Below are positions 1 to 64,000 of a stretch of 64,000 nucleotides of DNA, piece after piece (position 1 is the stretch's first letter; every line of letters starts with the position of its first letter). The position numbers were made by a program, and so were the translations under genes. The stretch lies in NCBI GenBank assembly GCA_018675575.1, contig JABGXW010000029.1, forward strand, positions 21,412 through 85,411. The letters run 5' to 3'. Origin of the DNA: Bacteriovoracaceae bacterium (GTDB taxonomy: Bacteria; Bdellovibrionota; Bacteriovoracia; Bacteriovoracales; Bacteriovoracaceae). The notes under the pieces are model-generated. The model ran no database searches. It was not told the origin of the DNA and worked only from the letters and a program-made list of their open reading frames with translations.

Positions 1-2961
1 ATGTTATGTCCTCCACCAAATAAAATTGGCTACATGATAATGCTTAGGGGAAAACCAGAAGATCTACCCGAAGAACTTAATAAAATCAAGTTTTATATAA
101 GCAACAAGAATACAAATGATCACTTTGTATTGTCCTGTGGCCCATTAGAAAAAGATCAAATAATCAATCAATTAAATGGCACTAACTTCTCTCCTTATTT
201 ATTGGACAATGTTCATCAACCTTACCATAGTCCTCTAATGGAGGACGTTTCCTACAATTTCCTAGACTACCTTAAGAAAGAAAATTTTCAATTTAAAGAA
301 CCAATTATTCCATATTTTTCAGGAGTTACAAAAGAGATAATTGATAGAGATAATTTTAATCCTAAAAAAATTCTGGCCCTCCTCGCTAATCAAATTGTTA
401 CTCCTGTAGATTTTCCTAATCAAATCAACTCAATAGCGAAAAATAAAACATATACATTCCTGGAGGTTGGCCCAGGCCAATTTTGTACTTCTTGCGTTAA
501 GCGAATATTAAATGATAACAACTATAAGATACTAAAGATAGATAAGTTAGATGGACTAATTAGTCATAAGGTTTCAAACCCAAAAGAAATCAGTACTTCC
601 GTCTTTTTTAAACCAATAAAGTATATCATCGAACGAGTTACTGGTCACAAGGTTTCTGAGGTTGAGTTTAATAAAAGTTTTCAAAACGATTTTGGCATTG
701 ATTCACTAAAGAAAGCTGAGATTGTTTTTGAAGTAATCAAAGAGTCTGAAAAAAACATGAATGTTAAATTTAACAATGAAATCAATCTTGTTGATCTTGA
801 AGTCATCAATGATTTAGTGAACTTACTTGAAGACGAAAGCCAGTCTCAATCTGAATTATCTAAAAAGTCAGTGCCCATAGATATGCATCCTGAAATAGAT
901 TTTTATAATTATCCTGAGCAATTAATACAGTTCACCCTAGATATCAGAAAAACATATAAACATGAAATATATTTAATTACCTCTAATGAAATTCTGTCAT
1001 CTGAAAATAAAGTTAAAACTAAGATCTATCAATCCTTAAATGGCCATATCAATAATGGCAGTTGGATTATTTTTGATATATCCAATTTAATTCACTTAGA
1101 ATTATCACCTTTGACGAATTTTAAGCAGACAGTGATTTCAATTATTCTTTTTTGGCAAAAAACTTTAATCGAGAACAAAGATAGGAGTCTTAAAATTTGT
1201 TTAAAGTTTATTAATTCATTTGAAGAAATGAACCCTTTATTTAATGCTTTTTCAAGTTTTTTCAAGAGTATTCAGCTTGAAAATTCACAGTTTCGGTTTA
1301 AAGGAATTCAAAGTTCATCAGCTTTAGGTCAGGATGAATTATATCAATTACTTTCTACTCCATTTGATAATTCTATTTATAAACTACAAGGCAAATATTT
1401 CAAAATAGGATTTTCAAAAGATACAACAGAAAAAACACAGGTCAATCTCAGCAAAGTACCCTGTATAGTTATAATTGGTGGAGCAGGGGGAATATCCCAA
1501 TCTCTTCTACTTGACCAACCTTTTCCAGTAGAAAGTCAGATATTTTTACTAGGAAGGCGACACAGTAACGATAAAAACATAAAAGATATAATTTTAAGAT
1601 TAAAAAGTTACTACAACCATTTAACTTATTTACAAGTTGACGCATGCAACCATATGGCCTTACGGGACAATTTAAAAAAAGTTCAAGGTGATAAAAATAA
1701 CATAGATCTTTTGATAAATTCTGCTGGTATTGAATATAGCAAAAATTTTATTTATAAAAATTCAGATGAAATAATTAAAGAATTAGATTCTAAATGTATT
1801 ATTTCTCTAAATATCAAAAACTTAACCGACGAAATCAAAATTAATAACATCTTCACATTTTCCTCAATTACGGGTGTTTTTGGAAATAAAGGTCAATCTA
1901 TTTACGCATTTTCAAATGGCTTTATTAATGCTCTCTCACAAAGTTCCTCTAATACTGTAAATTCAAAAGTTATACACTGGCCGGCGTGGGAAGACACAGG
2001 CATGACAGCACTTCCTGGTAACAAATTAGCATTGTTGGACAGACATTTCCATTTAATGCCCAAATATATTGGTAATAAGTTTTTCAGAGATATCTTGTCC
2101 ACTAAAACTCCTCTTAGTAATTTAATTATTTCTGCCCAAGATTTATCAATGTTTCAGCTACATCAATTTAATTATAAATCAATTCGGCCATTTATTGGTA
2201 GTGAGAAAATATCAAACGATCTTAGTTTTTCTTTAAATTTTTCTATACGCTCTCACGTATTTTTGCAGGATCATATTTATAATGGAATCTGCCTTGTTCC
2301 AGGTGCATATATGATATCAATGTTTCTCACAATAGCATTCTTGCATGATATAGAACTAGTTCAAATTAATAATTTTAAAATCTACAATCCTCTAATCATA
2401 AAAGGTGATCAGAATAAAGTTCAATTAATGATTAAGATTGAAAATCAGAAAATGTTTGATGCAAAACTAATTAATCAAAGCAATATTTCTGCTTGTAAAT
2501 TAACTAGTCTCGTTGATTATACAGAAAACAAATGGTGGAGTGAAGATCATGACTTTGATGAAATTACTCCCAAAGTTATTTACGACGATAATCTTTTCCA
2601 TGGTAAAAAATTTCAAACAATAAATAATATACATCTTAAAAAAAACCAGTTAAAAACATCAATAATAATTGCTGATTTACTGCCTTTAACAGGAGTTCAA
2701 AAATTAGATAATTATACTTTATATATAGATACAATTTTTCAACTAATAAATTTACACCCAAATTCTAAATCTCTGAAATTGCCAAATTCCGTATCAAAAT
2801 TATTAATTTTCCCAGATATTATTAATTCAATCAAATTAACTATTTATTGTGAAATAGAAAGAGAAGATAAATTTGAAACCCTTGCGAGGGCAGTAATTTT
2901 AAATGAATTAAATCAAACTTGCATGTTATTAGATGGAATAATTCTTAAGAATATAACTTAG
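1..2961 (+). CDS. PfaA/HglE-type polyketide/PUFA-synthase-like megasynthase, 3-prime part (AT C-terminal half, ACP, KR, DH); the gene continues upstream of the window
   Basis: The ORF is open to the window start. Motifs occur in this order. AT C-terminal half: YHSPLM and FLEVGPGQ, with the GHSxG nucleophile expected upstream of nt 1. ACP: FGIDSL, Ser codon nt 703-705. KR: Rossmann GGAGGIS nt 1477-1497, NSAGI, catalytic Tyr in SIYAFSNG. Hot-dog DH: LQDHxxxGxxxxPGA, His codon nt 2272-2274. AT-ACP-KR-DH is the PfaA-type domain order, not the canonical modular PKS order. Confidence 0.8.
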   Translation: MLCPPPNKIGYMIMLRGKPEDLPEELNKIKFYISNKNTNDHFVLSCGPLEKDQIINQLNGTNFSPYLLDNVHQPYHSPLMEDVSYNFLDYLKKENFQFKEPIIPYFSGVTKEIIDRDNFNPKKILALLANQIVTPVDFPNQINSIAKNKTYTFLEVGPGQFCTSCVKRILNDNNYKILKIDKLDGLISHKVSNPKEISTSVFFKPIKYIIERVTGHKVSEVEFNKSFQNDFGIDSLKKAEIVFEVIKESEKNMNVKFNNEINLVDLEVINDLVNLLEDESQSQSELSKKSVPIDMHPEIDFYNYPEQLIQFTLDIRKTYKHEIYLITSNEILSSENKVKTKIYQSLNGHINNGSWIIFDISNLIHLELSPLTNFKQTVISIILFWQKTLIENKDRSLKICLKFINSFEEMNPLFNAFSSFFKSIQLENSQFRFKGIQSSSALGQDELYQLLSTPFDNSIYKLQGKYFKIGFSKDTTEKTQVNLSKVPCIVIIGGAGGISQSLLLDQPFPVESQIFLLGRRHSNDKNIKDIILRLKSYYNHLTYLQVDACNHMALRDNLKKVQGDKNNIDLLINSAGIEYSKNFIYKNSDEIIKELDSKCIISLNIKNLTDEIKINNIFTFSSITGVFGNKGQSIYAFSNGFINALSQSSSNTVNSKVIHWPAWEDTGMTALPGNKLALLDRHFHLMPKYIGNKFFRDILSTKTPLSNLIISAQDLSMFQLHQFNYKSIRPFIGSEKISNDLSFSLNFSIRSHVFLQDHIYNGICLVPGAYMISMFLTIAFLHDIELVQINNFKIYNPLIIKGDQNKVQLMIKIENQKMFDAKLINQSNISACKLTSLVDYTENKWWSEDHDFDEITPKVIYDDNLFHGKKFQTINNIHLKKNQLKTSIIIADLLPLTGVQKLDNYTLYIDTIFQLINLHPNSKSLKLPNSVSKLLIFPDIINSIKLTIYCEIEREDKFETLARAVILNELNQTCMLLDGIILKNIT

Positions 2962-4649
2962 ATCTTTTCAATTAAATAGTCTTCGATAGCTAAAAATTTC
3001 AAAGGAGATTTTTCAAAAAAATTATAAACATCATTGATATCTTCTACTATCGGTTCCCCCATTGTATTTAAGCTTGTATTCAAGATACAATAAATTCCAG
3101 ATAGGTTTCCATAGTATTTTATTAAGTTATAAAATTTTTCATTTGACTCAAAATGAACAGTCTGAACTCGAGAAGTTTTGTCTTTATGAGTAATTTCTTT
3201 TAACTGATTAGAAAACTTCTCATTTATTGGTAAGGTAAATGACATAAAAGGATTAAGAAAATATTTTTCTACATTAAAATAGAGGTGAACTTTTTCCGCA
3301 AGACAAGCCCCCCCATAGGGTCGAAATTCTTCTCTGAACTTCACCTTGCTATTTAAATAATTCTTTAATTTAGGAAACGAGAGACTGGCCAATAAACTTC
3401 TATGACCTAATGCTCTTTGTCCACATTCGCTTCGGCCCTGAAACCATGCAACAATATTATTTTTATTTAATAATATTGAAACTTCCTTTGATATATTCTC
3501 AAGTTTTGTAACTTTATATTTATTAAAAATTGTAGTTATTTCATGGCCAGTGGGTATTGATAAACTTGATCCATAGTAAGAATGTTGAGCTTTTTTTGCA
3601 ATGACCTTCCATGTAGACCTTTTATCTTTTAAATAGGTGAAGTAAGATAGTCCAAGTGATAATCCCTCATCACCAGGGAAAGGAGGAACATAGATTTGCT
3701 TAAACGTTTTTTGATTAATTAATTCAAAATTATTTGAACAATTTAAAGCACATCCTCCCGTGAAGATTATGTTTTCGTAGTCTGAAAAAGATAATTTAAG
3801 ATCATTAAACTTTCTCTTCATATATTTGGAATATTCATTTTGAGCAGTGGCCGCTAAATCCATATAAAGATTTAGATTCTCTGATTTATCCCAACTGACA
3901 TTATCTGACTTAGAAAATGATTTTGACCAATCTAAGTTCTCTAAGAAGTTAATCCTATCTTTTACAATCATTGGATTTCCAAATGCTGATAATCCCATTA
4001 GCTTTCCGGAGGCCATTTTAGACCCGAACACAAATCTTGCTATATTTTCATAAAAAATTCCTATGCTGTCAGAAAAATATTCATTCATACAAGACTTAGA
4101 GGCTTGAAATTCTTGCCATTCCTTATTTACACATTTAATTTCACCTAAGTTTTGAGTATATACAGACACACTCTCATGTTGATATTTTTTATTTTTAGGT
4201 GCTTCAATTTCCTCTATAACATCGGACTTTCTTGAACCTGACCCATCCACTACAAGAATCAACGACTTTTTAAATGGAGACATTGCCAATGCACAATAGG
4301 CATGTGCATCGTGGTGTCCGATAAACTTTAATTTATTATTATAAACAGAACTATATCTAGTTAACTTTTTAGTTCCTAGATAATTATAAAATGGAAAAGT
4401 CAAATCCATACTTTCTTCATGATCTTTAGGAGTAGTAACATCTCTATTTTCACAAATTATTTCTTCTCCTAGATCTCTAGTATTACAAAGGAGTTCTAAG
4501 GGAAGAAATGGCCAATTGCCAGCATATTTTTTTCTGGTCAGCCTCTCTGTTGATAATATTGTAATATCAGAAATAGAACCATTATAACTAGAGATAGCAC
4601 AAACATTAGAATTATAAATTGTCTTTGCAAGACCTGTAAATGTTTTCAT
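2958..4649 (-). CDS. Carbamoyltransferase, NodU/CmcH/TobZ family
   Basis: 563 aa with HHDAHAYCA, VVDGSG, GGCALN and QRALGHRSLL motifs typical of this family. Its stop overlaps the synthase stop (TTAG). Confidence 0.8.
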   Translation of the reverse strand: MKTFTGLAKTIYNSNVCAISSYNGSISDITILSTERLTRKKYAGNWPFLPLELLCNTRDLGEEIICENRDVTTPKDHEESMDLTFPFYNYLGTKKLTRYSSVYNNKLKFIGHHDAHAYCALAMSPFKKSLILVVDGSGSRKSDVIEEIEAPKNKKYQHESVSVYTQNLGEIKCVNKEWQEFQASKSCMNEYFSDSIGIFYENIARFVFGSKMASGKLMGLSAFGNPMIVKDRINFLENLDWSKSFSKSDNVSWDKSENLNLYMDLAATAQNEYSKYMKRKFNDLKLSFSDYENIIFTGGCALNCSNNFELINQKTFKQIYVPPFPGDEGLSLGLSYFTYLKDKRSTWKVIAKKAQHSYYGSSLSIPTGHEITTIFNKYKVTKLENISKEVSILLNKNNIVAWFQGRSECGQRALGHRSLLASLSFPKLKNYLNSKVKFREEFRPYGGACLAEKVHLYFNVEKYFLNPFMSFTLPINEKFSNQLKEITHKDKTSRVQTVHFESNEKFYNLIKYYGNLSGIYCILNTSLNTMGEPIVEDINDVYNFFEKSPLKFLAIEDYLIEKI

Positions 4650-5510
4650 TTATGAATAGCTTCTTTTTACAATATTAGAATAAACATTAAATCCTGAAGT
4701 TACATCTCCATCGAATACTATTTTTGATTTATCAAGAACAATTAGTCTGTTGCAAATGCTATGGATTTGTTCTCGGTTATGACTGACAAACAAGATCGCT
4801 CCAGATTTATCAATTATATTAATTATTCTTTTTGAAACTTTATCTTTGAAATATTCATCCGCTCCGTCAAAAACTTCATCGAGTATTAATAGATCAGAAC
4901 TTTTTGCTGAGATAACAGATAAACATAACCTTGACTGCATACCCATGCTATATGTTCTAAAAGGTGTATCAATAAATTTTTTCAATTCGCTAAATTTAAT
5001 AGAGTCCTCAATTATTTCTTTCTTCTGTTTATCAGAATATTCTGAATAAATTAGGTTAACTAATAATACAACATTTTCTCTTCCTGTTAACATAGGAAGA
5101 ACACCCACTGAAGTGTTAAATATAAAGCGAACATTTCCATCTATGCATATATCTCCAGTTGTTGGTTTAATCATATCCGTTATACATCTACATAGAGTTG
5201 TTTTTCCAGCTCCATTTATGCCAACAATACCTATCCTTTCATTTTCATAGATATCAAAACTAACCTCCTCTAATACTTGAAATAGTTCAGGAGGGGATGT
5301 GAAGTATGTAATGGGTGATTTTACGAATTGTACAAAAAGATCTCTCATTCCATCAGTTTTAAATTTATCTAGCTCAAATTGTATGGAAAGGTTTTTTATA
5401 GAAGCTATTTTTTTTTTGGGGGTATTTGGTTGTTCATCGCTTTTAAACTTATTCTTTTCTTTAAAATCAAAGGTTTCTTTAATTTGATTTTTTAATTTTA
5501 ATGATGACAT
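4650..5510 (-). CDS. ABC transporter ATP-binding protein, Wzt/TagH/KpsT (polysaccharide-export) type
   Basis: Walker A GINGAGKTT, signature variant YSMGMQSRL (the YSxGM form typical of glycan exporters), Walker B LLILDEV, H-loop VSH. There is an N-terminal extension. No permease partner lies next to it. Confidence 0.8.
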   Translation of the reverse strand: MSSLKLKNQIKETFDFKEKNKFKSDEQPNTPKKKIASIKNLSIQFELDKFKTDGMRDLFVQFVKSPITYFTSPPELFQVLEEVSFDIYENERIGIVGINGAGKTTLCRCITDMIKPTTGDICIDGNVRFIFNTSVGVLPMLTGRENVVLLVNLIYSEYSDKQKKEIIEDSIKFSELKKFIDTPFRTYSMGMQSRLCLSVISAKSSDLLILDEVFDGADEYFKDKVSKRIINIIDKSGAILFVSHNREQIHSICNRLIVLDKSKIVFDGDVTSGFNVYSNIVKRSYS

Positions 5511-5520
5511 TTTTTCTCCA

Positions 5521-6567
5521 TTAATTACTCTTTTTTGAAGTCATATATTTATTTATGAGTCTGATCCTTCTTGATAGCCCAATGACTTGTGAAAGAGGTA
5601 ATTTTTTTTTCATCAATTGTTTTATTAACAAATTATAGTTTTCTTCAATTGTCATTTTGGTCTTCTCATTTAAATTTTGGATTGAATACTTTTCAGGTGT
5701 TCTGAGGTAGTGCAGAGCGACATCCCTTAACTCAAACAAATCGTTGTCTATAAAATAGTGTACCATTTCTGGAAAGTTTTGAATATTTAATGAACTAATT
5801 GTCGTATACGATGTAATGTCCGCATTTGGTAGCTCATTTTTTAGCACTTTTATATTTCTCTCAATCTTTTCCCAGGCAATCCCGGGCCTAATATTCTGGG
5901 CATCTCCATTAATCCCGTCAATACTGATAGAAATTTGTAAATTATTAAACTTTTTTAGATTTTTGATATAGGAGGTTTTTATTGAACTTCCATTAGAATT
6001 AAACTCTAACCTAATATCTGTTCTTTTTAATCTAATTAATTCTTCTAAAAATTCTATTATTTCAGATTGTATAAATGGTTCTCCCCCTGCAATAGTAATT
6101 TTTTTTAATTGATTTAATAGCGGAAAAATATTTTTTTTAATATAGTTTGTATATGTGACAATAGTATTTTCACTACTCCACCTTGAGCTATACTCAGAAC
6201 TACATGTCAAACACTTCATATTACATAGGTTAGAAAATGAAAGGTCTACAGACTCTATTTCTTCTATAGGAGAAGAGGTTATATTGGTATTAATACTTTT
6301 AAATTCTTGTAAAAATACTGACTGTAAACTCTCACCCTTTTGAGTATTTTCTTTTAAAATACAAAATTCACATTGAGGGACAATTTCATCTTTTGACATT
6401 TTTTCTTTTATTAATTTAGATTTATATGAATTTAGAATATCAGCTAAGGGAATTTCATTAATTTCTCCCAAGCAATCACTGGCTTCATAACATGTATATA
6501 TTTTCCCATTCGGTGAAATGAGCACGCTCTTCCACGGCGCAGGGCAATAACTATTATTTATTTTCAT
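5521..6567 (-). CDS. Radical SAM enzyme with N-terminal Cys-rich twitch/SPASM-like module (paralogue 1)
   Basis: N-terminal CPAPW...GKIYTC...C...CEFC module, then the radical SAM triad NLCNMKCLTC (CxxxCxxC), then GGEPF. Confidence 0.7.
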   Translation of the reverse strand: MKINNSYCPAPWKSVLISPNGKIYTCYEASDCLGEINEIPLADILNSYKSKLIKEKMSKDEIVPQCEFCILKENTQKGESLQSVFLQEFKSINTNITSSPIEEIESVDLSFSNLCNMKCLTCSSEYSSRWSSENTIVTYTNYIKKNIFPLLNQLKKITIAGGEPFIQSEIIEFLEELIRLKRTDIRLEFNSNGSSIKTSYIKNLKKFNNLQISISIDGINGDAQNIRPGIAWEKIERNIKVLKNELPNADITSYTTISSLNIQNFPEMVHYFIDNDLFELRDVALHYLRTPEKYSIQNLNEKTKMTIEENYNLLIKQLMKKKLPLSQVIGLSRRIRLINKYMTSKKSN

Positions 6568-6676
6568 ATTTAATAATTTTAATCTATTTTTTAGGTTTAA
6601 TAAATATGATAAAGCCTATTAACTCACATTTCATCTAGAATATCTGTATAATAGCCTGAACGGATGGTGACAAAAG

Positions 6677-7765
6677 ATGAGTGTAAATGTCTATACTGAA
6701 TGGGATCCTCTTCAAGAAATAATTATTGGTAACGTAATAAATACCAAATTAAACTTTGTTATGGATTTTACCTTTAAGCTTTTTTACCATGAAAACATTA
6801 ATGATCAATTAATTAGAAATAATAAAAAACTGCAGCAAAGACTCATTATCCAGAGACAGGAAGATCTTGATAATTTAGCGAATATATTGAGTGATTTGGG
6901 TGTTAAAGTCAAAAGACCTACCATGTTGAATAGTCCATCTGACTTCATAACTCCTAACTTTAAAAGCAATTTACATCCTTCAGACAACCCTAGAGATTTA
7001 GTTCTTATCGTGGGAAATAAAATTATTGAGACCCCCGTCCTAGTTCGTCATAGATATTTTGAAACTGACTTATTGAAACCAATCTTTATGGATTACTTTA
7101 AAAATGGAGCGCACTGGATAAGTGCCCCCAAACCAACTTTAGTTGAGGAATCTTTTGACTATACCTATATTAAAAGTAATGACGCTAATAAACGCTGGGC
7201 GGATGTTAAAGAAGACGACGACAAATTAGAAATAATGTTTGATGCTGCACAATGCATGAAGTTTGGGAGGGATATTATAATGAATATCTCAACGAAAAAT
7301 CACGTATTAGGCGCTGAATGGTTAGAGAGAGAACTAGGCCCTGATTATAAATTACATAGAGTTAATTTAACAGATTATCACTTAGACGGAATGATGATGC
7401 CTCTGGCCCCTGGAAAACTTCTCATTAATCCTATTTCAATGGAAAAAAAGCTACACCTATTACCAGAAGAGCTTCAAAAATGGGATATCATCCATTGTGT
7501 TGATAAGGAAATCGCAACAACAGATGACGAAACTTTATTAATTGCTAGTGAAAATATCAGTGTCAATGTTTTACCGATAAACGAAAAGCAATGCATTGTA
7601 TTTAGTTCCACTGGTAGTGGATTATCTTCCATGAGAAAAAGTTTAGAAGAAAATGGTATCGAAGCAATACCTGTTAGACTTCGGCATTCTAGAGTCTTTG
7701 ACGGTGGCGTACATTGCTGCAGCCTTGATACTATTAGAAAAGGCAACCTTGAAACATATTTTTAA
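6677..7765 (+). CDS. Amidinotransferase (glycine amidinotransferase / StrB1 inosamine-phosphate amidinotransferase family)
   Basis: The C-terminal signature FDGGVHCCSLDTIRKGNLETYF matches the catalytic-Cys block GG-x-HC-x-T/S-x-D-x-R-R/K-G-x-L-x-x-Y of AGAT/StrB1/CyrA/SxtG-type enzymes. Size (362 aa) and the internal H-x-D (DYHLDG) block also fit. Confidence 0.8.
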   Translation: MSVNVYTEWDPLQEIIIGNVINTKLNFVMDFTFKLFYHENINDQLIRNNKKLQQRLIIQRQEDLDNLANILSDLGVKVKRPTMLNSPSDFITPNFKSNLHPSDNPRDLVLIVGNKIIETPVLVRHRYFETDLLKPIFMDYFKNGAHWISAPKPTLVEESFDYTYIKSNDANKRWADVKEDDDKLEIMFDAAQCMKFGRDIIMNISTKNHVLGAEWLERELGPDYKLHRVNLTDYHLDGMMMPLAPGKLLINPISMEKKLHLLPEELQKWDIIHCVDKEIATTDDETLLIASENISVNVLPINEKQCIVFSSTGSGLSSMRKSLEENGIEAIPVRLRHSRVFDGGVHCCSLDTIRKGNLETYF

Positions 7766-7783
7766 TACATCTGGATACCAAGT

Positions 7784-8929
7784 ATGAAAACTAACATCAA
7801 TTATATTGATGAGAAACTTAACGAAGCCAAAAATATTATAAATGAATTTGAAAAGTTTGGTTTTCAGAAAAATGGATTCTGCCTTGTACCATTCACAACA
7901 ATAATTCTGGAACCTAATGGAAATGTGGGGGTGTGTCGATTACATGGAACCGATAAAGCTATTGGAAGTTTAAATAATAACACTATTGAAGAGATATGGA
8001 ACGGTACTCATTTAAAGAAATGGCGAAGGGAATTTTTAGACGGGAAACCTGAGATTTGTAAAAATCAAATTAAAAATAAAAATTGTAACTTATGTATTGA
8101 AAATAATAAATTACTTAATTCTGTCGAGTTCAATGAAACTCAAACTACTCCTATTCAAAAATTAACAGCAAACTTCAATGGTTTTTGTAATTTAAAATGT
8201 ATAATGTGTGATGTGTGGACATTACCAAATGGTTACTATAATGAACAAAACTTCTGGGGTCCAGCACGAACAACAATTTTCCCTTTTTTAAAAGAAATAG
8301 ATATGCTTTCAGGGGAACCTTTTCTACAAGCTGACACTTATAAATTGATAAAAGAAGTAAGTAGGGTAAATACAAAATGTAAATGGTCAATTACAACCAA
8401 CGCCCATTGGAAACTTAATCAATCTATAAAAGGCCATCTTGACTTAATTGACATAAAGAATTTAATCATCTCTATAGATAGTGTTAATACAAATACCTAT
8501 TCAAATATTAGAAAAGGCGGAAAGCTAGATGTTGTATTGAAAAATGTAGAACACCTCTTGGATTATCAAGAGCAACGACTTAAAAACAATAAATCAAGTT
8601 TAAATATATATGTAAATTTTCTTGTTCAAAAAGAAAACTGGAATGAAATTTCTGACATGATTCAATACTGCATTTCGAATGAGATCATGCCATTCATTTC
8701 ATTTTGTGAAAGGCCAGAAGAATACAGCTTACTAGATTATGACGAAAAATTGAGAATTGAGATTCTCGAGTTCTATTTTTCAAATTTAACTAAAGTAGAA
8801 CTCTTCTTTAGTCTTAGAGTAATTAGACCACTAATTTTTTCTTTACCTGCAATTTTCAAAGCTGATTTTCTAACTAGACTAAATGACATGTCCTTCAATG
8901 ATACCTATCTCCCTGTAGTAAACTTCTAA
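7784..8929 (+). CDS. Radical SAM enzyme with N-terminal twitch/SPASM-like module (paralogue 2)
   Basis: FCLVPF...PNGNVGVCR...NTIEEIWN...C..C module, then GFCNLKCIMC (CxxxCxxC), GEPFLQ, TTNA-W. Collinear with paralogue 4. Confidence 0.7.
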   Translation: MKTNINYIDEKLNEAKNIINEFEKFGFQKNGFCLVPFTTIILEPNGNVGVCRLHGTDKAIGSLNNNTIEEIWNGTHLKKWRREFLDGKPEICKNQIKNKNCNLCIENNKLLNSVEFNETQTTPIQKLTANFNGFCNLKCIMCDVWTLPNGYYNEQNFWGPARTTIFPFLKEIDMLSGEPFLQADTYKLIKEVSRVNTKCKWSITTNAHWKLNQSIKGHLDLIDIKNLIISIDSVNTNTYSNIRKGGKLDVVLKNVEHLLDYQEQRLKNNKSSLNIYVNFLVQKENWNEISDMIQYCISNEIMPFISFCERPEEYSLLDYDEKLRIEILEFYFSNLTKVELFFSLRVIRPLIFSLPAIFKADFLTRLNDMSFNDTYLPVVNF

Positions 8930-8979
8930 GTGGGTAAAAATGAGCAAACAAAACAACACACTGTTTCGAATTTTTTATA

Positions 8980-10803
8980 ATGCTAATTTGGAGGTTTTTT
9001 TTGGATAAAAATAATAACATATTTTGCCTGGCCCCCTGGGTACATGCTCATGTAGATGTAGAAGGAAAGAGGGCCCTATGTGATTTCAGTGATCCTATAG
9101 AGGGTATCTGTAACAATTTATCTCTGAAAGAGTACTGGAATAGTCCTGAAATTAAAGAAAGAAGAGTCATGATGTTAAATGGTCAAGCACCAAAAGAATG
9201 TCATTCATGTTCTAAACGGAGAATTTCAACAGAACCTCATTGTGTAGAATTTAATAATCCATATAAATACCTTGTACCAACGATATTAAGAAATACCAAA
9301 GTTGACGGATCGACGTCCATGAAGCCATTCTATTATGATTATCGTTTCTCTAATATTTGCAACTTTAGTTGTAAGATGTGTTCAGCACCAAATTCTACAT
9401 TAATTGAAAATGAAACAAGAAAGTTTAATAATATAAATCCTAAACAACCTACGTTATATGAGAATAGAAAAGTTAATAATGAGAAAATATATTTACCTGA
9501 GTTTTTACAGAATATTGAAAAAGGACATGTTCAAAAAATATCCTGGGCCGGGGGAGAAACATTAATCACCCCAGAACACTGGGAGGTCATTAATAAGATA
9601 CTTAATCTTGATATGCAAAAAAAAATATGTCTATCATACAGCACTAATTTTAGTATTGAAAACTACAAAGGTACCAAAATCCTTGATATTCTCAAAGACT
9701 TTAAACATATATCTTATGAATTAAGTTTAGATGGAATTAAGGAGGTAGGTGAATTCATTAGATCCGGATTAAACTGGGAAACATTTTATACGAACTTTAA
9801 GAGTTTACCTATTCGTTCAAATCTCGACATCTCATTTGCTATTACGTTGACCATTCCTGGTATTCTCGATATCAAAAATCTCATCGATTTTCTACTAGAA
9901 GATCGACTTAAATATGTTCCTGTTTTTTGTATTGGAGATTATTCAACCGATGTCATGTCTCCCTTTATTCTTCCGAGACATCTTTATGATCAACTGCTCG
10001 ACAATTTCGAAAAGTTGGTAATAGAATACAATGACCCGTATCTTGATAATTTTATTGATTTGATCCATTCAATGAAAAATACGACAATCATTGAGGAATG
10101 TATCAATCTAGATATTAAAGATTTCATTAGTGCAAGAAAGTTTCATTCATTTAGAGAGCAATTAAATCCGCATCAAATAACATTAAATGAAATTTTCAAA
10201 ATTAAATCACCAGATATTTATAAGTGGTGGTTAAAAAGTGATGATGAACTAATAAAAAGCAGTCTTAGCCTAGTTGAATACAGACACATACTTCACAATA
10301 AAGAATGGGATGATAAACATTCTTATTCCAGCGAAACTTTTCAAGAGAAAGTAATTCTTACGACCACATTTAATTTCACGGGAAACTTAGAAACTTCCCC
10401 TAAGCTATTCTATGGTACAAACTTAATTCGTGAGATTACAGACCCTGTTGAGTATCTAAATAAATTATCAAGGCATATTAATAAAGAAGACAGAGTGTCT
10501 CTGATAGATGCTACTGGGAATATATTCAGTTCATGGCTAAATCGAAAAAACTTAAATTCTTATCAAAATAAAATTATCCTATGGCGTTTGATAAACCTTC
10601 CTGCCGATGAGTGGGATCGGAAATTCCCAAATTTAATTATTTTATCTACAAATTATCTTTCCCCGATCTCTTTCATTCTTCGAAATAAAAATGTAGACAA
10701 TAGATTAATATCTATCATTTGTAAGTTTGAATTTTTGGTTAGCTTCCTTAATCCTGTAATCTCGCTACACTTCAGAGTTCTTTTCAAAAGAAGGGACGAT
10801 TGA
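8980..10803 (+). CDS. Radical SAM enzyme with N-terminal twitch/SPASM-like module plus about 200-aa C-terminal extension of unknown function (paralogue 3)
   Basis: FCLAPW...GKRALC...ECHSC module, NICNFSCKMC triad, WAGGETL. The start is uncertain: there is no SD before ATG 8980, and an upstream ATG at 8940 is one T out of frame across a T8 tract. Confidence 0.65.
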   Translation: MLIWRFFLDKNNNIFCLAPWVHAHVDVEGKRALCDFSDPIEGICNNLSLKEYWNSPEIKERRVMMLNGQAPKECHSCSKRRISTEPHCVEFNNPYKYLVPTILRNTKVDGSTSMKPFYYDYRFSNICNFSCKMCSAPNSTLIENETRKFNNINPKQPTLYENRKVNNEKIYLPEFLQNIEKGHVQKISWAGGETLITPEHWEVINKILNLDMQKKICLSYSTNFSIENYKGTKILDILKDFKHISYELSLDGIKEVGEFIRSGLNWETFYTNFKSLPIRSNLDISFAITLTIPGILDIKNLIDFLLEDRLKYVPVFCIGDYSTDVMSPFILPRHLYDQLLDNFEKLVIEYNDPYLDNFIDLIHSMKNTTIIEECINLDIKDFISARKFHSFREQLNPHQITLNEIFKIKSPDIYKWWLKSDDELIKSSLSLVEYRHILHNKEWDDKHSYSSETFQEKVILTTTFNFTGNLETSPKLFYGTNLIREITDPVEYLNKLSRHINKEDRVSLIDATGNIFSSWLNRKNLNSYQNKIILWRLINLPADEWDRKFPNLIILSTNYLSPISFILRNKNVDNRLISIICKFEFLVSFLNPVISLHFRVLFKRRDD

Positions 10804-11871
10804 GCTGGCTGCAGTAATTAATCTTGAGAACTTACCCTCTGTAAGTAAGTCTAGCATCTTAAAATATTTTATTTGTAAATTATTTGGAAATGTTTCCACA
10901 AGTGCTCTTAATACCCGATGAGATATCAACAATTCACGTTGGGACATTTTTGAAAAATAATACTTAAGTATTTTTTTTCGTTGAGCCAGACCTAGTGTCG
11001 AGGGAGATAAATTCTCAGGGCTGTAAACATATTGAACAAATGGAAATAGATTATTTTCTTCACAGAAATTAAGCATTTCTATTATCTGGAAAGCATTTTC
11101 CCGTTGGATAGAAAAATTAATTTCCAAGTGAAAATCTTTTTCTTTTTGAAAAAGTTTAAGGTCGTCAATTGTTTTAAGTGCATTTCCCAATTTACCTGGA
11201 GCGCGAATAGATTCATAGGTCTTAGGATCTACTGTATCTAAACTAACTGATATACGGTTAATTTTAATTTTTCTCAAATGAGACTTTATTGATTCAGAAA
11301 GAGACCATTGTGCGTTTGTCGTAAAGCGCCAAGACAATGCGGGATTCGAGTCTGCTGCCAGGTTAATTATTTTATATAAATCTGGTTGCAGAAATGGTTC
11401 TCCCGCAAGAGGATCGATTTGTATTAAATTTGGAATGATATGCTTTTTTAAATGTTCCCAGAATCCATCTATTTTATCATATTCATGATTAGGCATGGCC
11501 CATATATTACAAAATGGGCATTGAAGGTTACAAAATCCGTTAATGTCTGGCGATAATCTTAATATTGGAGTTTTTACGACCTCCGAGGCGTCAATGTAGG
11601 GCAATAAATCAAGATTAGAGTGTAGCTTATTACAAGAGTTGTGATTGATATATTCTTTGCATGTTACAATATTTCCAGTTAAAAACTCCAGCCTCCAGTC
11701 ACGAAATTTTTTATTGTTCCAAATCTCTTCAATTGTATTTTCGTGAATATTCCCAAGAACATGACCAATACCCAATTCCCTACATGAGCCTACATGTCCA
11801 TTGGGATTTAGAATCAAACTTGCAAAAGGTACTGGACAAAATACCTTGGGTAGTGATTTACCATTTTTCAT
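10765..11871 (-). CDS. Radical SAM enzyme with N-terminal twitch/SPASM-like module (paralogue 4)
   Basis: FCPVPF...PNGHVGSCR...NTIEEIWN module, GFCNLQCPFC triad, GEPFLQ, TTNAQW. Its 3-prime end overlaps paralogue 3 by 39 nt (convergent). Confidence 0.7.
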   Translation of the reverse strand: MKNGKSLPKVFCPVPFASLILNPNGHVGSCRELGIGHVLGNIHENTIEEIWNNKKFRDWRLEFLTGNIVTCKEYINHNSCNKLHSNLDLLPYIDASEVVKTPILRLSPDINGFCNLQCPFCNIWAMPNHEYDKIDGFWEHLKKHIIPNLIQIDPLAGEPFLQPDLYKIINLAADSNPALSWRFTTNAQWSLSESIKSHLRKIKINRISVSLDTVDPKTYESIRAPGKLGNALKTIDDLKLFQKEKDFHLEINFSIQRENAFQIIEMLNFCEENNLFPFVQYVYSPENLSPSTLGLAQRKKILKYYFSKMSQRELLISHRVLRALVETFPNNLQIKYFKMLDLLTEGKFSRLITAASSIVPSFEKNSEV

Positions 11872-11956
11872 ATTAGATCCATAATCATTTGGTCATTGTT
11901 ATTACTCAGCCTGTGATATATTATATCATTAGTCACATGAAATAGAGGTAATAATT

Positions 11957-12247
11957 ATGACTTCATATGCCAATTCAGATATGGTTATTAAAACTGTAGA
12001 CGATATTGTTACTAGAAAAAATGATAATGGTAGTATCATACTTATGAAAATGAACGACTCAGATAATTTTTTCAAGATTGACGGCATAGCATCAATGATC
12101 TGGCGCGAATCTGTAGACAATGGTCGACAACTTGGTGAAATATTTAAGCTAGTAATTGACGGATATGAAGTTGAGGCCAGCACATTGGAAAAAGATATAG
12201 ACAAATTATTACAAGATCTCAGATCCCACAAACTCATTGTTGAATAA
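11957..12247 (+). CDS. PqqD-family protein (RiPP-recognition-element-like peptide chaperone)
   Basis: 96 aa. The pattern DNGSIILMKM..DNFFKIDGIASMIWRE..NGRQLGEIFKLVIDGYEV....LEKDIDKLLQDLRSHKLIVE follows the PqqD family profile (LN-x-x-a-x-x-iW, y-v-x-x-x-x-x-e-x-Dv-x-x-fl-x-x-L-x-x-x-x-li). Good SD (AGAGGT) 8 nt upstream. Confidence 0.65.
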   Translation: MTSYANSDMVIKTVDDIVTRKNDNGSIILMKMNDSDNFFKIDGIASMIWRESVDNGRQLGEIFKLVIDGYEVEASTLEKDIDKLLQDLRSHKLIVE

Positions 12248-13241
12248 ATCTTAAAACATGATTAAGTGTCTCCTTCTCGTTACTTCCATATATAGTATAG
12301 AACTTCGAATTACTTATTAAATTAAACGCCGCCCAGATTCTCATTAGAAATATCTTAATTTTGGTCCAAAAATCCTTAATCCCAAATTCCCAAAATAATT
12401 CTAGAACCTGAGGTGTGCCGACCCCTAAAATAAAATATAAGAATAAGTCTTGATAAATTTCTATACGTTTTGATTTACCTAAAGAGCTTGTTTTACTGTC
12501 CCTATGTAGAAAAATAATATCTTCTCGTTTTTTTTTATCTTGATTTTTATCGTAAAAAAAATCTGCCCTGAGTAAATACTTTACATCATGATTAGTGCGG
12601 ACAAAATTTGACGTATATCCTTTATCATATTTTAACAATTTATTTTGATCTTTAAATCCTAAACGAAGTGGAAAGTGGAACCTATCCTGTGCGGAAACGA
12701 GAGTTATGTCGTCTGATGAATATTTCAAATTATTCTTTGAATTTAATAAATTTAAACATAGTGTTGATTTTCCAATACCAGAAGCCCCGACAAGAATGAA
12801 GTTCTTTTTCTCATTATATACACACATGGAATGAAGTCTGTGAATTCCGTCTATATCTAACATTTTCCCAACTCTAGACAATGTGGCAAGATAGATTATT
12901 TCTCTAGTTAAAATATCATTCTTTGAAAAGATTTTAATTGCTTCACTATCGAAATTTATTTTGAGAAGAAGTTCATCGTAATAATTAATATATCTACAGT
13001 TTTTATATTCATAGAATACTTTCCCATTATATGTTTTAATATTTTGAGATTGATTGTTAAATCTTAAAAGGTCAGGTTTGTCATAAATATGATCAATTTT
13101 AACATGAACAAGATTTGGTTTTCCTCCATCCGCGAATTCAAAGCTTTTAAAGTCAAATGACACATTCTCCAGAAGGCCATTAACAGGAGAATTGATACTG
13201 ACCATTTTACCTAAAAACAAAAAAAATTTACTTGATAACAT
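12234..13241 (-). CDS. HPr-kinase-related P-loop protein (HprK C-terminal-domain-like kinase)
   Basis: The P-loop LVGASGIGKSTL sits in the context typical of the HprK/P C-terminal domain (GxSGxGKS). The N-terminal half has no recognisable motif. Convergent with the PqqD gene, overlapping it by 14 nt. Confidence 0.55.
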   Translation of the reverse strand: MLSSKFFLFLGKMVSINSPVNGLLENVSFDFKSFEFADGGKPNLVHVKIDHIYDKPDLLRFNNQSQNIKTYNGKVFYEYKNCRYINYYDELLLKINFDSEAIKIFSKNDILTREIIYLATLSRVGKMLDIDGIHRLHSMCVYNEKKNFILVGASGIGKSTLCLNLLNSKNNLKYSSDDITLVSAQDRFHFPLRLGFKDQNKLLKYDKGYTSNFVRTNHDVKYLLRADFFYDKNQDKKKREDIIFLHRDSKTSSLGKSKRIEIYQDLFLYFILGVGTPQVLELFWEFGIKDFWTKIKIFLMRIWAAFNLISNSKFYTIYGSNEKETLNHVLRFIQQ

Positions 13242-14112
13242 GGTATTTCCTAGATAAATAAATCACTATCCCGATAAAAATGGCAATCCCATATGCTATA
13301 TGAATAAGTGGAAAGGTTAAAAAGGCAAGAAAAAAACAACCTATCGACGCGGACGCTCTTGCCAAAGAAAAGGAAAATAAAAAATCTAATGTTAGATAAA
13401 TAATTATTACAGGAGCAATATCAGTTGGAAAAATTAAACCATAAATTAATAGCAAAACAAAAAGGAAAGGAAGAAGGTAAATTATCTTTTTCGGAGCAAA
13501 ATTTACAAGAACATGCTTACCACGCGAAAATGCATAATAATAAATTTTTTTTATTACTTTTATATACGATTTACCAATTGTCCTAGTTACAATTGCCTCT
13601 GGATGATACCAGACATCATTTTTATCAACTCTAGATAAAAACTCATTCTCCTCATTGGGATAGAATCCAGGCTTAAAACCATTATTCTTTAAAAAAAAAT
13701 CCTTATTTATTACCATATTACATAATATTAACTCTCTTTCAGTTGATAATCTGGGACACCCAAGAGAAGAGTATCTAGCTCGAGAACTTTGAAAGGCAAA
13801 CCAAGATTTAAAAATATATGAAAAGAAATATGAATTAAAATTTTCTGATCTTATTAAAGCGGGGCCACCAACGACATTTACCCTATTATTATTAATAAAC
13901 TCTTTGTATTTTGCTAAGATATTTTTTGATAATTCACAATCGTCATCTAGAAATAGTAACCAATCGGAATTTGCCTGCCTAGCTGCCTTATTTCTTTGTT
14001 CTGAGGGATCATTCCCCTCCATACAAATAATTTCATCAACCAGATGAATTTTTTTATTTTTTTTCAGCACAACATTTGATATATTTTTACATGCAATTAT
14101 AATCGTAAACAT
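13228..14112 (-). CDS. Family 2 glycosyltransferase with C-terminal transmembrane segments
   Basis: MFTIIIACKN start typical of GT2, PSEQRN, DxD block LFLDDDCEL, hydrophobic C-terminus. I moved the start to ATG 14112, which removes the divergent overlap with the protease gene. The ORF track extends to 14160. Confidence 0.75.
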   Translation of the reverse strand: MFTIIIACKNISNVVLKKNKKIHLVDEIICMEGNDPSEQRNKAARQANSDWLLFLDDDCELSKNILAKYKEFINNNRVNVVGGPALIRSENFNSYFFSYIFKSWFAFQSSRARYSSLGCPRLSTERELILCNMVINKDFFLKNNGFKPGFYPNEENEFLSRVDKNDVWYHPEAIVTRTIGKSYIKVIKKIYYYAFSRGKHVLVNFAPKKIIYLLPFLFVLLLIYGLIFPTDIAPVIIIYLTLDFLFSFSLARASASIGCFFLAFLTFPLIHIAYGIAIFIGIVIYLSRKYHVIK

Positions 14113-14145
14113 AGTTAAATTATATGAGATTAGGTCAATTAAGTC

Positions 14146-15603
14146 GTGATTAAAAATCATTTTTATTTATATTCTCTATGCTATATTTTTTTTTTATCAC
14201 TAACTTCTGGTTGTTTGGTAAATAATGGTTCACAGTCCCTACTTCCAGCGAAATATGACCTTAGAGAATCTAATATTATCACTCTGCCAAAGAAACAGGC
14301 ATGGGGTACCTGCTGGGCACATTCCGCGATCTCATCAATTGAAAGTAACTTTTTATCAAAGCAAAAAGATAAGTCACTAGCAGAGATAAATTTCTCAGAG
14401 TACCATATGGATAAATTTAATGGATTTAATCGTGATGGGATTAAAGGTGAAGTTCTAAATACTGAAAAAAGCGGGCAAGGAATTGATTTCATAGGTTCAA
14501 ATCTCGACGATAGGCAGTCTGGTCTACTGGTCCATCAAGGTGGTGATATGAGAATAGCTACCGCTTACATTGCAAATAATGGAGGAGTAGTTAATGAAAA
14601 AAAATCTCATTTTATTTCTAACTCCCATCAAGATCACGACGTATTCGGGAACACCTCAATTACTGGGATCAAAAGAAGAGATATGTATCGTTATTATTTT
14701 TCACGAGATATTCAATTTCTAACCTTATTTGGCACAAACAGAGAAAAAAGAATCAAAATCAAAAAGGCCATAATTAATCACGGTGCCGTTTCAAGTGGAC
14801 AGGTTCAAACTAATAAACCTTTCGGTTTCTTTAACAATATGGAGGTTCATTTTCACAATGGTAATAAAGAAATTGACCACGCAATCAGCCTCATTGGATG
14901 GAATGATCACCTAGAAGTTGATGGTCATGTTGGAGCATGGCTAGTAAAAGATAGCTTCCATCAAAGTGAAACGACTGGTAAATATATCAAATACTTTTAT
15001 ATTTTATACGATGATATTCATGTAGCAAAAAACCCATTCCACGGCGGCACATCTTTTGCTAATACTCAATTAGAAAAGTTTAATTCCATTTACACTCATT
15101 CTCTTCATGGATGGAGATACACAAGTACAAATCTAAAAATTAAAGCAGTTGCCAGTAAGTATCTAATATCGCGGGAGAAAAAGATCGCGGGAGTTGGCAT
15201 CTATTCTACTCAAGAAAATTCAAGATATGTGCTAACAATACATTCATCATCACTAGATGGTCCTATTGTTTTTACAAAAGTATCAAAAGTTAAATATCCT
15301 GGATTTCACTTTGTTTCAGCCAACTCCCTAAGCATAAAGTCTGGAATATACTTTATAAAACTGGCTCTAAAACGACCAGCCTATCCATATGATGCCTCAT
15401 CTACAGTTGATGTATTATTAAGTGAGACTACTAAAAAAATACAAGTTAACTCCTCTGCCAACAAGGGAGAAAGTTATTATTTAATTGATGGGCAATGGAA
15501 AGACTTTAGCTCGTACAAAGATAAGCATAACCTTCAAAGAAAAAACAGTCATGCTATGAAATACGATACTGCCAATATCTCAATGAATTTGTATACTCAT
15601 TAA
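14146..15603 (+). CDS. Papain-family (C1) cysteine peptidase, predicted lipoprotein
   Basis: Lipobox LTSG-C after a hydrophobic leader. Active-site Cys block QAWGTCWAHSA (papain Q...CGSCWAFS). His block DHAISLIGWND. C-terminal region of about 200 aa is beta-rich. GTG start. Confidence 0.75.
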   Translation: MIKNHFYLYSLCYIFFLSLTSGCLVNNGSQSLLPAKYDLRESNIITLPKKQAWGTCWAHSAISSIESNFLSKQKDKSLAEINFSEYHMDKFNGFNRDGIKGEVLNTEKSGQGIDFIGSNLDDRQSGLLVHQGGDMRIATAYIANNGGVVNEKKSHFISNSHQDHDVFGNTSITGIKRRDMYRYYFSRDIQFLTLFGTNREKRIKIKKAIINHGAVSSGQVQTNKPFGFFNNMEVHFHNGNKEIDHAISLIGWNDHLEVDGHVGAWLVKDSFHQSETTGKYIKYFYILYDDIHVAKNPFHGGTSFANTQLEKFNSIYTHSLHGWRYTSTNLKIKAVASKYLISREKKIAGVGIYSTQENSRYVLTIHSSSLDGPIVFTKVSKVKYPGFHFVSANSLSIKSGIYFIKLALKRPAYPYDASSTVDVLLSETTKKIQVNSSANKGESYYLIDGQWKDFSSYKDKHNLQRKNSHAMKYDTANISMNLYTH

Positions 15604-17405
15604 TCACCAAAAAAAGATTTTAATCTTTCATAGTTATCTAATACAGGATCAGAAAATGACCTATGTTTTTTGGCATCTTTATAGTGAGAATAAGCTTTAT
15701 CATAATCTTTCTTATGAAAGTAATATTCACCTAATTTATAATTATATTTGAACAAGTTTTTATTGGTTATTGCAACTAGTCTTGTTTTTTGATAGTTAAT
15801 TTTATGTCTCGTTTCGTCTTTTATAATAAACTCATCTTCTAATTTATCCACAAGATACTGAGATAAAATTGTATCATTAGTATCAATCGCAATTTTTAAC
15901 ACCGTATCCAAAGTTTCGTTATGAAATTTAAGTGGATTGTCTTTATAAAACTTCAGAAACTCTTCTTTTTGAAATTTGTCATCGCATTTATCTATAATTT
16001 CAGCATAATATTCGAACATCTTATTTTTTCTAATTTCATTAGGGTGATTTAGGTAAAAAGAGACATTATTTTTTACTTTTATATAATTTTTTTCTTTCAT
16101 GTGAGCGGTTATTAGAGAAACTCTTACGTGATAATTTTCAGGGTTTTTATTAAGTATCGCCTGTAGAATAGTAGAGTCTTTTTGCCATCTGTTGATATTA
16201 AAAATCGTCGTAAATAAAAATGTGATACCAAATGCTATTAATAGGCCATCCCTAACTTTTTTATCCCTAATTTTAAAAAGGGCCCATACCAACATGAAGC
16301 TGTAAGAAACAGAGCCAAAATACATATAACGCGACGAGGTTACACTTATTGCCTGAAAAGGAAACGGTATTAATCCAGAGAATGGTAACAAAGTAACAAT
16401 AAAAGCAAAAACTGAGAAATAATTTTTTAATATCTTCTTATTTTTTAATACTGTCGATATTTTAAAAATTCCAACAAAGAAGGTCATCCTTAGAATAAAA
16501 TCTATTGAATTTATATTATATAGTGATCGGTCCAAGAATGATTTCGCACTGCCAAACACAGTGTTAAATGGAAATAAAAAATGATTAATGTAATATGAAT
16601 AAGCATGGAAAGATAAAAAGAGTCTATTTTGTACACCTATTTCATTACTTCCAAGCTCGTGGATACTCTTCAATTGAAAAAAACTATAAGTAGCTGAAAT
16701 AGAAAGTAATACCAGAGAGAATGCAAAAACGTATTTGATTTTAATTTTATAGAGCATTAAATCAATTAAAATAATGATAATAGGCAAGGAAATTGCGTCT
16801 TGTTTAGACAAAAGTGCAAAGATTAAATACAAAACTGTATTCAATGAATAATATTTTTGATTTTTCTCTCTCCATTTTAAATGATTTAGAACACATAGAA
16901 GAGAAAAGAACAAGCTCAGCACACCTCTTAACCCAGATAGCCAAACCACTGTTTCTACATTTACTGGAAATATCAAAAAAGTACCAGCTACGAAAGCAGG
17001 TAAGTATTTCAGATCACTTATATGTTTAGTTTTAACTAGTTGTTCTAATAATTTATAAATGATTATAGAATTTAAGCTGTGAAAAATAATATTAATTAAA
17101 TGTAGAATTATTTGCTGATGCTCTAGTTTGAAGTTGCTTGTTAGGGACCAAATAAGATTGGGTATTGGTGTTTTAAAACTAGTCACTATCTGAATAATTG
17201 AAGAAAAGGTACTACCCATTAATAGAGGATTTTTAAAAATATAATGATCATCATCAAAAATAAATTTATCAAAAAAGATTGAAGGTTGATATAATAACAC
17301 TCCAACAATTAAATATATTGAAAACAGGCAAACTCTATTCATATTTATACGGGAAAAAATATCTTTGAAATTTTTAATTAGATGTATTTTATCTATATTG
17401 TCCAT
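15600..17405 (-). CDS. GT-C fold membrane glycosyltransferase, TMTC/PMT_2-like, with C-terminal TPR domain
   Basis: About 10 TM segments. The first-loop acidic motif KFIFDDDHYIFKNPLL resembles the F-x-F/Y-DD...N motif of TMTC/PMT-type O-mannosyltransferases. The C-terminal 170 aa are TPR-like (YYFHKKDYDKAYSHYKDAKK). I moved the start to ATG 17405 (MDNIDKI) to avoid overlapping the upstream pilin-like gene. Confidence 0.65.
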   Translation of the reverse strand: MDNIDKIHLIKNFKDIFSRINMNRVCLFSIYLIVGVLLYQPSIFFDKFIFDDDHYIFKNPLLMGSTFSSIIQIVTSFKTPIPNLIWSLTSNFKLEHQQIILHLINIIFHSLNSIIIYKLLEQLVKTKHISDLKYLPAFVAGTFLIFPVNVETVVWLSGLRGVLSLFFSLLCVLNHLKWREKNQKYYSLNTVLYLIFALLSKQDAISLPIIIILIDLMLYKIKIKYVFAFSLVLLSISATYSFFQLKSIHELGSNEIGVQNRLFLSFHAYSYYINHFLFPFNTVFGSAKSFLDRSLYNINSIDFILRMTFFVGIFKISTVLKNKKILKNYFSVFAFIVTLLPFSGLIPFPFQAISVTSSRYMYFGSVSYSFMLVWALFKIRDKKVRDGLLIAFGITFLFTTIFNINRWQKDSTILQAILNKNPENYHVRVSLITAHMKEKNYIKVKNNVSFYLNHPNEIRKNKMFEYYAEIIDKCDDKFQKEEFLKFYKDNPLKFHNETLDTVLKIAIDTNDTILSQYLVDKLEDEFIIKDETRHKINYQKTRLVAITNKNLFKYNYKLGEYYFHKKDYDKAYSHYKDAKKHRSFSDPVLDNYERLKSFFGD

Positions 17406-17439
17406 GGTCGTCCGTGACAAGCATAATTTTTTATTTATT

Positions 17440-19242
17440 CTAAGGTAGTAGAAAAGGGTCCGCAGCTCCACCAATTTGAGGTTTACAACAAAGGATTCTG
17501 TTTGGAATATTTGCAGAAGTGGTCCGCATCCCTCTCATCACCCCTCGTCGGCACTTCCAATACCTTAAACCATTAACATTACTTGTATAACCATATTGGT
17601 AACAACTACTATTATCAAAGTTACCCCCCTCATACTTTAGATGGATTGTGTCTGATCTGCAGTAGCTATTAGAACATACTTGCGTACAATTATTGGCAGC
17701 ATCACAACGGGTATCAAGCGCAATTTTGCTAATACAGTCCACAAGTACTCTACCGGAGACGGGTCCTGAACCAGTAGGACTCCAACTGACATTTGTTACA
17801 ACTTTATTACCAACAGGGACAGCTGAGCAAGCACCAGTATAAATTCTGCTTATATTTCCCATGGTATAATCGTTAATAACATTTTTTAGATTAGTCAAGG
17901 CCCATGAACTGTTTACGCTGGCGAGTATACTCTCTGTGATGGCCTGTTTCTGCTGATTATTAAATGTTCCAGCAAAATGATCAAAAACCCATTTTTGCGT
18001 AACTGCGTAATTAGCACTATGCCCATTACAGTTCCCGCCAACATTACAGTCAGGGATTGATCCAAAAATTCTTATTGTTCCACCAGTAGTTAAATTATTG
18101 CCAACAGTTACATTATTGCCAACGATCGCATCTGTTCCAACATTTAAAGTGGTGTCCAATGCGGTTGCGAGTGTAGCATGCAAGGTACCAGTAACATCTG
18201 TATTACCTACGATTGTTGTTGCTCCGGCTATACCAACTGTACCTGTAATAGCTGTATTGCCTACTATCCCCATAGTTCCTGTAACAGTGGTATTACCAAC
18301 AATTGCTGTAGGACCAGTTATATTAACTGGTCCTACAAAGGTAGATGGCTGGGCCCCTGCTACCCCCGTACCAACACCAAATGGACCTTCATCAATCAAC
18401 ACTGGTCCAAAAAAATTAGCCGAAGTTGGAGTTCCGGCCAAACCTACGTTCATCATACCATTGAATTGGGTAGCGATATCCCCGACAGTAGTTATTGATG
18501 GGATAGCAGGGTCGTTTGTTCGAATTGTAATATTTGTACAGAAAGGTGGAGCTGTGTAGTCACCTCCTATGGATGCACATGAAGCTGTTACAAAACTTTC
18601 TTCATCGGAGGCACACTCCAAGAGTACATTATCAGCAACCCGCCTAACCAATACCAGCTGAACTTCTTCTTCCGAAGTCATATTACCATAAGTATTAGTT
18701 GCGGTGTTACCAGCCTTTGTATAAGTAATTGTTAATGTTGCGTTTCCTTGTTGTCTATTTTCAATGACGGGTCCAACAGGATTTAAAGTAAAAGCATAAG
18801 GGGCACCCACATCCGACCAATCGTTCAATACAATACTTGTAATATCTAACCTATTTGTGATCCCAAGAAAATGCATCCCTCTACCATCGCCATTAGGTCC
18901 AGAAGTTACACTTGTCGAGGCTACCTCCGAATTAGCTGCTATGCTTCTCCAAATATCAGTCAACACCAAGTCGTCACCATCAGCTAGTGTATTTGTTCCA
19001 AATGGTACTGCTCCAACAGACCGCTTACAAGCATCGAGATCCTGTAAAGCTCCTCGAACCTTTCGGATATTTTCAAAACGCCGCTCACGCATAACGGAAT
19101 AACCTTGATTTTTCGTCATGTTATCCATCACTGACATGGTTCCCAGAGAAATAACTCCCAACATGCCAGAGGCCACGAGCACCTCAACAAGAGAAAACCC
19201 CGACTCATTGTAATACTTAGGTATGGTGAAAAAGTTTTTCAT
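17440..19242 (-). CDS. Large type IV pilin-like protein (prepilin N-methylation signal, beta-solenoid-like Gly/Thr/Val repeats, Cys-rich C-terminal region)
   Basis: The leader MKNFFTIPKYYNESG is followed by FSLVEVLVASGMLGVISLG, giving G(-1), F(+1), E(+5) and the hydrophobic alpha1 helix. aa 265-395 hold GNTxVTGT-type repeats. There are 16 Cys residues, 12 of them in aa 399-586. SD AGGA lies 8 nt before the ATG. Confidence 0.7.
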   Translation of the reverse strand: MKNFFTIPKYYNESGFSLVEVLVASGMLGVISLGTMSVMDNMTKNQGYSVMRERRFENIRKVRGALQDLDACKRSVGAVPFGTNTLADGDDLVLTDIWRSIAANSEVASTSVTSGPNGDGRGMHFLGITNRLDITSIVLNDWSDVGAPYAFTLNPVGPVIENRQQGNATLTITYTKAGNTATNTYGNMTSEEEVQLVLVRRVADNVLLECASDEESFVTASCASIGGDYTAPPFCTNITIRTNDPAIPSITTVGDIATQFNGMMNVGLAGTPTSANFFGPVLIDEGPFGVGTGVAGAQPSTFVGPVNITGPTAIVGNTTVTGTMGIVGNTAITGTVGIAGATTIVGNTDVTGTLHATLATALDTTLNVGTDAIVGNNVTVGNNLTTGGTIRIFGSIPDCNVGGNCNGHSANYAVTQKWVFDHFAGTFNNQQKQAITESILASVNSSWALTNLKNVINDYTMGNISRIYTGACSAVPVGNKVVTNVSWSPTGSGPVSGRVLVDCISKIALDTRCDAANNCTQVCSNSYCRSDTIHLKYEGGNFDNSSCYQYGYTSNVNGLRYWKCRRGVMRGMRTTSANIPNRILCCKPQIGGAADPFLLP

Positions 19243-19448
19243 TTAAAAATCCTAATGAAACTTCTAGAGAATGACATTGGTTAATTATACAGTAAGTTAT
19301 ATCTTTTTTTAAGCAAACACTTATACGTATGTAGTTTCAATAGCTTACGCAATCCTCCTTTTTTAATTAGCTAGAAATTATTGGCACTCCTATACATAAA
19401 AACATCAAAGGGATATACTTAAACGAAATAAAAATGAAGGAGAAATAT

Positions 19449-20093
19449 ATGCAAAGAAATCAAATAGTTATAGTTTCTTTTGCCGCAATAATGGTAGTCA
19501 TCATTTATTTTAATTTCGCCTCCAAACAAGACATTTTATTACAAGAGCAAAAAAGTCTTACCAAAAAGCTAATTAAACTTGAAAGAGAGGCCAGTAAACT
19601 AAGAAATGAAAACAACAGACCTTATAAATCACCCACTGCTGCCGAAATTCTGGCGATGAAAAAAGCCAGGGTCGACAAATCAACTGCTATCATCGACAAA
19701 AATAAAAAGCTTAAGGTTGAAGGTACAAGAATTCCCATGGATCAAAGACCCAAGCTTGCGAGAATTAAAACCGGAAAAGATATTTACCTTTGTGAAGAGA
19801 TGACCAAAAAGGGTAAACCCAGAGTTGTTGTTAACATCAAAACAGATGGAAATATATTAGTATGGAATAATCTAAGAGACAAAGTAAACTTAAAAAGTAA
19901 ACCAAGTAATATTTGGACTTATGATCGATATGAAGGACTAAAGGATTTCTACGTCGACTATTCCGATGATCGTGGGCATTTGCACACATTAAAAGCTAAA
20001 ATCATAGATTTTGAATCAGATAACATCACTCCCTCCCACCTAAAGATCGCCGAAATAAAAAAAGATTTAAAAAAAGAATATTGCAAATTTTGA
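19449..20093 (+). CDS. Hypothetical protein with N-terminal membrane anchor and coiled-coil segment
   Basis: ATG 19449 is preceded by AAGGAG at 19437-19442. The track start 19434 lies inside that SD. One N-terminal TM (IVIVSFAAIMVVIIYFNF). No family motif recognised. Confidence 0.4.
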   Translation: MQRNQIVIVSFAAIMVVIIYFNFASKQDILLQEQKSLTKKLIKLEREASKLRNENNRPYKSPTAAEILAMKKARVDKSTAIIDKNKKLKVEGTRIPMDQRPKLARIKTGKDIYLCEEMTKKGKPRVVVNIKTDGNILVWNNLRDKVNLKSKPSNIWTYDRYEGLKDFYVDYSDDRGHLHTLKAKIIDFESDNITPSHLKIAEIKKDLKKEYCKF

Positions 20094-20111
20094 AAGGATT
20101 ATGGCGCCGGT

Positions 20112-21164
20112 GTGTTGAATGAATTACGACTGGTAAAGTTTTTTCAAATCTTTTTCTTAATTATCTACCATATCCTCTATTGGTTTTTCACTGGATTAGA
20201 TAATAAAGTCATAGATCCAAATGGTATACTTTATTTATTTGCCCTCAAGACGTTACCGATGATGCTGTTCACCACAACACTTCCTATAACATCTGGAATA
20301 ATTTTATATTTCAGAACAAAGAACAGGGTGATTGGGAAGAGACTCAGGAGTTTTCCCATAAAAGAGAGCTTGGTGATGTCTGGTACATTATTCATAGCAT
20401 CTGAAATACTTATGATACCAATTAATATTCTTGAACCTAATGGTTATGTTTTCTTTTGGGGAATTTTAAAGTTTCTAGCTGTATCCATTCCTATTGTACT
20501 ATTAATTGCAAAAATTCACTTATACATAATACCTGTTGTTGCATTAATTATCATCATTTTTGCTCCCGAAATTCGTGGTTTACTTTTACCTTGGCATTCA
20601 TATTATATTGTTAAAATACTTATTGGAGATGTTCCCGGTGACTTTTATTGGCCAATGATACCATGGATTTCTTCAGTATCTATTGGTTATTACATTGGTC
20701 ATTATTTCTTTAACTCTTCTCGTTCAACAAATACAAAGCGAGCACTTATCATCTTATTCACGTTGAGTTTAATTGCAATTATATTTAAAATAGAAAGACA
20801 GAATTCAATTGAGATTAATGGAATATACAATGACGTCTTCTACCCACCTACCCCAACCTTTATTTACTATTATCTTTTTTATTTTTCTATCTATCTATTT
20901 AGCATTGCACTTAGCAAGGTGATTAATCTTAAACGGTATGGAATGATTAACATTTTCAGCCAGATGATTTTGGTTATTTATGTTGTCACTGTTTTAGCTG
21001 AAATTCCCATAAGACATATAAATGATTTAATCGGTGGCTCAAAAGTTACAAATTTACTTATAGCAAGTATTACATTAATATTGGCGAATTGGGCGCTAGG
21101 TTTCCTCATTTCAAAATATATAATTGACAGAAAAATTACTATTAGACTTATGAGGAAGCTTTAG
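20112..21164 (+). CDS. Polytopic integral membrane protein, unknown function
   Basis: About 9-10 hydrophobic segments. GTG/TTG start only. No motif recognised. Confidence 0.4.
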   Translation: MLNELRLVKFFQIFFLIIYHILYWFFTGLDNKVIDPNGILYLFALKTLPMMLFTTTLPITSGIILYFRTKNRVIGKRLRSFPIKESLVMSGTLFIASEILMIPINILEPNGYVFFWGILKFLAVSIPIVLLIAKIHLYIIPVVALIIIIFAPEIRGLLLPWHSYYIVKILIGDVPGDFYWPMIPWISSVSIGYYIGHYFFNSSRSTNTKRALIILFTLSLIAIIFKIERQNSIEINGIYNDVFYPPTPTFIYYYLFYFSIYLFSIALSKVINLKRYGMINIFSQMILVIYVVTVLAEIPIRHINDLIGGSKVTNLLIASITLILANWALGFLISKYIIDRKITIRLMRKL

Positions 21165-22564
21165 ATCCCCTCCATTATACTCATCGCTTTATCAACCTTC
21201 TTTTTCTTTAATTTAGAAAACTCAGTAACAGCATTTTCAAAATATTGCTTATTATTTAATTCAATAACTAAATAATTAAGAGAATTTTTTATTAATAGTT
21301 TAGATCCATTAATGCTGTTAAAGGGTAATTCGTAAGTACCAATAGTAGAATTTAAGGCTCCACTAAAATTCAACAAGGGTCCATAAGATTTTTGAAGTTT
21401 TTTTATTAGTGAAATAATTTCTTTTTCATTAAGGCCATGAACCTCTTGAGAAATTTTATAAATTCTTTGACTTATTCTAGCTGCATATATGTTGATTTTA
21501 GTACGGCCATTAGTTTTTGAAATATTTCTATCCATGATACCAATACCATCATCTGTCAAGTTGCAGTCTATTTGTCCCGGTTTAATGAAATCTTTTGGAT
21601 TGATAATAAACCGACATTCATTGTAGGAATTGATCTTTTCATTAAGCTTCCATCCCCATACAGTTTTTTTCCTGCTTTTAGTCATTTCATTAAACGCTAA
21701 ACTATACTTTTTAAGTTTTTTTAATGCTAATGATATTTTGTCTTTTCGTAACAATAAATTGATTTTTAGAAGATCCCCTTTATCTTTAAATATTGATAGT
21801 TTATTTTTATCTACGAGATAATTTAAGGCTATTTTTATATCTGAGATTACCTTAAAAGAATCGTGGTTATTTTTATCTTTCAAAGTTTCTATTATGAAAT
21901 TTAAAACCTCCTTAATACTTTTTTCTTCTAAAACCATCTCCATAGCTAGGTTTTCCAGCATTGCTTTATATTGTGTAAATTTCTCTGGAGTTAATACTGC
22001 GAAATCGATAACTTTGCTTGTTCTTAAAGAATATTCTGAAAACGAAAATAGATGTGCAATATATTCCCGAGATGCCAATTGCATACATTTAATTTCATCA
22101 TTCTCATCTTTGTGTTTTATGCATAACTTAGATTTCTCTTTAAAAAAGAATTCACAAGTATTCATATATGAATTAATTTTTGAATTAAACATATTTTTGA
22201 GAGAGGAGATAGGATATCTTTGGTTCCTTTTATTTTCCTTAAGTTTTCTTATATTCTCAAAAAAATCATTTGATTTAAGACCTAGCAATTTAAACTGACT
22301 AATGGGAACTTTTTTCAACAATTCACTCGTAAAATTAATAAAGTATGAAATACATCGTTCATCTATTTGCTTTATGGAAAAATGTCTCCCTGAAGTATTT
22401 ATTGACTCCTTTTCGGGGTAGTTGTTAAGTACACTATTCTTTTGAAGGTCAATCTTTTTTTTAACTTTAAGCCCTTGCTTTTTATCCTCTTTTTGACAGC
22501 CTAATAAATTTAAAAAGATGACAATAAATAGTATTTTCAAATAAATTAACTTCACACTGATCAC
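21161..22564 (-). CDS. Hypothetical Lys-rich lipoprotein
   Basis: Signal peptide with lipobox LLG-C. 467 aa. No recognisable catalytic motif. Confidence 0.4.
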   Translation of the reverse strand: MISVKLIYLKILFIVIFLNLLGCQKEDKKQGLKVKKKIDLQKNSVLNNYPEKESINTSGRHFSIKQIDERCISYFINFTSELLKKVPISQFKLLGLKSNDFFENIRKLKENKRNQRYPISSLKNMFNSKINSYMNTCEFFFKEKSKLCIKHKDENDEIKCMQLASREYIAHLFSFSEYSLRTSKVIDFAVLTPEKFTQYKAMLENLAMEMVLEEKSIKEVLNFIIETLKDKNNHDSFKVISDIKIALNYLVDKNKLSIFKDKGDLLKINLLLRKDKISLALKKLKKYSLAFNEMTKSRKKTVWGWKLNEKINSYNECRFIINPKDFIKPGQIDCNLTDDGIGIMDRNISKTNGRTKINIYAARISQRIYKISQEVHGLNEKEIISLIKKLQKSYGPLLNFSGALNSTIGTYELPFNSINGSKLLIKNSLNYLVIELNNKQYFENAVTEFSKLKKKKVDKAMSIMEGI

Positions 22565-22995
22565 TCCTCTGCATTATTTTTGAACATGTATTGATATGTC
22601 AATGCTAAAGCAATGCATTCTATGATGAAGGATAGATAGGGGAACGGAAATAGATAGTTTTCTAAATTTGTTGAGTTATAAACACAAAAAATAAATGAAT
22701 CATTTCCACCAGACCATATTAATAAAAAAAGAGAAAGTTTCCATGCCCATTTGTATTTGTTTCTTATTCCATATCGTGTAGTGACGATGCCGATTATCCC
22801 CAAGGCCACTAAGTTCGTATAGGCAACATGTTCAATTAACACATTCAATTCATCAATATTAAAATTAGCCTCTACGTATCTAATAAAGTTTTGAATATAA
22901 TTAAAAAGTCCAACCAATAAGGGGACACAGAATCCTAAATAGGACAGTACTATTCCTATTTTGAACCTTTTATTACAATTGTTCCCTGGGCTCAT
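22561..22995 (-). CDS. Small 4-TM membrane protein, unknown function
   Basis: Four hydrophobic segments. 4-nt overlap with the downstream lipoprotein gene suggests co-translation. Confidence 0.35.
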   Translation of the reverse strand: MSPGNNCNKRFKIGIVLSYLGFCVPLLVGLFNYIQNFIRYVEANFNIDELNVLIEHVAYTNLVALGIIGIVTTRYGIRNKYKWAWKLSLFLLIWSGGNDSFIFCVYNSTNLENYLFPFPYLSFIIECIALALTYQYMFKNNAEE

Positions 22996-23057
22996 GTTGA
23001 ATTCCTTAGATCATGTCTTTTTAATATGTTAATCTAATTCAAATATTGGATTTATAC

Positions 23058-24773
23058 ATGACAAATTATAACATATTTGGGATATTTAACATACCTATAG
23101 CGCTTTGCATCCTCTCCGGTTGCATTGAGAAATCAAAAGATATCACCACTGAAATTAATCATATCTTGATTAAAGATGTTACTATGACTAGTGCTATCGA
23201 CTTTACTCATAAGCAAAGCAAATATTTTGATAAATATTTTCCAAACATATCACGTTATATGAGCTCAACAAGCTCAGCTGTGGCAGTAGCTGATGTTAAT
23301 AATGATGGCTGGCAAGACATATTTCTCACCAACGATACTGGTAAACACGCTCTGTACATTAATTTAAAGAACGGTAAATTCAAAAATCAATTTAGTATTT
23401 CTGGAATTACTACAGGCGATGTCGATAATGTCCTTAGGCCTATTTTTTTTGATTTCGATAATGATGGTCTCAAGGATCTTTTTTTAGGGACTAACAAACG
23501 TTACTACTTATATAAAAATATGAATGGAATTTTCTTTAAAGATGTCACGGCACGACTTGGACTAGCTCAAGAGAATCTCCTGATTATTGCCGCAAATGTC
23601 ATTGACTACAATAAGGATGGTTATTTAGATTTGGTTGTTTCAGGTTATTTTAAAGAAGTTGATCGCACTAAAAATTCAAGGTTTATGCCTACCACATTTA
23701 ACGGTGCTGAAAATGGGGGACCAGTTTATTTCTATAAAAATGAAGGTGGCAAGAAATTTGTAAAACAAAAAGACGCCCTCGGCATCCCTGGAGGTGGCTG
23801 GACATTAGCTATAGGTGTTTATGATCTCAATTATGATGGTTATGATGATCTTTGGTTTGCAACTGATTTTAATACAGATCGAGTCTATGAAAACGTGAAA
23901 GGTAAAAGCTTTAAAGATATTTCAAAATCTTTAGAACATAGTTTCTCCAATAATGGCATGAGTGCAGAGATTGCTGAAATTGATGATGATGGTCAACCGG
24001 TCATCTTTGTTTCACAAATTTATCAAGAAGGAATAGAAACCGATGGAAATACTCTATTTAAAAGAAATAAACAGGGACGTTATATCGATCAGGCCAAAAA
24101 AAGAGGCGTTGATAAATGTGGATGGGCCTGGGGGGCAAAATTTATCGATCTCGATAATAATTCCAAATTAGATATCATTGTCAATAATGGATATTTTTCT
24201 GGTGATCCCCAAAAAAATCTCTGGTTTAAAATTTCAACGCTTGGTTCAGCAGGAAAAGGATTTCTAGAAGATGCCAAAAATTGGCCAGACCTTAACGATG
24301 TCACATGGGGCGGTCATCAGACTAAATGTATTTTTTATAATACTGGAAAAAAATTCATAGATATCTCAAAAAATTCTCCGTTGGGTAAGAATCGAGGTGA
24401 TGGACGTTCTGTAGCAGCAATAGATTTTCGAAATAATGGTTACCAATCAATTCTTATGACTATGCAAAATGGAAAAACTTCTCTATATGAAGTTTCAAAT
24501 AAGAGAAAAGCTAATTGGATTGGCTTCACTGCAATAGGGAAAAAATCTGGAACTGATGCATTCGGCACAAAAATAAGAATTCAATTAAAAGATAGAGTTC
24601 TTGTCAGAGCAAAACATCCAACAAACGGGTTTTTAACTCAATCGGACGAACGTATACATTTTGGACTTGGGCGCAATGAAAAAATTCAAAAAGTATCTAT
24701 TACTTGGCCAAGTGGAAAGATAGTTGAATTGAAAAAATATCAATTAAATCGTTATAATATGCTTTATGAATAA
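23058..24773 (+). CDS. CRTAC1-family (FG-GAP/VCBS repeats plus ASPIC/UnbV C-terminal domain) lipoprotein
   Basis: Lipobox LSG-C. Repeated Ca-binding FG-GAP-like loops: DVNNDGWQDIF, DFDNDGLKDLF, DYNKDGYLDLV, DLNYDGYDDLW, EIDDDGQP, DLDNNSKLDII. The C-terminal block GFLTQSDERIHFGLG is typical of ASPIC/UnbV. Start set to the first ATG (the track uses TTG 23046). Confidence 0.75.
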   Translation: MTNYNIFGIFNIPIALCILSGCIEKSKDITTEINHILIKDVTMTSAIDFTHKQSKYFDKYFPNISRYMSSTSSAVAVADVNNDGWQDIFLTNDTGKHALYINLKNGKFKNQFSISGITTGDVDNVLRPIFFDFDNDGLKDLFLGTNKRYYLYKNMNGIFFKDVTARLGLAQENLLIIAANVIDYNKDGYLDLVVSGYFKEVDRTKNSRFMPTTFNGAENGGPVYFYKNEGGKKFVKQKDALGIPGGGWTLAIGVYDLNYDGYDDLWFATDFNTDRVYENVKGKSFKDISKSLEHSFSNNGMSAEIAEIDDDGQPVIFVSQIYQEGIETDGNTLFKRNKQGRYIDQAKKRGVDKCGWAWGAKFIDLDNNSKLDIIVNNGYFSGDPQKNLWFKISTLGSAGKGFLEDAKNWPDLNDVTWGGHQTKCIFYNTGKKFIDISKNSPLGKNRGDGRSVAAIDFRNNGYQSILMTMQNGKTSLYEVSNKRKANWIGFTAIGKKSGTDAFGTKIRIQLKDRVLVRAKHPTNGFLTQSDERIHFGLGRNEKIQKVSITWPSGKIVELKKYQLNRYNMLYE

Positions 24774-25584
24774 ATTTAATATTATTATCCCTAAATACAA
24801 TGACCCAAGATGGATTCTTTTTCTATTTTTTTCTATCTATTTGATAATATCTTCTTTAACTCCCACTTTTGGCAGAAATGTTTCGCAGATGATTGCTGCT
24901 GTTGCAACGGCACTATTATTAGATGCTGCTTTTACTTATTATAAAAAGAAGATTCTTTTCTTCTCGCTTAGTGGTTTAATTGCCTCAATTGGACTTTGCT
25001 TTCTTCTTTATTCGCCTGCAGTTTGGCCATTTGCAGTCGCTGCATTGTTAACAATAGGTTCTAAACACTTAATTAAATTCCGGGGGAACCATATTTTTAA
25101 CCCAAATAATTTTGGGCTTGTTTTGTCTCTGTTACTTATGTCAGATATAGTTTCTACTACTTCAGGAAGATGGATTAATGAACCAGAACTTCCTATACTT
25201 TTCATTGTTCTAGGGACGATTATCACTTACAAAATTAATCGTTTAGATGTAGCACTTAGTTTTATCCTTTTTTTTATCATATTTACATTTATACGATATC
25301 AAATTTCAGATACCGCTAATTATATGTTGTTCTATCTTCCAATGACTGGTCCGACATTTTATCTTTTTTCTTTTTTCCATATCACAGACCCAATTACTTC
25401 TCCTGCTACTCGTAAAAGCAGATTTATTTTTGCTTTTTTAATAGGACTTGTAGATGCTATCTTAAGATATAATGAAATACTTTATGCACCGTTTTATGCA
25501 TTATTCATTGTAACAATTATTAAACAAGTATTTCCTATACTTCTACCAGTCCAAAGCTCTAAAAATGTATGGGTTTATAAATGA
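24766..25584 (+). CDS. Stand-alone RnfD/NqrB-family-like membrane protein
   Basis: Polytopic. DPR near the N-terminus, HIFNPNNFG (family H-x-FNPA) and FFHITDPITSPAT (family f-x-x-TDP-x-TsP). Overlaps the CRTAC1-like gene by 8 nt. Confidence 0.5.
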   Translation: MNKFNIIIPKYNDPRWILFLFFSIYLIISSLTPTFGRNVSQMIAAVATALLLDAAFTYYKKKILFFSLSGLIASIGLCFLLYSPAVWPFAVAALLTIGSKHLIKFRGNHIFNPNNFGLVLSLLLMSDIVSTTSGRWINEPELPILFIVLGTIITYKINRLDVALSFILFFIIFTFIRYQISDTANYMLFYLPMTGPTFYLFSFFHITDPITSPATRKSRFIFAFLIGLVDAILRYNEILYAPFYALFIVTIIKQVFPILLPVQSSKNVWVYK

Positions 25585-25608
25585 TCACTAACAAGGTGAA
25601 TAATATTT

Positions 25609-27552
25609 ATGAAACTCCCTAGTTTAGTTGAGATTGAAATTAATAGTCGTTGTAATCTCACTTGTTCATATTGCCCAAACTCTGTAGCTGATAGAATTGA
25701 AAATGGAGATATGGACCCCAAACTATTCTCCCTTATAATTAGACAACTCAAAAAATATAATTATCAAGGACAGATGGCCTTTGAGTTTTACAATGAGCCG
25801 CTTCTGTGCGTCAATTTAGAGAATTTTATTCTCGAGGCAAAGGAGTCTCTCCCATTAATAACAATAATACTCTATTCAAATGGCACAAAATTAACAAAAG
25901 AAAAATTTAATAAACTTATAGTATGTGGGGTAGATAAGTTTATTATTACAAAACATGAGGGCGTGAAGAATATTCCTTTTGAGCAATTTTTTACCAGTAT
26001 GAACGAAGAGGACAGGTCTCATGTCTCTTTTCAAAATCATACCGAAGTTTCAAAGTATAACAGAGCTGGAATATTGCCCCACCTTGGTAGTGCAGAGGAT
26101 TTACGAGAAAAACCATGTAATATTCCAAATCATATTTTAACAATTTCCGTTTTAGGAAATGTTCTCTCTTGCTTTGAAGACTTTTATCAAAAGTATGTCT
26201 TTCAAAATGTAAAAGATGCTAATGTAATAGAGACTTGGAATAGCAATCCTTATAATCAATTTAGAAATGATCTAATAGACGGTAAACGAGAAATTTACAG
26301 TACTTGTAATAAATGTAATCGTGAAGATCGAAAGTTTGAAATGAATAAAAACAAACATATGATTGACGAATTAGAAATAGAGGCCATTAAGAAGGTGTTA
26401 GATAATGGTAAACTGTTTCGCTATAAACGAGAACCAGGGGAATGTGAAAATTTTGAGAAAGAATTTTCTAATTTTCTCGGGACAAAACATACCTCGTTAG
26501 TCACCAGTGGAACAAACGCATTAGTTGCTGCACTGATTACACTTAACATCACAGAAGGTGATGAAGTTATTATTCCTTCATATACATTTGTAGCTACCGC
26601 AAGTGCTGTTCTTACGGTCGGTGCCATCCCTGTGGTAGTAAATATTGGTAATGACTTATTAATATCTTTAACAGAAATAGAAAGTGCTATCACAGAAAGA
26701 ACAAAGCTTATCATACCTGTTCACATGGATGGTCTTCAATGTGAAATTGATAAGATTTCTGTTCTTGCAAAGGAGAAAAAACTTTTTTTAGTCGAGGATG
26801 TAGCGCAAGCATTAGGTGCAAGTTATAAAGGAAAAATGTTGGGATCTTTTGGTGATCTTGGATGTTTTTCTTTTAACAGAGATAAAACAATTACTTGTGG
26901 CGAAGGTGGAGCTGTCACCACTAATAATCAGTTATACAGCGAAAGACTGCTTTTTATTACAGATAATGCTTACCAGTATAATACATTTCATAAAAACAAA
27001 TTTACAAATATTACACCTTTTTTAGGTCTCTCCATGAGAATGTCTGAGATTTCTGGCGCCATGTTAAGGATTCAGTTAAAAAAGACAAGTAATATTATCG
27101 AACAAAATAAATTACGAAAAGACATTCTTACTAACTCTTTAAAAAATTCAAAACATTATAAAGAAAAGTTTTCAATAATCAATTCCGCAGACCCCGATGG
27201 ACAATGTTATTCCACTATTCATTTGAAGTTCAACGAACCTGATACAGCAGCACTAGTATCAAAGAAGTTTTTGTCACAAAAAATATTAATTATCCCTATA
27301 ACGTTAAGATTAGCCCATTTCGTTTGGAAGTGGAATAATATATTAAAACCGGGTTCATCCTACTCCAAAAGCAGAGACCCCTATGCTGCAACAGATAAAA
27401 AATATAACTATTCTAAAATCAATTACCTTCCCTCAATCGATATTATTATGTCCACATTAAGAGGTGAAATTGATATTACAAAGACAGAAGAAGAAACAAA
27501 GCTTATGGGTATTCAAATGGTAAAAATCATTGGAGCAGTATGTGGAAATTAA
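25609..27552 (+). CDS. Fusion protein: N-terminal radical SAM/SPASM-twitch domain plus C-terminal DegT/DnrJ/EryC1/StrS-family PLP aminotransferase
   Basis: N-terminal part: SRCNLTCSYC (CxxxCxxC), then the auxiliary-cluster region CNIPNHILTISVLGNVLSC...CNKC. C-terminal part from about aa 250: TSGTNALVAAL, IIPSYTFVATA, VEDVAQALG and the PLP-Lys block FSFNRDKTITCGEGG. Confidence 0.8.
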   Translation: MKLPSLVEIEINSRCNLTCSYCPNSVADRIENGDMDPKLFSLIIRQLKKYNYQGQMAFEFYNEPLLCVNLENFILEAKESLPLITIILYSNGTKLTKEKFNKLIVCGVDKFIITKHEGVKNIPFEQFFTSMNEEDRSHVSFQNHTEVSKYNRAGILPHLGSAEDLREKPCNIPNHILTISVLGNVLSCFEDFYQKYVFQNVKDANVIETWNSNPYNQFRNDLIDGKREIYSTCNKCNREDRKFEMNKNKHMIDELEIEAIKKVLDNGKLFRYKREPGECENFEKEFSNFLGTKHTSLVTSGTNALVAALITLNITEGDEVIIPSYTFVATASAVLTVGAIPVVVNIGNDLLISLTEIESAITERTKLIIPVHMDGLQCEIDKISVLAKEKKLFLVEDVAQALGASYKGKMLGSFGDLGCFSFNRDKTITCGEGGAVTTNNQLYSERLLFITDNAYQYNTFHKNKFTNITPFLGLSMRMSEISGAMLRIQLKKTSNIIEQNKLRKDILTNSLKNSKHYKEKFSIINSADPDGQCYSTIHLKFNEPDTAALVSKKFLSQKILIIPITLRLAHFVWKWNNILKPGSSYSKSRDPYAATDKKYNYSKINYLPSIDIIMSTLRGEIDITKTEEETKLMGIQMVKIIGAVCGN

Positions 27553-28561
27553 AGAATGGATTTTTAAGAACAAAAGATTCCATATGGAGACAATCGATAT
27601 ACCTGATAAACTCAAGACAGGCGATGTTCTCATCAAACCTTCTCTAGTAGGTATTTGTGGTTCAGATCTTTTTGCGATGGAACTTGTGCAAGATACTAAA
27701 ACATTGCGCTTAGGTCATGAATGGGTTGGAGAAGTTCTCGATCCCAACGGAACTACATTTAAAAAAGGTCAAAAGGTTACAAGCCCTGCCATCTTAGGTT
27801 GTGGTAAATGTGATTTTTGTAATAGAGGAGATTCACATCTCTGTACAAATTGTCTCGTCCTTGGTGGAGAAGAACTTGGACTACTTAGAAATATACTTAT
27901 TATTCATGAACGTCATTTAATTGAAACTCCTGATTTAAATCACTCATCCGCAGTACTCATTGAAGTTGCGGCAGTAAGCTTTGAGGCCCTTCGACAAATA
28001 AAATATCTTGGATATGATAAAAGTCATCAATTACTTATTTTTGGTGCTGGTCCGGTAGGACTTTTCTGTGCACTACAAGCGAAACAAGAAGGTTATAAAT
28101 ATAAGATAATTGAAGTGGATAAATTTAGAGTTCAGTTTGCACGTTCGCTCGGTTTAGATGTTGAGCAAACTCAATCTGCCGTTATGAATAGAGATTATTC
28201 AAAGAAATTTTCATTTATTGTAGATTGCTCAGGGGACGGAAATAATCGTTCAGGCTTTTGGAAATATTTTAATTTCTTTACCTCTGTTGGAGTTAAGGTA
28301 TTAATTGTCGGAAAATATTTAAATAACCCAACAATCAATTCGAACCTCTTCGCAAAGAAAGATTCGACGATAAAATGGATGAGGGGAATGAGCATAGATA
28401 TTCTCAAAGATACATATGATTTTTGGAAAGAAGATATTGAAAAGTTGTCGGATAAAATAATTACTCATCGATTTAGATTTAACGAAGTAGCTGAAGCCTT
28501 TGATGTTGCAATGAAGAGAAAAGATTCAATCAAAGTTGTTATTGATTTTTCAATAGACTAA
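27530..28561 (+). CDS. Zn-dependent medium-chain alcohol/polyol dehydrogenase
   Basis: GICGSDL, GHEWVGEV, structural-Zn cysteines CGKCDFCNRGDSHLC, Rossmann IFGAGPVGL. Overlaps the upstream fusion gene by 23 nt. Confidence 0.8.
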   Translation: MEQYVEIKEWIFKNKRFHMETIDIPDKLKTGDVLIKPSLVGICGSDLFAMELVQDTKTLRLGHEWVGEVLDPNGTTFKKGQKVTSPAILGCGKCDFCNRGDSHLCTNCLVLGGEELGLLRNILIIHERHLIETPDLNHSSAVLIEVAAVSFEALRQIKYLGYDKSHQLLIFGAGPVGLFCALQAKQEGYKYKIIEVDKFRVQFARSLGLDVEQTQSAVMNRDYSKKFSFIVDCSGDGNNRSGFWKYFNFFTSVGVKVLIVGKYLNNPTINSNLFAKKDSTIKWMRGMSIDILKDTYDFWKEDIEKLSDKIITHRFRFNEVAEAFDVAMKRKDSIKVVIDFSID

Positions 28562-30340
28562 TTAAGAATTCATCAACTGTCTTTCAACAGTGTTTTCTTG
28601 TTCTTCGAAGAGTAGATAATTAACATCATCTACCTGACTCTTAGTTAACTCTTCTGAAAAAAACTTTCCAACTCGAAGATGTTCAATTTTAACTTCAATA
28701 CTAGCAGGAAAGTTCAATTCACTTGTTAGTGTTTCACTTATTTTTCCAAGAAATGAATTAAACCATTTTCGTGTAAGTTTAAATATACTTGCTTCAGGAA
28801 TAGTTATGTGTGATTGAATCAATTTATTACATGTTAGCGATGGTAAATCAAATCTTTTCTCGATAAGCTCACTGATAACAAGTTTTACAAGAGATATATG
28901 ATTTGAAAATGACTCTTGATCTCTATATCCATGAAGTATTTTTTCTTCAATCAAAAACCTGTTTTGCCTCAAGCTAAAGTTTGAGATGTTCTTATTTTCT
29001 AATTTATTTTCCTTTTTAAAGTATTTGCAAAGCTCAATTACGCCCGATTGGATGGCCGATGAAAGAACCATCGTTGCATCATAATTTTTTAAACTTTGTT
29101 CGATCCAACCAAAATCAGAATATTTTTTTGCATAAAAGAACCATACCAAAAGATTTGTATAAGCATAGAAATCCCACAACGATTTTATATTAAATAATTC
29201 AAAACTCCCAAATCCTTGATATTGATCCTTATAAATTAATGTTAAAAAATCAAATTCATTTTTCATAAATTTGTTTATTACTTTAACTTTATGAGGTAAG
29301 TTTTCGTCACCTGATACAAGATGTGCTAACAGATGACACTCCCTTGCAATTATATCAGTACCCGGAGAATAAAAAGGGTCAATAAAACCATAAGCTTCAC
29401 CAAGATATGCAATTTTATCTGTAAAACAAAAATTTTCTCTGCAATAATCAAGCTGGGTTCCAAATTGGAAATCTAGCAATTCTGCCTCTATAATTAGTTT
29501 TTTTACAAAACTGTTCTCATTTAATGCTGCTAGAAATTCTTTTTCTGTTTCAATTGGTTTTGCCATATATTTTTTATCATAGACAATTCCAAAACTCACG
29601 ATGTCATCACCTATCGGGATGGCCCACACCCAAGACCCCTCTTTCATAAAGTGATTTGTTGAAAGATACCTGCTCGTAAAACCTACTTTTTCCTTCCATT
29701 TTTCAGAACCAATATTATCAATATCAATTACATTTTTAAAACGTCCCCACGCCGCAGCAGTATTTAAATCACCACTTGATATAATTGGATTTCTTTTTTC
29801 TAATAGGTCATCAATATTATTATTTCTTCCAGCTGTATTTACAAACCACTCACAACTAATGGAAATTTTCTTTTCTAAATGTTGAATTAATATTTCATGA
29901 GATTTATTTTTTTCTACTTTAATATTAGTAATATCTGCTTCTAATAATATATCAATACCTATCTTTGCATTCATTTTTAGTAAATCTGTATCAAACTTAG
30001 CTCTATCAATTTGGTAAGTTGGTATCACGGGAATCATATTTGTTCCTACTTCTGAACAAGATTCCACCTTGAAATCAATGCGACTATCTTCGAAGAAATA
30101 TCTTAATCCATTCTTAGGCAGATGATTTTGGTAACAATATGTCGACAGGCCTAAATCTCTAATCATAAATATTCCGGCAACACCAACTGTTGATTCACCA
30201 GGAGACCACTTAAACTCTTTTTCCTTTTCTATTATAAGAATCTTTTTATCTGGATATTGAAGCTTTAGAAAACGTGCTGCTAATGAACCAGAAAGTCTTC
30301 CGCCGGCAAATACCATGTCATAATGTTGCTTTAATTCCAC
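28562..30340 (-). CDS. FAD-dependent halogenase-like oxidoreductase (flavin-dependent halogenase signature)
   Basis: N-terminal dinucleotide fold (VFAGGRLSGSLAA...ILIIEKE). GSWVWAIPIG contains the WxWxIP motif. FIDPFYSPG fits FxxPxxSxG. Its stop abuts the ADH stop. Confidence 0.65.
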   Translation of the reverse strand: MELKQHYDMVFAGGRLSGSLAARFLKLQYPDKKILIIEKEKEFKWSPGESTVGVAGIFMIRDLGLSTYCYQNHLPKNGLRYFFEDSRIDFKVESCSEVGTNMIPVIPTYQIDRAKFDTDLLKMNAKIGIDILLEADITNIKVEKNKSHEILIQHLEKKISISCEWFVNTAGRNNNIDDLLEKRNPIISSGDLNTAAAWGRFKNVIDIDNIGSEKWKEKVGFTSRYLSTNHFMKEGSWVWAIPIGDDIVSFGIVYDKKYMAKPIETEKEFLAALNENSFVKKLIIEAELLDFQFGTQLDYCRENFCFTDKIAYLGEAYGFIDPFYSPGTDIIARECHLLAHLVSGDENLPHKVKVINKFMKNEFDFLTLIYKDQYQGFGSFELFNIKSLWDFYAYTNLLVWFFYAKKYSDFGWIEQSLKNYDATMVLSSAIQSGVIELCKYFKKENKLENKNISNFSLRQNRFLIEEKILHGYRDQESFSNHISLVKLVISELIEKRFDLPSLTCNKLIQSHITIPEASIFKLTRKWFNSFLGKISETLTSELNFPASIEVKIEHLRVGKFFSEELTKSQVDDVNYLLFEEQENTVERQLMNS

Positions 30341-30706
30341 TACTTATTTTAACCCTACCCTTTGTATCAAAGCAATATTCAATATAACGACATTTATTAG
30401 TCATTATTGACAGCTATTATCTCAAAAGTAATCAATCGACCCAACAAATTTTCTATATTTGAATTCTTGGTCTTTTTTAAATCTAAATGATTAATATAAT
30501 TATGGATTTTTTATCTGTGTTGCTGACGAGTTAATACACAAAATTTTATCAAAACATAATATTACATTCTTAAGCTGGTCTGAGCTGTAATGGTCAATGT
30601 ATTCATTAAAAATTTTTAGCATTAGAAACAATTTCTTCTTGATATTGTTTTTTTAAAACCGGCCCTGATAGGATCTTCTATTTTCCAAAACTCTCTATTT
30701 AAAAAT

Positions 30707-30783
30707 TGGTCGGAGCGACTGGATTCGAACCAGCGACCCCCTGCTCCCAAAGCAGGTGCGCTACCAAACTGCGCTACGCTCCG
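30707..30783 (-). tRNA. tRNA-Pro (anticodon UGG), CCA encoded
   Basis: Reverse complement: CGGAGCG TA GCGC AGTTTGGTA GCGC A CCTGC TTTGGGA GCAGG GGGTC GCTGG TTCGAAT CCAGT CGCTCCG A CCA. This gives a 77-nt cloverleaf with a 7-bp acceptor stem, TTCGAAT T-loop and anticodon loop TT-TGG-GA. Confidence 0.9.
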
Positions 30784-30824
30784 ACAAAAATCACATTGAA
30801 GAAAATTTATAATTAAAAAGCCAC

Positions 30825-31418
30825 TTATTGGCAATCTCTTTCTCCAACAAAGCTCAAAAGAGCTTTAACTGCTTTTGATCGATGGGAATGTTCTTGTTTA
30901 AATTCTGGCAGCATGGCCAAAGTATCTTGCTGCTCTCCATTAGTGGGGATAAAAACAGGATCGTAGCCAAAACCCTGCTCACCTTTGTATTCAGTCGCTA
31001 TGGCACCTTCGAGACGCCCTTCAAAGAAAAATATTTCATCCTCAGATAAATAAAGGCAAAGTACACAGATAAAATAAGCTGATCTCTGCTCGCCACTAAA
31101 CTCTAAAGATTTAGTAATAAGTAACCTGGCCCGGTTCTCATCACTTAGGCCCACTCCTCCAAATCTTGCGCTCTCAATTCCCAACTGATCAGGAAGGCCA
31201 GCTACACATAGACCCGAATCATCTGAAAGGATAGGCTTTTGGTAACGATCAAAATAGGCCTTAGCCTTTTTAAAAGAGTTTTCTAGAAAGCTCGCTCCAT
31301 CTTCAACCACTTCGAGTTTTTCTGATGCAGCACAAATATTGATCAACTTTACTGGACAAAGCTTAGCAAATTCTTCTGCCTTATGTGTATTACTAGTAGC
31401 AAGGATAATATCCATCAC
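30825..31418 (-). CDS. rdgB: Non-canonical purine NTP pyrophosphatase (RdgB/HAM1)
   Basis: ILATSNTHKAEEF and GFGYDPVF motifs. 4-nt overlap with rph. Confidence 0.85.
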   Translation of the reverse strand: MMDIILATSNTHKAEEFAKLCPVKLINICAASEKLEVVEDGASFLENSFKKAKAYFDRYQKPILSDDSGLCVAGLPDQLGIESARFGGVGLSDENRARLLITKSLEFSGEQRSAYFICVLCLYLSEDEIFFFEGRLEGAIATEYKGEQGFGYDPVFIPTNGEQQDTLAMLPEFKQEHSHRSKAVKALLSFVGERDCQ

Positions 31419-32119
31419 GACAAGGCGTCACTTTGGGCCTTAAATACAACTTTCAAAGACTCTTTCGCACAGTCAAGCAATGCTTGCATCTGATCTGAGG
31501 TGAAAGGCTGACCCTCAGCAGTTCCCTGCACTTCAATAAATTTCCCAGAGTCAGTCATGACAATATTCATATCGGTATCACAGCTTGAATCTTCTTCATA
31601 ATTAAGGTCTGCGATAATTTTTCCATTTTTGTTAATCCCAACAGAGATAGCTGCTAGGCCCTCCTTAAGGGGAGATTCTGCCAACTCACCGGACTTCAGT
31701 AGTGTATCAATGGCCAATTTCAAAGCAACATAAGCACCTGAAATTGAAGCCGTTCGAGTTCCACCATCGGCCACCAATACATCGCAGTCAACCATGAGAC
31801 TTCTCTCACCTAACTTTTCTAGATCAACAACTGAACGCAAAGACCTTCCAATCAATCTTTGTATTTCCATAGTTCGTCCACCAACTTTTGAACGCTCCCT
31901 TCTTACTCTTGAATGAGTTGCTGAGGGTAACATTGAATATTCAGCAGTTACCCAGCCTTCACCTCGACCTTTAAGCCAGGAGGGTATTTTGTCTTCTATA
32001 GTAACTGTTATATGAACTTTTGTATTTCCAAAATTGGCGATAACGCTTCCTGCTGCGTAAGGATTTTGGTTAAGCTCAAATGTAACATTTCGTGGGGTGT
32101 TTCTTTCGATTAGGGACAT
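31415..32119 (-). CDS. rph: Ribonuclease PH
   Basis: Typical RNase PH blocks: GSV..FGNTKV, RGEGW.TAEYSMLP, GGRTMEIQRLIGRSLR, CDVLVADGGTRTASI. Confidence 0.9.
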   Translation of the reverse strand: MSLIERNTPRNVTFELNQNPYAAGSVIANFGNTKVHITVTIEDKIPSWLKGRGEGWVTAEYSMLPSATHSRVRRERSKVGGRTMEIQRLIGRSLRSVVDLEKLGERSLMVDCDVLVADGGTRTASISGAYVALKLAIDTLLKSGELAESPLKEGLAAISVGINKNGKIIADLNYEEDSSCDTDMNIVMTDSGKFIEVQGTAEGQPFTSDQMQALLDCAKESLKVVFKAQSDALS

Positions 32120-32187
32120 AATTAACCTCGTTTAGATATTTTTGAGCTATATTAACTCTATATAGAAATCTTTGTAAACGGACAGTC

Positions 32188-32877
32188 GTGAAACATATTC
32201 ATCATAGCTCAATTGATTCAACTTCTTTGTTTTTGAAAAATAATTTCAATAAGTTTATCGCTGAAGATCAACAAATATTAGTAAGCACGGATAAACAGAC
32301 AAACGGGAGGGGGCGTTCAGGCCACACTTGGGAGCATCCTCTTAACTGTTTAACGTTCTCATTCACCTTAAAACCTTGTCCAATTCTAACACTCTCATCA
32401 TTAGAACTTGGAGTTTTATTGGCCCAATTCTTAAAAGGTAAGCTATATTTAAAGTGGCCCAACGATATTATTAATCTGGAGTATAAAAAATGTGGTGGCA
32501 TTCTTTGTCAGGTTATAGACAAAGAACATCTTGTAATTGGAATTGGTATAAACGCCGGAAAATTTTTAAGCACAGATTATCAATTTGATTATCCAATAGG
32601 ATCAGTCGATTCGGATCTTGTTCTAGAAAAAGAAGAATATAAAAATCTTCCCTTAGCTATCTATCAATATATTCTTGATAATAGATTAAGGCCTTTGGAC
32701 ATTATTAAATCATGGAATACTTATTGTTTTCATGCTGACAAAAAAGTTAAAATTGTCGATGGAAATACTTCTCATGAGGGCATCTTTAAACGAATAGATA
32801 AAAATGGGGCGGCTATTTTAGAAATTAATGGTGAAGATAAAGTAATTATGTGCGGGAGCTTATTCGTTATTTCTTAA
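32188..32877 (+). CDS. birA: Biotin--[acetyl-CoA-carboxylase] ligase, group I (no N-terminal HTH)
   Basis: QTNGRGRSGHTWE (GRGRxGRxW), KWPNDI, GIGIN. The 229-aa length leaves no room for a repressor domain. GTG start. Confidence 0.8.
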   Translation: MKHIHHSSIDSTSLFLKNNFNKFIAEDQQILVSTDKQTNGRGRSGHTWEHPLNCLTFSFTLKPCPILTLSSLELGVLLAQFLKGKLYLKWPNDIINLEYKKCGGILCQVIDKEHLVIGIGINAGKFLSTDYQFDYPIGSVDSDLVLEKEEYKNLPLAIYQYILDNRLRPLDIIKSWNTYCFHADKKVKIVDGNTSHEGIFKRIDKNGAAILEINGEDKVIMCGSLFVIS

Positions 32878-34414
32878 CAGAATCTGAAATAGACTGAATT
32901 TCTTTTGTGATTAAGTTCTGTGCCAAATCAGGAATAACTTCCCAAGAAATTTCTTCAACTTTTTCACGACATATCTCACGAATCATTTGTTCTATTTGTG
33001 GCATTAAGGATTCTTTAATCTTTTCAATAATAACTTCGTTGTCTACTTCAATCTCGAAAACTTCTTCAGCACCCAATGCTTTTTGAGCTTTCAGGAAAGA
33101 CTCTTCTTTCCGTTTAAAGTTTTCAACGTCTGCAACAGCTCCAGCACCAGAAACATAATCATCGATTTTAAACTCTTGAGTTGAGTCTTCATCTAGCCTA
33201 TAAGCGGGTGTGTTTTTATCGTCTACAGCCCAAAACTCTTCAGGAGAAGATTCATCGTGAATTTCCTGTGCCATATCATCACTTGTTGGCAGAATATTCA
33301 ATTGTGGATCTGTTTTTTCTAATTTTTCATTATACTCATTTTCATCTGGAGCAAGTTCATCTAACGAAACCAAAGTTGAAGTTGGACCCATAACTGATCC
33401 AGAATAATCGATATTAGACATGTCCGGATAAGACAAGTCCTCATCATCTGGAAAACTCATGTCCTCGTTATCTTCATCTCTAATGACTGTTGTAGCTCCC
33501 ACATTTCTTTCAATACTAAATTCACTCTCATCTTTTTTTGAAGAATCAATCATTAAGTTAATTTGTGAATTTGTTACATCAAAAGATTCTATTTCTTCTT
33601 CAGCCAATTGCTCAATGGCAATTTCTACAGCTTCTTCAATCTCTACGGGATCTTCATCCAAGATAAAGTTTTTCTTAATTTCTTCTCCTACAGCATTGAA
33701 CACTATTTTTTTTTCTTTTAATTCTTCATCGATGTGTGAAATCTCTATTTTCTTATCTTCAAAACTTTCTATTACAGGAGGAAAAATATCTTCTGAAGAC
33801 GAAGCTCCTATTATGGAAGGCATGGACATTCCCCAGCCCTGGACTTCAGATGTCAATGCACCAGGCTCTTCATTTTCGGGACCATCAACTTCCCAGCCTG
33901 ATCCGATCTCACTGGACTCGATTTCTTCAGTATTCTTTTCTGGAGATTCTCTTTCAATATCAAATTCTAAAGTAGAAGATTCTACTTCTTCATCACTATT
34001 CTCTTTGGATCTAAATTCAATAGTCTCTTCCAGAGGAGCTTTTTCTTCACACGTTGAAATAAGTTTTTCACATATTGAAATAAATTTTGAACTTTCAAAT
34101 GGTTTAACAATGTGATCTATATTTTTAAAATCACCTAAGTTAATTTCATCAGTATTATCAAAAGTTCCTAACATTACTAGGATGGGTAAATTTGCATTCT
34201 TTGCTCTAATTACTCCGATGAGTTCATTACCAGATTTGTTTTCGGATAAATTAAAATCCAACAATACGAGATCAAATAATTTTGACTCTAAAGAATTCAT
34301 CAACTCATCTTCAGTCAACGCTTGAAAAAGTTCATGATCAGTATCGGACAAAGTTATTCCGACTACTTTTTGAATGGTAAGGCTGTCATCAGCCACTAAA
34401 ATTCTGTTAGACAT
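32867..34414 (-). CDS. Response regulator (REC domain) with long acidic linker and C-terminal domain of unknown function
   Basis: ILVADDS...LVLLDFNL...VKPF receiver pattern in aa 1-120. The rest is Glu/Asp/Ser-rich. Confidence 0.7.
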   Translation of the reverse strand: MSNRILVADDSLTIQKVVGITLSDTDHELFQALTEDELMNSLESKLFDLVLLDFNLSENKSGNELIGVIRAKNANLPILVMLGTFDNTDEINLGDFKNIDHIVKPFESSKFISICEKLISTCEEKAPLEETIEFRSKENSDEEVESSTLEFDIERESPEKNTEEIESSEIGSGWEVDGPENEEPGALTSEVQGWGMSMPSIIGASSSEDIFPPVIESFEDKKIEISHIDEELKEKKIVFNAVGEEIKKNFILDEDPVEIEEAVEIAIEQLAEEEIESFDVTNSQINLMIDSSKKDESEFSIERNVGATTVIRDEDNEDMSFPDDEDLSYPDMSNIDYSGSVMGPTSTLVSLDELAPDENEYNEKLEKTDPQLNILPTSDDMAQEIHDESSPEEFWAVDDKNTPAYRLDEDSTQEFKIDDYVSGAGAVADVENFKRKEESFLKAQKALGAEEVFEIEVDNEVIIEKIKESLMPQIEQMIREICREKVEEISWEVIPDLAQNLITKEIQSISDSVKK

Positions 34415-34488
34415 TATTTCCTCTTCTACATTCTCACCTAATCTCGCCTACTTCGCAACACACGAAGTAAGAAATTTAGAAAATAGTA

Positions 34489-35226
34489 CTAAAACTGGAG
34501 GAAAATAGTCGTTTGATTATCGAGGTTCCCACGTGAGTTTGCTAGCTCAAACATCTCATCTATTTTTTTATTGGATGCTAGGTTTTTTTCAATGATATAT
34601 TCTATTTCCTTTTCAGAAATCCTTGCATATACACCATCTGTCATGAAGACAAATAGATCGTCTTTCAAGATTCTAATTTCATCCACCTTAAGGTGAAGAT
34701 CTTCAAATAATCCAAGACCACTGGTAGGAGCACAGTGGAAATGGGCCTCATAATCATCGTGTCCGAGATAGAGCTGGCCATCTGGCCTTGAGACCAATGA
34801 AAGATTTCCACGCCGGGATAAATAACAAAGGCAGTTCCCTGTTGAAACCAAAGTCATAATATTATCCGCAACAGACGCCCCTATGACCGAGGCCCCTCCA
34901 CGCTGATTCATTTCTTTATCGAGATTCATATCTTTAATTGTTGCATGGGCATAATGCATCGAATTGATCAAAGCATTGCCTTCTAATAAGTATTTATGGG
35001 AGTAATAAAATGGAAGGGTTGAATCAGGATCACCACCTATTTTAGTATAGAATTTTTTAATCGTTTCTTTAGCTACTTTTACTGTTTCATCCCCAACATT
35101 AGACCCGCCAAAACCATCCATTATCAGAAATAATTTATTTATCAGATCTATATCTTGCCCATCTTCATTAACTTGCAAGTACGGTCCTTGGTCTGTTCTG
35201 GCTGCGTATGATTTTAATTGATTCAT
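34489..35226 (-). CDS. PP2C-family Ser/Thr protein phosphatase
   Basis: RTDQG...VNED, MDGFGG, MTDG and DNQT blocks in the canonical order. Confidence 0.8.
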   Translation of the reverse strand: MNQLKSYAARTDQGPYLQVNEDGQDIDLINKLFLIMDGFGGSNVGDETVKVAKETIKKFYTKIGGDPDSTLPFYYSHKYLLEGNALINSMHYAHATIKDMNLDKEMNQRGGASVIGASVADNIMTLVSTGNCLCYLSRRGNLSLVSRPDGQLYLGHDDYEAHFHCAPTSGLGLFEDLHLKVDEIRILKDDLFVFMTDGVYARISEKEIEYIIEKNLASNKKIDEMFELANSRGNLDNQTTIFLQF

Positions 35227-35228
35227 AA

Positions 35229-37718
35229 TTAATCCAAATAATCTTTAAGTTTAAGGGTAGCTTTTTTGTAATAATCACTATCAGAAGGAGCGATCTGCTG
35301 AACTTCTTGAAATTTTTCTTTTGCATCATTAAATAAACTTAGAGATTCGGAGATCAAAGCCTCTCTATAAATCTTCCGAGATCTAATCGTTAATTTTTCT
35401 CTTATTTCATTCATTTCATTAAGAGCTTCATCATATGTTGGATCAGTTTCTAGAATCTCAGCGTAAACTTCATATGCTCCTTTTAAGTCTTGACCTTCTG
35501 ACAGGGATCTCGCTTTTCCAATCAACGGATTCACAATATCGCTGATTGTTTTTTTGGACTCTTCTAACATTTTTGTTGCATCTGTTACAAGATCTTCATC
35601 CATTTGTTTCAATCTTAAAAAGTCTTCTAGCTTAAGAACGGCTTTGTACCATTCTTTTTTAAGATAAAATGATTTACCAGGAGCTAAGGCATCTACCATT
35701 CGTTTTCTATCTGCCTCTTTTTGAGCTTTTTCAATCGCAATTCTATCTTGTTCTTTTTTCCAAGCTTCTATTTCAATTTTTAATTGTGGGATATCAAAGT
35801 TATCAGGATCAAGCTCTAAAATTTGTGAGAAGAATGCCTCAGCAGCATCTGACTTTCTTTCTTTCACTGCTTTTTGTGCTCGCTTAACAAGCTCTTTAAC
35901 TTTTGCCATTCTTTGTTTTCGATCTATCTCTGCTTGTTGTTTTCGCTCTAGTTCTTCAAGTTTTGAAAGACCTTGCTTAGCAACTTCTCTCAAAGTAGAG
36001 GTTTGTTTATAGTCATTTATATTTGCTTGTTTAAGTTTTAGTTGAATTTTATCAAGTTCAGAGAGTGATTCTCTATATTTCCCCTGATCAATAAACTCTT
36101 TTGCTAAGAGGTAAGTCCCCTCCAGAAACTCTAACTCTTCAGAATTGAATTTTTTAATTAGTTTGTTCTTACTATTTTTTATCTTTTTCTTTTTATCAAG
36201 AAGTCTCGATTTTTCTTCTTTGCTAATAATTTTTTTTACAGGTTTTTCCTCATCTAACATAACCCATAATCCAATCAGTACTACAGCATAAATTAAAAGT
36301 TTCTTTCTTTTTTCTGGGTCCTTTAATTTGTCTGCGAAGGATCCAGAAGATGCCGTAGCTCCAGCGTCTAAAGCAAACTCTCCTCCAGATTTTTCAGCAA
36401 AAAGCTCTCTTACGCTAGTTTTTTCAGCATAATCTTCAGAGACCTCTACAATTTCCTCTACTTCAACCATCTGATTTTCTTCAACCGGCATGAGTCGTTC
36501 AGACTCTTGTTGAATAAGTTCTGAAATAACATGAACTGTAAAGGTTGTACTCCCTATTATAAACTCATCGTTATTGGTCAATCCTGATTTATTAATTCTT
36601 TCGCCATTTAATAACGTACCATTACCAGAATTTAAATCTTCAATAACACATGTAATATTATTTTTCTTAAGAATTGCGTGTTGACCAGATACTTCGGGAT
36701 CATTTAATATGATGTCACATTTTTCAGGATCACGGCCAATTATTGTTTCTGTCTTATCGACAATAAATTTATCAAAGGGAGCTAATTCACCAAAAATTTC
36801 TAACTCAAACCTTGCGAAAGCTGACATAACCTGAGTCTTGTCATCATCACCGTAGGTATCTACTCCGAATTCCTCTTCAGTGTATTCTCCATCTTCAAAA
36901 CCTTCTTCTGCCACATTTCCAGCTTCAAAACCCTCGGTAGCTTCATCCCCGAATAGTTCGTCATCATCTTTTGATTCAGGATCGAAACCTTCTTCACTTA
37001 GGTTGAACATTCCGGTTGGTTCATCAACACTTCCTTCATCATCACTAGGAACCGTGTTAGTTGGTGCCCCATCAATATCAAAATCATCATCAGAGTTATT
37101 TGAATCCCCAAAGTCTGTACTCGTAAAATCAGGACTTTCAGCAAGCTGTTCTTCATCTACAGCAACTTCTTCCTCTGTAGACACAGATTCATTACTGGTA
37201 AAACCAGGGTTATCTATGACCTGGTCGCCCTCACCATTGATTATAAAATCATCTTCCAAAGTATTGTCGGCGTCTCCCCCTGGTGGCGAAGTATCCGAAG
37301 GTTGCTCCATGATCGTGTTTGTCTGATCATTAATATCAGAGGAGGGTAATGTTTGGGTTTCATTACTAAGCATGTCTACTGGTTCCGATATTATTTGAGC
37401 TGAGTTTAGTAATCCAAAGGTATTAATTACATAAGGGCCAATCGTAACAACATCACCATTGTTTAATTCTTTTGAATCTGTGAGAACACCATTTATAATG
37501 AGTCCTCCAAATCCTGACACTTGATTTATTTTCCAACTTCCTGATTTAAAAGAAATTCGAGCATGTTCACGCGAAACCTTTTTATCGTCCAAATGAATAT
37601 GGCAATCCTCGGATCGACCAATATAGAAAGAGATTTCCGAATCATCTAATCCAATGATTTCTGAGGACAAATCGACCTCGTCTAAATGTGTATTATTTTT
37701 GAATACACTTAATTTCAT
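35229..37718 (-). CDS. Double-FHA-domain membrane protein with acidic linker and C-terminal TPR/coiled-coil region
   Basis: FHA 1: IGRSEDCHIHLDDKKVSREHARI...NG. FHA 2: IGRDPEKCDIILNDPEVSGQHAIL...DLNSGNGTLLNG. One TM (LLIYAVVLIGLWVML). TPR-like C-terminus. Confidence 0.7.
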   Translation of the reverse strand: MKLSVFKNNTHLDEVDLSSEIIGLDDSEISFYIGRSEDCHIHLDDKKVSREHARISFKSGSWKINQVSGFGGLIINGVLTDSKELNNGDVVTIGPYVINTFGLLNSAQIISEPVDMLSNETQTLPSSDINDQTNTIMEQPSDTSPPGGDADNTLEDDFIINGEGDQVIDNPGFTSNESVSTEEEVAVDEEQLAESPDFTSTDFGDSNNSDDDFDIDGAPTNTVPSDDEGSVDEPTGMFNLSEEGFDPESKDDDELFGDEATEGFEAGNVAEEGFEDGEYTEEEFGVDTYGDDDKTQVMSAFARFELEIFGELAPFDKFIVDKTETIIGRDPEKCDIILNDPEVSGQHAILKKNNITCVIEDLNSGNGTLLNGERINKSGLTNNDEFIIGSTTFTVHVISELIQQESERLMPVEENQMVEVEEIVEVSEDYAEKTSVRELFAEKSGGEFALDAGATASSGSFADKLKDPEKRKKLLIYAVVLIGLWVMLDEEKPVKKIISKEEKSRLLDKKKKIKNSKNKLIKKFNSEELEFLEGTYLLAKEFIDQGKYRESLSELDKIQLKLKQANINDYKQTSTLREVAKQGLSKLEELERKQQAEIDRKQRMAKVKELVKRAQKAVKERKSDAAEAFFSQILELDPDNFDIPQLKIEIEAWKKEQDRIAIEKAQKEADRKRMVDALAPGKSFYLKKEWYKAVLKLEDFLRLKQMDEDLVTDATKMLEESKKTISDIVNPLIGKARSLSEGQDLKGAYEVYAEILETDPTYDEALNEMNEIREKLTIRSRKIYREALISESLSLFNDAKEKFQEVQQIAPSDSDYYKKATLKLKDYLD

Positions 37719-38718
37719 CTTTAAACTTTCCCATTTCTTTTTCTACGGTTCTAATATTTTTCATTGCATCTTTGTATCTTTCATCTTCTTTATGCGCTTG
37801 TAGTAATCTTACAATTGAACAATAAGAAACCACTGCTGCAGTATATTTCAATCCATCAGCATCCCTTCTTGCTTTTAAAAATGCTAACTCAATTTCTTCA
37901 TCTAGCCTTTGTTTCGAACGCTCTAAATGAAAACTCGCCTTTCCATTATTTGGACTTAAAATAAGTGCTAATTCAAATTGCCGAATTGCTCGAAAATAAT
38001 TACGTTCTCTAAATTCTCGCAATCCTCTATGAATAATAGCATCCAATTTCCTCTGCACTTCCCTTGTTTCAGAAGTTTGCTTTCTAAGTGCATCTTGTAA
38101 ATTTATCTTCGTCGATTTTTCTTTGCTTGATTTTGTTTTTTTTATAACGGGGGGAGGAGTGTCCTCATCCAAGACAACCCAGATAACTAACGCCGCAACA
38201 ATAATTATCATAATACGTTTGCGACCGGCATCGGCTTGCTTCTTTCTATTCTTACTTTTTTTCTTCTTTTTCTTCTCATTTAATAATCTACGTTCTTCCT
38301 CTTCCTCTTCATCTTCATCTTCATCATCTTCATCCTCATCATCAACAAGGGCCAATTCTTTTGCTTGAATATCAAATCGATTAAATTTATATACTGTGGC
38401 GCCAATGATAATCTTATCGCCATCAATGAGACTATGTTGGGTGATTTTTAAATCATTAATAATCAACCCATTTTGTGAAGCAAGATCAGTCACAATATAG
38501 CGGCCATTATTTAAAATAAGCTCTGCGTGCTCTCTAGAAGATTTGATATCCAGTACTTGGATATCCGCAGTTTCACCTCTTCCCATTATAACTCTGTTAC
38601 CAGTCAGATAATAAGAACTTCCCTTGTTTTTGCCTGTCATACAAAGAAGCCGATAATGAAGTCCGACCTCCTCAGGGGGAAGCATATTTCTAATTAATTT
38701 GACATTAAGTGCGCTCAT
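37693..38718 (-). CDS. FHA-domain membrane protein with charge-block linker and TPR-like C-terminus
   Basis: FHA: MGRGETADIQVLDIKSSREHAEL...DLASQNGLIIN. Acidic run DDEDEDDEDEDEEEEEE, then KKKKKKSKNRKK, then one TM. Confidence 0.7.
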   Translation of the reverse strand: MSALNVKLIRNMLPPEEVGLHYRLLCMTGKNKGSSYYLTGNRVIMGRGETADIQVLDIKSSREHAELILNNGRYIVTDLASQNGLIINDLKITQHSLIDGDKIIIGATVYKFNRFDIQAKELALVDDEDEDDEDEDEEEEEERRLLNEKKKKKKSKNRKKQADAGRKRIMIIIVAALVIWVVLDEDTPPPVIKKTKSSKEKSTKINLQDALRKQTSETREVQRKLDAIIHRGLREFRERNYFRAIRQFELALILSPNNGKASFHLERSKQRLDEEIELAFLKARRDADGLKYTAAVVSYCSIVRLLQAHKEDERYKDAMKNIRTVEKEMGKFKDEIKCIQK

Positions 38719-38727
38719 AACTATCTG

Positions 38728-40293
38728 CTAATCCTTTATAAAAGTGATATAAAAGGCCTTTGCAAAATTATCGACTCCCATCAACGCCGTGACACAAATT
38801 TTATAGTCAATTCCCTGTAATTCATAACGCCCCTCCTGTAAGTAGCCGCTATTACTGGCACTTCCATCGCACAGCTCGATGCAAGTTGCTCCAAAACCTT
38901 TTTCCCTAGAAACATCCAGTAAGCTCATATCAGAAGCTGCTGATTCTCTTATTCCGGTAAGGTCTTCACCTTCGAGATTTATATATTTCAGGTTTTTTTC
39001 TGAATTTAGAACCATAGTCGCTGTACCAGAACCTGCCATGAACTCTTTTAATAAAGAAACGTATTTTTCATCTGACTCAGCCTCTCCAAATTCATCGACT
39101 TCTTCATTTTGAAGTTCTCTATTTCTTTGTAGAATTGAATTAATTGAATCTCTTAATCCATCGAGCTCACTCATAAGATAACGACTTTTAAGATTTCTTC
39201 TTCGACCCCTCAGTGCGTCTTCAATCTGAAATTTTAGCTCTTCCAAAGGTCTGACTGTCATATAGTAGACAATTCCAAAGAAAATAATCGCGACAAGCAT
39301 AGATGTGACTATTGATTCTAAATAGGCTTTTTGTGATTTTGTAGCTTCAACAGCTAGTGATTTTGGAGCGAATCGAATCGCAATAATTCCCACGGCTTCG
39401 AAAACACCGATCTTTGCATTATAGGCCATGATTTTTTTACCAATTCCAATTTCATCACCAGATAAAATCTTCTTATAAACTTTTTTACCATTATCATCAC
39501 TGGTTTTTAAAGCCCACTCTCTCACCTGAACAGATAATGGTTCTGAAATATAGTCATTTAGTTTTTCTAGCGGTCTAACAATTCTTCCTTCAAGGTCAAA
39601 TAGTTGATAAGTTTGTACACCATCTTCTTGATTTAGAAACTCTGTATTAACCTGGTCTAAGTTTTTTGACTCTAGTGCTCTCGCATTCATTCTACCAATT
39701 TCTTCCGCATAATGTGCCCCTCTTTTTGCTGTTTCATATAGTAGAATATTTTTAGTCGATTGAAGAACTGGTGTAATGATGAGAATCACAGATGTAATAA
39801 TAAAAACAGTTAATATAATTCCAAATAAAATTCGCCACTCGTATTCTTCATTAATACCATGGACAATTCTCATGAGTTTATATTTAAATAAATGAAGTAT
39901 TTTTCCAGGCAAGTTATCAGGAGCGACTCCTCCATCTAGAAAAGACTCTTCATCTTCTTCTTCGTCCTCCTCAGAAACTACTTTGTGAATCAATATCTTT
40001 TTTTCTTCGACATATACAACCTGCATAATCAAATGAGGTAAGGTTATTTTGTCCCCATTCTTTGCAGTTGCCCTTTTAATTATTTTACCATTTAAGAAGG
40101 TTCCATTTGAACTATCGAGATCAACAATATAAGCAACATCATCTGTAACTGTGATATTCATATGTTTTTTTGAAATTCCATCGATGGTCAAAATGATGTC
40201 GCACTCATCTGATTTTCCAAAGATTGTTTCTCCGTCTTCTAAAACGAACTCTTGACCTCTTAACTTTCCACCAATTACTACTAATTTATACAT
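38728..40293 (-). CDS. FHA-domain bitopic sensor-like protein (FHA, TM, extracytoplasmic segment, TM, HAMP/PAS-like C-terminus)
   Basis: FHA: FGKSDECDIILTIDGISKKHMNI...DLDSSNGTFLNG. Two TM segments flank about 150 aa. The C-terminal ATMVLNSEKNLKYINLEGEDLTGI is PAS-like. Confidence 0.65.
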   Translation of the reverse strand: MYKLVVIGGKLRGQEFVLEDGETIFGKSDECDIILTIDGISKKHMNITVTDDVAYIVDLDSSNGTFLNGKIIKRATAKNGDKITLPHLIMQVVYVEEKKILIHKVVSEEDEEEDEESFLDGGVAPDNLPGKILHLFKYKLMRIVHGINEEYEWRILFGIILTVFIITSVILIITPVLQSTKNILLYETAKRGAHYAEEIGRMNARALESKNLDQVNTEFLNQEDGVQTYQLFDLEGRIVRPLEKLNDYISEPLSVQVREWALKTSDDNGKKVYKKILSGDEIGIGKKIMAYNAKIGVFEAVGIIAIRFAPKSLAVEATKSQKAYLESIVTSMLVAIIFFGIVYYMTVRPLEELKFQIEDALRGRRRNLKSRYLMSELDGLRDSINSILQRNRELQNEEVDEFGEAESDEKYVSLLKEFMAGSGTATMVLNSEKNLKYINLEGEDLTGIRESAASDMSLLDVSREKGFGATCIELCDGSASNSGYLQEGRYELQGIDYKICVTALMGVDNFAKAFYITFIKD

Positions 40294-40628
40294 ACTGCCT
40301 CTAAGTTATCACCTATTTTTAAATTTCCAGGTAAGAATCCTCCACTGAACTCTAAACATTGTGTGGCTGTAAAATACATCAACGTCACTCTCCAGGGTTT
40401 TATATTTTTAATAATCTTTACAATCTTTAATTTCTTATCTAAAAACATCACATCAATTGGATATTTCATAAAACATGTATGAATTGATTTGCATGGCCTT
40501 ATCCACAAACAATCAAATCCATCCAAAGACTTACTAAACATTAATCCCACTGTTCTCAAATATATTGTGTCAGCCATTTTTACTTTTTCTGCAATGACTT
40601 GATCACCCTTTGTAAGTTTCATCAACAT
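40281..40628 (-). CDS. DUF192-family protein
   Basis: 115 aa. ADT...R.VGLMF ... M..T..PIDV.FLD pattern typical of DUF192/COG1430. Confidence 0.55.
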   Translation of the reverse strand: MLMKLTKGDQVIAEKVKMADTIYLRTVGLMFSKSLDGFDCLWIRPCKSIHTCFMKYPIDVMFLDKKLKIVKIIKNIKPWRVTLMYFTATQCLEFSGGFLPGNLKIGDNLEAVCIN

Positions 40629-40629
40629 T

Positions 40630-41532
40630 CTATTGATCCTCTAAGAATTGAAGGACTAGAGGTGCCGCTACAATTAAGAAAACAGCGGGAACGATTAGAA
40701 ACATCATTGGAAAAAGGATTTTTGTAGCAGCTGTAGCCCCAGCTTTTTCAACCTCAGCTGATTTTTTCTGCCTTATTTCCATAGACAAGGCTTTTAGGAT
40801 TGGACCGATTGAAGCACCAACCGAGTCTGCTGCAATCAAGGTTGCACAAAAAGAAGACATGGTAATCATATTAATTCTCCATGCCATATTTCTCAAAGCT
40901 TCTGCCCGACTTGCACCAACCTTTATTTCTTTAAGTAAAATTGTGAATTCTTCATTGAGAGCAGAAGGTTTTGCTTTTTCTACAACCTTAGTCATAGCTG
41001 CAATAAAATCGAGACCTGCTTCAACGGAGAGAGCAAGCATGTCTACAGCAAAAGGCATATTCATCGTCACATCTTTTCTTCGCTGTTCGATCTTTCCACT
41101 TATCCAAATATTTGGATAAATATAACCCACAATCGCGATAACGGGAATTAGTCCAAGATCCCAAGTTTCTTCAAGGAATGTTCTTAATGCCATAAACATG
41201 ATGGGAAATCCTAAAATTAAAAACAATTTAAAAGAATAAAAATCCTCAGGCGTGAGATATTCTGTTAATCCACTACTTGCCAATTTTCTCCGATAAGCTT
41301 TCTTAAATTTAGACTTTGCCTTCATCTGTGCAACCATTGGTGAAGCATACCGCTTAAAAAATGGACGAGAATATTTTAAGATAATTCCATGATTATCTAC
41401 GGCCTTTTTACTTGATACATCCGCATCTTCAATCTTTTCTTGGGCCTTGAATTCTTCTTCATCTTGAAACATCGTGTTCGTGATAATAAAAATAGCAATC
41501 CCAATAAATACAATAGCTGCCCACATTAACAT
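40630..41532 (-). CDS. Type II secretion system F-domain protein (TadB/TadC-type pilus platform protein)
   Basis: 300 aa with an N-terminal TM, a cytoplasmic helical T2SSF domain (MPFAVDMLALSVEAGLDF, RAEALRNMA) and two C-terminal TMs. This is the single-domain Tad-type architecture. Confidence 0.7.
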   Translation of the reverse strand: MLMWAAIVFIGIAIFIITNTMFQDEEEFKAQEKIEDADVSSKKAVDNHGIILKYSRPFFKRYASPMVAQMKAKSKFKKAYRRKLASSGLTEYLTPEDFYSFKLFLILGFPIMFMALRTFLEETWDLGLIPVIAIVGYIYPNIWISGKIEQRRKDVTMNMPFAVDMLALSVEAGLDFIAAMTKVVEKAKPSALNEEFTILLKEIKVGASRAEALRNMAWRINMITMSSFCATLIAADSVGASIGPILKALSMEIRQKKSAEVEKAGATAATKILFPMMFLIVPAVFLIVAAPLVLQFLEDQ

Positions 41533-41676
41533 GGGTATTTCTCCTATTCTTAAATACTTGCATTATAATGATGCACCTATATATAGATTACCAAATAGTA
41601 GAGAGTTTGCTTCAAAGTGGTAAATTTATCCAATTTTCAGAGAGATAGCTCGATTTAAAATGTGTCTTTTTTGTGG

Positions 41677-42756
41677 TTATTCTTGAGAAATAAACTCAAT
41701 CTTTTCATGGACTTCTTTTATAAGATTCTCTGAAGACTTGATGCCTACTACCTTATTGATATCTGGAATATAATTGGGAGTATATTCAGATAAATAGGTT
41801 TTTTTGCATTCTAATATCCGATCATACTTCTTCTTTACTTGATCAACCTTAAGAGTTTTATTTTTAACCGCCTCTTTTAGGCCCTCGAGTCCAAGTTTTG
41901 CATGATTCATATCACGATATTCGATTATATCTGCTCCAGCAATAATTGCCATGGCGGCAGCATCACTTGTTGAATATCTATCAGCTATGGCCTTCATTTG
42001 CATGTCGTCGGTAATTATTAATTTTGTAAAACGTAATTCATCTCGAAGAAGATCATAGGCTTTTGAACTTAAAGAACAGGGAAGTTCAGGATCTAATCCT
42101 TCAATTATTACATGGGCCATCATGACAAATTCAACTCGGGCTTTTATAGCTTTTACAAAAGGTGGAAGGTCCATGCTTTTTAGGTCTTCCATATTTTTTT
42201 TAATAATTGGTAAATTAAAATGTGAATCAATTGAAGTATCACCATGACCTGGAAAATGTTTCGCACAGGCCAAGACTCCATTAGTTTGTAATCCTCGGAT
42301 AGCAGATGAAACAAAGGCCGAAACTTTTCCCGGATCAGAGCCAAAGGCCCTATCACCAATAACTTTATTATCTTTATTACTTAAAACGTCACAAACAGGG
42401 GACAGGTTTACATTAACTCCACAGATGGCCAATTCTTCTGCCATAAGTTTTAAAACTTTGAAACAAAGTTTTGGTGATTCAGTTTTAGCAAGCTCTAGCA
42501 TTGCTGGAATTTTAGTGAAGTGATTTTTAAACCTTACGACTCGCCCTCCTTCATGGTCTACTGCTATAAACAAAGGATATTCTTCTCTGAGCGCCTGGAT
42601 ACTGTTTACTAATTCTGCTAATTGCGCAGGTGATTCGTAGTTTTCACTAAATAAAATAACCCCACCAATATTTTCTTTTTCAATAAAATTCTTCTCTTCA
42701 TCTGTGAGTATAGTTCCACTTATGCCAGTAAATACTAATTGTCCAAGATTACTCAA
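41677..42756 (-). CDS. nagZ: Beta-N-acetylhexosaminidase (GH3, NagZ)
   Basis: GGVILF, DHEGGRV, KHFPGHGDTSIDSH, ITDDM motifs. Confidence 0.85.
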   Translation of the reverse strand: MSNLGQLVFTGISGTILTDEEKNFIEKENIGGVILFSENYESPAQLAELVNSIQALREEYPLFIAVDHEGGRVVRFKNHFTKIPAMLELAKTESPKLCFKVLKLMAEELAICGVNVNLSPVCDVLSNKDNKVIGDRAFGSDPGKVSAFVSSAIRGLQTNGVLACAKHFPGHGDTSIDSHFNLPIIKKNMEDLKSMDLPPFVKAIKARVEFVMMAHVIIEGLDPELPCSLSSKAYDLLRDELRFTKLIITDDMQMKAIADRYSTSDAAAMAIIAGADIIEYRDMNHAKLGLEGLKEAVKNKTLKVDQVKKKYDRILECKKTYLSEYTPNYIPDINKVVGIKSSENLIKEVHEKIEFISQE

Positions 42757-42828
42757 TTATTTCTCCCTGATGCTACTTAATAATTTCCTACGATTCAGCT
42801 TCTATAGGTCACCTTTTTCATTCTTAAA

Positions 42829-43602
42829 TCAATGTTTTTTTGTAATAGAAAGACCCTGAGACACCCAAAACATCTTTGATAAATTATTTTTATTATCAAT
42901 AAAGTAAAAGATAGATTGTCCCGAAAACTTTAATGTGAATCTCCTTTCTCCATTACTATTTTTTCCATCATATTCTAAAGAGGCATTTGAAAAAACCTCA
43001 TTTGGCATATTAAGATATTGTTCCTGAAAATAAGGATAGCCTGCCCAGATGACAAGTATCTTCATAGAGCCGGCTTGTCTCTTTGTTGCTTCATCAAGAA
43101 ATCCCGTTAGATTTGCACATTCAATCACCTGAGAAAAATAACAATAGACACCAGTCATTGGCGGAAATTTCAGCCTCGATTCTCCCTGCCATTGTTTTTC
43201 GGGTGAGTTTAATTTAATAAGCATAGATTTATCTTTGGGCGATATTTCCATTTCTGTAAAATATTTTTTCTTTTCAAACCAAACAGTATACTGAGAAATA
43301 CTTGGACGCATGACATTTACACCTTTCACAGATCCTGGAGTAGAGATGACGATACTTTTTTCGAGTAATTTTCTATCTGAGTTATAAGAAAAAATTTGTC
43401 GTTTGGTAATATACTGATTTTTAGACTTTATGTAGCCAGACTCTCTTCTTAATTCAAACTTTCCCGACTTATCAACGAGGTTGAAAGTAGTGACAATTGC
43501 CCCTCCACTAAGTGTCTTATCTTTTCTTAATGCCCTACTGAAAAATCCACAAGAGCTTATTTGAAAACAAATGAGAAGACGAATGAGAAAATTAGTCCTC
43601 AT
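42829..43602 (-). CDS. Hypothetical secreted protein or lipoprotein
   Basis: Hydrophobic leader with a possible lipobox (ISS-C). No family motif recognised. Confidence 0.35.
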   Translation of the reverse strand: MRTNFLIRLLICFQISSCGFFSRALRKDKTLSGGAIVTTFNLVDKSGKFELRRESGYIKSKNQYITKRQIFSYNSDRKLLEKSIVISTPGSVKGVNVMRPSISQYTVWFEKKKYFTEMEISPKDKSMLIKLNSPEKQWQGESRLKFPPMTGVYCYFSQVIECANLTGFLDEATKRQAGSMKILVIWAGYPYFQEQYLNMPNEVFSNASLEYDGKNSNGERRFTLKFSGQSIFYFIDNKNNLSKMFWVSQGLSITKKH

Positions 43603-44471
43603 TATTTTATAAAATCTTCAAAATCTTTTTGATCTTTTTCTGTAGATCCATTTTCATCGATCTTGTCTTTTATTTTCCTTCTGAGATCATGATTATGATC
43701 AAACTCAAAACCAATTTTTGACATAGGAACTAAACCCGAGCGTGGATTTACATAGTCGACATTATAGATTATTTTTGCTTTTCGAAGATTAAAAACTTCT
43801 CCTTCGAATAGTAATGTCATTTCAAAGGTTTTATCAGAATCTTTAAAGTATAATTTTTCACTCTCGCTTGAAATAAAAGCTATTCCCTTATACGAGACAT
43901 CTAAAACTCGAAAGCCAATGAGCTCCTCTTTAATTTCAGAATCAACAGAATCTTGCAGTTTTAAAATTTCATCATCAGTTAGTTTCTTAAACTTCTGAAA
44001 GACTTGGTGATTTGATTCAATTTGTTTATTAATAAAGATCAAATTGGATTCATTCGAATCGACACTCAACTTGAAATAAGTATAAACATGAAAGTGAGGG
44101 TAAGTTAATAATCTCTCATTTCCTCTTTTTTCAATTTTAAAAACATGAGGACTAAGTTCTAACCAAAAATCTTCATTGCCCAAGACTTCGACAACTTTTC
44201 CTTTGGTATAATAATCTATTCCACGGATATTAAATTGTACGAGTAAATCTTTAGGCTTCCAATCGTCAGAAATATTGCCATTTCTCAATCGCAATTGCTG
44301 AGTTCTCTCACCCTCTGCATCATCACCATGGCTATTTATTACCTTGCAAAGGTCTGGAGAATCTCCCTTCGCCCAAATCTTCACCTCTCCAGAATCTGTA
44401 ACAAGAGTAGATATGCGACTACTAAGCTCACTCCATTCCAACTCTACAAAGTTTGAATTATCCTTATTCAT
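43602..44471 (-). CDS. Hypothetical protein, tentatively PilZ-like
   Basis: RGNER (RxxxR) and LDVSYKGIAF (DxSxxG) are both present. They lie about 70 aa apart rather than the canonical 20-30 aa, so the call is weak. Confidence 0.3.
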   Translation of the reverse strand: MNKDNSNFVELEWSELSSRISTLVTDSGEVKIWAKGDSPDLCKVINSHGDDAEGERTQQLRLRNGNISDDWKPKDLLVQFNIRGIDYYTKGKVVEVLGNEDFWLELSPHVFKIEKRGNERLLTYPHFHVYTYFKLSVDSNESNLIFINKQIESNHQVFQKFKKLTDDEILKLQDSVDSEIKEELIGFRVLDVSYKGIAFISSESEKLYFKDSDKTFEMTLLFEGEVFNLRKAKIIYNVDYVNPRSGLVPMSKIGFEFDHNHDLRRKIKDKIDENGSTEKDQKDFEDFIK

Positions 44472-44494
44472 TTACAACGCCTCCAATACATTTA

Positions 44495-45553
<1,059 letters not shown>

Positions 45554-46591
45554 TTAATCCCAAGTGTAATGTCTTACCTTTTCACCACGGTCAGCTATAT
45601 CTGCCATGGCCTCAATACCTAACTCAATATGGATGTCAGTGTATTTTTTAAAAACAGATTTTGCTGATTTTTTTGTTTTGATTCCACCTTTTTTCATTGG
45701 ACAGTCAGAGATTAGCAAAATTGCACCGATGTTAACTTTACTAACGAAACAGGTTGTAAACAAGGCTGCAGTTTCCATCTCTACCGCCAAAACCCTCTCT
45801 TCAATAAGGTTCTTCTTAAATCTTTCATCAAATTCCCAAAACCTAAAATCAGTTGAGTGAATTGTTCCGGTACGGTATTCCAACTTATGTTCAACTAAAA
45901 TCTGAGAAACAAATTTTTGAATTTTAAATGTTGGGAGAGCTGGTACTTGTGGGGGTAAGAAGTGCTGACTCACTCCTTCCCCTCGTATCGAAGCAATTGG
46001 TAAAACAAAGTCACCTACTTTCAGTGACGGGTGAACTGCTCCTGCTAGGCCCAAAAATAAAACGGCCTTAGGCTGAATAACAGAAAGCAGCTCTCCAATA
46101 AGTGCTGCCATTGCAGATCCGACACCAAATTCAACAATAGTCACTCTTGCTTTTTTTGAAGAAGAGGCCTTGAAGGCAGAACCATGGGTGTAATAATGGT
46201 CATCTAATAAAGCATTAAATCTTTGAGTATAATAATGAAAATTTGTCAAAATAACTTGTTGCTGAAAATCTTCAAAGTCATGACCGGTGTATCGTTCAAG
46301 CATATCAATTGCAATTTTTTTCTTTTCTTGATTCCAATGAATACGTCTTGACCGAAGTAACATTCTCTTCTGAGCGAGGGGATCCATTTTTTTTGTTGAG
46401 CGATTTAAAACAGGTGTGTTGCCCAGAAGATCATCTTCTTGAGCTAGAAGCTTATTAGTTTTAACAATCTTAGACAATTTAGCTAAATCAATTTCTTGTG
46501 AAATCTTTTTTACTTTTGCTTTTGCTTTTGCTTTTGCTTTTTTATTAGTTTTGCTTTTTTTAGCAACCGTCTTTTTGACTACCATAGTCAT
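45554..46591 (-). CDS. AMP-nucleosidase-like phosphorylase-family-1 enzyme with Lys/Ala-rich N-terminal tail
   Basis: Catalytic-domain blocks GDFVLPIASIRGEGVSQHFLPP, STDFRFWE, VEMETAALF, LLISDCPMKKGGIKTK resemble AMP nucleosidase. The N-terminus is KKTVAKKSKTNKKAKAKAKAKVKK. Confidence 0.6.
   Translation of the reverse strand: MTMVVKKTVAKKSKTNKKAKAKAKAKVKKISQEIDLAKLSKIVKTNKLLAQEDDLLGNTPVLNRSTKKMDPLAQKRMLLRSRRIHWNQEKKKIAIDMLERYTGHDFEDFQQQVILTNFHYYTQRFNALLDDHYYTHGSAFKASSSKKARVTIVEFGVGSAMAALIGELLSVIQPKAVLFLGLAGAVHPSLKVGDFVLPIASIRGEGVSQHFLPPQVPALPTFKIQKFVSQILVEHKLEYRTGTIHSTDFRFWEFDERFKKNLIEERVLAVEMETAALFTTCFVSKVNIGAILLISDCPMKKGGIKTKKSAKSVFKKYTDIHIELGIEAMADIADRGEKVRHYTWD
46513..46541. repeat. Hexanucleotide tandem repeat (CTTTTG)x4 plus a partial unit, inside a CDS
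   Basis: Read directly from the sequence. Encodes the KAKAKAKAK tail of the AMP-nucleosidase-like protein. The unit length is a multiple of 3, so copy-number change keeps the frame. Confidence 0.8.
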
Positions 46592-46694
46592 TCAACCTCA
46601 TTCTATGAAAAAAAATACCTGAAAAATTTATCACTTACATACTTTAGGTGACAACTATTAATAACAGCTATATGGCGTCAAAAGCTTTTAAACC

Positions 46695-46723
46695 TTGCCA
46701 GTAGCGATATCTTTTACTAATAT
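46695..46723 (+). promoter_or_regulatory. Sigma-70-like promoter for the small basic ORF
   Basis: TTGCCA (46695-46700), 17-nt spacer, TAATAT (46718-46723). About 45 nt upstream of ATG 46770. Confidence 0.3.
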
Positions 46724-46769
46724 AATTTCACCTACACAACCAAGGCGCGACGCAACATTCGGAGTTAAC

Positions 46770-46877
46770 ATGGGTCAAGGCAGAAAAAGACAAACATTAA
46801 AAATGAATAGAAAAAAATCTCAAAGAAAACTTAAAGCTAGACTCAAAAGGGCGATTGAAGCAGGCAAAAATAAATAA
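46770..46877 (+). CDS. 35-aa highly basic small protein (possible bS22-like ribosome-associated peptide)
   Basis: ATG 46770 is preceded by GGAG (46761-46764). The product is MGQGRKRQTLKMNRKKSQRKLKARLKRAIEAGKNK. A sigma70-like promoter lies upstream. The track start (TTG 46695) lies in the -35 element and is unlikely. Confidence 0.35.
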   Translation: MGQGRKRQTLKMNRKKSQRKLKARLKRAIEAGKNK

Positions 46878-46891
46878 TAGCCAAAATAACT

Positions 46892-48853
46892 CTATTTTTG
46901 AAATATATTATTGATTTTCCCACGTGATAGCTTCAAGGAAGACATTTCTTTAATCCACACATTTTCATTGAGAACCCATTTACCGGTCAGACCAGTAATC
47001 TCATTCTTAGCTCGAAGATAAGTATCAAGTTCATCTCTAGTTTCAAATAACTTCTCACCCAAAAGGTCTCCCACTATTTTCATTGAGTCATAACCTCTTA
47101 TTTCAACTAGTCGTGGTTTCTTTTTATAGTCTTTGATAAAATGGGTAACAAATTCTTTGCTAATAGGCTTGATGTCGTCTCCTACAAAGTAAAGGTCGCC
47201 CAGCCTACGGCTTTTTCTGGAAAGCATACTTGACCTCCAGCTTGGGCCACCAATCATTCTCAATTTAAAGGCATCAAAATAAGAAAAAGAAGGAATTATC
47301 TGTAGAGCCTCTTTTGGAAAAGCAGGTATGAAAATCCAATCAAAATCTACTTGCGGTTTTAATGTTTGTATCCTTCGTATAGAACTCTTTTTCTCTAATG
47401 AGTGAATTTCTTTTAAGATGTCTAATTCTTCCTGCCGGCCACGTTTATATTTTAAGCCTAATAAATTTCCAACAGGATCTCTATAATCTGTAATTCCTTT
47501 ATTAAAAGAAACAAGACCTGTTACTTCCACATCATTTTGTTTTGATTTTCTCCAGAACTCATCAACATATGCCTCTCCGCGCGAAGATTTTGGATAGAGT
47601 ATCGCAGCTCTTCTCCCAAACTTATTAAGCATTTGTGCTGTGAATATTCTATTTATTTGAGATTCAATAGATCCAGGAACTTCTAACAAGAGATGATCTT
47701 TTTCTCCCTTGGGTAAATATATCTGACTGAGAGATATAAAAAGGATTCCATTCTTTTTAGCCTCAAGATATTCTTTTGTTGCTTCAGTTGAAAATAGTCC
47801 ACCTACGATAACTCCCACACTATGTTTTTCTACTAACTCGCGTATGCGATAAGCGCCGACTGCTCCACTGCCTTCAGAGTCAACAATGTGAAGTTTGAAT
47901 TTTCCATTAATCTTGCTGTTCTTTAAGAACTTTTTAAAACCGCTATCAATCCCAAGTAATGCTCTTTCTCCAAACTTTTTCTTTTTTACATGTGAAAGAG
48001 GAAGGACGATCCCAATCGCAAGTTGATTCATTTTTGTATGATTCTCAACTTTAAAAAAGAAATTTTCTACCAAGGTAGCAATTTCTTCATTAGATCCAAA
48101 GTGATCTTTAATCCATACTAAAAACTCTTTAGCATCTTCCTTTTGCCCTTTATAATAGATCGCTTCAGCTTCAACATATGCAAGATAACCAATAACAAGA
48201 GGATGGTTCTCTTCATATTTTTCAATAAAATGAACTTTTTCCCTACTGTCTAATTTAAAAAAGGCAGATAAAAGATGTTCAAAATATGGATCTGCTTTAA
48301 GCTCAGCAAGGTTTTTTTTATCAATTAGATATAGAAATAAAGATTCGAGCAATTCCTCATCTCGACCTAATTCTTTAGCTACATTAAACATTAACTTCTG
48401 ATATTTAGTTTTTTCTGGATCAGATAAAGTTTTCCACTGAACTAATTTAAGGTTAACAAATGACTTTTCTAAAAATCCTAGTTTGTAATAGCTGCTGGAT
48501 AAATTAAGGTATATCTGTGCGGTTAAAGCTTCATCTAATGTCGAATGCGAAAGACCTAGATCAAAATTAAAAATAGCTTGTTCATAATTGCTCTTAGAAA
48601 ATAAGATCACTCCCATCAGATTTCTTCTCATTGCTTTTTCTGTAACTAATAGTCCTGATTCAGATATATTATTCAATATTTTTAATGCAAGTGCTGCATC
48701 ACCTTGCTTATAACTTACTTTTACATTTTCAATCGTTCCTAAAAATTTTTCTGAATACAGGTCTGTTCGAATCCCTTTTTGGATCAAGCTGACACCGGTA
48801 CACCCAATTAAAATAAGAAATTGAAGAATCAAAATATACTTAATAATTTTCAT
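46892..48853 (-). CDS. LpoA/LppC-like lipoprotein (N-terminal TPR plus type-1 periplasmic-binding fold)
   Basis: Lipobox LIG-C. TPR-like N-terminal half. The C-terminal half (IGIVLPLS...G..GAYRIRELVEKHSVGVIVGGLFS) is typical of the LivK/LpoA fold. Confidence 0.5.
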   Translation of the reverse strand: MKIIKYILILQFLILIGCTGVSLIQKGIRTDLYSEKFLGTIENVKVSYKQGDAALALKILNNISESGLLVTEKAMRRNLMGVILFSKSNYEQAIFNFDLGLSHSTLDEALTAQIYLNLSSSYYKLGFLEKSFVNLKLVQWKTLSDPEKTKYQKLMFNVAKELGRDEELLESLFLYLIDKKNLAELKADPYFEHLLSAFFKLDSREKVHFIEKYEENHPLVIGYLAYVEAEAIYYKGQKEDAKEFLVWIKDHFGSNEEIATLVENFFFKVENHTKMNQLAIGIVLPLSHVKKKKFGERALLGIDSGFKKFLKNSKINGKFKLHIVDSEGSGAVGAYRIRELVEKHSVGVIVGGLFSTEATKEYLEAKKNGILFISLSQIYLPKGEKDHLLLEVPGSIESQINRIFTAQMLNKFGRRAAILYPKSSRGEAYVDEFWRKSKQNDVEVTGLVSFNKGITDYRDPVGNLLGLKYKRGRQEELDILKEIHSLEKKSSIRRIQTLKPQVDFDWIFIPAFPKEALQIIPSFSYFDAFKLRMIGGPSWRSSMLSRKSRRLGDLYFVGDDIKPISKEFVTHFIKDYKKKPRLVEIRGYDSMKIVGDLLGEKLFETRDELDTYLRAKNEITGLTGKWVLNENVWIKEMSSLKLSRGKINNIFQK

Positions 48854-48975
48854 GAAAATACCTTCTCTTAGTTAGGCCATTATTCTAGCTATGATTGGGC
48901 ATATATTAAAGGTTCAATACTTGAATTAATTGGATTACTTACTAATAAATATTAGTTTTTCGCACAGTGCCAGCG

Positions 48976-50100
48976 TCAATGGAATAGATTTTTCATCTTC
49001 TCTAGAAAACCACGAGACATAGGAGCTGTCCCCTCGTCTTCTATCTCCATTAACCTAACAAAGATTTCCCTTTGCTCAATGCTTAGATTAGCCGGAGTTT
49101 CGACATGGATTTCAATATACTGATCACCCTGACCATACCCACCAAGCTTTTGAATTCCTTTATTTTTAAGTCTCATTTTAGTACCAGACTGAGTTCCTGA
49201 AGGAATATTAACTGATACTTTTCCATTAAGCGTTGGAACTTCTACTTCAGCTCCAAGAGCTGCTTGAGAAATACTAATCGGCACTTGGCAATAAACATCG
49301 AATTGGTCTCGTTCAAAAAGGTCATGTTCGTTAATGCTAACGACAACATAAAGATCACCACTAGCTCCACCACTTAGGCCAACATCACCTTCACCAGATA
49401 ATTTAAGTCTCTGACCTTCATCAATTCCTGCTGGTACTTTTACAGCAAGCTCAATTTGTTTTTTTCTTCTACCTTCACCGTGACATTTGTTACAAGGATC
49501 AGAAATCATCTGACCAGCCCCATGGCATTTCGGACATGCTGAAGCGACAGTAAAAAATCCCTGCTGTCTTCTCACTTCACCAATTCCATTACACATGTCA
49601 CATGAAGTTGGTGTTGATCCATTTTTTCCACCAGATCCGTGACATTCACCACATTTAACATTTCTAGTTAGAGAAATATTTTTTTCGATTCCAAAAGCCG
49701 CTTCTTCAAAATCCACATCTAATGTCATTTGTAAATCATGACCTGGCCTATGTCTTGAACGACCACCACGTCTTCTTCCACCACCTAGAATATCTCCAAA
49801 GATATCTCCAAAGATATCTCCAAGGTCAGCAAAATCTCCGGCACCGCCAAACCCACCAAATCCTTGATTTGGATCCATACCTGCATGGCCAAATTGATCA
49901 TAGCGTTGTTTTTTGTCTGGAGTTAAAAGAACATCTGCAGCTTCAGAGGCCTCTTTAAATTTTGCTTCCGCACCAGCATCGCCAGGGTTTCTATCTGGAT
50001 GATACTTCATGGCCATCTTACGATATGCTTTTTTAATTGTGTCGTTTTCTGCACCACGATCAACACCTAAGATATCGTAAAAATCTCTTTTATTACTCAT
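48976..50100 (-). CDS. dnaJ: Molecular chaperone DnaJ
   Basis: J domain (DFYDILGV...KYHPDRNPGD), G/F region, four CxxCxGxG zinc-finger repeats. Start moved to ATG 50100 (MSNKRDFY), which is preceded by GGAGAGG. Confidence 0.9.
   Translation of the reverse strand: MSNKRDFYDILGVDRGAENDTIKKAYRKMAMKYHPDRNPGDAGAEAKFKEASEAADVLLTPDKKQRYDQFGHAGMDPNQGFGGFGGAGDFADLGDIFGDIFGDILGGGRRRGGRSRHRPGHDLQMTLDVDFEEAAFGIEKNISLTRNVKCGECHGSGGKNGSTPTSCDMCNGIGEVRRQQGFFTVASACPKCHGAGQMISDPCNKCHGEGRRKKQIELAVKVPAGIDEGQRLKLSGEGDVGLSGGASGDLYVVVSINEHDLFERDQFDVYCQVPISISQAALGAEVEVPTLNGKVSVNIPSGTQSGTKMRLKNKGIQKLGGYGQGDQYIEIHVETPANLSIEQREIFVRLMEIEDEGTAPMSRGFLEKMKNLFH
49789..49824. repeat. 12-nt tandem repeat x3 in the dnaJ G/F region
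   Basis: aatatctccaaa / gatatctccaaa / gatatctccaag. Encodes GDIFGDIFGDI. Confidence 0.7.
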
Positions 50101-50124
50101 GAATCCTCTCCATCCAAATATAAT

Positions 50125-50149
50125 AGTGGCCACCTATAAGGCAGCCACT
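50125..50149 (-). promoter_or_regulatory. Intercistronic stem-loop between dnaK and dnaJ
   Basis: On the minus-strand transcript, AGUGGCUGCC-UUAUA-GGUGGCCACU forms a 10-bp stem (two G-U pairs) with a 5-nt loop. On the plus strand the same positions are mismatches, so the structure favours the dnaK-dnaJ mRNA sense. Confidence 0.4.
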
Positions 50150-50181
50150 TTTTATCATCTATAATTTAAAATATCGTCTAT

Positions 50182-52113
50182 CTATACTTCTTTAAAATCT
50201 GCATCTACAACATCTTCATCCTTAGCACTTGCACCAGGTTGTTCACCTTGTGCTTCTGCAGCCTCTGGTCCCCCACCTTCTGCACCCGGAGAACCTTCTG
50301 CCCCCGGTTGTTGATAAAGAGCTGAGGCAATTTTATGACTTACATTTTGAAGTCTTTCAGTGGCAGCTTTTAATTCATCTAAGGTTTGGCTTTCAAGTTT
50401 AGATTTAGCTTCAGTAACAGCTTCATTTAATTCTTTTCTTGATGCTTCATCAATTTTATTTTCTTTGTCATCTTGAATCATTTTTTCAGAAGAAAGAATA
50501 AGAGCATCTAGACTATTTCTAGTATCAACAATTTCTCTTTTCCCTAGATCAGCTTCTCTATTTTCCTCAGCGTCTCTAACCATCTGTTCTATTTCTTCTT
50601 CAGACAATCCTGAACCGCCAGAAATTTTAATTTCTTGAGATTTACCTGTAGCTTTATCGTTCGCTGTTACGTGAACAATTCCATTTGCATCAATATCAAA
50701 AGTCACTTCAATCTGAGGCACACCTCTTGGAGCGGGAGCAATTCCCGTAAGATCAAATTTCCCAAGAGTTTTATTATCATTAGCAAATTCTCTTTCACCT
50801 TGAAGTACGTGAATAGACACAGCGGGCTGATTATCTTGAGCTGTTGAAAAAGTTTGCATTCCTTTCTTTGGAATAGTTGTATTTTTCTCGATTATCTTTG
50901 TGAAGACACCACCAAGAGTTTCAATTCCTAATGAAAGAGGTGTTACATCTAAAAGCAGAACGTCTTTAACATCACCAGCTAATACACCACCCTGAATAGC
51001 GGCACCGGCAGCAACAACTTCATCAGGATTAACACCTTTTGAAGGCTCTTTTCCAAAGATTTGTTTAACTCTTTCCTGAATTGCAGGAACTCTAATAGAT
51101 CCTCCTACTAAGATGACTTCGTCAATCTCTGCAGTCGTTAATCCTGAATCTTCAATACATGTCTTGCAAGGAACATCTAATCTAGCGACGAGATCTCCAA
51201 TTAATGATTCAAATTTTGCTCGTGAAAGTGAGATTGTTAAATGTTTTGGTCCTGAAGCATCTGCTGTAATAAAAGGAAGATTTATTTCCGTTTCAGTTAC
51301 ATTTGATAATTCATGTTTTGCTTTTTCTGCAGCTTCTTTTAATCTTTGAAGCGCCATATGATCATTTCGTAAATCAACACTATTATCTTTTTTAAATTCT
51401 TCAGCAAGCCAGTTAATGATACATTCATCAAAATCTTCACCACCAAGGAAAGTATCTCCATTTGTAGCTCTCACATCGAAAACACCATCAGTCGTAATCT
51501 CTAAAACAGAGATATCAAATGTACCACCACCTAAGTCAAATACAGCGATGTTCTTATCCACCTTAGTATCTAAACCATAAGCAAGAGCGGCAGCAGTTGG
51601 CTCGTTTATGATTCTTTTAACTTCAAGTCCAGCAATTCTACCGGCATCTTTAGTTGCTTGTCTTTGAGCATCATTGAAGTATGCAGGAACAGTAATAACA
51701 GCTTCTGAAACTGTTTCTCCTAAATAATCTTCAGCAGCTTTTTTAAGTTTCTCTAAAACAATTGCTGAAATTTCTTGAGGAGACATTTCTTTTCCGTCAA
51801 CTTTAACCCAGGCGTCTCCATTTTTATTTGCAAAGATCTCGAAAGGAGCTACTTTTTGAAATTTTTGAACTTCAGCAGCACTTGCTTTTCTTCCAATTAA
51901 TCTTTTAATTCCATGAAGAGTTTTCTTTGGGTTAGTTACCGCTTGTCTTTTAGCAACTTGACCAACGAGCCTGTCGTCATTTTTTCCAAAACCAATTACT
52001 GAAGGTGTTGTGTTATGTCCTTCCGCATTTGCAATGATCTTGTATTTTCCATTTTCTAATACTGATACACAAGAATTTGTTGTACCTAAGTCGATTCCAA
52101 TAATTTTTCCCAT
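50182..52113 (-). CDS. dnaK: Molecular chaperone DnaK (Hsp70)
   Basis: [28 protein letters not shown]-type C-terminus. 643 aa. Confidence 0.95.
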
Positions 52114-52162
52114 TTCATACTCCTCTTAATTTTAAATTTAATCTATATATAAGGATTTATTT

Positions 52163-52741
52163 TTAATCATTATTAACAATTACAACCTTTGCAGCTCTTA
52201 ACAGTCTTCCGTTTAGCGTATAACCTTTTTGAAACTCTGTAATGATCTCATCATTTCCTTTACCTTCAGTAGGTTGAGCAGCTATAGCTTCGTGTATATT
52301 TGGATCAAACTTTTGTCCAAGAGTTTCTACTTGTTCTAAACCATTTGTTTTTAAAACTTCTACGAATTGCTTTTTTACCATTTCAATTCCTGTAAACACA
52401 TTCTTTATTTTCTCATCTTCGTCAATTGCAATCGCGTCCGATGTTCTGTCTAGATTATCCATAACTTCTAACAATCCTGATAAAATCTTTTCTGAACCAT
52501 ATTTAAGAAGATTTTGTTTTTCTCTATCAAATCTCTTTCTTAGATTTTCCATTTCGGCAGCTAGATAATAATACTTTTCTTTAAAATCTTCTTCTTTCGG
52601 CTCCTTAGCCTTAAGCTCAGCTATATTTTCTTCTGCTTCAGTAGTTTCTTCAGCTGAATCTTCTTGCTTATCATTTATCTCTGTTTCAACTTCTGGATTA
52701 ATCGGCTCAGTATTATCTTTTTCACTTGTAACTTCTGACAT
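52163..52741 (-). CDS. grpE: Nucleotide exchange factor GrpE
   Basis: Acidic N-terminus, coiled coil (YLAAEMENLRKRFDRE), C-terminal FDPNIHEAI block. Lies upstream of dnaK. Confidence 0.9.
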   Translation of the reverse strand: MSEVTSEKDNTEPINPEVETEINDKQEDSAEETTEAEENIAELKAKEPKEEDFKEKYYYLAAEMENLRKRFDREKQNLLKYGSEKILSGLLEVMDNLDRTSDAIAIDEDEKIKNVFTGIEMVKKQFVEVLKTNGLEQVETLGQKFDPNIHEAIAAQPTEGKGNDEIITEFQKGYTLNGRLLRAAKVVIVNND

Positions 52742-52775
52742 TTTTTCCTCTCTGCTTTAACTTCTTCTATCTTAA

Positions 52776-52802
52776 AAATGGTGGCATTAAGAAAAATGTC
52801 AA
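52776..52802 (-). promoter_or_regulatory. Sigma-32-like heat-shock promoter upstream of grpE-dnaK-dnaJ
   Basis: The minus strand reads TTGACA-N13-CACCATTT, against the proteobacterial sigma-32 consensus CTTGAAA-N13-15-CCCCATnT. It ends 34 nt before the grpE ATG. Confidence 0.35.
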
Positions 52803-52848
52803 TACTATATAAGAAAAAAATATGTGATGGACTTATAACATGCTGTAT

Positions 52849-53970
52849 TCAGAGATTTTTTGCAAAGCGAAAAACTTCATTCATAAAGTGATCCATTTGT
52901 AACATCCCTTTTGAGTTCAGTATTAACAGGGCCCCCGAACTAGGTGTCAATAATTTCTGTGTATTCCATTTTTCTTTTAAATTCATAAAATGATCCAATT
53001 CTTCAGCTTGAAAAAAATCTCTCCCATCAACTCCCTTATTAGTTCTAAGTATTAAATACAATTTTTCTAATTTAAGTTGTTCAGGAGTTAGGTTTTCGAC
53101 ATCGTAATCTAGTAATTTATTTTTCCATTTATAACGGAGACCTTTTTCAAATAAAAAACCGGAACCTGAAGGCCCCATTGCAGCGACTGATTCCGCATTC
53201 CAATATTTTAAATTATGTTGTGATTTATAACCGGGTTTTGAAAAGTTAGATACTTCATAATGCTCATAACCTCGATCAATAAGATAATTAGATACTCCAA
53301 GATATTCATGTTCTATCCATTCATCATTAGGAATATGATCTTGATGAATATATTTCTCTTTTACTGTTAGAATATATAATGAGATATGCGGCGGATCCCA
53401 TTTGAGAATTTCTTCTAATTCTTGTATAACATTTCTTTTGTCATTTACGGAATATGGAAGTCCGAGCATAAAATCAACAGAGTAGTTTATCCCTAAAGAT
53501 TTAATATACTTAATTGTTTCTACTATTTCTTTTATTCGATGGACACGATCAAGGTGTTTAAGAAATACGTCATTATATGATTGAACTCCGAAACTTACTC
53601 TATTGACTCCTGTCTCAATCCAGCTTTCAATTTCTTCACTTTTCCACCCTCCAGGATTAACCTCCAAGGTAAATTCATATTCCTTTGAAAAACCATGTAG
53701 CCTATGATCAACCCAGTTTTTAATAAGCTTTGGGCCTGACATTCCCCATAAAGAAGGCGTTCCTCCTCCTATATAAAGAGTTTTCAAAGGAGCCCAATCA
53801 TAATTATTTTCTTTAAATAGTTTACTGTGAAAAGAAAAGGACATATCAAGAAAATTATTAAATTCACGAACTTGATTTTCTGACTCTTTAATAGATTTGT
53901 AAAAGTCACAATAATTACAAAGGTGACGACAGAAAGGGAAATGAATGTAAAGAGAGTTTACAGTATGCAA
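52849..53970 (-). CDS. hemW: Radical SAM heme chaperone HemW / HemN-like
   Basis: LYIHFPFCRHLCNYCDF (CxxxCxxC with the HemN-type context), GGGTPS, HemN_C-like tail. 373 aa. Confidence 0.8.
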   Translation of the reverse strand: MHTVNSLYIHFPFCRHLCNYCDFYKSIKESENQVREFNNFLDMSFSFHSKLFKENNYDWAPLKTLYIGGGTPSLWGMSGPKLIKNWVDHRLHGFSKEYEFTLEVNPGGWKSEEIESWIETGVNRVSFGVQSYNDVFLKHLDRVHRIKEIVETIKYIKSLGINYSVDFMLGLPYSVNDKRNVIQELEEILKWDPPHISLYILTVKEKYIHQDHIPNDEWIEHEYLGVSNYLIDRGYEHYEVSNFSKPGYKSQHNLKYWNAESVAAMGPSGSGFLFEKGLRYKWKNKLLDYDVENLTPEQLKLEKLYLILRTNKGVDGRDFFQAEELDHFMNLKEKWNTQKLLTPSSGALLILNSKGMLQMDHFMNEVFRFAKNL

Positions 53971-54047
53971 TATTATTCCATAGATTTAAAGATTGTAAGA
54001 AATGCTATTGGAAGACTATAATGGCAAAGACTAAAAAGGAAATATAA

Positions 54048-56624
54048 ATGAAATACATTCAAAAAAAGCTAGATAATGGCCTTGAAACTCTATTTATCAA
54101 TTCGCCAGGCAGTACCTCGGGCTCAGTACAGATTTGGTTTAAAGCAGGATCTGCTCTCGAAGAAGATACAAATCAAGGAATCGCACATTTTCTAGAACAT
54201 ATGTTTTTTAAGGGAACTAAAAAAAGACCGGGACCATCAATGGCGCATGAAGTGGAGTCTTTTGGTGGGGAAATCAATGCTTTCACTTCTTTTGATTACA
54301 CTTGTTATTATATAAATACACCCCAATCTCATATTCAAAAAACAACTGAAATTTTACTAGACATGGTTTCTAATCCACAATTCCTTCAACAAGACATTGA
54401 TCCAGAAATTGGTGTCGTTTACGAAGAATATCGACGTTCGCTCGACAGTCCAGCTCAATATTCTTTTAGTCAATTACAAAAGTCTTCTTTTACAGATTCT
54501 TATTCACATATGATTTTAGGGAATCCAGATACTATACTCGGATTTTCAAGAAGCCAGCTAACTAGTTTTCGCTCAAAGTTTTATAATAACAATAATGCTT
54601 TTTTAGTCATTGCTGGAGATCTTAAACAACAAAAAGAAATCGAAAGTACGATTAATCAATATCAATTACCTACTGGGGAATTCTCTAACTTTCCACAATT
54701 TAAACTAAAGACAAGGTCCACAATAAATATTCATAATAAGGAAGTTAGAATGGCAGAGCTCACAATTGCTATTCAAGCACCAGAATTAAATGATCCTAAT
54801 TCTATTGCCGAAGACTTGGCACTAAATTGTCTTGGTTCAGGAGAAACCTCCCCCCTATACAAAGAACTTGTTGTTAAATCTAGTCTAGCCAACTCAGCAT
54901 CTGCGTCAACATTATTTATGACAAAAGGGGGAGTTCACATGCTTAGGATCAGATGCCCTTTTGAAAACTTAGACAAAGCTTTAAGTCGTCTTTATTCAAC
55001 AATTTCAAAGAATACTAAAAGTGGCTTTCAAGATGAAGATATAAAAAAAATAAAAAATCATTATCTTGCTTCCAAAATTTTTGAAATGGAATCTTTAGAA
55101 TCTTTTGCTTTTTCATTAGGACATAGTTATGCCCAATCAGGTGATATTGAAGCAGAAGAAAAGTTTCTTAAAAAAATGAAATCAACTCCAATGGATCATG
55201 TCAATGAATCACTTCAATCTATCTTTTCAAGAGGATTACACTTAAGCTTACAAATCCCTATGGATATTAAAGTCAAAGAAGCAAGAGCAATTCTCAAAAT
55301 ATTTCAAGCGAAGTTCAAGTCGTTTAAGACTAAATCCAAATCAAAAACTAAAAATATATCACCATATAAAATAACTAAATCCAAATATGACTCGCAGGTT
55401 CAAGTTGTAGAGTTAAAAACTGGATTACGTTTACTTTATAGACAGAACACACTCAATCCAACTTATGTGCTTCAAGCCTATATAAAAGGCGGCATTACAA
55501 AAGAAACACCTCAAACAAATGGTTACTATCATTTGATGACTCAATTATTAACACTGGGTTATAAATCTTTTCCATATGAAAAGTTAAAATCATTTTTAGA
55601 AGATCGGTCAGCTTCTCTTAATGGCTTCTCTGGTAAAAATGCTTATGGCCTAAGCATGCACGGTCTCTCAAAAGATTTCTCCGAATTATCCGAGTTATTT
55701 TTGGGATCTCTTTTAGAGCCTACTATGCAAAACAAATTCCTAAAGCATGAGAAGGTAATTGCAAAAAGAGTTTTAGAAAATCAAACAGAAGATCCTATTA
55801 AAACTTGTTTTCATGAAGTTGCTAAGCTCTTCTTTGGAGATCATCCTTATTCCTTTAACTCTCTTGGAACTGTAAAGAATATAAATAAAGCTACTAGTAA
55901 ATCATTGTTATCAATCCATCAAAATAATTTAGCAAAGAATGATATTTTAATTACATACGTTGGTGATTTAAGTTTAGATGCTGTCCTCAAAAAAATAGAA
56001 CCGTTATCTAAAAAGCTAAAGTCCAAAAGACCAAATAATATTGCTAAGAAAAAAATTATTTCAAGTAGAGGTGTTCATAAGTTTATAGAGTTTGATAGAG
56101 AACAAACTCAAATTTTTCATGGGTTTCCTATAGGGGGAATCGAAGCTACTGAACATATTGTTCTCAAGATGCTCTCGACTCACCTCTCTGGCCAATCTTC
56201 TGACCTCTTTGTAGAGGTTAGAGATAAATTAGGCTTATGCTACACCATTCAGCCAATCCATTTTATTGCCCTAGAGTCAGGTTACTGGGGAATTTACATG
56301 GCAAGCGGTAGCGAAAAAGTAAAAGATGCAATTACCGCAATTAAAAAAATTCTTGATGAAATTAAGATCAACTGCATTTCTAAGGATGAGTTTAATAGAA
56401 TTAAAGTCATGATTGAAGGACAAAACCAAGTTAACATTCAAACCAATGACGACTACGCATCAGTCTACTCTGTTCCAACATTACAAGGCTGTGGTCTGGA
56501 TTACTTTCATAAGAATAATAAAAAAATTAATGAACTAACTTATGATACATTTCAAAAAAAATTGAAATCTTTACTAAATGGAAAGTGGAATACAGTAATT
56601 GTCGGAAAAGAAGACGCTCGTTAA
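54048..56624 (+). CDS. M16-family (pitrilysin-like) zinc peptidase, duplicated (two M16 halves in one chain)
   Basis: Inverted zinc motif HFLEHMFFKG (HxxEH) in the first half. The second half repeats the fold without the motif. 858 aa. Confidence 0.8.
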   Translation: MKYIQKKLDNGLETLFINSPGSTSGSVQIWFKAGSALEEDTNQGIAHFLEHMFFKGTKKRPGPSMAHEVESFGGEINAFTSFDYTCYYINTPQSHIQKTTEILLDMVSNPQFLQQDIDPEIGVVYEEYRRSLDSPAQYSFSQLQKSSFTDSYSHMILGNPDTILGFSRSQLTSFRSKFYNNNNAFLVIAGDLKQQKEIESTINQYQLPTGEFSNFPQFKLKTRSTINIHNKEVRMAELTIAIQAPELNDPNSIAEDLALNCLGSGETSPLYKELVVKSSLANSASASTLFMTKGGVHMLRIRCPFENLDKALSRLYSTISKNTKSGFQDEDIKKIKNHYLASKIFEMESLESFAFSLGHSYAQSGDIEAEEKFLKKMKSTPMDHVNESLQSIFSRGLHLSLQIPMDIKVKEARAILKIFQAKFKSFKTKSKSKTKNISPYKITKSKYDSQVQVVELKTGLRLLYRQNTLNPTYVLQAYIKGGITKETPQTNGYYHLMTQLLTLGYKSFPYEKLKSFLEDRSASLNGFSGKNAYGLSMHGLSKDFSELSELFLGSLLEPTMQNKFLKHEKVIAKRVLENQTEDPIKTCFHEVAKLFFGDHPYSFNSLGTVKNINKATSKSLLSIHQNNLAKNDILITYVGDLSLDAVLKKIEPLSKKLKSKRPNNIAKKKIISSRGVHKFIEFDREQTQIFHGFPIGGIEATEHIVLKMLSTHLSGQSSDLFVEVRDKLGLCYTIQPIHFIALESGYWGIYMASGSEKVKDAITAIKKILDEIKINCISKDEFNRIKVMIEGQNQVNIQTNDDYASVYSVPTLQGCGLDYFHKNNKKINELTYDTFQKKLKSLLNGKWNTVIVGKEDAR

Positions 56625-56629
56625 GATAT

Positions 56630-57187
56630 TTAAGACGCTTTTATACTCTTTTGATTGGCTAAAAAAATAACGTCCGCCTCATGTCCTGAATAAATATTCA
56701 TTTGTTGAGATACGATGGTCATCATACAAGTTAATTCTTTAAAAGTATTTGAAAGTATGTCATAGAAAGAATCGACTTCAAAAGCATCTGGAACAATTCC
56801 ATTCAACCTGCTATAGGCGACTTTTCCAACCTCGTGGTAATAATTAAGATCGACAATTTTTCTATTAAAAGATTCTGAGAAAAATCCACATAGTAATAAG
56901 GCCGTATCTCCTATGTCGCGGAACTCTCTTCTTTGAGAAGCTTTAGACATATGACCACATTCTAAAAGTTTTTTTCCTAAGGTTTTATCTCTAACCTTGC
57001 CATCATTAACTTCAAAATATTCTGTTGAATGTGACAACTTATCCATCACTATACTAGAGTAATAAATGGCTTCATTTGGTATTGGTGTCGCAGTTATTTT
57101 ATTAAGGCCCATGAGTTGGTCATAAAAGAATGTCTGCAATGATGTTTCTAAAACTATACTGTGTTTTTCTTTATCTATTTTATTCAT
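56630..57187 (-). CDS. Hypothetical protein
   Basis: Start moved to ATG 57187 (MNKIDKEKH), which is preceded by GGGGGA. The longer track ORF would overlap the divergent mutase gene. No motif recognised. Confidence 0.3.
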   Translation of the reverse strand: MNKIDKEKHSIVLETSLQTFFYDQLMGLNKITATPIPNEAIYYSSIVMDKLSHSTEYFEVNDGKVRDKTLGKKLLECGHMSKASQRREFRDIGDTALLLCGFFSESFNRKIVDLNYYHEVGKVAYSRLNGIVPDAFEVDSFYDILSNTFKELTCMMTIVSQQMNIYSGHEADVIFLANQKSIKAS

Positions 57188-57350
57188 CAATCCCCCAATG
57201 AGATTCTCTCTTATTTTATCAAAAGATTGGATTATTTTAAATATCTGGAATGAATTTCCCCTAATTTCAATAGCTTCCAATATACAATTCTCTTTATATT
57301 TTGACTTTCCTTTGCTAAAAGTACGTAAAACCAAATAGTTAGAGGATTTT

Positions 57351-59501
57351 ATGACTGATAAAAATGACATTAATTCAACATATAAAGACTGGACGAAGCT
57401 GGCAATTAAAGAAACCAAGGGACTCAATCCAGAGCAACTTGCATGGCACACTCCCGAAGGTATTGTAGTCAAACCTCTTTATACAAAAGAAAGTTTAGTC
57501 AAAATAGAACATCAAGAAACAATGCCTGGACTTCCACCTTTTACACGTGGAGCACGGGCGACAATGTACACCGGACGGCCGTGGACTATAAGACAGTATG
57601 CTGGATTTTCGACAGCTGAAGACTCTAATGCATTTTATAGAAAAACTTTAGCTTCAGGAGGTCAAGGCATATCTGTTGCTTTTGATTTGGCTACCCATAG
57701 AGGTTATGACTCTGATCATGAAAGGGTAACTGGCGATGTTGGTAAAGCAGGTGTCGCAATCGATTCTATATTGGATATGAAAATTTTATTTGATCAAATC
57801 CCCTTAGATAAAGTTTCTGTTTCCATGACTATGAATGGCGCTGTTCTTCCAATACTCGCAGGTTATATTGTAACTGCAGAAGAACAAGGTGTTTCTCAAG
57901 ATAAACTTTCGGGAACAATTCAAAATGATATTCTTAAAGAATTTATGGTGAGAAATACTTATATTTACCCACCTACTCCATCAATCAAAATCATTTCAGA
58001 TATTTTTTCTTATACTTCTCAATATATGCCAAAATTTAATAGCATTTCAATCTCTGGTTATCATATGCAAGAAGCCGGAGCTAATGCCAAGCTTGAGTTA
58101 GCTTATACTCTAGCAGATGGAAAAGAATATATAGAAACAGCTTTAAAATCTGGTATGAAAATAGATGACTTTGCTCCGAGACTTTCATTTTTCTTTGGAA
58201 TAGGAATGAACTTTTATATGGAAGTAGCTAAACTTCGTGCCGCAAGATTATTATGGTGTGAAATTGTACAGAAATATAATCCTCAAAATGTAAAATCAAC
58301 TATGCTCAGAACCCATTGCCAAACTTCTGGCTGGTCGCTTACGGAACAAGACCCCTATAACAATGTCATCAGAACTACCATTGAGGCCATGGCAGCTGTA
58401 TTTGGAGGAACTCAATCTCTCCATACAAATTCTTTTGATGAGGCTATTGCACTTCCAACCGAATTTTCAGCAAGAATAGCTAGAAATACTCAAATTATAT
58501 TACAAGAAGAAACGGGACTCTCACAGACTGTCGATCCTTGGGGAGGATCTTATTTCATGGAAACACTTACCCATGAATTAGCCGAAGAAGCTAGAAAAAT
58601 ACTCAAAGACATAGAAGGTCACGGTGGTATGGCAAAGGCCATTCAAACCGGATTACCTAAAATGGAAATAGAGAAATCTGCAGCTGAAAAGCAAGCTCGT
58701 ATTGATAGAGGTGAAGATACAATCGTCGGTGTTAATAAATACAAAGTTGAAAATACTGAGGAGTTTGAAATCTTGGAAATAGATAATGAATATGTCCGCA
58801 AATCTCAAATTGCACGACTTGTAGAGCTTAAAAATAATCGAGACAATGACAAAGTAAATAAATCATTAGATAATTTAACTCATTATGCGAAAACGGGTGA
58901 AGGGAATGCATTAGATTTAGCTATTAAAGCCGTTCGTGAAAGATGTACAATAGGAGAGATCTCATTAGCTTTAGAAAAGGAATGGGGTAGATTTAGTGCG
59001 AAATCTATGACGATCTCAGGGGTCTATGGTCAGTCATTTTCAAAAGACGAGGGATGGAATTTGCTAATAAAAGAAGTTAACCAATTTGAAAAAGATTTTG
59101 GACGAAGACCTAGAATGTTAGTAGCAAAGATGGGTCAAGACGGTCATGATCGCGGTGCAAAAGTTATTGCAACAGCTTTTTCAGATGTTGGATTTGATAT
59201 TGACCTCGCCCCATTATTTTCAACTCCTAAAGAAGTTGCCAAGCAAGCGATAGAAAATGATGTTCATGTGATTGGTGTTTCAAGCCAAGCAGCAGGGCAT
59301 AAAACATTAGTCCCCGAATTAATTAAAGAGCTAAAATTAGAAAAAGCTGAAGATATTATTGTTGTTGTTGGTGGAGTTATCCCTCAAAAAGATTATAGTT
59401 TTCTTTATAAGGCAGGAGCTCAAGGAATCTTTGGACCAGGAACCCCTATTCCAGAATCTGCAAAATTAGTTTTACAAAAAATAAGAGAGAGTCAAGAATA
59501 A
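57351..59501 (+). CDS. scpA: Methylmalonyl-CoA mutase, single-chain (catalytic TIM barrel plus B12-binding domain)
   Basis: [31 protein letters not shown] blocks. C-terminal cobalamin-binding motif [11 protein letters not shown] (DxHxxG). Confidence 0.9.
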
Positions 59502-60457
59502 TGGATATTGATCTTCAGAAATTAAAAGATGGAGACAGGCGTACATTAGCAAAGGCCATTACTTTAATTGAAAGTTCAAATCCTAATCATAGAAAATCTG
59601 CAAATTTATTATTAGACAAAATAAAAAATAACCCGCACGACTCGATGCGCATCGGTATAAGTGGAAGTCCTGGTGTTGGTAAATCTACCTTTGTAGAAAC
59701 ATTTGGAGAATATCTTATTTCACTTGGTCATAAAGTTGCTGTGCTAGCAATTGACCCTAGCTCACCCATTGCTGGAGGAAGTATTTTGGGTGATAAAACT
59801 CAGATGGAAAAGCTTTCTCAAAACAAAGATGCATTCATTCGCCCATCGCCAAGTTCAGGAACGTTAGGTGGAGTTGCGAATAAAACAAAAGAAACAATCA
59901 TTCTCTGCGAGGTGGCCGGATTTGATATTACTTTGGTTGAAACAGTTGGTGTTGGTCAATCTGAACATGACGTTGCTAATATCGTCGACTTCTTTCTTTT
60001 ACTAATTCTTCCAGGTGGTGGTGATCAACTTCAAGGTATAAAAAAAGGTATTTTAGAATTTGCCGATCTAATTGTTGTTAATAAAGAAGATCTCAATTCA
60101 AATTTGGCAAAATCAACCCAACAAGAATATCAAAATGCATTAAGAATACTCAGTTCCGATGATCAATATCAACAAGTATTGACTTGTTCTGCAGAAAAAA
60201 ATATTGGTGTCCAAAAGATCTGGGAGATTGCTGAGAAGAAACTACTAGCTAGACAGGTATCAGGCGCAACAGAGAAGAATAGAACAGAGCAAGAAATTAG
60301 GTGGCTAGATAAACTTATTATAGAGGGTTTACAAATTAAGCTAAAAACAGATCAAGACTGTCAAAAGTCTTATAATATTGCTTTAAATCAAATTCGCGAT
60401 AAAAAATCATCAGCATTTGAATCTGCTCAGAATATTTTGAAATTATTTTTCTCTTAA
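59501..60457 (+). CDS. meaB: Methylmalonyl-CoA mutase-associated G3E GTPase MeaB/ArgK
   Basis: P-loop GISGSPGVGKST, ETVGVGQSE, VVNKED. Start overlaps the mutase stop (ATAATG). Confidence 0.85.
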   Translation: MDIDLQKLKDGDRRTLAKAITLIESSNPNHRKSANLLLDKIKNNPHDSMRIGISGSPGVGKSTFVETFGEYLISLGHKVAVLAIDPSSPIAGGSILGDKTQMEKLSQNKDAFIRPSPSSGTLGGVANKTKETIILCEVAGFDITLVETVGVGQSEHDVANIVDFFLLLILPGGGDQLQGIKKGILEFADLIVVNKEDLNSNLAKSTQQEYQNALRILSSDDQYQQVLTCSAEKNIGVQKIWEIAEKKLLARQVSGATEKNRTEQEIRWLDKLIIEGLQIKLKTDQDCQKSYNIALNQIRDKKSSAFESAQNILKLFFS

Positions 60458-61420
60458 AAAAGAAATGGTCTCATCAACAATTCGATTTCTAATACTATCT
60501 CTTTCTTGAAACATTTCATGATATGAAGTTGGCATAAATATTTTTCGACAAGTATCTAAGCTTTCACAAATTCTATTTTGCCTGGTCACTTCGGAATATA
60601 GGTCTTTACCTGCCTGAAATATCAAGATTGGCATCTCTTTTAATTTATGTTTATTTTTATATATTTTATGACCAATTCTTAAAGACTCTAAGACCCATTG
60701 ATTGGTAGTCCCACCCATTATTAAATCTGTATTTTTTCGTTCTAAGTTTCTGGCCATTTGAAATCTTTCAAGGCAACGAGTAACTCTATTATTCTTAAAT
60801 GGAGTATTAACATCTCCTTTACCTGAGCCAGAAGAGTATTCTGTTCCATTTCCAATCAGTCTAAGAACGTTCATGTAATTTTCAACAAGTCTTGGAGAAT
60901 TTGCCCCCGTAATAATTTCAAGCATCGGTGCAGAAAGGACCATTTTAGAAAATGTTTTTCCTTTTTTGATCTGATGCCAAAGAGCAATTGCTGCCCCCAT
61001 AGAATGGGCTATAAGATAAATATTTTCATATCTTATTTTTAATTCTTTAATATTTATAAATGTCTCAAGGTCTTCTATATAATTATCAAAATTTTTAACA
61101 TAACCTTTATGTCCATCAGCAAGCATTCTTCCAGATTGTCCTTGTCCACGATGATCCATTAAATAAAAGTCATGCCCCAATTCATCTAAATCAAATACAA
61201 GTTCTGAATATTTCAAAAAAGGCTCTGTTCTTCCAGGAAGCATAACTATAGCATTCTTACTGCCTCGAATAATTTCGTGGTAACAAATTTGAATGCCGCC
61301 TAGTCCTTCAAAGAAATTTTGTGTTCCTTGGTTAAAGTATGGGATGACTTCATCATTCATCTTAGACTCATATGAAGAGTCTGTATTATTTGTTGAATTA
61401 GGATTTAATTTTTCTATCAT
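60443..61420 (-). CDS. Alpha/beta hydrolase (lysophospholipase / monoacylglycerol-lipase-like)
   Basis: Nucleophile elbow AHSMGA, HRGQGQS block, C-terminal H in SYHEMF. Confidence 0.65.
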   Translation of the reverse strand: MIEKLNPNSTNNTDSSYESKMNDEVIPYFNQGTQNFFEGLGGIQICYHEIIRGSKNAIVMLPGRTEPFLKYSELVFDLDELGHDFYLMDHRGQGQSGRMLADGHKGYVKNFDNYIEDLETFINIKELKIRYENIYLIAHSMGAAIALWHQIKKGKTFSKMVLSAPMLEIITGANSPRLVENYMNVLRLIGNGTEYSSGSGKGDVNTPFKNNRVTRCLERFQMARNLERKNTDLIMGGTTNQWVLESLRIGHKIYKNKHKLKEMPILIFQAGKDLYSEVTRQNRICESLDTCRKIFMPTSYHEMFQERDSIRNRIVDETISFLREK

Positions 61421-61507
61421 AATGAATTCATCTTACTACGGGAGAAAGGTAATTTATATTGGGAAATATTAATTTTTATTTATTGATTATTAACCATAAA
61501 GGTCAGG

Positions 61508-61548
61508 CATTAACCTTCCTACTATTTAAGCTTATAAGAAGGTTAATG
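61508..61548 (-). terminator. Perfect 11-bp inverted repeat just downstream of hflC (possible terminator)
   Basis: CATTAACCTTC ... GAAGGTTAATG with a 19-nt spacer that holds the palindrome TAAGCTTA. It starts 13 nt after the hflC stop. No clean U-tract follows on the minus strand, so terminator function is uncertain. Confidence 0.3.
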
Positions 61549-61560
61549 AAAATATTAAGA

Positions 61561-62538
61561 TTATTGATTTCTTAAATATTTAAGAAAGTCTGAATCAGCA
61601 GAGAGTAGGAAGTTGGTGTCATCTTTTAATGATTTCGTATAGGCTTCCATGGTTCTAATAAATTCGTAAAACTTTGGGTTTTGGCTAAATGCCTTAGCTG
61701 AAATATTGGCTGCTGTTGCATCCGCTTTACCTCTAACCTCTTGAGCTTTTCTATAAGCCAATGATTGAATTGTTCGCAGGTCTCTAGAAATCCGGCCTTC
61801 AATTTTTGACCGCTCACCAAGTCCAATTGACTTTATCTTCTGAGCAATTCTTTGTCTTTCTGAAATCATTCTTTCATAAACTTTTTTCTCAACAGAAGCT
61901 TCGTAAGAAATCCTTCTTAATTGAACATCAATCAACTCAATTCCAAATTCACTTAATTCCGAACTTGCGGCTTCAGCAATTTTTAAAGAAAGCTTCTCTC
62001 GCCCAGTCTTGATAGGCGCTATTTCCCCAGTAACTTCTTCTTCAATTAATTCTCCACCTTCTGCCATTCTTTTATCCTGATCTTCTTTCTTCTGTTTAAG
62101 AGTATCGAGAATGTTATTAGAAGTTCTTACCGCCTCTACAAGATTATGATTAGAAATAACATCTCGTGTAGATGCATCTAAGACAGCGTCTAGTCTTGCT
62201 TTAGCACCTCTTTCAGATTGAACAGTTTGAATGAATTTTAACGCATCAACAATTTTCCAACGAGCAGTTGTATCGACAGCAATATATTTTTTATCTTTTG
62301 TAGGAATCTGATTGGGGTAACCATCCCATTCCAAAATCCTTTTATCTACATATCTGGCTTCTTGAATAAACGGCTTTTTAAAATGAACTCCCGCAGTAGT
62401 TACAGGCATTCCTATAGGTTTACCAAATTGAGTAATAATAACTTGTTTACCTTCTGAGACTGTATAGATACTTGATTTAACAACAATTAAACCGGCAACA
62501 AGAATAATAATTCCTAATACTTTTCCTAACCCTTGCAT
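61561..62538 (-). CDS. hflC: Protease modulator HflC (SPFH/band-7)
   Basis: N-terminal TM, SIYTVSEGKQVIITQFGKP, band-7 core. Lies immediately downstream of hflK. Confidence 0.8.
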   Translation of the reverse strand: MQGLGKVLGIIILVAGLIVVKSSIYTVSEGKQVIITQFGKPIGMPVTTAGVHFKKPFIQEARYVDKRILEWDGYPNQIPTKDKKYIAVDTTARWKIVDALKFIQTVQSERGAKARLDAVLDASTRDVISNHNLVEAVRTSNNILDTLKQKKEDQDKRMAEGGELIEEEVTGEIAPIKTGREKLSLKIAEAASSELSEFGIELIDVQLRRISYEASVEKKVYERMISERQRIAQKIKSIGLGERSKIEGRISRDLRTIQSLAYRKAQEVRGKADATAANISAKAFSQNPKFYEFIRTMEAYTKSLKDDTNFLLSADSDFLKYLRNQ

Positions 62539-62539
62539 C

Positions 62540-63517
62540 TTAATTCCCCTTCCCTTTAAAGACAGGTAATAATCCCTTCACTTTAGGATCAACAATAGTA
62601 ATTTTTTCAAACCTTGAAAATAAATTTTCCATTGTCTCTATATAAATTCTTTTTTTAGTAATACTCGGAGCACGTTTATATTCCTTTAAGATTTGAAGGA
62701 ACTTAACGGTATCTCCGTGAGCATTATTTACAATCGCCGAGGCATAACCTTCAGCCTCAGATAATAATTTTTCAGCTTTACCTCGGGCTTCCGGAATAAT
62801 TTTATTATATTCTTTTTCAGCTTGATTGATTATTTTTTCTTGTTCTTGTTTAGCGGAGTTTACTAAGTTAAAAGATGGCTGAACTAGTTTGGGTGGATTC
62901 ACGTCCTGTAGTTTCACCGTTACTATAGTAATTCCGATATCATACTTATTAAGTACTTCTTGCATTAAAAGTTTTGCTTCTGTAGATATTTCGGCCCTAC
63001 CGGTTGTTAAAACCTCAGTCACAAGTCTATCACCAACAACTCTTCTCATTATTGCTTCTGATACATCTCTAATATTCTTTTCCGGAGTTGAGGTTTTAAA
63101 TAAGAATTTAAATGGATCTGAAATTTTGAATTGAACAACCCATTCAACATCTGCAACGTTAAGGTCCCCAGTTAACATTAAAGACTCAGATTCAAAGTTA
63201 CCAGTTGAGTATTGAGTTACTCTTGTGGAAGAATTACTTGTCCTAAAACCAAATTCTGCCTGATGTATTTTTGTAGTTTGTACCTTTATCACTTTATCAA
63301 TTCCTAATGGAATTTTAAAATGAAGACCAGGTGGATTTGTGACAATGTATTTTCCAAACCGGATAACCACAGCCTCTTCGTCAGGTTCTACGGTATAAAA
63401 GCTTGAGCTCACCGCAGAAATGAGAATGATGATTCCAAGAACAGGTCCCAAAAAGCCTGTCGCTTTTTTCAAATCATCAATTGTTTTTTGTAAATCGTCT
63501 TTAGCGTTTCTTTGCAT
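62540..63517 (-). CDS. hflK: Protease modulator HflK (SPFH/band-7)
   Basis: N-terminal TM, SFYTVEPDEEAVVIRFGKY, band-7 core, AEGYA block. Confidence 0.8.
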   Translation of the reverse strand: MQRNAKDDLQKTIDDLKKATGFLGPVLGIIILISAVSSSFYTVEPDEEAVVIRFGKYIVTNPPGLHFKIPLGIDKVIKVQTTKIHQAEFGFRTSNSSTRVTQYSTGNFESESLMLTGDLNVADVEWVVQFKISDPFKFLFKTSTPEKNIRDVSEAIMRRVVGDRLVTEVLTTGRAEISTEAKLLMQEVLNKYDIGITIVTVKLQDVNPPKLVQPSFNLVNSAKQEQEKIINQAEKEYNKIIPEARGKAEKLLSEAEGYASAIVNNAHGDTVKFLQILKEYKRAPSITKKRIYIETMENLFSRFEKITIVDPKVKGLLPVFKGKGN

Positions 63518-63518
63518 T

Positions 63519-64000
63519 TTATTCTACCTCCATCATCAGGATATTTTCTTCAAGAACATCACCCTCAGATACATGAACAGCCTTAACTACACCGTCCAGA
63601 CTTGATTTAATTTCATTTTCCATCTTCATTGCTTCGAGAATAAGAAGTGTTTGTCCTATAACAACCACATCTCCTTCTTTTACATTTATTTTTGTAATTT
63701 TACCAGACATTTTAGTGAATAACTCTCCCTCAGCGGAAGAGTTAAGGCCCGATGGCTTATATCCGTAATAAACATCAAATACTCGGTCTATATTGAGCAT
63801 TTTTACAGGAAGATGCTGTCTAGCCATTTTTTCCCAGCTGATACTATCAACTGAACTAAAATAGCTACCCGCTAATTTTTTAATATATATTTTTTCTGTA
63901 TTCATAACTTCATTGTTTTGAACTGTGGAAAACTCAAATTCTACTAGTTTACTGGAATGGATTATTGTTCTTGTTAGATCAATTTTAAGTTCATTATTTT
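63519..64000 (-). CDS. Biotinyl/lipoyl-domain protein, probably the C-terminus of a larger biotin-dependent carboxylase subunit (partial; the frame is open to the window end)
   Basis: Biotinylation motif LEAMKMENEI within GKITKINVKEGDVVVIGQTLLILEAMKME. The frame has no stop between 63905 and 64000, so ATG 63905 need not be the start. Confidence 0.7.
   Translation of the reverse strand, partial: NNELKIDLTRTIIHSSKLVEFEFSTVQNNEVMNTEKIYIKKLAGSYFSSVDSISWEKMARQHLPVKMLNIDRVFDVYYGYKPSGLNSSAEGELFTKMSGKITKINVKEGDVVVIGQTLLILEAMKMENEIKSSLDGVVKAVHVSEGDVLEENILMMEVE

Follow-up and report, generated by a model that had tools for sequence, protein, structure and literature searches.

Probable Bacteriovoracaceae counterpart of the Bdellovibrio tadC operon, with genes for FHA-domain proteins, a PP2C phosphatase and RomR

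In the window analyzed here (a stretch of 64,000 nucleotides of Bacteriovoracaceae DNA), a block of seven genes most probably represents the Bacteriovoracaceae orthologue of the Bdellovibrio tadC operon Bd0470-Bd0475 together with romR, encoding the second Tad platform subunit and an accessory module that would gate the pilus. The gene set itself is not new, as it has already been published as the Bd0470-Bd0475 operon. The presence of an intact PP2C gene at the sixth position, where Bdellovibrio has the degenerate Bd0475, and the physical linkage of romR to tadC seem to be unreported so far.

The seven open reading frames are tightly packed on the minus strand at 32867-41532 (ORF list of the 64-kb window), with gaps of 1, 9, 2, and 74 nt and overlaps of 13 and 26 nt; 144 nt separate tadC, the first gene, from the nagZ-like gene upstream. 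The ORF coordinates agree exactly with the packing, spacing, and upstream interval given in the initial annotation. In the order of the block, the features are as follows.

40630-41532, minus strand: tadC, 300 aa
40281-40628, minus strand: DUF192 gene, 115 aa
38728-40293, minus strand: FHA1, 521 aa
37693-38718, minus strand: FHA2, 341 aa
35229-37718, minus strand: FHA3, 829 aa
34489-35226, minus strand: PP2C gene, 245 aa
32867-34414, minus strand: romR, 515 aa
41533-41676, minus strand: intergenic region 5' of tadC, carrying the conserved element TTTGGTAATCTATA at 41582-41595

Pfam searches covering nearly every larger ORF in the window found none of the domains T2SSE ATPase, secretin, Flp pilin, A24 peptidase, and Pkinase, in line with the earlier statement that the window holds no ATPase, secretin, pilin, or prepilin peptidase. 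The claim that no Ser/Thr kinase is encoded in the window also held, as a six-frame scan for the Hanks-kinase motif HRDxKxxN...DFG was likewise empty; furthermore, no kinase was found in any of the 262 loci scanned (L001-L262). A type IV pilin-like gene with an N-methyl motif lies at 17440-19242 of the window and is unrelated to the block.

About 90 Bacteriovoracaceae loci share this gene order, with proteins 40-76% identical and with syntenic flanks, which is far more than chance would give. Directly upstream and in the same orientation are mreB, two ORFs without known function, and a GH3 NagZ-like gene, an adjacency that is kept in Bacteriovoracaceae. The loci of B. bacteriovorus encode TadC, DUF192, an FHA protein of 556 aa, an FHA and TPR protein of 381 aa, a protein of 690 aa with two FHA domains and TPR, and a 227-aa protein; by gene, this set occurs in 73-80 of 80 Bdellovibrio loci. 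The Bdellovibrio operon is flanked by maf, a polysaccharide deacetylase gene, and a sulfatase gene.

The first gene had been described as encoding a T2SSF-domain protein, and it passes the profile search: the product has a single T2SSF domain (PF00482, 52 bits) and four predicted transmembrane helices. It shows 35% identity over 287 residues to B. bacteriovorus Bd0470 (E 1e-52, tblastn against Bd0470-type genes) and only 25% identity to TadB of the main tad locus, and its H. marinus orthologue was placed in the KilH block of a published supermatrix (Seef 2021, PMC8460266). Judged from these matches, it is an orthologue of TadC/KilH, that is, a TadC/CpaH/KilH-type inner-membrane platform subunit. 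The main tad locus, known here from relatives of the organism of the window, contains in the closest relative an A24 peptidase, RcpC, a secretin, a TadZ-TadA fusion, and TadB, and exactly one T2SSF ORF was present in all 44 full-length tadA loci. Since the main locus holds one platform gene only, the apparently lone tadC would supply the missing second platform subunit. In four genomes of relatives, the tadC block and tadA are on one contig, 345-395 kb apart. Both flanks of the block are housekeeping genes and no full Tad locus lies immediately outside it; this speaks against an ordinary Tad operon. The initial annotation had read the block as the regulatory and platform part of a Tad-like machine for predation whose genes lie at separate loci, and the orthology of TadC, the parallels with Bd0471-Bd0475, and the distant one-platform tad locus support that reading. 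TadC of B. bacteriovorus is encoded apart from the main locus, polar, and essential (bioRxiv 10.64898/2026.07.08.737194).

In the region upstream of tadC, the motif TTTGRTAWYCTAWA occurs 38-65 nt from the gene in 13 of 87 Bacteriovoracaceae loci, and these sites account for 13 of the 21 matches in 1.46 Mb; the whole window has one exact match. The element TTTGGTAATCTATA is thus a candidate promoter or operator. A generic scan of this region for sigma-70 promoters and terminators was uninformative.

The DUF192 assignment of the second gene is confirmed (PF02643, 56 bits). As its product, the counterpart of Bd0471, has neither a signal peptide nor a transmembrane helix, it is probably cytoplasmic. 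Of about 89 Bacteriovoracaceae loci, 87 have the gene beside tadC, as do 79 of 80 Bdellovibrio loci; it is missing in one divergent lineage (L263) and in the TadC loci of Actinobacteria and Desulfobaccia.

Pfam places one, one, and two FHA domains in the three membrane proteins that follow, with TPR also in the 829-aa protein, and the four FHA modules and the PP2C of the initial annotation were borne out by Pfam, NCBIfam, PDB profiles, and predicted folds. FHA1 (counterpart of Bd0472) has an N-terminal FHA domain, a transmembrane helix, a periplasmic alpha/beta domain, a second transmembrane helix, HAMP-like helices, and a PAS-like domain. The top Foldseek match of its AlphaFold model (pLDDT 85) was WalK (9a5d_A, 388 columns, E 7e-13), in agreement with the HAMP/PAS-like region guessed earlier, and the protein is thus predicted to combine an FHA domain with a WalK-like sensor that has no kinase core. 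Its phosphothreonine-binding residues are invariant among orthologues, except for K27 of the window, which is R in all 50 other orthologues sampled (25 from Bacteriovoracaceae and 25 from Bdellovibrio). FHA2 (counterpart of Bd0473) comprises an FHA domain, a charged linker, one transmembrane helix at 169-187, and a TPR-like periplasmic domain of about 150 aa; its Bdellovibrio counterpart carries TPR, and the orthologues all have G-R, S-x-x-H, and N. FHA3 (counterpart of Bd0474) comprises FHA-A, an acidic linker (31% D/E), FHA-B, a hydrophobic segment, and a periplasmic TPR domain; residues 326-827 align to Bd0474-type genes (tblastn), and there is a weak match to the GltG family (NCBIfam). FHA-B retains the phosphothreonine-binding residues and FHA-A lacks the Asn, so that these residues are kept in three of the four FHA domains of the block. 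In Bdellovibrio, Bd0474 binds Bd0075 (PMC12034629).

The product of the sixth gene, at the position of Bd0475, scores below the Pfam cut-offs. It matches Stp1 of NCBIfam (E 8e-19), its profile finds PppA in the PDB (E 3e-14), and its predicted model (pLDDT 90) resembles PppA, tPphA, and PstP (Foldseek TM about 0.8). Across 66 orthologues, N20-E21-D22, D37-G-F-G-G, D197-G198, and D236-N237 vary hardly or not at all. From sequence and model, the product is a predicted PP2C/PPM Ser/Thr phosphatase whose metal site is intact. Its family aligns with the Bd0475 family (hhalign probability 95.6%, E 1e-8), in which the PP2C metal-site residues are absent, and Bd0475 is thus a degenerate, catalytically dead relative.

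The seventh gene lies 74 nt beyond the PP2C gene, in a putative co-transcribed unit. The initial annotation called it a response regulator; the receiver domain stands (PF00072 Response_reg, 43 bits, with D9, D10, D53, and K104 conserved), and the match to H. marinus SJ BMS_3223 identifies it more exactly as RomR. The receiver is followed by a linker of about 315 aa, acidic and disordered and with Trp-acidic motifs, and by a conserved C-terminal helix (RomR-C) with the motif VAWEVIPDLAENLI, in which W and P are invariant. BMS_3223, which is given as RomR in Table S3 of Keilberg 2012 (PMC3441718), matches residues 1-217, which take in the receiver and the beginning of the linker (E 3e-47), as well as the C-terminal part (E 2e-20), and occupies the equivalent position of the equivalent block. 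The gene is thus, by similarity and position, a predicted romR orthologue, so that romR and tadC are physically linked. In Bdellovibrio, RomR binds TadZA, and the polarity of Tad depends on it (bioRxiv 10.64898/2026.07.08.737194).

In our best explanation, TadC would complete the inner-membrane platform of a dispersed Tad pilus machine as its second subunit. The remainder of the machine would be encoded about 350 kb away, and an accessory module consisting of the DUF192 protein, the kinase-less sensor FHA1, two bitopic FHA/TPR proteins, and the PP2C would be made alongside TadC. The FHA domain would be the cytoplasmic output of FHA1, and FHA2 and FHA3 would have cytoplasmic FHA and periplasmic TPR domains. 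We infer that a Ser/Thr kinase from elsewhere in the genome phosphorylates threonines on Tad or polar components, that the FHA proteins read phosphothreonine at the platform and relay it via their periplasmic domains to envelope partners, and that the PP2C removes the marks. With such reversible marks, the pilus-dependent steps after prey contact could be gated reversibly, and RomR would give the machine its polar address. As no kinase lies in the window or the 262 loci, the writer of the phosphorylation is a predicted component only. FHA domains of T3SS SctD-type proteins work without phosphorylation, which counts against this explanation, as do the Lys in place of the canonical Arg in FHA1 of the window and the absence of DUF192 from one lineage. 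Furthermore, Bdellovibrio has only a dead PP2C relative, so that the conserved function cannot depend on dephosphorylation by this gene.

An unlikely alternative explanation is that the FHA proteins are purely structural and form an inner-membrane ring or scaffold around the TadB/TadC platform, like the SctD/PrgH proteins of type III secretion, which also bear FHA domains, with a PP2C that has unrelated substrates or is decaying. All four FHA domains have additional Pfam matches to the Yop-YscD_cpl family, M. xanthus MXAN_4649 beside KilH is PrgH-like (Seef 2021, PMC8460266), FHA-A of FHA3 and K27 of FHA1 depart from the canonical residues, no linked kinase was found in the 262 loci, and the only PP2C relative in Bdellovibrio is a dead one. 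However, the metal ligands are invariant in the 66 PP2C orthologues, which argues for selection on catalysis in this operon, and three FHA domains have G-R, S-x-x-H, and N without exception in both families, residues that SctD-type FHA domains have typically lost.

It is very improbable that the block is an envelope or morphogenesis regulator akin to actinobacterial fhaA-fhaB-pstP, tied to mreB/nagZ and with the T2SSF protein in a non-pilus role. Although the upstream genes from mreB to the NagZ-like gene are kept in Bacteriovoracaceae and the top NCBIfam scores of the FHA domains were FhaB/FipA, the Bdellovibrio operon sits elsewhere, among the maf, deacetylase, and sulfatase genes, and the adjacency is therefore not conserved. 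The main tad loci, with one T2SSF ORF each, need TadC. Moreover, the mutant defects are specific to predation: Bd0470::tn lost prey attachment, killing, and rounding, and Bd0474::tn attaches to prey without rounding or killing (Duncan 2019, PMC6561027). There is also very little chance that the T2SSF protein works for some other, undescribed type IV filament or secretion apparatus that has an ATPase of its own, and not for the main Tad machine. B. bacteriovorus does have further rcpA-tadA and tadA paralogues, but the rcpA2-tadA2 pair is dispensable and TadC co-localizes with RcpA at the invasive pole (bioRxiv 10.64898/2026.07.08.737194); in addition, TadB was alone in every main tad locus examined.

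Among known systems, the actinobacterial cluster fhaA-fhaB-pstP-rodA-pbpA-pknA-pknB also has FHA proteins and a PP2C beside cell-shape genes, but it includes kinases and SEDS/PBP genes and no T2SSF, and the mreB adjacency of the block is not kept in Bdellovibrio. FHA1 shares the order of transmembrane helix, periplasmic alpha/beta domain, transmembrane helix, HAMP, and PAS with WalK-type sensor histidine kinases; however, it has no DHp or catalytic kinase domain, and the N-terminal FHA is its sole recognizable output. In the threonine phosphorylation pathway of the P. aeruginosa H1-T6SS (PpkA, PppA, Fha1, and TagH), an FHA reader and a PP2C eraser gate an envelope-spanning machine, as predicted for the block, and PppA is the best solved-structure match for the PP2C of the block, whereas here no Hanks kinase is linked, the FHA readers are membrane-bound with periplasmic domains, and the machine is a Tad pilus and not a T6SS. 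Kil cluster 2 (MXAN_4648 with FHA and TPR, the FHA/PrgH-like MXAN_4649, KilH, and KilG; PMC8460266) is also part of a split Tad-like machine of a predator with FHA genes beside KilH. However, KilH adjoins KilG, the ATPase KilF has its own FHA, no DUF192, PP2C, or RomR linkage is reported, and the Kil machine assembles at contact sites and not at the pole. RomR proteins (MXAN_4461, Bd2761, and BMS_3223) share the receiver with its phospho-acceptor Asp, a disordered linker that is lineage-specific, and a C-terminal helix rich in Glu with invariant Trp and Pro; here the linker is acidic and not Pro-rich, and the orthology is directly to BMS_3223. The gene follows the PP2C gene in the tadC operon, in contrast to the cheW-like/romR/valS context of M. 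xanthus. The published tadC operon Bd0470-Bd0475 of B. bacteriovorus HD100/109J (Duncan 2019, PMC6561027; PMC12034629; Tesseur 2026, bioRxiv 10.64898/2026.07.08.737194) differs in that its proteins are only 22-39% identical to those of the block, Bd0475 lacks the metal ligands that are all present in the sixth gene product here, romR is the unlinked Bd2761 instead of ending the block, and the neighbors are maf and a deacetylase gene instead of mreB-nagZ. Nevertheless, it has the same six-gene order (TadC, DUF192, FHA-sensor, FHA-TM-TPR, 2xFHA-TM-TPR, and PP2C-fold) and is likewise located away from a main tad locus that contains a TadZ-TadA fusion and TadB alone.

The initial annotation described seven tightly packed genes of one strand beginning with a single T2SSF-domain gene, and this observation as a whole proved to be real and conserved, the same gene order being found in other Bacteriovoracaceae loci. 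The ORF list places the genes as follows:

32867-41532 (minus strand): the block of seven genes, in the order tadC, DUF192, FHA1, FHA2, FHA3, PP2C and response regulator
38728-40293 (minus strand): FHA1, 521 aa
32867-34414 (minus strand): response regulator, 515 aa, the last gene of the block
Upstream flank: PNP-family gene, mreB, two ORFs, GH3 NagZ-like gene
Downstream flank: convergent biotin/lipoate ligase-like gene, RNase PH, Ham1

The tight spacing noted at first was found again: four gene pairs are separated by 1, 9, 2 and 74 nt, two overlap by 13 and 26 nt, and the upstream gene is 144 nt away. Pfam searches bore out the domain set: one T2SSF domain in the 300-aa protein, DUF192 in the 115-aa protein, one FHA domain in each of the 521-aa and 341-aa proteins, two FHA domains with TPR in the 829-aa protein, and a receiver domain in the 515-aa protein that had been called a response regulator. 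The genes flanking the block are housekeeping genes. In nearly all larger ORFs of the 64 kb, Pfam detected no Tad ATPase, secretin, Flp pilin, A24 peptidase or Hanks kinase; together with six-frame motif scans, which were likewise empty, this agrees with the claim that kinase, Tad ATPase, secretin and prepilin peptidase are missing from the window. The sole pilin-like gene in the window, at 17440-19242 (minus strand), encodes a 600-aa protein with a type IV pilin N-methylation motif. Between mreB and nagZ, the conserved ORFs at 42829-43602 and 43602-44471 (both minus strand; 257 and 289 aa) occupy the place expected for mreC and mreD, and gave no match in Pfam or NCBIfam.

TadC, of about 300 aa, is polytopic, with four hydrophobic helices and one C-terminal T2SSF (GspF) domain (residues 163-288). 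The possibility that the T2SSF assignment would fail in profile searches can be dismissed, as the protein matches PF00482 at 52 bits. Searches of PDB with phmmer gave nothing for either TadC or the DUF192 protein. TadC shares 35% identity over 287 aa (E 1e-52) with the Bd0470-type gene of Bdellovibrio bacteriovorus, but only 25% over 135 aa with TadB of the main tad locus. Furthermore, the KilH block of the supermatrix of Seef et al. (PMC8460266) holds the Halobacteriovorax marinus orthologue of the window TadC. An ordinary Tad operon had also been considered; however, no full Tad locus adjoins the block, which lies between housekeeping genes.

A fragment of H. marinus TadA retrieved 80 tadA loci from Bacteriovoracaceae. 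In L201, the closest relative of the window, this locus encodes an A24 peptidase, two small ORFs, RcpC, secretin, a TadZ-TadA fusion of 735 aa, and TadB. The relatives, including the two closest (L201 and L205), have the main tad locus without TadC, and exactly one T2SSF ORF is present in each of the 44 full-length tadA loci (44/44). Four genomes have both the tadC block and tadA on one contig, at a distance of 345-395 kb. Taken together, the single T2SSF gene per tadA locus, the divergence between TadC and TadB, and the separation of the loci predict that the lone platform gene supplies the second platform subunit that a dispersed Tad machine otherwise lacks. In L201, tadB of the main tad locus is immediately followed by a gene for an Rhs-repeat/DUF6531 protein (L201:12328-13956), which brings to mind wapA of the Bdellovibrio hit locus.

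With the T2SSF protein as query, 27 related loci were recovered from Bacteriovoracaceae genomes, followed by about 60 others; H. marinus and Bacteriovorax strains are among the sources. With tblastn of all window proteins, the seven-gene order was found to be kept, and mostly the flanks too, wherever the contig was long enough. The source of the window is an uncultured marine member of the family; TadC of its closest relatives is 76% identical, and the sequence is present only in marine DNA metagenome runs. A conserved element, TTTGRTAWYCTAWA, at 41582-41595 (minus strand) precedes tadC by 38-65 nt in 13 of 87 Bacteriovoracaceae loci. It occurs only 21 times in 1.46 Mb, 13 of these upstream of tadC, and never in the tadA loci, and is a possible promoter or operator specific to the clade. 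A scan for sigma-70 promoters and terminators performed no better than on shuffled sequence, and no sigma-28-like motif was found. In many relatives (for example, loci L004, L017, L022, L057 and L079), the space between nagZ and tadC is about 400-560 nt and resembles the coding sequence of a small Cys-rich protein (...KACDGGHDNACDYLKGG...), which the window does not have.

Seef et al. listed Bd0470 as the lone orthologue of Myxococcus xanthus KilH (PMC8460266). [quoted passage not shown] Binding between Bd0474 and Bd0075 was shown in a 2025 study (PMC12034629). Tesseur et al. reported that TadC is encoded separately, beside signalling genes, and is essential and polar (bioRxiv 10.64898/2026.07.08.737194). 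In B. bacteriovorus, the order of the operon is TadC, DUF192, an FHA protein of 556 aa, an FHA protein with TPR of 381 aa, a protein with two FHA domains and TPR of 690 aa, and a 227-aa protein. We compared the window with 80 Bdellovibrio-type loci retrieved with a Bd0470-type fragment; by tblastn, the first five window genes were detected in 73-80 of the 80 loci, and PP2C and the response regulator in none (0/80). The order TadC, DUF192, FHA sensor, FHA/TPR protein, double FHA/TPR protein and PP2C-fold protein is thus common to the block and Bd0470-Bd0475, whereas an intact phosphatase and linkage to romR are found in the Bacteriovoracaceae block only. As judged from these comparisons, the block is a variant of the experimentally validated Bd0470-Bd0475 operon that adds a predicted intact phosphatase and the linkage to romR. 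The initial suggestion of a Tad-like predation machine split across loci was essentially right: in relatives the main tad locus lies elsewhere, and the first six genes have the order of the tadC operon.

The receiver domain of the response regulator is canonical (D9, D10, D53 and K104 conserved in 59 sequences), and is followed by a linker of about 315 residues that is acidic (29% D/E) and contains conserved Trp-acidic motifs. In the C-terminal helix, VAWEVIPDLAENLI, W46 and P50 do not vary among 27 diverse C-termini, and E54 and E60 are conserved. RomR has been defined by the same layout, RomR-C being Glu-rich and alpha-helical with an invariant Trp and Pro (Keilberg 2012, PMC3441718). Homology searches with the response regulator returned only Bacteriovoracaceae proteins without names, and the C-terminal motif gave no match in a full-text literature search. 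The identity was settled solely via the 90% cluster of H. marinus homologues of this protein, which contains BMS_3223, listed as RomR of Bacteriovorax marinus SJ in Table S3 of Keilberg 2012 (PMC3441718). When homology was tested against BMS_3223 by BLASTP, the receiver together with the initial stretch of the linker (residues 1-217) matched at E 3e-47 and the C-terminal part at E 2e-20, and the linker motifs also align. On the chromosome of H. marinus SJ, genes for T2SSF, DUF192, three FHA proteins and a 246-aa protein precede BMS_3223, and the same convergent ligase-like gene, RNase PH and Ham1 follow it. The domain layout, the homology to BMS_3223 and the same syntenic place together assign the seventh gene as a predicted romR orthologue, a status that rests on the published computational assignment of BMS_3223. 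A match to the protein was found by tblastn in 65 Bacteriovoracaceae loci, with a full-length ORF in 58 of these. In two further loci, those of SJ and of L263, a divergent Bacteriovoracaceae-like lineage, romR directly follows the PP2C gene. The literature cited here on the tadC operon and RomR was found to hold no mention of romR-tadC linkage. Between residues 170 and 400 of the window RomR (32867-34414), the linker motifs GxxW(E/V)VD, GWG..P..IG, EDL.YPD, LVSLDELAP and FWAVD are conserved family-wide; the RomR linker motifs are possible docking sites.

The 245-aa protein of the sixth gene falls under the Pfam thresholds for PP2C. Nevertheless, the original PP2C phosphatase call is upheld by NCBIfam (Stp1, E 8e-19), by a profile match to PppA in PDB (E 3e-14), and by a predicted PPM fold (pLDDT 89.6; Foldseek E 2e-18, TM 0.76-0.82 to PppA, tPphA and PstP). 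The metal-binding motifs NED, DGFGG, DG and DN (E21-D22, D37-G38-F-G40-G41, D197-G198 and D236-N237) show complete or at least 98% conservation among 66 Bacteriovoracaceae orthologues. BLASTP of PP2C against Bd0475 gave no match, and their relation is visible by profile-profile comparison only (hhalign, 95.6% probability, E 1e-8, 162 columns). Since the consensus of the Bd0475 family has lost the metal ligands of DGxGG and DG, this family probably represents a pseudo-phosphatase, and the window PP2C is apparently the catalytically competent form at this operon position. Members of the Bd0475 family (L149:15701-16384 of B. bacteriovorus and 48 related loci) are annotated as 'hypothetical' and are remote PP2C relatives.

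In the FHA1 model, which is confident (pLDDT 85), the FHA domain is followed by TM1, a periplasmic alpha/beta domain and TM2, and then by HAMP-like helices and a PAS-like domain at the C-terminus. The best structural match of FHA1 is the sensor kinase WalK (388 columns). Unlike WalK-like sensor histidine kinases, which have a DHp and HATPase_c core, FHA1 ends after the PAS-like domain, and Pfam found no HisKA or HATPase_c in it. FHA2 and FHA3 are both bitopic proteins that place their FHA domains in the cytoplasm and their TPR-like parts in the periplasm. Among 51 sampled orthologues of both families, the phosphothreonine-binding residues G-R, S-x-x-H and N(-G) are invariant in FHA1 (except for one residue of the window protein), FHA2 and FHA3-B, and the conserved Asn is missing from FHA3-A. 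Residue 27 of the window FHA1 (38728-40293) is Lys; in all 50 other sampled orthologues (25 Bacteriovoracaceae and 25 Bdellovibrio), it is the phosphothreonine-binding Arg.

The DUF192 protein has neither a signal peptide nor a transmembrane helix, and its gene adjoins tadC in nearly all loci of Bacteriovoracaceae and Bdellovibrio. It is missing in one divergent lineage (L263) and in TadC loci outside Bdellovibrionota. DUF192 and FHA HMMs gave no match near distant TadC-like genes of Actinobacteria and Desulfobaccia, and the link of DUF192 and FHA to TadC therefore seems, among the sampled loci, confined to Bdellovibrionota. L263 lacks the DUF192 gene and retains all other genes of the block, PP2C and romR among them. 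A TadC-DUF192 fusion in the 474-aa T2SSF gene of L263 (L263:2984-4408) was rejected, as its additional sequence consists of an N-terminal signal peptide and a domain of about 150 aa.

In the most likely working model, TadC and TadB would form a pair beneath the TadZ-TadA motor, and the FHA proteins would dock at this platform to read phosphothreonine marks set by an unlinked kinase. The periplasmic sensor and TPR domains would tie the reading of the marks to events in the envelope or on the prey surface, PP2C would reset the marks, and RomR would give the Tad machine its polar address. According to Tesseur et al., Tad polarity needs RomR, which binds the TadZ-TadA fusion (bioRxiv 10.64898/2026.07.08.737194). 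Orthology, architecture and intact residues are established here for the block; predation function and RomR dependence were shown in Bdellovibrio only (PMC6561027; bioRxiv 10.64898/2026.07.08.737194). The main alternative is that the FHA proteins serve as a phosphorylation-independent scaffold, as in SctD proteins. However, this explanation is weakened by the conservation of both the phosphothreonine pockets and the PP2C active site, and PP2C, which is apparently active, speaks for FHA domains that do read reversible phosphothreonine marks.

A further reading of the model with mark-reading FHA proteins, which we consider rather doubtful, is that the tadC block of Bacteriovoracaceae is a complete, self-contained pilus control unit in its ancestral arrangement, with RomR or TadZA as the phosphothreonine-controlled FHA client. 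Its parts would be the platform subunit, a WalK-like envelope sensor that has FHA output and no kinase, two transmembrane FHA-TPR connectors, an active PP2C eraser and RomR as the hub at the pole. If so, reversible threonine phosphorylation would switch polar assembly or firing of the predatory Tad pilus, and Bdellovibrio would have lost the phosphatase activity and the romR linkage from the ancestral state.

Few genetically validated points of entry exist for studying prey recognition and the trigger of invasion in obligate bacterial predators, and Bd0470-Bd0475 is among them. The conserved romR-tadC linkage gives independent comparative support for the reported RomR dependence of the Tad machine. 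The same block is present in the culturable H. marinus SJ and B. stolpii, which makes these ideas directly testable. PP2C, moreover, is a simple enzyme for substrate trapping. As for the kinase, Pkinase had no match in any Pfam scan, and a six-frame scan found the Hanks kinase motif HRD...DFG neither in the window nor in 262 of the retrieved loci (L001-L262). In the PpkA/PppA/Fha1 gate of the Pseudomonas aeruginosa T6SS, the Hanks kinase is linked, whereas none is linked to the block; we thus regard the resemblance between the two systems as a functional one only.
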